Shown: piece by piece, positions 1-29,753 of the stretch | Position numbering within the stretch: the first letter of the stretch is position 1 | How the letters are laid out: each line of letters starts with the position of its first letter | Source: a virus | Lineage: Duplodnaviria > Caudoviricetes | Strand: one strand, 5' to 3' | DNA: 29,753 nucleotides | Virus record (IMG/VR): IMGVR_UViG_3300005512_000232 | Span: 1-29,753 of that record | The notes under the pieces: model-generated | What the model was told of the DNA's origin: nothing | The model's input: only the letters and a program-made list of their open reading frames with translations | The model's database searches: none | Program-made: the position numbers and the translations under genes

Positions 1-28
1 TTATCCTTTCATGACAGTTGCGATAACG

Positions 29-58
29 AATTGTAGCATGTCCAGTTTACTGGGGTCA
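29..58 (-). promoter_or_regulatory. sigma70-type promoter for the gene beyond the window edge
   Basis: Minus strand TTGACC-N18-TACAAT with TG extended -10, right after the polymerase stop; SD-like GAAAGGA at the window edge. Confidence 0.6.
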
Positions 59-62
59 ACCC

Positions 63-1934
63 CTAGTGAATACTAGAGTACCTTGACCCGAACTGAACAT
101 CTACATCAAGGTCAACGTTCAGCCTGAGCTTTGCATTGACCGCTTGAATAGCCCACTTGAGGGCTGCTTCATGCTCCTGTTCCTCACCGATAGGGATGTC
201 ATTGATCGACTCGTCGTGGAACTGGCCGACAATGTTGGGTCTCCTGGTGAGGTAGTGTGCCACCCACTGGTCAAAGCAGTAGGCACCTGTACCCTGGTTG
301 AGAGTAGAGAAGATATCCTTCTCAAAGCGTAGGGTGTACCAGAAGTTGTTGACTGGGTTCTTCACCCACATCTGCCCACCAACCTTCTTGACTTCCTGAT
401 CCTCAGCGAACCTGTTGACTGCCCAGTTACGTTCCCAGTATGAGTCGATCAGGACTGCAGCCTCCTGCATGGACATGCCTGTGGTACGGGACAGCTTCTT
501 GGGTCTGACCCCGTAGACACTGGCGTAGTTCACAGGCTTGAACTTCTTGCGGATCTTCTTGATCCCCTTGAAGCGATCCCTGTCAGCCACTGTGTCTTCA
601 TCGGCAGTGGTGTAGAAGGTGTAGTCATCCCTGCTGATATAGCCAGACCTGACTGCAAGATCAAGATGTTCATCAAACCCAGGCTCAGACATCTCATGGA
701 CATACTCGGGGTCATAGGGGTAGATGAAGTGCTTCTTGGTGGTAGCCTCAAGGGATACCATGTCTGCACCACACAGGACATGACCCTCACGTGCAATCAG
801 GGCACCCCGGATCTCCTTACCCCAGGGCTTGTCTACCCCAGGCAGATTGACCAGAGGCTTCTTGTGCTTGAAGCGGAGGGTGTTAGTCAGGCCAGCAATC
901 TCAGCCTTGACGTAGCCATCCTCATCAACAGACTCAAGCATACCCTCGAAGATAGAACGACGATGCTGGAGGACAGTCAGACCATCCAGCAGTTCGACCT
1001 CGGGGTGTTCCTCAATCAGGAGTGTGACTGAGGGGGCAAGCTCACCATCCTTGCGAACCTGTGGTACAGTCCGCTCAGACCCATCATCCTCCTTCTTGTA
1101 GTCGAAGGTACAGGGTTCCCATCCCATGCTGAACAGCCAAGCCTTGACCTGATCAGAGGAGTTGGGGTTGGCTTTGTCGTAGCCCTTGAGGATCTTGAGT
1201 GGCTCCTCCTGGCTAGGATCAAGACCCTGCTTCTTGCACTCATCAAACCACTCCTGTCCATGTGCAGACAGGGTGCGGTCCTTCTTGAACATCGTCTTCG
1301 GCTTCTGCTTCTTACGATACTGGGGTACTGGTGGCATAACTGCAGCCAGTTCCTCCACCTTCTCGTCCTGTAGTTTGACGATAGTGTGCAGGCTCTTCTC
1401 CACCAACTCAGTGTCAAGCTTCCACTTCGACTGCTCTGCCATCGCTGCACACTTCATCTTGAAGGTGAGGTACTGCAGGAAACGGTCGAGGCTCTGCTTG
1501 TCATTACCATACACTAGCTTGAAGCGTTTGATCAGATCATCCCACAGCTTCATGTTGATCTTCACATCCTCGACACAACGATGTGCATACTCCTGGGGTG
1601 TCAGACTCTGCCAGTCTGCAATGCTAGGCTTTGGCACACCATAGCGTTCACCATGCACCTCAAGTCCATGCTGCATCATATCCGTGAACATGACCCAGGA
1701 CATGGGCAGAGTGTCATAGAGCTTGGCCTTGATGTTGATACCAAGGATACGCTCAAGCACAGGGATATCGAACCGAACAATGTTGTGACCTATCAGAACC
1801 TTTGCGTGGACAAGAAGGTCTCGCATCTCATCATAGTTATGGGTGTGGCGAACCTGACCGCCTTCATAGTAGGCGAGGACATGGATCTTCGTCGCCTCTT
1901 CCAGAAGGTTGTCAGTCTCGCAGTCAAAGATCAT
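63..1934 (-). CDS. polA: Family A DNA polymerase with 3'-5' exonuclease (T7 gp5-like)
   Basis: ExoI FDCETD, ExoII GHNIVRFD, ExoIII YAHRCVEDV, motif A GADMVSLE, motif B RKKFKPVNYASVYG, motif C FHDE. Start moved to ATG 1934, which overlaps the upstream TAA (TAATG) and follows a GGGAGA SD. Confidence 0.95.
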   Translation of the reverse strand: MIFDCETDNLLEEATKIHVLAYYEGGQVRHTHNYDEMRDLLVHAKVLIGHNIVRFDIPVLERILGINIKAKLYDTLPMSWVMFTDMMQHGLEVHGERYGVPKPSIADWQSLTPQEYAHRCVEDVKINMKLWDDLIKRFKLVYGNDKQSLDRFLQYLTFKMKCAAMAEQSKWKLDTELVEKSLHTIVKLQDEKVEELAAVMPPVPQYRKKQKPKTMFKKDRTLSAHGQEWFDECKKQGLDPSQEEPLKILKGYDKANPNSSDQVKAWLFSMGWEPCTFDYKKEDDGSERTVPQVRKDGELAPSVTLLIEEHPEVELLDGLTVLQHRRSIFEGMLESVDEDGYVKAEIAGLTNTLRFKHKKPLVNLPGVDKPWGKEIRGALIAREGHVLCGADMVSLEATTKKHFIYPYDPEYVHEMSEPGFDEHLDLAVRSGYISRDDYTFYTTADEDTVADRDRFKGIKKIRKKFKPVNYASVYGVRPKKLSRTTGMSMQEAAVLIDSYWERNWAVNRFAEDQEVKKVGGQMWVKNPVNNFWYTLRFEKDIFSTLNQGTGAYCFDQWVAHYLTRRPNIVGQFHDESINDIPIGEEQEHEAALKWAIQAVNAKLRLNVDLDVDVQFGSRYSSIH

Positions 1935-2431
1935 TAGAAGTTCTCCCAATCAGTTTCAAACTTATTCTTCTTGCGTATGTTAGACGTTGCTTCTAACACT
2001 TGCAAGTTCCAAGGTACGTTTAGACCACAAACACTTCTCCCATTTAAGGGTACTATATGGTCTACGTGATACCTTGCAGGCATAAGCTGCTCAAAGCGTC
2101 GGCATAAAGCATACAAAGATTCCATACTTTCTAACTGCTCTGGGGTTAGCCAGGTCGGTGTTGAACGTATCTTGTTGTTCCTGTACCTAGCCTTCACCCT
2201 TGCAACTTTCTCAGGGTTGTTAGAAATCCACAGAGATACTTTCTCCTTGGCTTTCTCTGGGTTGGACTCTCTCCACTGCTTAGATCTTTGCCTGTTCCTT
2301 TCCCTCTTCTCAGGATCGGCAATCCTCCTCTTGTGTTCTGCTTGCTTCTTGCACTTAACGTCACAGAAAACAGCATGGCTTCTCTTCGTCGGGGCCAGGG
2401 TTGCCCCGCAGTTCTGACACAGTCTCTCCAT
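1934..2431 (-). CDS. HNH homing endonuclease, free-standing
   Basis: C-terminal YHVDHIVPLNGRSVCGLNVPWNLQVLEATSNIRKKN; N-terminal CxxC..CxxxC; basic helical linker; AT-richer than neighbours. Confidence 0.88.
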   Translation of the reverse strand: MERLCQNCGATLAPTKRSHAVFCDVKCKKQAEHKRRIADPEKRERNRQRSKQWRESNPEKAKEKVSLWISNNPEKVARVKARYRNNKIRSTPTWLTPEQLESMESLYALCRRFEQLMPARYHVDHIVPLNGRSVCGLNVPWNLQVLEATSNIRKKNKFETDWENF

Positions 2432-2441
2432 TCTAATCTCC

Positions 2442-2488
2442 TAAAAGGCCGATTCGCTAGTTATACTCGAAGCGACCTTTTATGTCAA
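2442..2488 (-). promoter_or_regulatory. Promoter of the HNH cassette inside an inverted repeat
   Basis: TTGACA-N17-TATAAC directly after the helicase TAG; arms AAAAGGTCGCTTCG and CGAATCGGCCTTTT are 12/14 complementary. Confidence 0.75.
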
Positions 2489-4078
2489 CTAGAAATGTTC
2501 ACGAAGTATGGTCGAGGCTGGATCGTAGTAGAGGCTCCCAGCTACACCGAGCTTTGCGAATGGTCTGTTCTTTGTAATCTTGAGGACGGTAGTGTTCTTT
2601 TCCAACTCATCCTCACTCTCACCATCACGGTAGAGATCGACACAAATCACAGCCTCTTCCTCAAGAGCACCAGCATACTTCGTCCGACCATCGTCGTTTA
2701 CTTGGGAGATGAATACTACACCAATGTTCAACTCCTTGGCAAGCTGTGCTGCCTGACTCCCAAGCATTGTCAGTGTCGATGTTGCTCCATCAACACCAGC
2801 CTGTGACAAATATGCCAGACGTTGTACGTGGTCGATGAAGATGAAGTCTGCTCCGTAGACAGTGGCCGCAGTCCTGATGTGATCCAGCAGGGACATCGGG
2901 TTATCATCCGACCGCATCTCGAAGAGGATCGTGCGCTCACCCCTGACAGCCTGACGTGCTGCCTCAACCACCTTTTCCTCGGTGAAGCCATTAGCCTTGG
3001 CATCATCCTTGGTACGCACGTTGATACCCAACTCGTAGGTAGCCATAGCACGATAGGTGGTGGACTTCATCTCCTCCATGTGTAGGCCAGCGAAGACAGC
3101 CGTATCACTGTTCTTAAGAAGCCCCACCTCTAGGTAGCGGATCACCTCAGTCTTGCCAGTACCACGGGGTGCCTTGATGAAAGTGAGGCCACCCTTGACC
3201 AGACCACGGATCATACTGTCGAGACCCTCATGCCCAGTCGGGACATACTCGTAGGGGTTCTCGTTCAGGATGGCCGTGGTGACTGCATCCTCAGAGATGA
3301 AGAAGTTCTCGGGTGAGTACCGCTGTGCCTTTACCGCTGCCCACTTGAGATCCTCTGTGTCTCCAGCCTGCAGGAAGTCATTGGCATCCTTGTACTTGGT
3401 CATCGGTACATACCAGAACTTCTTGGGGAAGATGCTGTAGAATTTATCAGCAGCCTTCCGACCAGCAGCATCTAGCTCACCCGCATAGACAATCTCTGAG
3501 AAGGAGTCGAGGTAGTCCTTGTTCTTCTGGAAGAACTTGTCCCCGATAGATGCGGAGGGTAGGGACATGACAGGCCAACGCTTGTCAAGAATCTGGTACA
3601 GGCTGGCTGCGTCAAACTCTCCCTCAGTAATGTAGATACGCTTGCTGGTACCTGCGTTGAAGTCAGGGCCGAACAAGTCATTAGAACCCAGGCCAGTCTC
3701 CTTGTACCAGGACTTCTTCTTGTCATGGTAGTCACGATACTTGGTATTCCCTGGATACTTGTAGGCATACCGAAGGGGCTGACCCTCGTATGTCTGTAGC
3801 TGGATGCCGTAGTACTTAGCGACATCTGCATCGAGGGATCTGATCCCCTCGTAGGTTACACCATCAGGCTGGACACGCTTGGCATCCACCAGTGGTATAA
3901 CAGGGTAGGTTTCTTTAGCCCAGTCTTTCAAGTTGATCCCCTTGGTATGGCCTGCTGCTGGATAACTCCCGCTGCATGAATGACAGTAGCCTGTCCGATC
4001 CTCTGTATCCCAAGCAAAGGCATTGCTCGACTTACAGTCTGCGAAGGGACAGGGCTGGTGTGTGAGTTGGCTCATCAC
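2489..4078 (-). CDS. Primase-helicase (T7 gp4-like)
   Basis: N-terminal Cys zinc finger, TOPRIM ITEGEFDA and YKDAND, Walker A APRGTGKT, FIFIDH, VFISQ, KNR. Confidence 0.93.
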   Translation of the reverse strand: MMSQLTHQPCPFADCKSSNAFAWDTEDRTGYCHSCSGSYPAAGHTKGINLKDWAKETYPVIPLVDAKRVQPDGVTYEGIRSLDADVAKYYGIQLQTYEGQPLRYAYKYPGNTKYRDYHDKKKSWYKETGLGSNDLFGPDFNAGTSKRIYITEGEFDAASLYQILDKRWPVMSLPSASIGDKFFQKNKDYLDSFSEIVYAGELDAAGRKAADKFYSIFPKKFWYVPMTKYKDANDFLQAGDTEDLKWAAVKAQRYSPENFFISEDAVTTAILNENPYEYVPTGHEGLDSMIRGLVKGGLTFIKAPRGTGKTEVIRYLEVGLLKNSDTAVFAGLHMEEMKSTTYRAMATYELGINVRTKDDAKANGFTEEKVVEAARQAVRGERTILFEMRSDDNPMSLLDHIRTAATVYGADFIFIDHVQRLAYLSQAGVDGATSTLTMLGSQAAQLAKELNIGVVFISQVNDDGRTKYAGALEEEAVICVDLYRDGESEDELEKNTTVLKITKNRPFAKLGVAGSLYYDPASTILREHF

Positions 4079-4107
4079 TCCCCCGAAAAGAAAAACATAG
4101 ATCCGTA

Positions 4108-4137
4108 TATTAGCACACCAAGTAGTGTCGATACAAC
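4108..4137 (-). promoter_or_regulatory. Putative promoter upstream of primase-helicase
   Basis: TTGTAT-N18-TAATAT with TG extended -10 in the intergenic gap. Confidence 0.45.
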
Positions 4138-4138
4138 C

Positions 4139-4378
4139 TCAACTGGCATTGTCTTTCCTTTCTACATAGTAGGAACCCTCTGACCTGTCAAGCGAGGCGA
4201 AGAGATCCAGGAGTTGTTGGAATGAGATCAGGATAGTCTGCGTCTCTTGTAGTTCATTGTCATACTGCACGAGGTAGACGCTCTCCTCTGTGAGAACCAT
4301 CTGGATATCCTCGCACATATCATCTTCATCAAGACTTGTTACAATCGTGTGGTCTGGCTGAAACTCAATCGTGAACAT
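4139..4378 (-). CDS. Hypothetical acidic phage protein
   Basis: 79 aa ORF overlapping the thyX stop, same strand as the operon. Confidence 0.7.
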   Translation of the reverse strand: MFTIEFQPDHTIVTSLDEDDMCEDIQMVLTEESVYLVQYDNELQETQTILISFQQLLDLFASLDRSEGSYYVERKDNAS

Positions 4379-5057
4379 CCATCAAGGCTCCCCACGAAAC
4401 AGGGAAGAGATCCCCCATCACCTCACTAATCTGGTCAGCTACAACACGTGTCTCATACTGTGTGTCAGTAGCACAGCGTAGCCTACACATGCGGGCGAGG
4501 GCATCAAGGCTTCCGCTCCACCACCACTCAGTCATGGTGCTCTGAGGCAGAACCATGCGGGCTTGCTCAGGTGCGACACCCTCATCAAGTAGCTGGTTGT
4601 ACAGACCAAGAGCTTTGTCGTTATAGTATAACATGTTTGCATTGCTCTCGACTACACCCTCACTACCCTGCTTCTTATCCTCACTACGACCACGCCAGAC
4701 ATCAGGTGTGTAGAACTCTGGCTCATCATCCACGTAGCGACGACTGACTTCGTTCCAACGAAGAAAGGAATGCTTGACCATCTGGCGGGCTACGAAGATC
4801 GGAGCTTTCACATGGAAGCTGGCAAAGGCATGACCGAATGGGCTGATGTGATTGTGCTTGGCTAGGTAACGTACCAGCTTCTGGTCACGGTGATCAAGCA
4901 CAGCGATCAGGTCACCGCAGCGTGAGCCATCCTCGTAGTCATAGTTGAGCCATTCAACGGGGTGTGAGGTCTTACCAAAGGATACCCGTGCAGCATTCAC
5001 TACACTAATGTCTGATCCCATGTGGTCTTTCAAGGTGGCCTTTATTTGTTCAACCAT
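4365..5057 (-). CDS. thyX: Flavin-dependent thymidylate synthase ThyX
   Basis: DHMGSDISVVNAARVSF, HISPFGH, APIFVARQMVKH..WNEVSRRY, GVAPEQARMVLP, TQYETR. Confidence 0.95.
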   Translation of the reverse strand: MVEQIKATLKDHMGSDISVVNAARVSFGKTSHPVEWLNYDYEDGSRCGDLIAVLDHRDQKLVRYLAKHNHISPFGHAFASFHVKAPIFVARQMVKHSFLRWNEVSRRYVDDEPEFYTPDVWRGRSEDKKQGSEGVVESNANMLYYNDKALGLYNQLLDEGVAPEQARMVLPQSTMTEWWWSGSLDALARMCRLRCATDTQYETRVVADQISEVMGDLFPVSWGALMDVHD

Positions 5058-5470
5058 TTGTACAACCTTTCAAGCTCATCTTTTGTCATGTTGTTTTTCA
5101 ATCTGTTAGCCCTAGCCGATAGCCACTGGACGTTACCTTTCACGTAACCTTTACTTGGGTCTATCCTGTCGAGGTGTGGGGCATGGGTCTCTGACCTAGA
5201 AGCTCTTATATCTAAGGGCACTTCAAGTATAGGACAAGAACCTGTCCAGATACTTTCAAGATACTCTTCTGTAAGATCAAAATCTAGACACTCCCTCTTA
5301 CACTGGGTCTTCTTTCGAATGACCTTTCGATAAAAAGGTTGAGCCTCGTCTTTTATCGCTTGGTAAACCGCAGAACTTTTGTTCGAACAGGGTTTGCAGT
5401 ACCCGCTCGTATGTTTACTATCCGACGAATCTGCCCCACATTTAGGGCAGGTGTTTGTTTTTCTACTCAA
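5042..5470 (-). CDS. HNH-like homing endonuclease, free-standing
   Basis: CPKC..CKPC zinc motif and HLDRIDPSKGYVKGNVQWLSARANRLKN; probable TTG start at 5470 after GGAGG; AT-rich. Confidence 0.8.
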   Translation of the reverse strand: MSRKTNTCPKCGADSSDSKHTSGYCKPCSNKSSAVYQAIKDEAQPFYRKVIRKKTQCKRECLDFDLTEEYLESIWTGSCPILEVPLDIRASRSETHAPHLDRIDPSKGYVKGNVQWLSARANRLKNNMTKDELERLYKWLNK

Positions 5471-5500
5471 CGTAACCTCCTGTGTATTTGTTACGGCAGT

Positions 5501-5529
5501 AGTTTTACACATAAAATTTATTATGTCAA
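5501..5529 (-). promoter_or_regulatory. Promoter of the second HNH cassette
   Basis: TTGACA-N16-TAAAACT. Confidence 0.6.
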
Positions 5530-5549
5530 GCCTTAGTTGCTTTAATCAT
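5526..5549 (-). pseudogene. Remnant of the original thyX 5' end (MIKATKA*)
   Basis: ATG ATT AAA GCA ACT AAG GCT TGA overlaps the upstream stop; IKAT matches the thyX N-terminus MVEQIKATL. Confidence 0.65.
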
Positions 5550-5853
5550 GTTCAGTATCCACCCATTCAAGCGTTTCTTTGACGAGGTCTTTCAGGATTT
5601 CCCCTACGCTCTCATACTCAGTCAGGTCATGGTGTCTCCCACCATCCTTGAGGTCAAAGGCATAGCTGTGTGCAGTCATACCCTCAATGCGCATAGGATC
5701 GTAGCTCTTAGCACAGGGCGAGTCCTTTGTCATGGCGTACATGATGTCAGTGCAAGCAAGGGCATAACCTTCAATCATCAAGGCTGTCACAGTGTCTATA
5801 TCCTTGAGGTCTCTGATCTCTACGGGGCTATATATGTAGGGTTTGCTAATCAT
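5542..5853 (-). CDS. Hypothetical protein
   Basis: 103 aa ORF with overlapping start/stop in the operon. Confidence 0.7.
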   Translation of the reverse strand: MISKPYIYSPVEIRDLKDIDTVTALMIEGYALACTDIMYAMTKDSPCAKSYDPMRIEGMTAHSYAFDLKDGGRHHDLTEYESVGEILKDLVKETLEWVDTEHD

Positions 5854-6110
5854 TCTTCAATCTCCTCCATGTCTACACCAGTTAGCTTCATCAGACGTAG
5901 CGCACCAGCCTCAGCATCCTCACCCATCTTCTGTGGGAAGTAACCCATGTAGACACTGACAATCATGCGGGCATACAAGTCACCCAAGAACTCAGTCTCA
6001 TACTGTTCGTCACCCCACTTGTCCTCAGACTCTTTCATAAGAACCTCAAGGGTAGCTACAGTATATCGGTTGATAGCCTCGTGCTTTTCTTCTGAGCATT
6101 CCTTACTCAT
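5850..6110 (-). CDS. Hypothetical protein
   Basis: 86 aa coupled ORF. Confidence 0.7.
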   Translation of the reverse strand: MSKECSEEKHEAINRYTVATLEVLMKESEDKWGDEQYETEFLGDLYARMIVSVYMGYFPQKMGEDAEAGALRLMKLTGVDMEEIEE

Positions 6111-6312
6111 AGTCTTTCACTCCATGTTTCAAAATGTCTACAGAAATGTTGTTCAGCATCTGGACTACCTCAGCCACACTCTCACCATCTACAGTGACAG
6201 GGTTGTGTGTAAACGCAGGGCCAGTCTCCAGATCGTAATACTCATGCACTGCGTAGTATACTTCACCCTCAGGTGACGTGTGCTTCATCAGTTGATAATG
6301 CCAATGTGACAT
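6103..6312 (-). CDS. Hypothetical phage protein
   Basis: 69 aa coupled ORF (WHYQLM..YYAVHEYY). Confidence 0.75.
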   Translation of the reverse strand: MSHWHYQLMKHTSPEGEVYYAVHEYYDLETGPAFTHNPVTVDGESVAEVVQMLNNISVDILKHGVKDYE

Positions 6313-6605
6313 CAGAACACCTGATCCATCATTTTATCCCAAGCCTTGTTCATAAGCTGGCTCTCCTCATTATAGTAGCCAACAGTGTAAAACTTCAGCA
6401 CACGAATGGTAGCCTTGCCATCATGGTAGAGTTCATTCAGGTCTGTGTGCTGTAGGTCTGATAGGTCTTTGGTATTTACCAGACGCTCAACCTCAGCACA
6501 GATAGTCTCAAGGCTGTCCTCTAGTCCGACGACCACAAAATCAGTACAGATGTCATCACTACCCTCAAGCAGTCGCTTCACCAGTTTTTCTTTTACATTA
6601 GTCAT
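6312..6605 (-). CDS. Hypothetical protein
   Basis: Start taken at MTNVKEK after GGAGA; coupled to neighbours. Confidence 0.65.
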   Translation of the reverse strand: MTNVKEKLVKRLLEGSDDICTDFVVVGLEDSLETICAEVERLVNTKDLSDLQHTDLNELYHDGKATIRVLKFYTVGYYNEESQLMNKAWDKMMDQVF

Positions 6606-6873
6606 TTGTGAACATCTCCTGTATATCATCAGCCGTGTATGGCCCTTCAATTTCGTCACTACATTTACCGAACTCTTTCCCGTAGTCAGCAATTACCTGT
6701 AGTGCATCCTGTATATCCAAACCATACGCAGCACAAGTCAGGATAAACTCTAAGCCTAACTCAGTGATCTTCTTAGTGGACGCATCATCCATGTCGAAGG
6801 TGTAGGTGGCTGAACCATCCTCGTGTTCTACTGTGTCAGCGATTACGATAGTGCTTAGTTTTTCTTCACCCAT
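6598..6873 (-). CDS. Hypothetical acidic protein
   Basis: 91 aa coupled ORF containing EHEDGSAT. Confidence 0.7.
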   Translation of the reverse strand: MGEEKLSTIVIADTVEHEDGSATYTFDMDDASTKKITELGLEFILTCAAYGLDIQDALQVIADYGKEFGKCSDEIEGPYTADDIQEMFTND

Positions 6874-7084
6874 CGTCCTGTCCTTTCAGTTCTGCGAGGA
6901 TGGCGTCGGCTATTTCAATGATCTGCCTGTCTCCGTGGATCAGCCTGTGGGCGTCTGCTGGATACGGCTGCTTGATTTTCTGCAGTGCCTCCATCGCCTT
7001 CTCCAGCTTGGCTTCCAGTTCCTCGATGCGGTCGGCCATGTCTTCGAATATCTGCATACTTATCGTAATCATCATGTCAGTCAT
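6866..7084 (-). CDS. Hypothetical coiled-coil protein
   Basis: ADRIEELEAKLEKAMEAL heptads. Confidence 0.7.
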   Translation of the reverse strand: MTDMMITISMQIFEDMADRIEELEAKLEKAMEALQKIKQPYPADAHRLIHGDRQIIEIADAILAELKGQDDG

Positions 7085-7346
7085 CAGTCTGTATCCCCCC
7101 GATCATATACTCCACGAGCAGAGCCTTGGCACACTCAACAATCATCAGGTTTTCTGCAATAGAACCCTGTGACATAGCGAAGTAGAAGCCATCCTCCTCA
7201 GTCCAGCCTGCTATCACAACAGACTTAAGCTTACCCTGTGCAGCCTCAAGCACCATGTCTACGTTGATATCCTTGTCAGTCTCAACCTCCTCAGGCTTCC
7301 TGAAGGCTACCACATTCAGCTTAGGCTTGTTGTCATCATCATTCAT
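7077..7346 (-). CDS. Hypothetical phage protein
   Basis: 89 aa ORF, ATGA overlap with the recombinase stop. Confidence 0.7.
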   Translation of the reverse strand: MNDDDNKPKLNVVAFRKPEEVETDKDINVDMVLEAAQGKLKSVVIAGWTEEDGFYFAMSQGSIAENLMIVECAKALLVEYMIGGIQTDD

Positions 7347-8470
7347 CGTTTCTTCCTCATGTCTAGGGCATTGGTTGCAGCCCTGAGTGTATGCTTATGG
7401 TATGGGTTGAGTGACTGAACATTCTGGTGACCAGTTACACTCATGATCTGGAGCGAGTCAACCCCTGCCTCGATCATCTCAACGATACCAGTCTTACGCA
7501 GGTCACCGATCCAGATATCCTCAGGAAGCCCAGCAGCAGCCTTCACCTCGTTGGCTAGGTGGGATACCTGCTCCCTCTCCATCGGCCTGTATGCCCCGTC
7601 AGCGGGCCTCTGCTGAGGCACTACGTATTCCTGGAAGTCCCAGTCCTTCTTCTGCTGACTGAGCATGGTGGTCAACTCATCTGATACTGGCATCTGCACA
7701 GTAGCACCACGCTTGGTCTGCTTGATGGTGACCACCTGCTTGTCTAGGTCTAGGCTGGACCACTTGAGGAGACGGACATCCGTGGGTCTCTGCGCCCAGT
7801 CATAGCACATGTATGCGATCAGTCCGATATTCCTCCAGCGAAAGTTAGAGAATGCTGTGTCGAGGAACAACTCTACCTGCTCGGGTGTCCATGTGTTGTA
7901 TCGTGGCTCATGCTTTAGCTTGCGAACCTTCGACATGGGATTGTCATCCAGCATGTCAAGGGAACGACAGTGATTGAACACCACTGAAACAATTCGTGAT
8001 AACTCATTGGCCTTGGCAACTGAACCATCCTCTACCCAGTAGTGGTAGATCTGGTGACAGGTCATGGCGTTGAGGTTCTTAACCTTAACATCACCGAATG
8101 TCTTGGTTCCGTAGTCAGTATCCATAGCGTGTTGCAGTCGAGCCTCGTAGGTTCTCTGCGATCCATGCGAGAGGGATCTAAACTGTGGGCTGGTGAGGTA
8201 GTGGGCTACCACCTGACGCAGGCTTGAGGCTGGACCTATGTTACCTGCCACGATATCACCACGGCGGAAGGCTTCGACTTTCTCAATCAGCTTGGGGACT
8301 TCATGCCGTGCTGTCCTTCCGTCCCGAAACGTCTGTGCTCTGACTACCCCCGCTGCCACTGCATCCTGTGGTGGGGTGAAGCGGTAGGTGATCTTCCCCT
8401 TCTTGTTCTTTATCTCTTTGAGATACTTTAAGTTGGACAACATTGTGTGACCAGTCATCGTGTGGATCAT
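7343..8470 (-). CDS. int: Tyrosine recombinase / phage integrase
   Basis: Catalytic R in AQRPTD, K in QTKRG, GDLRKT box, TGHQ, Tyr in LNPY; exact start uncertain. Confidence 0.88.
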   Translation of the reverse strand: MIHTMTGHTMLSNLKYLKEIKNKKGKITYRFTPPQDAVAAGVVRAQTFRDGRTARHEVPKLIEKVEAFRRGDIVAGNIGPASSLRQVVAHYLTSPQFRSLSHGSQRTYEARLQHAMDTDYGTKTFGDVKVKNLNAMTCHQIYHYWVEDGSVAKANELSRIVSVVFNHCRSLDMLDDNPMSKVRKLKHEPRYNTWTPEQVELFLDTAFSNFRWRNIGLIAYMCYDWAQRPTDVRLLKWSSLDLDKQVVTIKQTKRGATVQMPVSDELTTMLSQQKKDWDFQEYVVPQQRPADGAYRPMEREQVSHLANEVKAAAGLPEDIWIGDLRKTGIVEMIEAGVDSLQIMSVTGHQNVQSLNPYHKHTLRAATNALDMRKKR

Positions 8471-8476
8471 CCCCTG

Positions 8477-8566
8477 TCATAACAGATCACTCAGGTCTAC
8501 CATCAGCATCATTGTCACAACAACAAGAGCAGCAAGTAGAAGTCTACCGAGTATGAATTGTATCAT
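8477..8566 (-). CDS. Small hydrophobic (single-TM) protein, not in the ORF track
   Basis: MIQFILGRLLLAALVVVTMMLMVDLSDLL after AGAGGACAGG. Confidence 0.5.
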   Translation of the reverse strand: MIQFILGRLLLAALVVVTMMLMVDLSDLL

Positions 8567-8599
8567 GTGCCTGTCCTCTTGATCAACAAAACTTTTCTG

Positions 8600-8712
8600 T
8601 TGACGGGTGGGTGAGGAGTCTGCTACCCTGTATTACTTAAGTATACTTAGGGTTACCTAACTCCTCTCTCTTACTTATAACTCTTAAGCTATATTCTTAA
8701 GTTATAGCTTAG
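8600..8712. repeat. AT-rich nested palindrome cluster (origin-like)
   Basis: TACTTAAGTA, TAAGTATACTTA, TTAGG-N4-CCTAA, TAAGCTATA-N9-TATAGCTTA; preceded by plus-strand TTGACG-N18-TACCCT. Confidence 0.6.
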
Positions 8713-8918
8713 GCGTCATAACTTTCCCAACCATCCTCAACATATTCTAGGATGAGGTCTTGAACCTCAGGTCCACACAACCCATCTAGGACTGAGAAGA
8801 TCTGAACCCTGTCACCTGATCGTGCTGTGTTGCTTGCGAATGACACAGCCTGAGACAGGGTGTCAGCCTCACCCTCGAACACTTCACCTGCGGTGGTATC
8901 AATGACTGCTCTATACAT
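8709..8918 (-). CDS. Hypothetical protein
   Basis: 69 aa coupled ORF. Confidence 0.65.
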   Translation of the reverse strand: MYRAVIDTTAGEVFEGEADTLSQAVSFASNTARSGDRVQIFSVLDGLCGPEVQDLILEYVEDGWESYDA

Positions 8919-9125
8919 CTACCACTTCCTCACCTTCCAGTATACCCAACACTGCATACAGTGTTCCTTGCCTAGGGTTAAGTCTATTGCCCACACTATA
9001 TGTGGTAGACCACGACGCTTCCAGTCCCAATTCCTAGCACTGAAAGTCTGGTTGCTTGCCCCGCCTATCAACACGTTGATCAGGACAGACAGGGCAACAC
9101 CAACACGGGTGATGTATCGGATCAC
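8919..9125 (-). CDS. Hypothetical membrane-associated phage protein
   Basis: SVLINVLIGG..QTFSAR..EHC. Confidence 0.7.
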   Translation of the reverse strand: MIRYITRVGVALSVLINVLIGGASNQTFSARNWDWKRRGLPHIVWAIDLTLGKEHCMQCWVYWKVRKW

Positions 9126-9316
9126 CCAAGCAACTCCATTGTTGCCTTGGCATAATCCTTACGCCACTTGTAGATCGAGGTGGTGGAGACTCGGCGTTTC
9201 TTTGCTGCCCCCTCGACACCATAGAGTAGGCTGTCGAGAACACAGTGGATACGGAAGTCATCACCGAACCCATAGTCCTTGGTGTATACGTTCTTAAGTT
9301 GGTCAAGCATCTTCAT
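9122..9316 (-). CDS. Small helix-turn-helix DNA-binding protein
   Basis: GVEGAAKKRRVSTTSIYKWRK fits an HTH pattern. Confidence 0.6.
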   Translation of the reverse strand: MKMLDQLKNVYTKDYGFGDDFRIHCVLDSLLYGVEGAAKKRRVSTTSIYKWRKDYAKATMELLG

Positions 9317-9488
9317 TTACTCCTGTGCATAGACCCTGTTCAATTAGGCTGCGGGCAGTGCGCCCATACCAACCCTGTAAACTCCAGACAGCACCACTGT
9401 CAATCAAATACTGAAAGGCATTGATGATCTCATGGTTTGTTGCAGTATCGTCACACTCGATTGTCATGACTGCGTCAAAGGTATTCAC
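9303..9488 (-). CDS. Hypothetical phage protein
   Basis: FQYLIDSGAVWSLQGWYGRTA..LIEQG. Confidence 0.75.
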   Translation of the reverse strand: MNTFDAVMTIECDDTATNHEIINAFQYLIDSGAVWSLQGWYGRTARSLIEQGLCTGVNEDA

Positions 9489-9703
9489 TGCTGTGCCTCC
9501 ACTAGTTTCTGTTCAGCGTAGGTGATAGCACCCACACCAATGACACCCTCGGGTGGATCACACACAGCCTCATGGTATACTCCAAGCAGGTGTCTGAAGT
9601 GTGATGCCTCAGGTTCAAGGCCAGTGACAGGCCCAGGCTGTTTCTCCAGCCAGTCAAGGTAACCCTTGATCAGTTCGTCTTGGTTTCTGTAGATGTCAGC
9701 CAT
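9485..9703 (-). CDS. Hypothetical protein
   Basis: 72 aa coupled ORF. Confidence 0.65.
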   Translation of the reverse strand: MADIYRNQDELIKGYLDWLEKQPGPVTGLEPEASHFRHLLGVYHEAVCDPPEGVIGVGAITYAEQKLVEAQQ

Positions 9704-9884
9704 TGCATAACTCCTCGTAGGATTTCACCCAGTCATAGGGTGTCTCAGCACCAGTGACTGACACTTCATAGGCATTAACATGGTCACTCACCTCTCGGTA
9801 GAGGGTGACACACTTGATCACCACATCATACTCATCCCTACACACAGCGTTTAACTTGCCATCGACGTAGATATTGTAGGCCAT
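9696..9884 (-). CDS. Hypothetical protein
   Basis: 62 aa ORF with TAATG coupling. Confidence 0.65.
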   Translation of the reverse strand: MAYNIYVDGKLNAVCRDEYDVVIKCVTLYREVSDHVNAYEVSVTGAETPYDWVKSYEELCNG

Positions 9885-10207
9885 TACCCCACCTCCACTG
9901 TTGCATGTGCTGCGATGTATTCCTCAGGTGTAGGCATAGGCACACCCTTTGCGTGATGCTCAAGCCACTCAGGTTCAGCAGCCACTAGGCGGGCAGAGTT
10001 CACGATCTCTGAGCGGTAGGTGTCACCACCCTCCATTGATCCGTGAGTGAAGGGGCTGGATGCCCAGACAAACCAGCGGGCATAGATGTCACCCACCTCG
10101 TTGGCTGGTTTCTTGTATGTCTTGCAGACATGGAAGATGAAGTCACCAGCACGATAGATTGCGTAGGGCTGGTGCTGTGGGCGGGACTTGGCGAAGGGGT
10201 TGCTCAT
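9884..10207 (-). CDS. Hypothetical early protein
   Basis: 107 aa ORF with AAGGA SD. Confidence 0.75.
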   Translation of the reverse strand: MSNPFAKSRPQHQPYAIYRAGDFIFHVCKTYKKPANEVGDIYARWFVWASSPFTHGSMEGGDTYRSEIVNSARLVAAEPEWLEHHAKGVPMPTPEEYIAAHATVEVG

Positions 10208-10212
10208 CTGTC

Positions 10213-10416
10213 TTATCCTTTGTTCAGATGGTTCTTGATGCGACTCTTAAAGTCTAAATAGGGTTGTGCTTTTTCAGGGTTACCCATTTTTACCCATTGA
10301 TTGATATGCCATGTAAGAGATTGAACAGCACACTGTAAAGTATGTGTGTCATACTCATCTAGGTCGTGCTTATCACTGTCTACATAGCGGCTATTTACAT
10401 GGACGCACACAGTCAT
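10213..10416 (-). CDS. Hypothetical protein
   Basis: Start MTVCVH after AAAGGGA. Confidence 0.5.
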   Translation of the reverse strand: MTVCVHVNSRYVDSDKHDLDEYDTHTLQCAVQSLTWHINQWVKMGNPEKAQPYLDFKSRIKNHLNKG

Positions 10417-10417
10417 G

Positions 10418-10579
10418 TCAATCCCTTTCATCGGCTTTCTCCTCATACACCTGAATGGTGTTGCGAATAGGTGGGTAGAGTTTAGTGAGGGGCGCAGCAT
10501 ACGCCTCCTCCCGTGTCTTGAAGGGACCAGCAACACAACGCTCGCCTGTCCCTGACTCAGTCCAGAATACTTTGAACAT
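10418..10579 (-). CDS. Hypothetical protein
   Basis: Start MFKVFW after AGGGTGA; GPFKTREEA. Confidence 0.6.
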   Translation of the reverse strand: MFKVFWTESGTGERCVAGPFKTREEAYAAPLTKLYPPIRNTIQVYEEKADERD

Positions 10580-10583
10580 CACA

Positions 10584-10802
10584 TCACCCTGCGAAGTGGT
10601 ATAGTTTACGGGGGCTGTTGCTACGCTCAAGGTAGACCGACACTTTACCCATGTGGTAGGCAGTGGTTCCCTTGAGACGCTCACGCTTCCAGCCACGCTT
10701 GATCCAGACACGCTTGCGGATCAGCCCCTTCTGCCCAAGGAAGTTAAAGCGGAACCCCTTCGTGCCATCATTGAGGGGCTTGGTTGCAAAGATAACGAAC
10801 AT
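10584..10802 (-). CDS. Small basic hypothetical protein
   Basis: 72 aa ORF with TGATG coupling. Confidence 0.7.
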   Translation of the reverse strand: MFVIFATKPLNDGTKGFRFNFLGQKGLIRKRVWIKRGWKRERLKGTTAYHMGKVSVYLERSNSPRKLYHFAG

Positions 10803-11341
10803 CAGATATCCTCCGTAATCCAGTAGATGTTAAGGTCAGGTCGGTAGGTCCAAGCATCCTGCATTAGTGCCACCGACTTGTCAACAGACTTGAGTAGGCC
10901 AAGGCTGACATGCTCACCATCACGCACACCCCGAGACAGGTAGTACAGGCTGGCATAGGTGTTACCCCTGTGTCCATCCTCTAGGAGCAACACAGACTCC
11001 TGATTGAGCACATACTCGGACCCCTCGATAAAGGCAGCGAAGTCATGCTCAGTCATGATAAAGCTAGTCTCAAGCGCACCCTTGTATGCACCGACACAGA
11101 TCTTCATGTCACCCTGCATACGCTGCATCACACGATGCACATCGACAGTGTGTGTGAACTTGGCGTCATGCTCAGTCATGATAAAGCTAGTCTCAAGCGC
11201 ACCCTTGTATGCACCGACACAGATCTTCATGTCACCCTGCATACGCTGCATCACACGATGCACATCGACAGTGTGTGTGAACTTGGCGAGGGTATGCACC
11301 TCATGCACATCGTCGATGGAAAAGATCACATAGTTCATCAC
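10802..11341 (-). CDS. Hypothetical protein with an internal 41-aa duplication
   Basis: GGAGG SD; AKFTHTVD..IMTEHD present twice. Confidence 0.75.
   Translation of the reverse strand: MMNYVIFSIDDVHEVHTLAKFTHTVDVHRVMQRMQGDMKICVGAYKGALETSFIMTEHDAKFTHTVDVHRVMQRMQGDMKICVGAYKGALETSFIMTEHDFAAFIEGSEYVLNQESVLLLEDGHRGNTYASLYYLSRGVRDGEHVSLGLLKSVDKSVALMQDAWTYRPDLNIYWITEDI
11042..11288. repeat. Exact 123-bp tandem duplication (2 copies, in frame)
   Basis: 11042-11164 is identical to 11165-11287. Confidence 0.95.
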
Positions 11342-11577
11342 ACTACCTCCTCTATGGATAGGCCAGACTCAGACACCAGTTCCTCGATTGTCGGGCGGTG
11401 ATAGTATTTCGCAATATCTTTCAGCACTTCATCGCAGGCTGCACTTGCGACATACATGGAAAAGCCCATGTCACGCAGTAGGTCATAGGTCTGAGTGTCT
11501 GCATGGCGCAGTGCTAGTTCAATCGTAGGCTTGTCCATTGCAGCGTTCCAGATTCGTGTCATGTGATTGTATGTCAT
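11338..11577 (-). CDS. Hypothetical protein
   Basis: 79 aa coupled ORF. Confidence 0.65.
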   Translation of the reverse strand: MTYNHMTRIWNAAMDKPTIELALRHADTQTYDLLRDMGFSMYVASAACDEVLKDIAKYYHRPTIEELVSESGLSIEEVV

Positions 11578-11588
11578 CTCAAGTATCC

Positions 11589-11681
11589 CTATCCCAAGGC
11601 CATCATCATGACCAACATTCCGTAGCAGGCAAGCGCAAGTAACACCGCCTGAATTGTCAGTAGCACATAGTTTTTCAGCAT
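11589..11681 (-). CDS. Small single-TM protein, not in the ORF track
   Basis: MLKNYVLLTIQAVLLALACYGMLVMMMALG after AAGGGGA. Confidence 0.55.
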   Translation of the reverse strand: MLKNYVLLTIQAVLLALACYGMLVMMMALG

Positions 11682-11691
11682 GTCAATCCCC

Positions 11692-12282
11692 TTAGATGCT
11701 ATGCACACGCTTCCAGACAGTCCACGTGATTGCCTGCATTTCATGGGGCTTTACACCAGCACGCTTTGCAGCACGGACATATGCCGCCTGCAATTCACGA
11801 TACATTTTCACCCCGATGTTCGTGGCATCATCGGTGAGACCTACACGATACCCTCGTGCAATATTTAGGGCGTGTCCATCAACTGTCACTTCATCCAGCC
11901 CCATGATGTTGCTGTAAAACGACCGGATCTTCTGCCCATTGAGTCGGGCAAGGATATCATTATCATCCGACAGGTGATCTTCAAGGATAGACCACGCCTT
12001 GATCTTCATCTTGAAGTAGGTGGACACCTTGAAGTCACCCACGTATAGACCCTTGACGTAGGCCGAGCACATGTTGAAGGCATCAACCTTGTTACGCTCC
12101 CAGCGATTGTTGGGTGACAGCGCAGCCATCACACCGACAACAGTAGAGACAGGCAGACCAAGACGCTGCGAAATAAACTGCGCCTCACGTTTCGCACGGG
12201 CATACCACTCGATACCATCCCGCACATCATCGGACGTAGCCATACGATAGACCTTAAGAATATTACGAACGTGTTGTGTCAT
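11692..12282 (-). CDS. HhH DNA-glycosylase-like phage protein, first gene of the early arm
   Basis: GIEWY..VMAALSPNNRWERN; NGQKIRSF..VTVDGH resembles HhH G-x-K..VDxH; C-terminal Y..LQ..A..G..QAITW resembles Ogg-type glycosylases; GGAGG SD. Confidence 0.6.
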   Translation of the reverse strand: MTQHVRNILKVYRMATSDDVRDGIEWYARAKREAQFISQRLGLPVSTVVGVMAALSPNNRWERNKVDAFNMCSAYVKGLYVGDFKVSTYFKMKIKAWSILEDHLSDDNDILARLNGQKIRSFYSNIMGLDEVTVDGHALNIARGYRVGLTDDATNIGVKMYRELQAAYVRAAKRAGVKPHEMQAITWTVWKRVHSI

Positions 12283-12299
12283 GTTACACCCTCCATGTT

Positions 12300-12725
12300 T
12301 TCAGAGCAACACAAGCATACCCCATGACCTATGTCAAGAGCGTGGTTGGCCCGCCTTAGCTACGCCTGTGCTGTATCAAAAAACATTCTGACCAGACTGA
12401 GGGCAATCGTCATCACGGTATCCATGCACGCTAGATCGGGCTTTCACGATCCTACTACTGAGAGTCCCTTAGTCTCTCCATTTGGTCGCCATGCTAGTCA
12501 CCTAGCTAGGGGCTGCGATTCGTCTTGCATTTACCTTGGCACCACTTGCCGCACTTGTCAACCACCTAAATTCGTGCAGGGCTTTTCATCCGTGCTATCG
12601 CTTAGGACGCTGGAACCTAGGGGATCAAGGGCGCTTGGCCTACTCCGTCGGAACCTTGTCGCTTTCGATGATTTGAATCTGACGGAATCCGAAACGAATT
12701 GCAAGACCTTTTTTCAAAAAAGTGA
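12300..12725 (-). promoter_or_regulatory. Tandem early host-RNAP promoters with a structured leader
   Basis: TTGCAA-N17-CAGATT (12704-12676) with an A/T-tract UP element; TTGACA-N17-CAAGGT (from 12561); a third TTGACA at 12337-12332; several hairpins. Confidence 0.55.
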
Positions 12726-12884
12726 TAACGTGTTGGAATCAAACAAATCTTTGTCGGTATCGTGACGGAATCCATCGGTGTTCCTGATTCGTTCACGGGT
12801 TTTCCTTGTGGGGGGTATAGATCCTGCGCATACGCATGTGCGAGCTAGGTATCCCCAAAAATGTGCTTGCTCCTTGCGACCGAG

Positions 12885-12899
12885 TGTTATGTTATAACA
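12885..12899. promoter_or_regulatory. Zur-box-like palindrome
   Basis: TGTTAT-GTT-ATAACA. Confidence 0.5.
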
Positions 12900-13333
12900 T
12901 CACAGGAAAATCCGTGTTTTCCCTAAGCCAACAATGTCGAATTGTTTGCAAATCCCTGTGTTTTCAGCATGTTAACGCATGAAATACCCAAGGATTACCC
13001 CGATCCTAGGCGAGAGAGACTAGGGGGAGGCATGGGCCAGCCGGGGGGTCTACGTTATATATACATGCACTCTGCCAGCGGAGGGTTATTTCAGTATCTG
13101 TTAACCACATTCCCCGAATACCCCATGTATAAACCCCCGTTTAACCCCAGGATCTTATGTTAATACCGTTTACATCACAGCCATGTAATACTTGTAACAA
13201 TTCGTGATCAATAAATCGGTTTTAGGCGGCGGGTTCCTGCTGAGGTAACCCCCAGAATAACTACAGAACTGCAGATGTTCTCTGGAAACCATACTTATCT
13301 AATAACTTTTTCCTACAGAAGTACATTTTATGC

Positions 13334-13545
13334 TTGACAGATGTCCAAAACCTAGTATAACATACTTAAGTATTACTTAAGGGTACTAGAGTATAGACTA
13401 AGACTAGACTTAGTCCTCTCCTCTCTCTCCTATATATAATTATATTACTTAAGTAAGAACCTAAGTATTACATAGGGGGGACTTTCTCTGTCGTTCCCTC
13501 CCTTTTAGGGAGGAGGGGTTGGACCTAAGTATTACTTAAGTACGC
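13334..13545 (+). repeat. Promoter followed by an AT-rich TACTTAAGTA repeat cluster
   Basis: TTGACA-N16-TATAAC, then TATTACTTAAG at 13371, 13443 and 13530, a CT tract and hairpin CCTCCCT-TTT-AGGGAGG. Confidence 0.65.
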
Positions 13546-13582
13546 ATGTGCAGATTTTTTCTTCTCTCCCAACAAAAAGGAG

Positions 13583-13612
13583 TTGACTTCAGCCAGTATG
13601 CGAGTATAACTA
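13583..13612 (+). promoter_or_regulatory. Promoter of the right arm
   Basis: TTGACT-N16-TATAACTA. Confidence 0.65.
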
Positions 13613-13621
13613 GGTGTCACT

Positions 13622-13849
13622 ATGAAATACTACACGTCTGAGAACGTCCTCGAAGAGTTCTACAAGGCACTAGCAGACCAGGATGAGGGTAGACTACGCC
13701 GAGTCCACATCCCCCACAGTTCCGTCTTCTACGTTAGGGAGGCGATCTACCAGAATACTGGAGTTAGGTACACCCTCAATCACGTCGAGAGGGCTATGTA
13801 CGAAGAAGGTTACCTACGAAAAGAGGATATTTTTGACGATGTCAAATGA
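13622..13849 (+). CDS. Hypothetical protein, possibly DNA-binding
   Basis: 75 aa first ORF after the promoter. Confidence 0.7.
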   Translation: MKYYTSENVLEEFYKALADQDEGRLRRVHIPHSSVFYVREAIYQNTGVRYTLNHVERAMYEEGYLRKEDIFDDVK

Positions 13850-14111
13850 TCAGTGGCACCTGAGCAAGTCAGTACCCCTTACATTTCTGCTTGCTATTCT
13901 GTTGCAGACAGTTACGCTTGTCTGGTTCATTGCAAACCTGAGTAGTAACGTTGAGAGCAATGCTAGAGAAATTGTGCGGCATGAGACTCGCATTCAGTCA
14001 CTGGAGACTGTAGTCCAGACCCAGGCTGTTGCAGTGGCTCGTATGGATGAAAACATCCAGGCTATCCGCAGTATGATTGAGAACCTTGTCAGAGATCAGA
14101 CAAGTAGATGA
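13839..14111 (+). CDS. Membrane protein with a coiled-coil tail
   Basis: Start MSNDQWHLSK after GAGGA; N-terminal TM then heptads. Confidence 0.75.
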   Translation: MSNDQWHLSKSVPLTFLLAILLQTVTLVWFIANLSSNVESNAREIVRHETRIQSLETVVQTQAVAVARMDENIQAIRSMIENLVRDQTSR

Positions 14112-14281
14112 CGCTGTGTGTTCTTGTCTTCGTAAGCTATGGACACCTTTTTATAAATAATCAGGGAAGTTGGTTTTACAAATCTTGTTACTATGATTGT
14201 GGCACACGGGCACACAGGTGGTACGATAAAATATACCGTGTAGATTCTCAACACCTTTGCCCGAAGAGCTACTATGATTGA
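14108..14281 (+). CDS. Small Cys-containing protein, not in the ORF track
   Basis: 57 aa MTLCVLVFV..CYYDCG..CPKSYYD; overlaps both neighbours. Confidence 0.55.
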   Translation: MTLCVLVFVSYGHLFINNQGSWFYKSCYYDCGTRAHRWYDKIYRVDSQHLCPKSYYD

Positions 14282-14741
14282 TCCGCTTACAGCCCTGTCC
14301 GTAGCAAGTACTGCGGTGTCCCAGATACAGCAACTGTTGTCTGCTGGTAGGGATGCTTCGGCTGCTATGAGTAAGTTTGCTGGTGCTGTGAGTGACATCA
14401 ACTACGCTGCTGAGAAGGCCAAGAATCCCAGTGTCTGGAAGTCTCTGACTGGAAGTGCTGAGGCAGAAGCCATAGAGATCTTCACTGCACAGAAAAAAGT
14501 GCAGGAGATGAGACAGCAGGTTGAGACGATGATTGGGTATGTCTATGGTGAGAAGGGTCTAACTGAATACAAAGAGATCCTACGTAATGTCAAGAAGCAG
14601 AGACAGGACAGTGTCTACAGAAGACAGGAAATCAAAGAAACTCTTCTGCTGTGGATCGTGGGGATTCTTGCTTTTGGGTCTGGTGGTGCTGGACTGGCAG
14701 TCCTAATTTACTACCTGGGACAGCATCAGGGGAAGTGGTAG
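14274..14741 (+). CDS. Membrane protein with a C-terminal TM
   Basis: MIDPLTAL start, helical body, hydrophobic C-terminus. Confidence 0.75.
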   Translation: MIDPLTALSVASTAVSQIQQLLSAGRDASAAMSKFAGAVSDINYAAEKAKNPSVWKSLTGSAEAEAIEIFTAQKKVQEMRQQVETMIGYVYGEKGLTEYKEILRNVKKQRQDSVYRRQEIKETLLLWIVGILAFGSGGAGLAVLIYYLGQHQGKW

Positions 14742-14742
14742 A

Positions 14743-15072
14743 ATGAAAATAACTCCCCAGTGGGTAGACCAGTGGCGCATCTGGCCCCGCATGATTATCA
14801 CTCTGTATGGTATTGCGTTCTACGAGACAACGACATGGTTCATGTCACTCCCTGATCCCACCAACGCCCAGGCAGGCTTTGTGTCTGTGGTTGTCGGTGC
14901 AGGTGCAGGCTTCTTTGGGATCTACGTGAATGGCAAGACTACTCCCTCCACTCCTACTAGCAGCGATGATAGCTGGATGCAGTCCGATAGGTCTTCCACT
15001 GGGCGGGGGGACCAACGTAGCAGCGAACACACAGATTGGGAGAGAGAACACCCAGACCGTAGGGCAGGATAA
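14743..15072 (+). CDS. Holin-like two-TM protein
   Basis: WRIWPRMIITLY..WFMSLPDPTNAQAGFVSVVVGAGAGFFGIYV; adjacent to the spanin. Confidence 0.6.
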   Translation: MKITPQWVDQWRIWPRMIITLYGIAFYETTTWFMSLPDPTNAQAGFVSVVVGAGAGFFGIYVNGKTTPSTPTSSDDSWMQSDRSSTGRGDQRSSEHTDWEREHPDRRAG

Positions 15073-15277
15073 GAGGTTCCAGCCTGAGGTACGCACTGAG
15101 GCTTCTATCGAGACAGTTGAGCAGTCCTCCAACGAAATACGAACTGGGTCTGTAGAGAATCTTCAAGTAACCAACATCCCACCCTGGGTGATACTTCTTC
15201 TGATTATTGGGTGGCTGCTTCCTAGCCCTGGTGAGATGGGCAGAAGCATAGCAAGTCTATTCAGGAGAAGAACATGA
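14930..15277 (+). CDS. Unimolecular spanin (T1 gp11-like architecture)
   Basis: Lipoprotein signal LLLAAMIAGC plus C-terminal TM IPPWVILLLIIGWLLPSP. Confidence 0.8.
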   Translation: MARLLPPLLLAAMIAGCSPIGLPLGGGTNVAANTQIGRENTQTVGQDKRFQPEVRTEASIETVEQSSNEIRTGSVENLQVTNIPPWVILLLIIGWLLPSPGEMGRSIASLFRRRT

Positions 15278-15468
15278 TCCTTGGAATTTTACTGCTGTGT
15301 GCAAGCCCTGTTGATGCAGTTAGCTGCGTACCAATCCCCAACCCCCAGAAGCTGTATGCGACTATGGAGGAGTGTGAGTTGGAGGCCAATGCTGTAGCAG
15401 AGGCTGCATCCGCCCAATACTTCGTTAAAGCATTCTGCTTTGAAACCGACTTCTTTGAGTTACTCTGA
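15274..15468 (+). CDS. Small putatively exported Cys protein
   Basis: Hydrophobic N-terminus, 4 Cys. Confidence 0.65.
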   Translation: MILGILLLCASPVDAVSCVPIPNPQKLYATMEECELEANAVAEAASAQYFVKAFCFETDFFELL

Positions 15469-15752
15469 TGGCAAAAGATCCTAGACTAGAACGAGCAGGT
15501 GTTGCAGGCTTCAACAAGCCTAAGCGTACACCCGGTCACCCCAAGAAGTCCCATGTCGTTGTCGCCAAAGAGGGTGACAAGGTCAAGACGATTCGCTTTG
15601 GTGAGCAGGGCGCTAAGACTGCTGGCAAGCCTAAGGCTGGCGAGGGTGATGCAATGAAGAAGAAGCGGGCAAGCTTTAAGGCCCGTCATTCTAAGAATAT
15701 CGCAAAGGGCAAGATGTCCGCAGCCTACTGGGCTGACAAGGTGAAATGGTGA
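15468..15752 (+). CDS. Lys-rich phage protein
   Basis: FNKPKRTP.HP.KSHVV..KTIRFG.QG..SFKARH..SAAYWADKVKW. Confidence 0.85.
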   Translation: MAKDPRLERAGVAGFNKPKRTPGHPKKSHVVVAKEGDKVKTIRFGEQGAKTAGKPKAGEGDAMKKKRASFKARHSKNIAKGKMSAAYWADKVKW

Positions 15753-15756
15753 GAAC

Positions 15757-16077
15757 ATGATGAAGATTGGCCTGATGATCGGGGAGATCCCCGAGGTAGA
15801 CCCGAAGAACAAGGAACGTGCAGTCAAGTACTGGATGTATGGTGAGTCTGTTGAGGAACTGGCCAAGGCTTGGAATACTGTCGTTGACAAGGAAGCCAAG
15901 GAGTATGCTGAGTTGAAGAAGTGTGCTAACTGCGACTACTTCAACAATGGCAAGAAAGTACTCAAGGCTCTCGATGCAGATGCCACGATGGGTGCCTGCA
16001 TGAAGTTCAAGTTCCTCTGCGCTGCTGAGGCTTCCTGTCAGGCTTGGGAGTGTGAGTCTGAGGGTTGGGATGACTGA
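15757..16077 (+). CDS. Cys-rich protein with HiPIP-like Cys spacing
   Basis: CANCDYF..GACMKF..C....SCQAW. Confidence 0.65.
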   Translation: MMKIGLMIGEIPEVDPKNKERAVKYWMYGESVEELAKAWNTVVDKEAKEYAELKKCANCDYFNNGKKVLKALDADATMGACMKFKFLCAAEASCQAWECESEGWDD

Positions 16078-16394
16078 TGCCTCTCAGTAAAGCAGGCAAG
16101 AAGATCAAGGCTAAACTAGAAAAACAGTATGGCGAAAAGAAGGGCGAGGGAATCTTCTACGCTATGGAAAACAAGGGGGAGATTCCTGGAATGAACAAGA
16201 TGAAGGGTTATGCCGCTGGTGGCATGATGAAGGAAGTGCCTGAGGACAACAAGGGTCTCAGCAAACTTCCTAAGGAAGTTCGTAATAATATGGGCTACAT
16301 GGCCAAGGGTGGCATGGTTAAGGGTTACAACGTCGGTGGTATGGTTAAGTCCACTGGCAAGATGAACACTGGCATTAAGAAGTGTGGTGAATAA
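16077..16394 (+). CDS. Basic protein with xxGG repeats
   Basis: YAAGGM, MAKGGM, YNVGGM. Confidence 0.8.
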   Translation: MPLSKAGKKIKAKLEKQYGEKKGEGIFYAMENKGEIPGMNKMKGYAAGGMMKEVPEDNKGLSKLPKEVRNNMGYMAKGGMVKGYNVGGMVKSTGKMNTGIKKCGE

Positions 16395-16395
16395 C

Positions 16396-17136
16396 ATGGC
16401 AAATCGTGATGAAATGAGCTTTGGCAGAGCCTTTGCAGATGCCCGTAAGGAAATGGGTGGTGGCAAGACTTTTACCTGGCGTGGCAATAAGTACACCACG
16501 GACTTGGCTGAGGAGGCTCCTGCTAGGGGTTCTCGTGGCTCTACAAGCCGTGCCCCTACGGAGTCTGCACGTCCCCAGGCTCGTCGTCGTTCCGTGGATG
16601 AAGTTGCACGTAGTGCTTCTGCAGCTATCGACCGTGCAGAGGGTAAGCCTGCTACTCGTCCCCAACGGAATCCTCGCAGAGTTCCTGGCCCGAATGAAGG
16701 CACTGCCACCTCTGTGTCTACACCCCGTGTAACATCTGGGCCTATTGATAGAGAAGTCAGAAGAGACCCTCGTGACAAAGCACCAACCCCCACTAAAGTT
16801 AACCGTGCGGATGTTATTCCGCAAATCGTTGAAAGCTTTATTAACGATGCTACCACTCCCTCCCTGAGAACTGGTGCAATAAAAATTGCAGAGGAGGGTG
16901 CCAGAAATAGAGTCCCTGGTCGTGCAATTATTATGGCAATCCAAAACTTTTTGCGTGGTGAAGGCCCGACTGACCCTTCTGTAATTCTCAGAGAGGGTCG
17001 TCCGTCTGGCATGGCTAAGGGTGGTATGGCCAAGAAGCAAGGCTATGCTCGTGGTGGCATGGTTAAGAAGGGGAACACTGACCGTCGTGGCAAGGGTATG
17101 TTCTACGACTCTAAGTCCCCCAGAGGTTACAAATGA
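16396..17136 (+). CDS. Basic low-complexity protein
   Basis: SFGRAFADARK..FTWRGNKYTT N-terminus; MAKGG and YARGG near the C-terminus. Confidence 0.8.
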   Translation: MANRDEMSFGRAFADARKEMGGGKTFTWRGNKYTTDLAEEAPARGSRGSTSRAPTESARPQARRRSVDEVARSASAAIDRAEGKPATRPQRNPRRVPGPNEGTATSVSTPRVTSGPIDREVRRDPRDKAPTPTKVNRADVIPQIVESFINDATTPSLRTGAIKIAEEGARNRVPGRAIIMAIQNFLRGEGPTDPSVILREGRPSGMAKGGMAKKQGYARGGMVKKGNTDRRGKGMFYDSKSPRGYK

Positions 17137-17366
17137 GACTTGTTAATGATAAAGTTCTTGGGCACATGGGTGATGTCCTGGCAGAAAAGATTCGTGGAGA
17201 GTGGCATACTAAGGATGCTGCCATCCTCCAGTTTATCTCTGACCAGGAGGAAGTGGTTCGGGCTAGGGATGAGAAGGGTCACTTTATTCCTGATGACCCT
17301 ACCACTCCCGAGGTGAATGAAGCCTGGACTACTAAGCTCAAGAAGAAGGCTACCAAAAAGAAATGA
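17133..17366 (+). CDS. Hypothetical phage protein
   Basis: VRARDEKGHFIPDDPTTPEVNEAW motif, Lys-rich tail. Confidence 0.8.
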   Translation: MRLVNDKVLGHMGDVLAEKIRGEWHTKDAAILQFISDQEEVVRARDEKGHFIPDDPTTPEVNEAWTTKLKKKATKKK

Positions 17367-17728
17367 CCCTTTACAGCCAAGGCAAGCCAGCACGTACTGT
17401 CAGTAAGGGTGTCATCTGTGACACTCAGGATGCCGTAGAGACACTCTACACCTGTCCTTCTAACTGTCGTGCTGAGGTGACCATGCTGTTCTGTGTGAAT
17501 GCAAATGGTAACACCACTGCCCTGGCTAAGTGGGTACGAGCAAGTGACTCTGCTGAGTTTAGGCTTATTGGTGGTAAGAACCTAGGCGTAGGTGAGTTTG
17601 TTCTACTCACAGATGCTACACTTGTACTGGAACCCGGTGATGCCCTTAAGTGTGTTGCTTCAGGTAATGCTTCCCCAGAACTAGACTTTATGTGTACTGT
17701 TACTGAGACCTTCATTCCAGTAGGCTAG
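17363..17728 (+). CDS. Putative beta-rich virion protein
   Basis: TLYTCP..LVLEPGD pattern. Confidence 0.7.
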   Translation: MTLYSQGKPARTVSKGVICDTQDAVETLYTCPSNCRAEVTMLFCVNANGNTTALAKWVRASDSAEFRLIGGKNLGVGEFVLLTDATLVLEPGDALKCVASGNASPELDFMCTVTETFIPVG

Positions 17729-17729
17729 T

Positions 17730-17787
17730 CTGCATAACGGGATTGCATTCTTATCTGTAGTATAGTATAGTGATTCTGGTATAACTA
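17730..17787 (+). promoter_or_regulatory. Promoter of the DUF1127 gene with an upstream palindrome
   Basis: TATAACTA -10 without a TTGAC -35; upstream TGCA-N9-TGCA. Confidence 0.45.
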
Positions 17788-17813
17788 CTCCGTCTCAACA
17801 AAGGAGTAGACCA

Positions 17814-17966
17814 ATGCTTAAGAAGATCCTAGACTTTATCAACGACTACCACGAGAAGAGAGTCGCCTACATTCAACTCAACTACCTGACTGACAAGCAG
17901 TTGCAGGACTTGGGTCTGAAAAGATCAGAGATTGTGGACACAGTTTATGGCCGAAAAAAAGTCTAA
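17814..17966 (+). CDS. DUF1127 (YjiS-like) small protein, not in the ORF track
   Basis: 50 aa ..QLNYLTDKQLQDLGLKRSEI..; AAGGAG SD. Confidence 0.8.
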   Translation: MLKKILDFINDYHEKRVAYIQLNYLTDKQLQDLGLKRSEIVDTVYGRKKV

Positions 17967-18126
17967 AGTAAACGAGGCTGGCAACTACACCAAGCCTGCC
18001 ATGCGGAAGCGCCTCTTTGAGAAGATCAAGGCTGGCACCAAGGGTGGCAAGGCTGGGCAGTGGTCGGCCAGGAAAGCACAGCTTTTGGCCAGTGAATATA
18101 AAAAAGCTGGTGGAGGCTACAAGTGA
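17947..18126 (+). CDS. Basic phage protein (DUF5872-like)
   Basis: NYTKPAMRKRLFEKIKAGTKGGKAGQWSARKAQLLASEYKKAGGGY. Confidence 0.8.
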   Translation: MAEKKSKVNEAGNYTKPAMRKRLFEKIKAGTKGGKAGQWSARKAQLLASEYKKAGGGYK

Positions 18127-18380
18127 CTAAGAAAGCCCCACAGAAAAGCCTAGACAAGTGGACCAAGCAGGACTGGCGTACTAAGTCAGGCAAGCCATCC
18201 ACTCAGGGACCGAAGGCTACAGGTGAACGTTACCTACCTGCTAAGGCAATCTCCGCACTCTCTGCGGAGGAATACGCAAGAACCTCCGCAAAGAAGCGCA
18301 GGGACACCAAGGCAGGTAAACAACACTCCAGTCAGCCAAAGACTATCGCTAAGAAAACCAGCAGACACAGGAAATCCTAA
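18123..18380 (+). CDS. Basic phage protein (DUF5872-like, second half)
   Basis: QKSLDKWTKQDWRTKSGK..TGERYLP. Confidence 0.8.
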   Translation: MTKKAPQKSLDKWTKQDWRTKSGKPSTQGPKATGERYLPAKAISALSAEEYARTSAKKRRDTKAGKQHSSQPKTIAKKTSRHRKS

Positions 18381-18739
18381 TGGCACGTACAGAAATGCAA
18401 CAGAAGTTTCTCGATGTCCTCTTTGAAGAGGCAGAGGGTAACTTTGTGAAGGCTAAGAAACTGGCGGGCTACAGTGACAATGTGGCTACGTCTGTTATCG
18501 TTGATGCTCTTGAGGATGACATTGCAGAACTGGTCAAGAAGTACTTGGCTCGTTCTGGTGTTAAGGCTGCATACACCATGCACCAGGCAATGGTTAACCC
18601 CACTGACCTGGGTGTGAAAGAGAAGATGTCTGCAGCTAAGGACATCCTTGACCGTGCTGGGTTCAAGGCTACGGACAAAGTGGAAGTTAAGTCAGAGACT
18701 CCTCTGTTTATTCTTCCTGCTAAAAAAGATGAGGATTGA
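18380..18739 (+). CDS. Terminase small subunit (putative)
   Basis: QQKFLD..AKKLAGYS HTH and AAKDILDRAG; upstream of TerL. Confidence 0.7.
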   Translation: MARTEMQQKFLDVLFEEAEGNFVKAKKLAGYSDNVATSVIVDALEDDIAELVKKYLARSGVKAAYTMHQAMVNPTDLGVKEKMSAAKDILDRAGFKATDKVEVKSETPLFILPAKKDED

Positions 18740-18762
18740 CAAACAATCCCAGAAGAGGTAGC

Positions 18763-19221
18763 ATGGCTAGACTAAAAAGAACATGGACACTACCCCCACC
18801 TGAGGAAACGGAAGAAGAGTATATCTGGTACCCTGTTGTTCGAGTTGGAAGGTTTATTCCCTTTGGCTACGAACAAGACCCAGATGACCCAGACATCTTA
18901 CTCCCTATCCCTGAAGAGCTTGAACTGTTTGAACAAGCCAAGAAGCACTTGAAGCAGTACAGTTACAGACAAGTAGCTGCATGGCTGAGTGAGCAGAGTG
19001 GGAGACCAATATCCCACGTGGGTTTGTTTAAGAGGGTTAAACTTGAGCAGGGACGTAAGAGACAAGCTTCAAATCTCCGCTACCTTGCCGAAAGGTACAA
19101 GGCGGCGCTCGAAAAAGCCGAGAAAATCGAACGTCACAGAGTCGGTGCAAGAGGCACCCCAGACGGTGACGGAGAGACCGACAGTACCTGCTCAGGCGAG
19201 TCCAGAGAAGATCGAGGTTAA
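18763..19221 (+). CDS. DNA-binding protein resembling a serine-recombinase recombinase domain
   Basis: IPFGY..L.P..EELE..SYRQVAAWL; no catalytic resolvase domain. Confidence 0.6.
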   Translation: MARLKRTWTLPPPEETEEEYIWYPVVRVGRFIPFGYEQDPDDPDILLPIPEELELFEQAKKHLKQYSYRQVAAWLSEQSGRPISHVGLFKRVKLEQGRKRQASNLRYLAERYKAALEKAEKIERHRVGARGTPDGDGETDSTCSGESREDRG

Positions 19222-20620
19222 GAAGGCGCAGGAAGTAATCTTCCAGCCTAACCCTGGTCCTCAGACCGACTTCCTGTCCGCACCTGAGCAAGAAGTACTG
19301 TACGGTGGTGCTGCTGGTGGTGGCAAGTCCTACGCTATGCTGGCTGACCCCGTACGGTACTTCAATAATCCCAAAGCAAGGATGCTCCTTGTCCGTAGAA
19401 CTACGGAAGAGTTGAGAGAACTTGTGGCGGTCTCCAAGGAACTCTACCCACGTGCCATCCCTGGCATTAAGTTCCTTGAGAGAGATAAGACCTGGGTGGC
19501 TCCCTCTGGTGCCTCCCTCTGGCTGTCCTACCTCGACCGAGAGGATGACGTGAGCCGTTACCAGGGTCAGGCGTACACCTGGATTGGTTTTGACGAGTTG
19601 ACACAGTGGCCCACACCCTATGCCTGGGACTACATGCGTACTCGTCTCCGTACCAGTAAGGACTCTGGCCTCAAGCTGTACCAGAGGGCCACGACAAACC
19701 CTGGCGGTCCTGGGCATCAGTGGGTCAAGAAGATGTTCGTTGACCCCTCAGCCCCTGGGACTCCCTTCTGGGCTAAGGATCTAGACTCGGGTGAAGTTAT
19801 TACCTGGCCCAAGGGTCACAGCCTTGAGGGACAGCCTTTACTTAAACGCCGTTTTATCCCTGCTACTCTGCACGACAACCCCTACCTAGCAGATGACGGG
19901 ATGTACGAGGCAAACCTGCTGTCTATGCCAGAGCATTTGCGTAAGCAGCTACTAGAGGGCAACTGGGATATCAACCAGGGTGCAGCCTTCCCTGAGTTTA
20001 GTCGTAGGCTACACGTTATCGAACCCTTCGATATCCCGAATAGCTGGACTAAGTTTAGGGCTGCTGACTACGGATACGGTTCCTACTCTGGTGTACTCTG
20101 GATTGCTGTGTCTCCCTCAGAACAGTTGATCGTCTACAGAGAATTGTATGTGTCTCGTGTGATTGCTACTGACTTGGCTGACATGGTTCTTGAGCGTGAG
20201 GAGGGGGAGAAGATTCGCTATGGTGTACTCGACTCCTCACTCTGGCACAAGCGTGGTGACACTGGTCCCAGCCTAGCAGAGCAGATGATCCTCAGGGGTT
20301 GTCGGTGGAGACCTGCAGACAGATCCAGGGGTTCCCGTGTGGCTGGTAAGAACGAGATCCACAGGAGACTACAGGTGGATGACTTTACTGATGAGCCTCG
20401 GCTGGTAATCTTTAACACCTGCACCAACCTGATCTCTCAACTCCCCTCCATCCCTCTTGACAAGAACAACCCTGAGGATGTGGACACCAAGTCAGAGGAT
20501 CACCTGTATGATGCGCTGCGTTATGCTGTGATGACAAGACCACGAAGCTCTCTGTTTGACTTTGACCCACTCACCCAAAGATCTGGCTTCCAGGCCGCTG
20601 ACTCAACCTTTGGTTACTAA
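19166..20620 (+). CDS. terL: Terminase large subunit
   Basis: Q motif PGPQ, Walker A YGGAAGGGKS, Walker B IGFDE, ATTNPGGPG, nuclease ADYG and DHLYDALRY; start uncertain (GTG 19166 chosen, frame open from 18989). Confidence 0.93.
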   Translation: MTERPTVPAQASPEKIEVKKAQEVIFQPNPGPQTDFLSAPEQEVLYGGAAGGGKSYAMLADPVRYFNNPKARMLLVRRTTEELRELVAVSKELYPRAIPGIKFLERDKTWVAPSGASLWLSYLDREDDVSRYQGQAYTWIGFDELTQWPTPYAWDYMRTRLRTSKDSGLKLYQRATTNPGGPGHQWVKKMFVDPSAPGTPFWAKDLDSGEVITWPKGHSLEGQPLLKRRFIPATLHDNPYLADDGMYEANLLSMPEHLRKQLLEGNWDINQGAAFPEFSRRLHVIEPFDIPNSWTKFRAADYGYGSYSGVLWIAVSPSEQLIVYRELYVSRVIATDLADMVLEREEGEKIRYGVLDSSLWHKRGDTGPSLAEQMILRGCRWRPADRSRGSRVAGKNEIHRRLQVDDFTDEPRLVIFNTCTNLISQLPSIPLDKNNPEDVDTKSEDHLYDALRYAVMTRPRSSLFDFDPLTQRSGFQAADSTFGY

Positions 20621-20633
20621 GTAAGGACGTAAC

Positions 20634-22709
20634 ATGGACGAAGATGAAATCATTGACTCCGCAAACTCGGTATCCCTTGAGGATGTGGCTGAGAATGACT
20701 TCAATGACCCTAAGGCTGGCACGATTGTCGGATTCGTAGAGAGTCGGTTCAAGCGGGCAGAAGACGCTCGTTATATTGATGAACAGCGTTGGATCAGAGC
20801 ATACAGAAACTACCGTGGTATCTACGGCCCTGATGTTCAGTTTACTTCCACTGAAAAGTCTAAGATCTTTGTCAAGGTAACCAAGACGAAGACCCTGGCT
20901 GCATACGGCCAGATTGTTGACGTTCTCTTTGGTGCCAACCGCTTCCCCATTACCATTGACCCCACCACTCTCCCTGAGGGTATCTCTGAGGCAGTCCACT
21001 TTGAGACCAACCCTCAGATGGATGCAGTGCAGGATCAACCCCAGCAGGACATGTCCCTTCTTCCTGGGGAGACTTATCCTGAGTTCCTGGAACGCCTTGG
21101 TGGTCTTCGTGACAAGCTGTCCCCTGTTGAGGGTAAGCTGAAGGAGGGTGAGGGTACAACCCCCACAGCTATCAGCCTCCACCCAGCCATGCTGTCTGCA
21201 AAGAAAATGGAGAAGAAGATCCACGACCAGTTGGAGGAGTCCAACGCAAAGAAGCAACTTCGTGTTGCAGCCTTTGAGTGTGCCCTGTTTGGCACTGGTG
21301 TAATGAAGGGTCCGTTTGCCATCGACAAGGAGTATCCCAACTGGGATGAGGATGGCACCTACAACCCCACCTTCAAGACTGTCCCCCAGACTTCCTCTGT
21401 GTCTGTGTGGAACTTCTATCCCGATCCCGATGCTGCCAACATGGAAGAGGCAGAGCATGTCATCGAGCGTCATAAGATGTCTCGTAGTCAACTCCGTGCC
21501 CTCAAGCGTCGTCCCTTCTTCCGTCACAACGCCATTGACAAAGCCCTTGCCGCTGGTGAGGACTACATCAAGGAGTGGTGGGAGCAGGAGATGGAGGATG
21601 AGTCCAACGAGTCCCGCACAGAACGCTTTGAGGTTCTGGAGTTCTGGGGCTACGTAGACACCGAGCTTCTCGAAGACTATGACGTTGAGATTCCCCGTGA
21701 GTTGAAGGATCTGGATCAGGTCAGTGTCAACATCTGGATCTGTCAGGGTCAGGTTCTCCGTCTGGTAATGAACCCCTTCACCCCCGCATACCTCCCCTAC
21801 TACGCAGTTCCCTACGAGGTTAATCCCTATAGCATGTTCGGTGTGGGTATTGCTGAGAACATGGATGACACTCAGACGCTGATGAATGGCTTCATGCGTA
21901 TGGCTGTGGACAATGCTGCACTCTCGGGTAACCTGATTATCGAGATTGACGAGACCAACCTTGTTCCTGGTCAAGACCTCTCGGTCTACCCCGGCAAAGT
22001 CTTCCGTCGTCAGGGTGGTGCCCCAGGTCAGGCAATCTTTGGCACAAAGTTCCCCAACGTATCCAACGAGAATATGCAACTCTTCGACAAGGCTCGTGTC
22101 CTTGCTGATGAATCCACTGGCTTCCCGTCATTCGCCCACGGCCAGACTGGTGTTGCTGGTGTAGGCAGAACAGCCTCGGGTATCTCGATGCTGATGTCTG
22201 CTGCCAATGGCTCCATCCGTACTGTGGTGAAGAACATCGACGACTACCTGCTTGCACCCCTGGGTAAAGCCTTCTTCAACTTCAACATGCAGTTTGACTT
22301 TGATCCTGAGATCAAGGGTGACCTGGAAGTGAAGGCACAGGGTACTGAGTCTCTGATGGCCAACGAAGTCCGTAGCCAGCGTCTGATGCAGTTCCTCGGT
22401 GTTGTCAGTAACCCTGCACTCGCACCCTTCGCTCGTATGGACTACATCGTGCGTGAGATTGCTAAGTCGATGGATCTCGATCCTGACAAAGTTGCAAACT
22501 CGATGGCAGATGCAGCTATCCAGGCTGAGATCCTCAAGCAGTTCCAGGCTGAGAACCCACAGCCCCAGCAGCAGCCCCAGGGCGGTGCTCCAGCAGGGGT
22601 ACAGGTTCAGGATACCCAGGGTAGCGGCGGTGGTAACATCGGTACTGGCAGTACTCCTGTGCCTGGTGAGCAGGGCTTCTCTGGTAATACTGGTGGGTTG
22701 CCGCAATGA
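20634..22709 (+). CDS. Portal protein
   Basis: 691 aa directly after TerL; FGTGVMKGP, FGVGIAE, RTASGISMLM; Gln/Gly-rich tail. Confidence 0.88.
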   Translation: MDEDEIIDSANSVSLEDVAENDFNDPKAGTIVGFVESRFKRAEDARYIDEQRWIRAYRNYRGIYGPDVQFTSTEKSKIFVKVTKTKTLAAYGQIVDVLFGANRFPITIDPTTLPEGISEAVHFETNPQMDAVQDQPQQDMSLLPGETYPEFLERLGGLRDKLSPVEGKLKEGEGTTPTAISLHPAMLSAKKMEKKIHDQLEESNAKKQLRVAAFECALFGTGVMKGPFAIDKEYPNWDEDGTYNPTFKTVPQTSSVSVWNFYPDPDAANMEEAEHVIERHKMSRSQLRALKRRPFFRHNAIDKALAAGEDYIKEWWEQEMEDESNESRTERFEVLEFWGYVDTELLEDYDVEIPRELKDLDQVSVNIWICQGQVLRLVMNPFTPAYLPYYAVPYEVNPYSMFGVGIAENMDDTQTLMNGFMRMAVDNAALSGNLIIEIDETNLVPGQDLSVYPGKVFRRQGGAPGQAIFGTKFPNVSNENMQLFDKARVLADESTGFPSFAHGQTGVAGVGRTASGISMLMSAANGSIRTVVKNIDDYLLAPLGKAFFNFNMQFDFDPEIKGDLEVKAQGTESLMANEVRSQRLMQFLGVVSNPALAPFARMDYIVREIAKSMDLDPDKVANSMADAAIQAEILKQFQAENPQPQQQPQGGAPAGVQVQDTQGSGGGNIGTGSTPVPGEQGFSGNTGGLPQ

Positions 22710-22897
22710 GCCTGAAGCTTCTTGTGAATAACCCAGACATCTGGAAGGCTCTCCTTGCAGAACTAGAGGAACGGATCGAACTGACTCATAAGAATCTGGA
22801 GCAGATGAATGCAGCAGATGAACTGTATCGTCTGCAGGGTGAGGCTCGGGCCTACAGAAAATTGCTGAATTTGAGGGATAAAGTTAATGCAGGATAA
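22706..22897 (+). CDS. Small post-portal helical protein
   Basis: LYRLQGEA..LLNLRDKV; coupled to the portal stop. Confidence 0.75.
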   Translation: MSLKLLVNNPDIWKALLAELEERIELTHKNLEQMNAADELYRLQGEARAYRKLLNLRDKVNAG

Positions 22898-24632
22898 AGA
22901 CAACATGAATGAACAGATGAGCCTCTTTGATATGGGCGGTCTGGCTGATGATGGTGCAATGCGTGATCCCGTGAGTGGTAACGAAGTGCCCCCTGGCTCA
23001 ATGGCCTCAGAGGTTCGTGATGACGTTCCTGCAATGCTCTCAGAAGGAGAGTACATTGTTCCCGCAGATGTGGTACGCTTCTTCGGTGTGAGGTTCTTTG
23101 AAGATCTTCGGAGTCAAGCCAAGCAAGGTTTGATGGACATGGAGCGTAATGGTCGCATCGGCGGTGAGCCTGTGGATGCCCCGATGACTGAGGGTGACCT
23201 CACCCCAGAAGAGATGGCAATGCTAACTGAGATTACTGGTATGTATGCTGGTGGTGATGTTAAGAGATCCTCCCAGGAACGTATGTCTCTCCAGGAAGTT
23301 CTCTCCAGTAATATGAGCATCTATGATGCTATCAATAGCCCTGTTCGAGTGTATACTCCGGGTGGGGATGAAGCGACTACCCCTGAGATGAAGAGGGAGT
23401 TGTTTCAGAAGCTTGGGCTTATACAGATTGCAGAAGCTTCAGGTATGGCTCAGGGTGGTATGGTTATGGAAGACCCCCGCATGGCTCAGTACAATATGGC
23501 AAGCTATGCTGCCAGTATTCCTAACCAGCCTATGCGGGGTTTTAACGAGGGTGGTCTTCAGCCTGGTGTCGCTAGCATGACTCAGGAAGACTTTATGAAT
23601 CAGGCGCAACAGGGTGGTGGTTTCCAACTACCCCGGAGTATCTTTACCCCTCCTGCACCTACGACCCCTACCACTCAAGAGCCTGAATTTACCCCGGTAA
23701 TGCTGTACAGCCCCACAGGTATAGCAATCCTTGCCAGTAGTCAGGAACAGTATAACGACCTTATTGCACAGGGTTACACAACGTCACCCAGCCCAACACC
23801 TGTAACTCCTGATGATGACAGCGGTGATGGTGGTGATGGTGGTCCCCCCGGTGGTGCAGGGGGTGGTTTCTCCTTGAGTGAGGAAAACCGTGAAGCCCTG
23901 GCAAGCGACCCACTAAAGTTTGGCACAGAAGCTCTTGGGTTTGAGATGCCTTTTGGTGCTGACACTGGAGATGTCGCAGGGTTGGGTCTGATTGCTGCTG
24001 GACCCGCAGGTGCTCTTGCAGGTGGTTTTGTCGGTGCTGCTATGGAGCTTGACAATATTGCTAAGGCTAAGGCAGGTTTGATCGAGGCCAGAGCACAGGG
24101 TCTTCAAGATACCCCAGAGTTTGCAGCCCTGGATGCTGCAGTAAAAGCTGCAGAAAAAGACCTAAGCGGCCCTGCAAGATTCCTCAGCAACGTCCTCGGG
24201 TTTGGTGATGGTAAAAATTATGCTGCCTCTGTTACTGGTATGACACCTACTCCCCCAACCAGGGCTGGAGTAACACCCCCTGGTAGTGGAGTAACACCTC
24301 CTGGTGGTGGGGGAGGTACCCCTCGTGCCCCAACAACTTCTCCTGTGCCAACTCAAAGACCTGATAGGGATTCAGATGGTCCAGCAGCAGAATCTCCGGC
24401 AGACCGAGCTAGACGGGGATCTGAAGCAGTTATCTCGGCTGCTGAGAAAAACCTTGCATCTGAAGAAGAGCTTGCCGATATGCGAGCGGAGGCAACTAAA
24501 GCAGAGGCTCAACTTGCAGATATTGAAAGTAGAGCATCGGGCGGAAGAAACACCACAGGCCGTGTTGGGTTTGAAGGTGGTGGCCTCGTAGCCAAACCAA
24601 CTCGTAAAAAACCGGTTGCAAAGAAAAAATAA
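22887..24632 (+). CDS. Head-associated low-complexity protein
   Basis: DDVPAMLSEGEYIVPADVV domain, five xxGG motifs, Pro/Gly-rich segments. Confidence 0.75.
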   Translation: MQDKDNMNEQMSLFDMGGLADDGAMRDPVSGNEVPPGSMASEVRDDVPAMLSEGEYIVPADVVRFFGVRFFEDLRSQAKQGLMDMERNGRIGGEPVDAPMTEGDLTPEEMAMLTEITGMYAGGDVKRSSQERMSLQEVLSSNMSIYDAINSPVRVYTPGGDEATTPEMKRELFQKLGLIQIAEASGMAQGGMVMEDPRMAQYNMASYAASIPNQPMRGFNEGGLQPGVASMTQEDFMNQAQQGGGFQLPRSIFTPPAPTTPTTQEPEFTPVMLYSPTGIAILASSQEQYNDLIAQGYTTSPSPTPVTPDDDSGDGGDGGPPGGAGGGFSLSEENREALASDPLKFGTEALGFEMPFGADTGDVAGLGLIAAGPAGALAGGFVGAAMELDNIAKAKAGLIEARAQGLQDTPEFAALDAAVKAAEKDLSGPARFLSNVLGFGDGKNYAASVTGMTPTPPTRAGVTPPGSGVTPPGGGGGTPRAPTTSPVPTQRPDRDSDGPAAESPADRARRGSEAVISAAEKNLASEEELADMRAEATKAEAQLADIESRASGGRNTTGRVGFEGGGLVAKPTRKKPVAKKK

Positions 24633-24654
24633 CCTGCTATGCTATTAGCAGCAT

Positions 24655-24700
24655 AAGGCTACCTAGGGGTTCTTCAAGTCCCCTGGCCCCAACATAAGGA
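24655..24700 (+). promoter_or_regulatory. RNA hairpin upstream of the scaffold SD
   Basis: GGCTACC-TAGGGG..CCCCTG-GCCCC immediately before TAAGGA. Confidence 0.5.
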
Positions 24701-24707
24701 TAGACTA

Positions 24708-25661
24708 ATGGCCCAACTTGATACTGTAAAGACTCAGAAGACTGCTGGATATGTTGACCGTGGATTTAACCACGCCAAGAAGCAGAAGATGCTTGAGGAA
24801 GAAGAGAAAGAGATTGCTCGACTAGAAGCTCAACAACGGGGTGAGACCTATGAAGAAGGGTCCGAGGAATCCGATAGCGAGGCACCTAAGGCAACCCAAG
24901 TTCAGGAAACAAGTGGTTCCGAACAAGAAGAAGCCGACACGGAAGCCGAAGCACAGGAAGATGACTCTAACCTGACCGCTGAAGAGAAGTCCTTCAAGAA
25001 GCGTTATGGTGACCTACGTCGCCACATGCAACTCAAGGAGAAGGAGTGGCAGGATCGTCTTGAGGCTCTTGAGGGTCGAGCAAAGACTCACAACATTATT
25101 CCACCCAAGTCTGATGAGGATATCGAGAAGTGGGCAAAGAGATACCCTGATGTTGCGGGTATTGTAGAGACGATTGCTGCAAAGAAGGCACAGGAACTCT
25201 TTAAGACTGCAGAGTCTCGCCTTGCTGAATTTGATAAGGTTCAGTACGAGGCTACACGCACTAAGGCTGAGAATCAGATTCGGGATACACACCCTGACTT
25301 TGACAAGCTTCGTGCAAGTGATGAATTTCATGAGTGGGCAGATGCTCAACCCAAGTGGGTTCAGGATGCCCTCTACGAGAATGCAGATGACCCTGCCTCG
25401 GTTGTCCGTGTGATTGACCTCTACAAAGTAGACAAGGGTCTTAATCCTGCGGCACGTAAGCAGTCTGCAAAGGATGCCGCCTCGGCTGTGACACGAAAGT
25501 CTGCCAAGGCAAGCATAGATCCTGATGACTCCTCAAACTATCTTAAGGAGTCTCAGGTCGCCAGGATGTCTGCAGAGGAGTTTGAGAAACACTCTGACGA
25601 CATCAACCAGGCAATTCGTTCTGGAAAATTTATCTATGATATCTCTGGTAGAGCAAGATAA
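24708..25661 (+). CDS. Capsid scaffolding protein (putative)
   Basis: Acidic N-terminus, FKKRYGDLRRH, HPDF..F.EW..QP; directly upstream of MCP. Confidence 0.8.
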   Translation: MAQLDTVKTQKTAGYVDRGFNHAKKQKMLEEEEKEIARLEAQQRGETYEEGSEESDSEAPKATQVQETSGSEQEEADTEAEAQEDDSNLTAEEKSFKKRYGDLRRHMQLKEKEWQDRLEALEGRAKTHNIIPPKSDEDIEKWAKRYPDVAGIVETIAAKKAQELFKTAESRLAEFDKVQYEATRTKAENQIRDTHPDFDKLRASDEFHEWADAQPKWVQDALYENADDPASVVRVIDLYKVDKGLNPAARKQSAKDAASAVTRKSAKASIDPDDSSNYLKESQVARMSAEEFEKHSDDINQAIRSGKFIYDISGRAR

Positions 25662-25663
25662 GT

Positions 25664-25693
25664 GTTGACAAGCGTTTTGTTCTGGATATAACT
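25664..25693 (+). promoter_or_regulatory. MCP promoter
   Basis: TTGACA-N16-TATAACTA. Confidence 0.75.
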
Positions 25694-25696
25694 AAG

Positions 25697-25900
25697 CACC
25701 AGTAGTCACGAGCCTCCCTCAGGGATTACCTCAGACTACAAAGCTTCCCAAAGCCTAAACGACAAGTAAGAACTACCTGGACAAGTACAGGCCCGTCCCT
25801 CCCCGAGTTGGCCGACTTAGGGAGGGTACGCACCCTAGAACGTGCAGCCTCTTGATTGTGATGTTTAGCTTTCTCATCAAAGCCAAACTATCATAGGAGG
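25697..25900 (+). ncRNA. Structured ~200-nt MCP 5' leader
   Basis: Stems GCCTAAAC..GTTTAGC, CCTG..CAGG, CCCTCCC..GGGAGGG, TCCC-TCA-GGGA. Confidence 0.5.
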
Positions 25901-25907
25901 ATATAAC

Positions 25908-26981
25908 ATGGCTTTTCAATCCGCTGCAGGATGGGGTAACCTGCCCAACGGGAATTTCTCGTCGGTAATCTACTCCAAGAAGGTGCAACTTGCACTTCGC
26001 AAGTCTACCGTTGTTGGTGACATCACCAACTCTGACTACTTCGGTGAGATTGCTTCGCAGGGCGATACCGTCCGCATCATCAAGGAACCTGAAATCTCGG
26101 TCTCGTCCTACGCTCGTGGTACGCAGATCACTGCTCAGGATCTGGATGACGAAGACTTCTCGCTCGTTATCGACAAGTCGAACTACTTTGCTTTCAAAGT
26201 CGATGACATTGAAGAAGCTCACTCGCATGTGAACTTCATGGACCTGGCAACCAACCGTGCTGCCTACCGTCTTGCCGACCAGTACGACCAGGAAGTCCTG
26301 GGCTACCTGTCGGGCTACAAGCAGTCGGCTCTTCATGCTGCTGCTGACGCAGTCAATGATGTCGTCAACGGCACCAAGGCTGTGGACACTGCTGGTTCGG
26401 ACGAACTGCTTGCTTCCATGAAGCTGAACAAGGGTAAGTTTGGTAACATCACGACGACTTCGGCTGGCGATCACTCGATCCCCGTTGCTGCTCGTCTGCC
26501 TGGTGCCACTGCTCTGCCCACCGCCTACGTTTCGCCTGTCATGTTGATTAACCGTATGGGTCGTCTTCTTGACCAGCAGAACGTGGACAAGGCTGGTCGC
26601 TGGATCGTCATCGATCCGATCATGATGGAAGTCCTGATGGACGAAGACAGCCGTTTCCTGAACGCTGACTTCGGTGACTCGGGTGCTCTCCGTAATGGTC
26701 TGGCCCTGACCAACTGGAACGGCTTCCGTGTGTACGTGTCGAACAACCTGCCGCAAGTTGGCGGTGGTGCTGGCACTACGGGTACTGCAAACCAGAACAC
26801 CGACTATGGTGTTATCGTCGCTGGCCACGAGTCGGCTGTTGCAACTGCAGAGCAGATCAACAAGACCGAAACCTATCGTGACCCCGACTCGTTTGCTGAC
26901 ATCGTGCGTGGTATGCACTTGTATGGTCGTAAAATCCTCAGAAGCGAGGCGCTGGTAACAGCAAAATACAACCTCGCCTGA
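25908..26981 (+). CDS. Major capsid protein (HK97/P22-coat type); unspliced form ends at 26981, spliced form joins 25908-26930 to 27665-27715
   Basis: AGGAGG SD, strong codon bias, DYFGEI..GDTVRI, FAFKVDDIE, FADIVRGMHLYGRKILR. Confidence 0.92.
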   Translation: MAFQSAAGWGNLPNGNFSSVIYSKKVQLALRKSTVVGDITNSDYFGEIASQGDTVRIIKEPEISVSSYARGTQITAQDLDDEDFSLVIDKSNYFAFKVDDIEEAHSHVNFMDLATNRAAYRLADQYDQEVLGYLSGYKQSALHAAADAVNDVVNGTKAVDTAGSDELLASMKLNKGKFGNITTTSAGDHSIPVAARLPGATALPTAYVSPVMLINRMGRLLDQQNVDKAGRWIVIDPIMMEVLMDEDSRFLNADFGDSGALRNGLALTNWNGFRVYVSNNLPQVGGGAGTTGTANQNTDYGVIVAGHESAVATAEQINKTETYRDPDSFADIVRGMHLYGRKILRSEALVTAKYNLA

Positions 26982-27664
26982 TGCGCTTTACTAGAGTAAT
27001 CTAGTATCGAAACCCCCTTAATTCAGAGAAACCCTAAGGAGTTTGGACGACTCTATGGCAACTCTGAGCGAAGCCCGAAAGGGAACGTGCAACGACTAGG
27101 GAGCCATCCCGTACCTTCAAGTGAAGGGAAATAGGGGGAAACCGAATTGACAAACCTCGGTTTTTGATATAGTCTAATCTGCATGGAAACATGCAGCAGA
27201 GGTAAAGATGGTACAGAAAATAAAACTTCCAGAGGGTCACCCTTACAAAGATGGAAGAACTTGCACTAGCTGCGGAGAGTTTAAACCTGCCTCCCAGTTT
27301 ACATTGGAAAAAGACTCCCGAGCTTTTGGTGGAGTTGCTATGAGATCCAAGTGCAAACCCTGTAACGAGTTTCGTAAGTACAAAGGTTTTATTAAACGTA
27401 CTTATGGGATTACTTACGAGCAGTATGAAGAGTTGCTTGAACAACAAAACCATTGCTGTGCAATCTGCAAGAGTAAGGTTTCTAGTTCGAGAACAAGTAG
27501 ACTCTTCGTAGACCACTGCCATGACAGTCTAGAGGTTAGAGGGCTTTTATGTTCCTCATGCAATCACGGCCTCGGACTTTTCAAGGATAGCCCTACACTG
27601 CTTAAACGTGCCATACACTACTTAGCCTCGGGTAAAGACTAACGCTCTTTGCTGAATATAAATG
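26931..27664 (+). ncRNA. Group I self-splicing intron (IA-like) in MCP
   Basis: Exon ends in U (CGT) and intron ends in G; P2 TACTAGA-GTAA-TCTAGTA; P3 CCCCCT/AGGGGG; P AATTCAGAGAA; Q GGCAACTCTGAGC; R GTGCAACGACTA; S TGATATAGTC; P9 CTGCATG-GAAA-CATGCAG. Confidence 0.9.
27208..27642 (+). CDS. Intron-encoded endonuclease VII-family homing endonuclease
   Basis: YGITYEQY..Q..CAIC..LFVDHCH..VRGLLCSSCNHGLGLFKD; lies 3' of P9. Confidence 0.9.
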   Translation: MVQKIKLPEGHPYKDGRTCTSCGEFKPASQFTLEKDSRAFGGVAMRSKCKPCNEFRKYKGFIKRTYGITYEQYEELLEQQNHCCAICKSKVSSSRTSRLFVDHCHDSLEVRGLLCSSCNHGLGLFKDSPTLLKRAIHYLASGKD

Positions 27665-27715
27665 AAGATCCTTCGTCCTGAAGCTCTTGTGACTGCAAAA
27701 TACAACCTCGCCTGA
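27665..27715 (+). CDS. MCP 3' exon (KILRPEALVTAKYNLA*)
   Basis: In frame with exon 1 after removing 26931-27664; followed by the SD of the next gene. Confidence 0.88.
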   Translation, partial: KILRPEALVTAKYNLA

Positions 27716-27730
27716 TAGGAGAACTAAATC

Positions 27731-28216
27731 ATGGCTACTGTTACTACCCTCGCAGGTGGCGCAACCGCAGGCCGTACTGCTGGTTCCGTTCCCTATCTCG
27801 TCAGCGTAAACATTGACCTCGCTGCTGCTGCAACTGCTAAGGGTTCGGCCCTGGCTGCTGCAGACATCATCGAAGCAATCAGTGTTCCCGCAAACACCGT
27901 TGCCCTGACTGCTGGTATCGAGGTTATCTCGGCACTGGTTGGTGAGTCGGCAGACACCCGTCTTCTGTTGGGTGTCACTGGTGGTGATGTTGACGCATTC
28001 GTCGCATCCTGGGACGCAACTGCTGCTGCCGCTGGTGCTTATGCTCCTGCTGCTGCGACTGTCCCCGTTGTGTTCGGCACGGCTGACACCATCGACCTCG
28101 AAATCGACGCTGCCACGACTGCTCCGACCGCAGGTACTCTGCGTGTCTGGGCTGTCCTGATGGATGTTGATGGTCGCTATGGTGCGGCTGAAGCTGACCG
28201 TGATCAACTCGCATAA
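27731..28216 (+). CDS. Capsid decoration/cement-like protein (putative)
   Basis: Ala-rich 161 aa right after MCP, same codon bias, followed by a hairpin. Confidence 0.7.
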   Translation: MATVTTLAGGATAGRTAGSVPYLVSVNIDLAAAATAKGSALAAADIIEAISVPANTVALTAGIEVISALVGESADTRLLLGVTGGDVDAFVASWDATAAAAGAYAPAAATVPVVFGTADTIDLEIDAATTAPTAGTLRVWAVLMDVDGRYGAAEADRDQLA

Positions 28217-28222
28217 TAACAG

Positions 28223-28247
28223 AGGGGGGCTGCTTCGGTGGCCCCCC
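28223..28247 (+). terminator. GC hairpin, probable terminator or stabiliser
   Basis: GGGGGGCTGC-TTCG-GTGGCCCCCC; weak U tract. Confidence 0.6.
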
Positions 28248-28255
28248 ACTCTCCC

Positions 28256-28651
28256 ATGAGAATACTTCATTCTAAGAAAAAAGTTGAAGGTTTTGAACAC
28301 CGTATTTTTTCTTTGGATGACGTGTACTGGAAGCTGGATGAGGCTGCAGTTCTAGACCGCAAGTTTAGAGAAGCCTTATCTAAGTCGCTAGATGAACAGG
28401 GGATGCTGTGGTCTCCTATTGTGTGGAAGCAGTCTGTATTTCTCACCTACTTAAAAGAGAGTAAGAGAAGACATGACCCTGCTAAGTCCATAGAGATTGA
28501 TCTGGAGTACAGGGTTGCCATAGGCAACAACAGGTTCCACTACGCACAGCAAAGAGGTTACACTCACATAGAGTGTGTTGTAGCCGATAGATGGCAAAGC
28601 CGAGACTTAATCCTTTCTCACACTGAGATGGAATACAAGAAAGACTTTTGA
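28256..28651 (+). CDS. ParB/Srx-fold-like protein
   Basis: LSKSLDEQGMLWSPIV..YRVAIGNNRFHYAQQRGYTHIECVV. Confidence 0.6.
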   Translation: MRILHSKKKVEGFEHRIFSLDDVYWKLDEAAVLDRKFREALSKSLDEQGMLWSPIVWKQSVFLTYLKESKRRHDPAKSIEIDLEYRVAIGNNRFHYAQQRGYTHIECVVADRWQSRDLILSHTEMEYKKDF

Positions 28652-28654
28652 TAC

Positions 28655-29365
28655 ATGTCAAACTATGTCACCCTTGTCAATAAACTTCTTGTCAGACTGA
28701 ACGAGGTTACTCTTGATACTGGGGGTGACGGTTTTGATACTGTGCGTAACGTACAGCAGTTGGCAAAGAATGCCATCAATGATTCTATTAGACAGATTGC
28801 ACAGACTGGTGAGGAGTGGCCCTTCCTTAAGAACACTTACACCCAGACCCTGACTGCAGGTACGAGAACATATAATTTCCCTGCAGATGCCTCTAGCGTA
28901 GACTGGGAGAGCTTCTACCTTAAGAAACTCACCGCTGCAAACAACAACCCCAAGTTTCTCCCCGCCATTAACTACCAGAACTACACTCAGAACTTCCGGG
29001 TTCTTGATGATGAGGGTGATACGGGTTCTGGTATTACTGCTCCCGACTACGTGTATGATACGTATGGTGAGAGCTTTGGCGTCACCCCTGTTCCTGATGC
29101 TGCCTACGAGATTGAGTATGTCTACTGGAGTGTTCCGACTGACCTGAATGCTTTTAGTGACAACTGCATCATCCCTACTCGCTTCGACTACGTTATCCTT
29201 GACGGTGCCATGATGATCATGATGCGCTTCCGTAGTAACGAGCAGAGTGCTGCAGTCCACCAGAATAACTTTGATGCAGGTATCCGTACTATGCGTCGGG
29301 TTCTGATGGACCAGCCTATGACTGTCAGATCCACAGTTATCGAAGGCTCCACTAATGCCCGATAA
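28655..29365 (+). CDS. Head-tail adaptor / tail tubular protein A-like
   Basis: YVTLVNKLLVRLNEV..WPF..GVTPVPD..IPTRFDYVI; position after the capsid genes. Confidence 0.75.
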   Translation: MSNYVTLVNKLLVRLNEVTLDTGGDGFDTVRNVQQLAKNAINDSIRQIAQTGEEWPFLKNTYTQTLTAGTRTYNFPADASSVDWESFYLKKLTAANNNPKFLPAINYQNYTQNFRVLDDEGDTGSGITAPDYVYDTYGESFGVTPVPDAAYEIEYVYWSVPTDLNAFSDNCIIPTRFDYVILDGAMMIMMRFRSNEQSAAVHQNNFDAGIRTMRRVLMDQPMTVRSTVIEGSTNAR

Positions 29366-29753
29366 TCTAGCCTCCTTCAAAGTATTCTGTGCAGGGGGTT
29401 TGAACACAAGTAGGGATGTTCTGTCCCAGGGTGAGACTTCTCCTGGTAGTGCTATTGCCCTGATCAACTATGAGCCTGCTGTTACTGGTGGCTACAGGAA
29501 GATCAATGGCTATGCCAATGACTATGGCACTGTTCCTGGTTTTGGTGATGTGCTGGGTGTTTGTGTAGCTAATGGTGTCAATGCTGGTATCCTAGCCTGC
29601 CGTTACAACACCTCCAATGCCAACTACTTCTACAAGTGGAACACCTCTACAAGCTCTTGGGATACAATCACCACACCCGGTACAGTAAATGTGAGCACAG
29701 TCACTAAGGTTAGATTTTCTAAATTTAACTGGGGCACCCCTAAGGTTTTGTTA
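29355..29753 (+). CDS. Tail tubular B / stabilisation protein, 5' part (runs off the window)
   Basis: MPDNLASFKVFCAGGLNT..NYEP..GGYRKINGY; open to the window end. Confidence 0.7.
   Translation, partial: MPDNLASFKVFCAGGLNTSRDVLSQGETSPGSAIALINYEPAVTGGYRKINGYANDYGTVPGFGDVLGVCVANGVNAGILACRYNTSNANYFYKWNTSTSSWDTITTPGTVNVSTVTKVRFSKFNWGTPKVLL

Follow-up and report, generated by a model that had tools for sequence, protein, structure and literature searches.

Why should a phage gene spell out its own ending twice? The question is raised by a major capsid protein gene in a virus record of 29,753 nucleotides, ∼53% complete, which was analysed whole and is called the window below. Sixteen codons before the gene's end, the reading frame runs into a recoded copy of its last codons and stops; a group I core and an endonuclease ORF follow, and only then comes the native ending (Table 1). 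The original prediction took this as a group I intron with a spare copy of its own 3′ exon, so that capsid synthesis would not depend on splicing. Our analysis suggests that the locus probably holds a mobile, nuclease-bearing intron with a spare ending, formed when an intron took up a free-standing nuclease together with a cut-resistant capsid ending, with Ser-346 in the unspliced product and Pro-346 in the spliced one.

Table 1. Features of the capsid locus, in window coordinates
Feature	Position	Strand	Basis
Major capsid protein 5′ exon, codons 1–341, ends in U of GGU CGU	25908..26930	+	phrog_267 E 2e-64; 83.5% identity to Roseobacter phage CRP-13 coat protein (71.7% to HMO-2011); fold matches phage capsids
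Group I intron, 734 nt, entire insertion relative to intronless alleles	26931..27664	+	empty-site joint; RF00028
Recoded spare 3′ exon KILRSEALVTAKYNLA plus stop, 51 nt, in frame with exon 1, in P1 loop	26931..26981	+	sequence; codons rare for capsid gene
Predicted hairpin from the spare itself, −16.0 kcal/mol	26938..26981	+	z −3.1 versus synonymous recodings
Internal guide sequence UGCGCUU; G26983 pairs with U26930	26982..26988	+	in 10/10 alleles
P2	26990..27005	+	two-sided changes in 6/6 pairs
Ribozyme core P3–P9, including P7 (27094–27098 / 27170–27174), P7.1, P7.2	27013..27196	+	RF00028; covariation
EndoVII-type (DHHRN) endonuclease ORF, 144 aa, after P9	27208..27642	+	PF02945 E 2e-24
Intron 3′ end YUGAA...AAUG, terminal G27664	27643..27664	+	AAUG end kept in 10/10 alleles
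Native 3′ exon KILRPEALVTAKYNLA plus stop	27665..27715	+	identical peptide at ends of CRP-13, CRP-9 and CRP-1 capsids
161-aa gene; right flank for homing	27731..28216	+	comes after capsid gene in many relatives; without Pfam or PHROG match

Polymerase, primase/helicase, integrase, terminase and portal genes are consistent with the HMO-2011-type phage group, and from the nearest isolates the host might be guessed to be Roseobacter. The capsid gene is preceded by a ∼240-nt non-coding leader (25680–25900) with several inverted repeats and no Rfam match at the gathering score; no + strand promoter or terminator was predicted in 25600–28400. A 137-aa ORF without a Pfam match (28238–28651) lies between the 161-aa gene and the adaptor gene, and is missing here in several relatives. 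An alignment-based structure model of the capsid protein, low-confidence over 125 residues, resembles phage capsids and places residues 349–356 in a confident strand. The single-sequence fold had a pLDDT of 29 and was useless.

The insertion and its ribozyme core

Near-identical intronless alleles in two public runs (X3 and X6) join 26930 exactly to 27665, with a 2-nt ambiguity, which fixes the boundaries of the insertion where they had been drawn originally. Both copies of the 3′ exon, the support for which had been named as decisive, are also present in separate assemblies, L004 (one substitution and one N in 4159 nt) and L186. In run X1, a 798-nt contig across 26897–27694 carries the insertion with 29 differences (96% identical). 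These three sequences rule out an assembly artefact: the insertion is real, 734 nt long and polymorphic. The landmarks of the original prediction (exon 1 ending in ..GGTCGT at 26930, the 51-nt copy, GCGCTT at 26983–26988 and an exon after G27664) are all present, and the terminal G restores the reading frame.

Rfam model RF00028 matches at 26965–27196 with 82.9 bits (gathering score 50), and seven further loci with the same intron (L004, L005, L009–L012 and L014) score 55–83 bits. In a hand-built structure for nine variants, 95.6% of cells were paired, against 30–43% when the same structure was slid as a control, and two-sided changes were found in 28 of 63 pairs (0/500 shuffles). P7 was invariant across the nine variants, and RNAalifold recovered most core helices unaided. 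The P7.1 and P7.2 hairpins (helices 10 and 11), whose placement between P7 and P3′ is a criterion of subgroup IA2, had two-sided changes in seven of eight pairs. Such compensated substitutions indicate that the ribozyme core is under selection, and the full group I core claimed at the outset holds up. A decaying intron rescued by exon duplication, the fallback of the original prediction, is not supported, since the core covaries and the nuclease gene differs from its X1 variant by 17 silent and four replacement codons (22 listed variants). A possible long-range pairing of the intron's 3′ end with the nuclease ribosome-binding region (P9.1) gave shuffle fractions of 0.01–0.63 in ten alleles and is only suggestive.

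Four of six RNA runs were examined; three of these show the 26930|27665 joint and none covers the intron. The joint contigs differ at several letters on each side, and one links to an allele with a free-standing nuclease. As intronless alleles would give the same joints, we did not score these as splicing; in the four runs, spliced RNA of an intron-bearing allele was not seen.

Two endings and one guide

As first described, the spare differs from the native 3′ exon at 12 of the first 30 nt and then shares 22 identical nt; eight codon changes are synonymous and one, the Ser/Pro difference, is not. Because its codons are scarce or absent in the body of the capsid gene (AGA 0/15, GCG 0/38, ACA 0/21), unlike those of the native exon, which opens with common ones, the spare reads as a foreign copy. 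The 22-nt identity is peculiar to the window's allele, the corresponding run being 5–11 nt in the other nine. Between each spare and its own 3′ exon, pS was 0.61–1.12 (silent sites saturated) and pN 0.06–0.19. Among the spares themselves, pS exceeded pN in 36 of 36 pairs. As the alleles are kin, all p-values are descriptive only. Frame and stop are intact throughout. In two distant hosts, whose capsids end in ARVNIA and LVRAIYNIN, the spare agrees with its host at 10/10 and 9/10 tail residues and with other hosts at only 3–7. Spare and 3′ exon are alike at all ten tail residues in five of the ten alleles; the other five differ at one or two, a pattern that movement of the element between alleles would produce.

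Taken as substitution patterns, these comparisons indicate that the spare is under purifying selection at the protein level, as had been proposed. The further claim, that the silent bias means both copies are translated, is not proven for the 3′ exon, since homing supplies a working exon and sequence seems to pass from one copy to the other; for the first of these reasons, an intact 3′ exon alone is no proof of splicing. Occasional conversion between the copies is what the window's 22-nt identity seems to point to, together with the 3′ exon of L153, which has spare-type codons relative to its intronless sister L083 (12 nt differ, nearly all silently).

In a pattern-based sample of 112 capsid ends, 110 have Pro at this position; all ten spares replace it, by Ser in nine and Ala in one. 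Two full-length endings are encoded in frame, and unspliced mRNA would likely give the Ser form and spliced mRNA the Pro form; a functional switch between these isoforms is unsupported. That the intron costs its gene nothing, as once suggested, is doubtful in view of the residue replaced, but the suggestion draws some strength from free-standing alleles, in which Ser or Ala endings occur alone.

The guide and the U preceding the 5′ splice site are invariant in the ten alleles, in agreement with the guide position and the placement of the spare in L1 originally put forward. Of 110 background ends, only 26 have CGT as this codon, and the Gly codon before it varies among alleles. P1 is short (three contiguous pairs, A+1.U and two pairs past a bulge) and invariant, hence without covariation. 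No P10 of more than one pair was seen, and the ligated-exon duplex is not stronger than the exon/guide duplex in seven of nine alleles. The spare's stop lies 0–13 nt upstream of the guide, so that a 5′ splice site after this first stop would leave no room for P1 and was rejected. An in-frame decoy at +15 makes five contiguous pairs with the guide in eight of nine variants.

According to energy-model predictions, which used a uniform codon null and related sequences, the U.G pair has a probability of 0.04–0.94 when the real spare is present; substituting the native exon brings it to 0.00 in 8/8 variants. The real value was reached by 0–5% of 300 synonymous recodings; in the ninth variant it was 0.03. 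Predicted P1 probability was only 0.03–0.09 in four variants. The mean hairpin z was −1.86 for nine spares, −0.35 for 28 free-standing endings, +0.28 for nine native exons and −0.15 for 35 background ends, and the L009 spare had no hairpin signal (z +1.2). On these predictions, the spare hairpin would close the loop, mask decoys and lead the guide up to the 5′ splice site, which would offset the weakness of P1.

Distribution of the layout and its nuclease family

Searches by nuclease, core and 3′ junction led to ten alleles with both ends, comprising nine distinct intron variants, plus one allele cut at its 5′ side. The spare comes first in all ten. In the widest junction scan, 33 viral loci resolved into 16 copies of the intron and 17 chance matches, and the spare was present in all 15 with a visible 5′ end; 26 metagenome loci resolved into ten, each with the spare, and 16 chance matches. 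No spare-less intron at the capsid-end site was among the intron loci found, and 120 candidates for one with a similar guide were intronless capsid ends or chance matches. Nor was a nuclease-free intron at this site among the intron loci, in exact-pattern searches that could miss diverged ones. Core matches in GenBank phages were partial only, none covering 80%.

Spare-less introns do occur in related capsid genes, as the survey suggested with the original prediction revealed, in the gene's 5′ part. Other group I introns lie there at L012:167–930, L013:1–1065, near 753 in L014 and at L015:134–1019, and L013 apparently has two, one with a 228-aa ORF. Because these introns lack a spare, and because the LittleE mycobacteriophage capsid intron is spliced efficiently according to PMC3706429, the spare is an option only near the gene's end rather than a general need of capsid introns. 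The P3/P4 motif is also present at L172:1980–2700, a locus that was set aside: the group I intron there is another one, which contains an ORF and lies in the terminase-like gene of a larger phage.

Over their last 140 residues, host capsids share 55–92% identity with that of the window, and the nucleases 60–74%; in the two distant hosts, the values are 61% and 55% for the capsids and 70% and 74% for the nucleases. On a quick capsid tree with two long branches, intron and intronless alleles are interleaved by six changes, at least two of them forced by strong branches. The interleaving fits lateral spread, and on these sequence relationships the intron is likely mobile.

The nuclease ORF had gone unmentioned in the original prediction. 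Residues D102, H103, H105, R111 and N119 and the CxxC pairs are invariant in ten of ten rows of the nuclease alignment. The catalytic set and its spacing are those of F-CphI, for which PMC6083498 lists D101, H102, R110 and N118. At L005:1980–2436 and L009:2001–2452, the nuclease ORF meets no stop within the intron and continues past the 3′ splice site, reading the exon region in a different frame. From a nuclease profile search with 259 relatives, the best 80 gave 53 distinct rows for a tree: 12 are housed in introns, 28 are free-standing and come immediately after the capsid stop, and 13 are other or unclassified. The 12 intron-housed nucleases are a single clade (100/96) inside the capsid-linked family; a free-standing Ser-type allele as sister of this clade was not present among the 53 rows. 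GTDB genomes gave 48 distant EndoVII matches, with a best segment of mostly 30–56%.

A link between the recoding and the nuclease's target had been postulated, and the free-standing relatives do recode the same site, where they would presumably cut. CGY..CGY CCN is kept in one of 28 free-standing alleles versus 69 of 110 background ends, and the GRKILRPE peptide is altered in 13 of 28; the background pattern fixed K-I-L-R, and only the Pro comparison is unbiased. The first Arg is recoded to AGR in many free-standing alleles, and Ser or Ala replaces Pro, as the sole ending, in four of the 28. Both non-Pro ends among the 112 sampled capsid ends precede such a nuclease ORF, and the ending peptide of L374, a free-standing allele, is identical to that of two spares. 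The replacement looks like escape from the nuclease. Since single-ending free-standing alleles carry them, Ser- and Ala-ending capsids can apparently work alone. In intron alleles, CGU is needed for P1, and this constraint may explain why every one of them changes Pro instead.

A large family of free-standing EndoVII nucleases (L337–L384) occupies the gap between the capsid gene and its downstream neighbour, with capsid-end changes R to K, I to L or V, and P to A or S at otherwise constant residues. More distant EndoVII-like ORFs stand behind capsid genes with unrecoded KILRPE codons (L042, L049, L096 and L108) and probably target another site, to judge from those codons. Related nucleases also occur behind a T7-like capsid gene ending in GHG..RPEC (L385–L400), and in L391 the capsid frame is apparently altered at the motif.

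Proposed origin of the composite and its place among known systems

The history that we favour starts from the free-standing relatives, which sit right behind capsid genes with recoded KILRPE codons and within whose family the intron-housed nucleases derive, on the tree, as one clade. Such a nuclease would cut the native site, and a single crossover could have put the immune ending into L1 and the nuclease gene into P9; the intermediate needed for this step, a nuclease-free intron at the site, was not among the intron loci found. In mixed infections, native ends would be cut and the whole insert copied. Ribosomes ahead of splicing would read to the spare's stop and make a whole subunit, not one without its last strand, while the spare's codons are predicted to be tuned for folding back, presenting the guide and hiding decoys. 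Between ribosomes, the hairpin would refold and P1 form, and splicing would restore the Pro form and leave the late transcript free of the nuclease ORF. By conversion between spare and native exon, the tail of the spare may be kept in step with each host.

Other readings must be weighed against this history. The best of them, which we still regard as unlikely, makes the spare the sole working ending of a self-healing insertion like the nuclease ORFs of fungal mitochondria, with the ribozyme kept to remove or silence the nuclease ORF and the 3′ exon intact only through homing before fresh host exons. To our knowledge, the fungal nuclease ORFs that replace a C-terminus cut the displaced one off permanently and come without a ribozyme. 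The same element does stand before different 3′ exons (L011 versus L197), P1 is weak, Ser and Ala endings suffice in free-standing alleles, and ribosomes halting so close to the guide would probably cover it. Yet the U at −1 and the terminal G are exactly frame-restoring in 10/10 alleles, distant hosts keep host-specific residues in both copies despite saturated silent sites, and the L153 3′ exon differs from that of its intronless sister almost wholly at silent positions.

Two further readings are improbable, and about equally so. In one, the spare would be retained chiefly for its RNA structure, as an elongated P1 stem; its coding would be a legacy of the immune allele upheld by conversion, and unspliced RNA would yield little protein. 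The hairpin enrichment in spares and the signs of conversion favour this reading. Conversion, however, would level silent sites too, yet L005, L009 and L011 are silent-saturated with identical tails, and the hairpin register shifts among variants, whereas the frame of the peptide and its stop stay intact in every one. Alternatively, competition between translation and splicing could be a selected switch that sets the Ser/Pro ratio, supplying two capsid subunit types with different roles. This would suit both the loss of Pro from 10/10 spares at a site otherwise so constant and the rival partners that the guide has inside the spare, but the same substitutions are found in single-ending free-standing alleles, where nuclease immunity fits, and most relatives have a single ending.

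A true 5′ splice site inside the spare after AGY (+15), which would give a five-residue repeat in the spliced capsid, is very hard to credit: for all its five contiguous in-frame pairs in 8/9 variants (U.G in five of those), the pairing is absent in L005 and has C instead of U in three, the site sits within the predicted hairpin and would put KILRS into a conserved strand region, and homology ties the 3′ site to the −1 position.

The favoured history invites a wider and more tentative generalization, to which we give somewhat less than even chances: that of a recurrent ‘fail-safe’ class of introns, each with a captured nuclease and an immune ending. The 51 nt would then serve at once as capsid code, nuclease-proof target and P1 scaffold, ribosomes would set the ratio of spliced to unspliced RNA, and virions would be Ser/Pro mosaics. 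If the fail-safe reading is true, the intron family is a frozen record of the transition from free-standing to intron-encoded nucleases. Both states, intronless targets and immune alleles occur in one phage group, which makes this transition a testable case; so is the manner in which group I introns cope with heavy coupled translation. There is also a warning for annotation, since such introns are missed because the capsid ORF appears complete.

No description of the spare-exon layout was found in searches of the open-access full-text literature. Its parts are each precedented in phage capsid introns, collaborative homing and fungal inserts that replace a C-terminus; the combination is new as far as found. 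An in-frame stop close to the intron start is described for many group I introns in PMC3984707. The LittleE capsid intron (PMC3706429) and T4 td-type introns (PMC3984707) share with the present one a group I core, a U before the intron and a G at its end, an inner nuclease ORF, a conserved coding site and an early in-frame stop. Their unspliced RNA gives a truncated protein, whereas here the stop is reached only after the whole of a recoded 3′ exon.

Mobile introns can arise, according to PMC3984707 and PMC2988022, when a free-standing nuclease that is already pre-adapted recombines into an intron. Collaborative homing, as documented for F-CphI and the psbA intron of cyanophage S-PM2 and for T7-like phages (PMC6083498, PMC3984707, PMC2988022, PMC10448857), resembles the present case in its EndoVII-type family, a free-standing nuclease adjoining its presumed target and the recombination route. 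Here, a nuclease beside the target gene was found in 28 rows and a nuclease-free intron at the site was not. In contrast to the documented cases, the free-standing and intron-housed states belong to one nuclease family, and the composite took a recoded gene ending as well.

Fungal mitochondrial nuclease insertions (Allomyces atp6, Ophiostoma rps3 and Phlebia atp6/cox2, PMC4019555; Endoconidiophora atp6/cob, PMC6279837), likewise bring a foreign in-frame C-terminus and a nuclease ORF and displace the original ending downstream. In the accounts consulted, no conserved exon-rejoining ribozyme is described for them, whereas here a covarying group I core and frame-restoring ends surround the nuclease. 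Finally, IStrons, composites of a group I intron and IS200/605 elements treated in PMC3984707 (see also PMC4227781), also join a ribozyme to DNA mobility in a way that renders the insertion harmless. They are harmless only by splicing, carry no exon copy and use a transposase rather than a homing nuclease. The capsid intron would thus represent a second route to a harmless mobile element, one that, besides splicing out, carries with it the ending that it cuts off.
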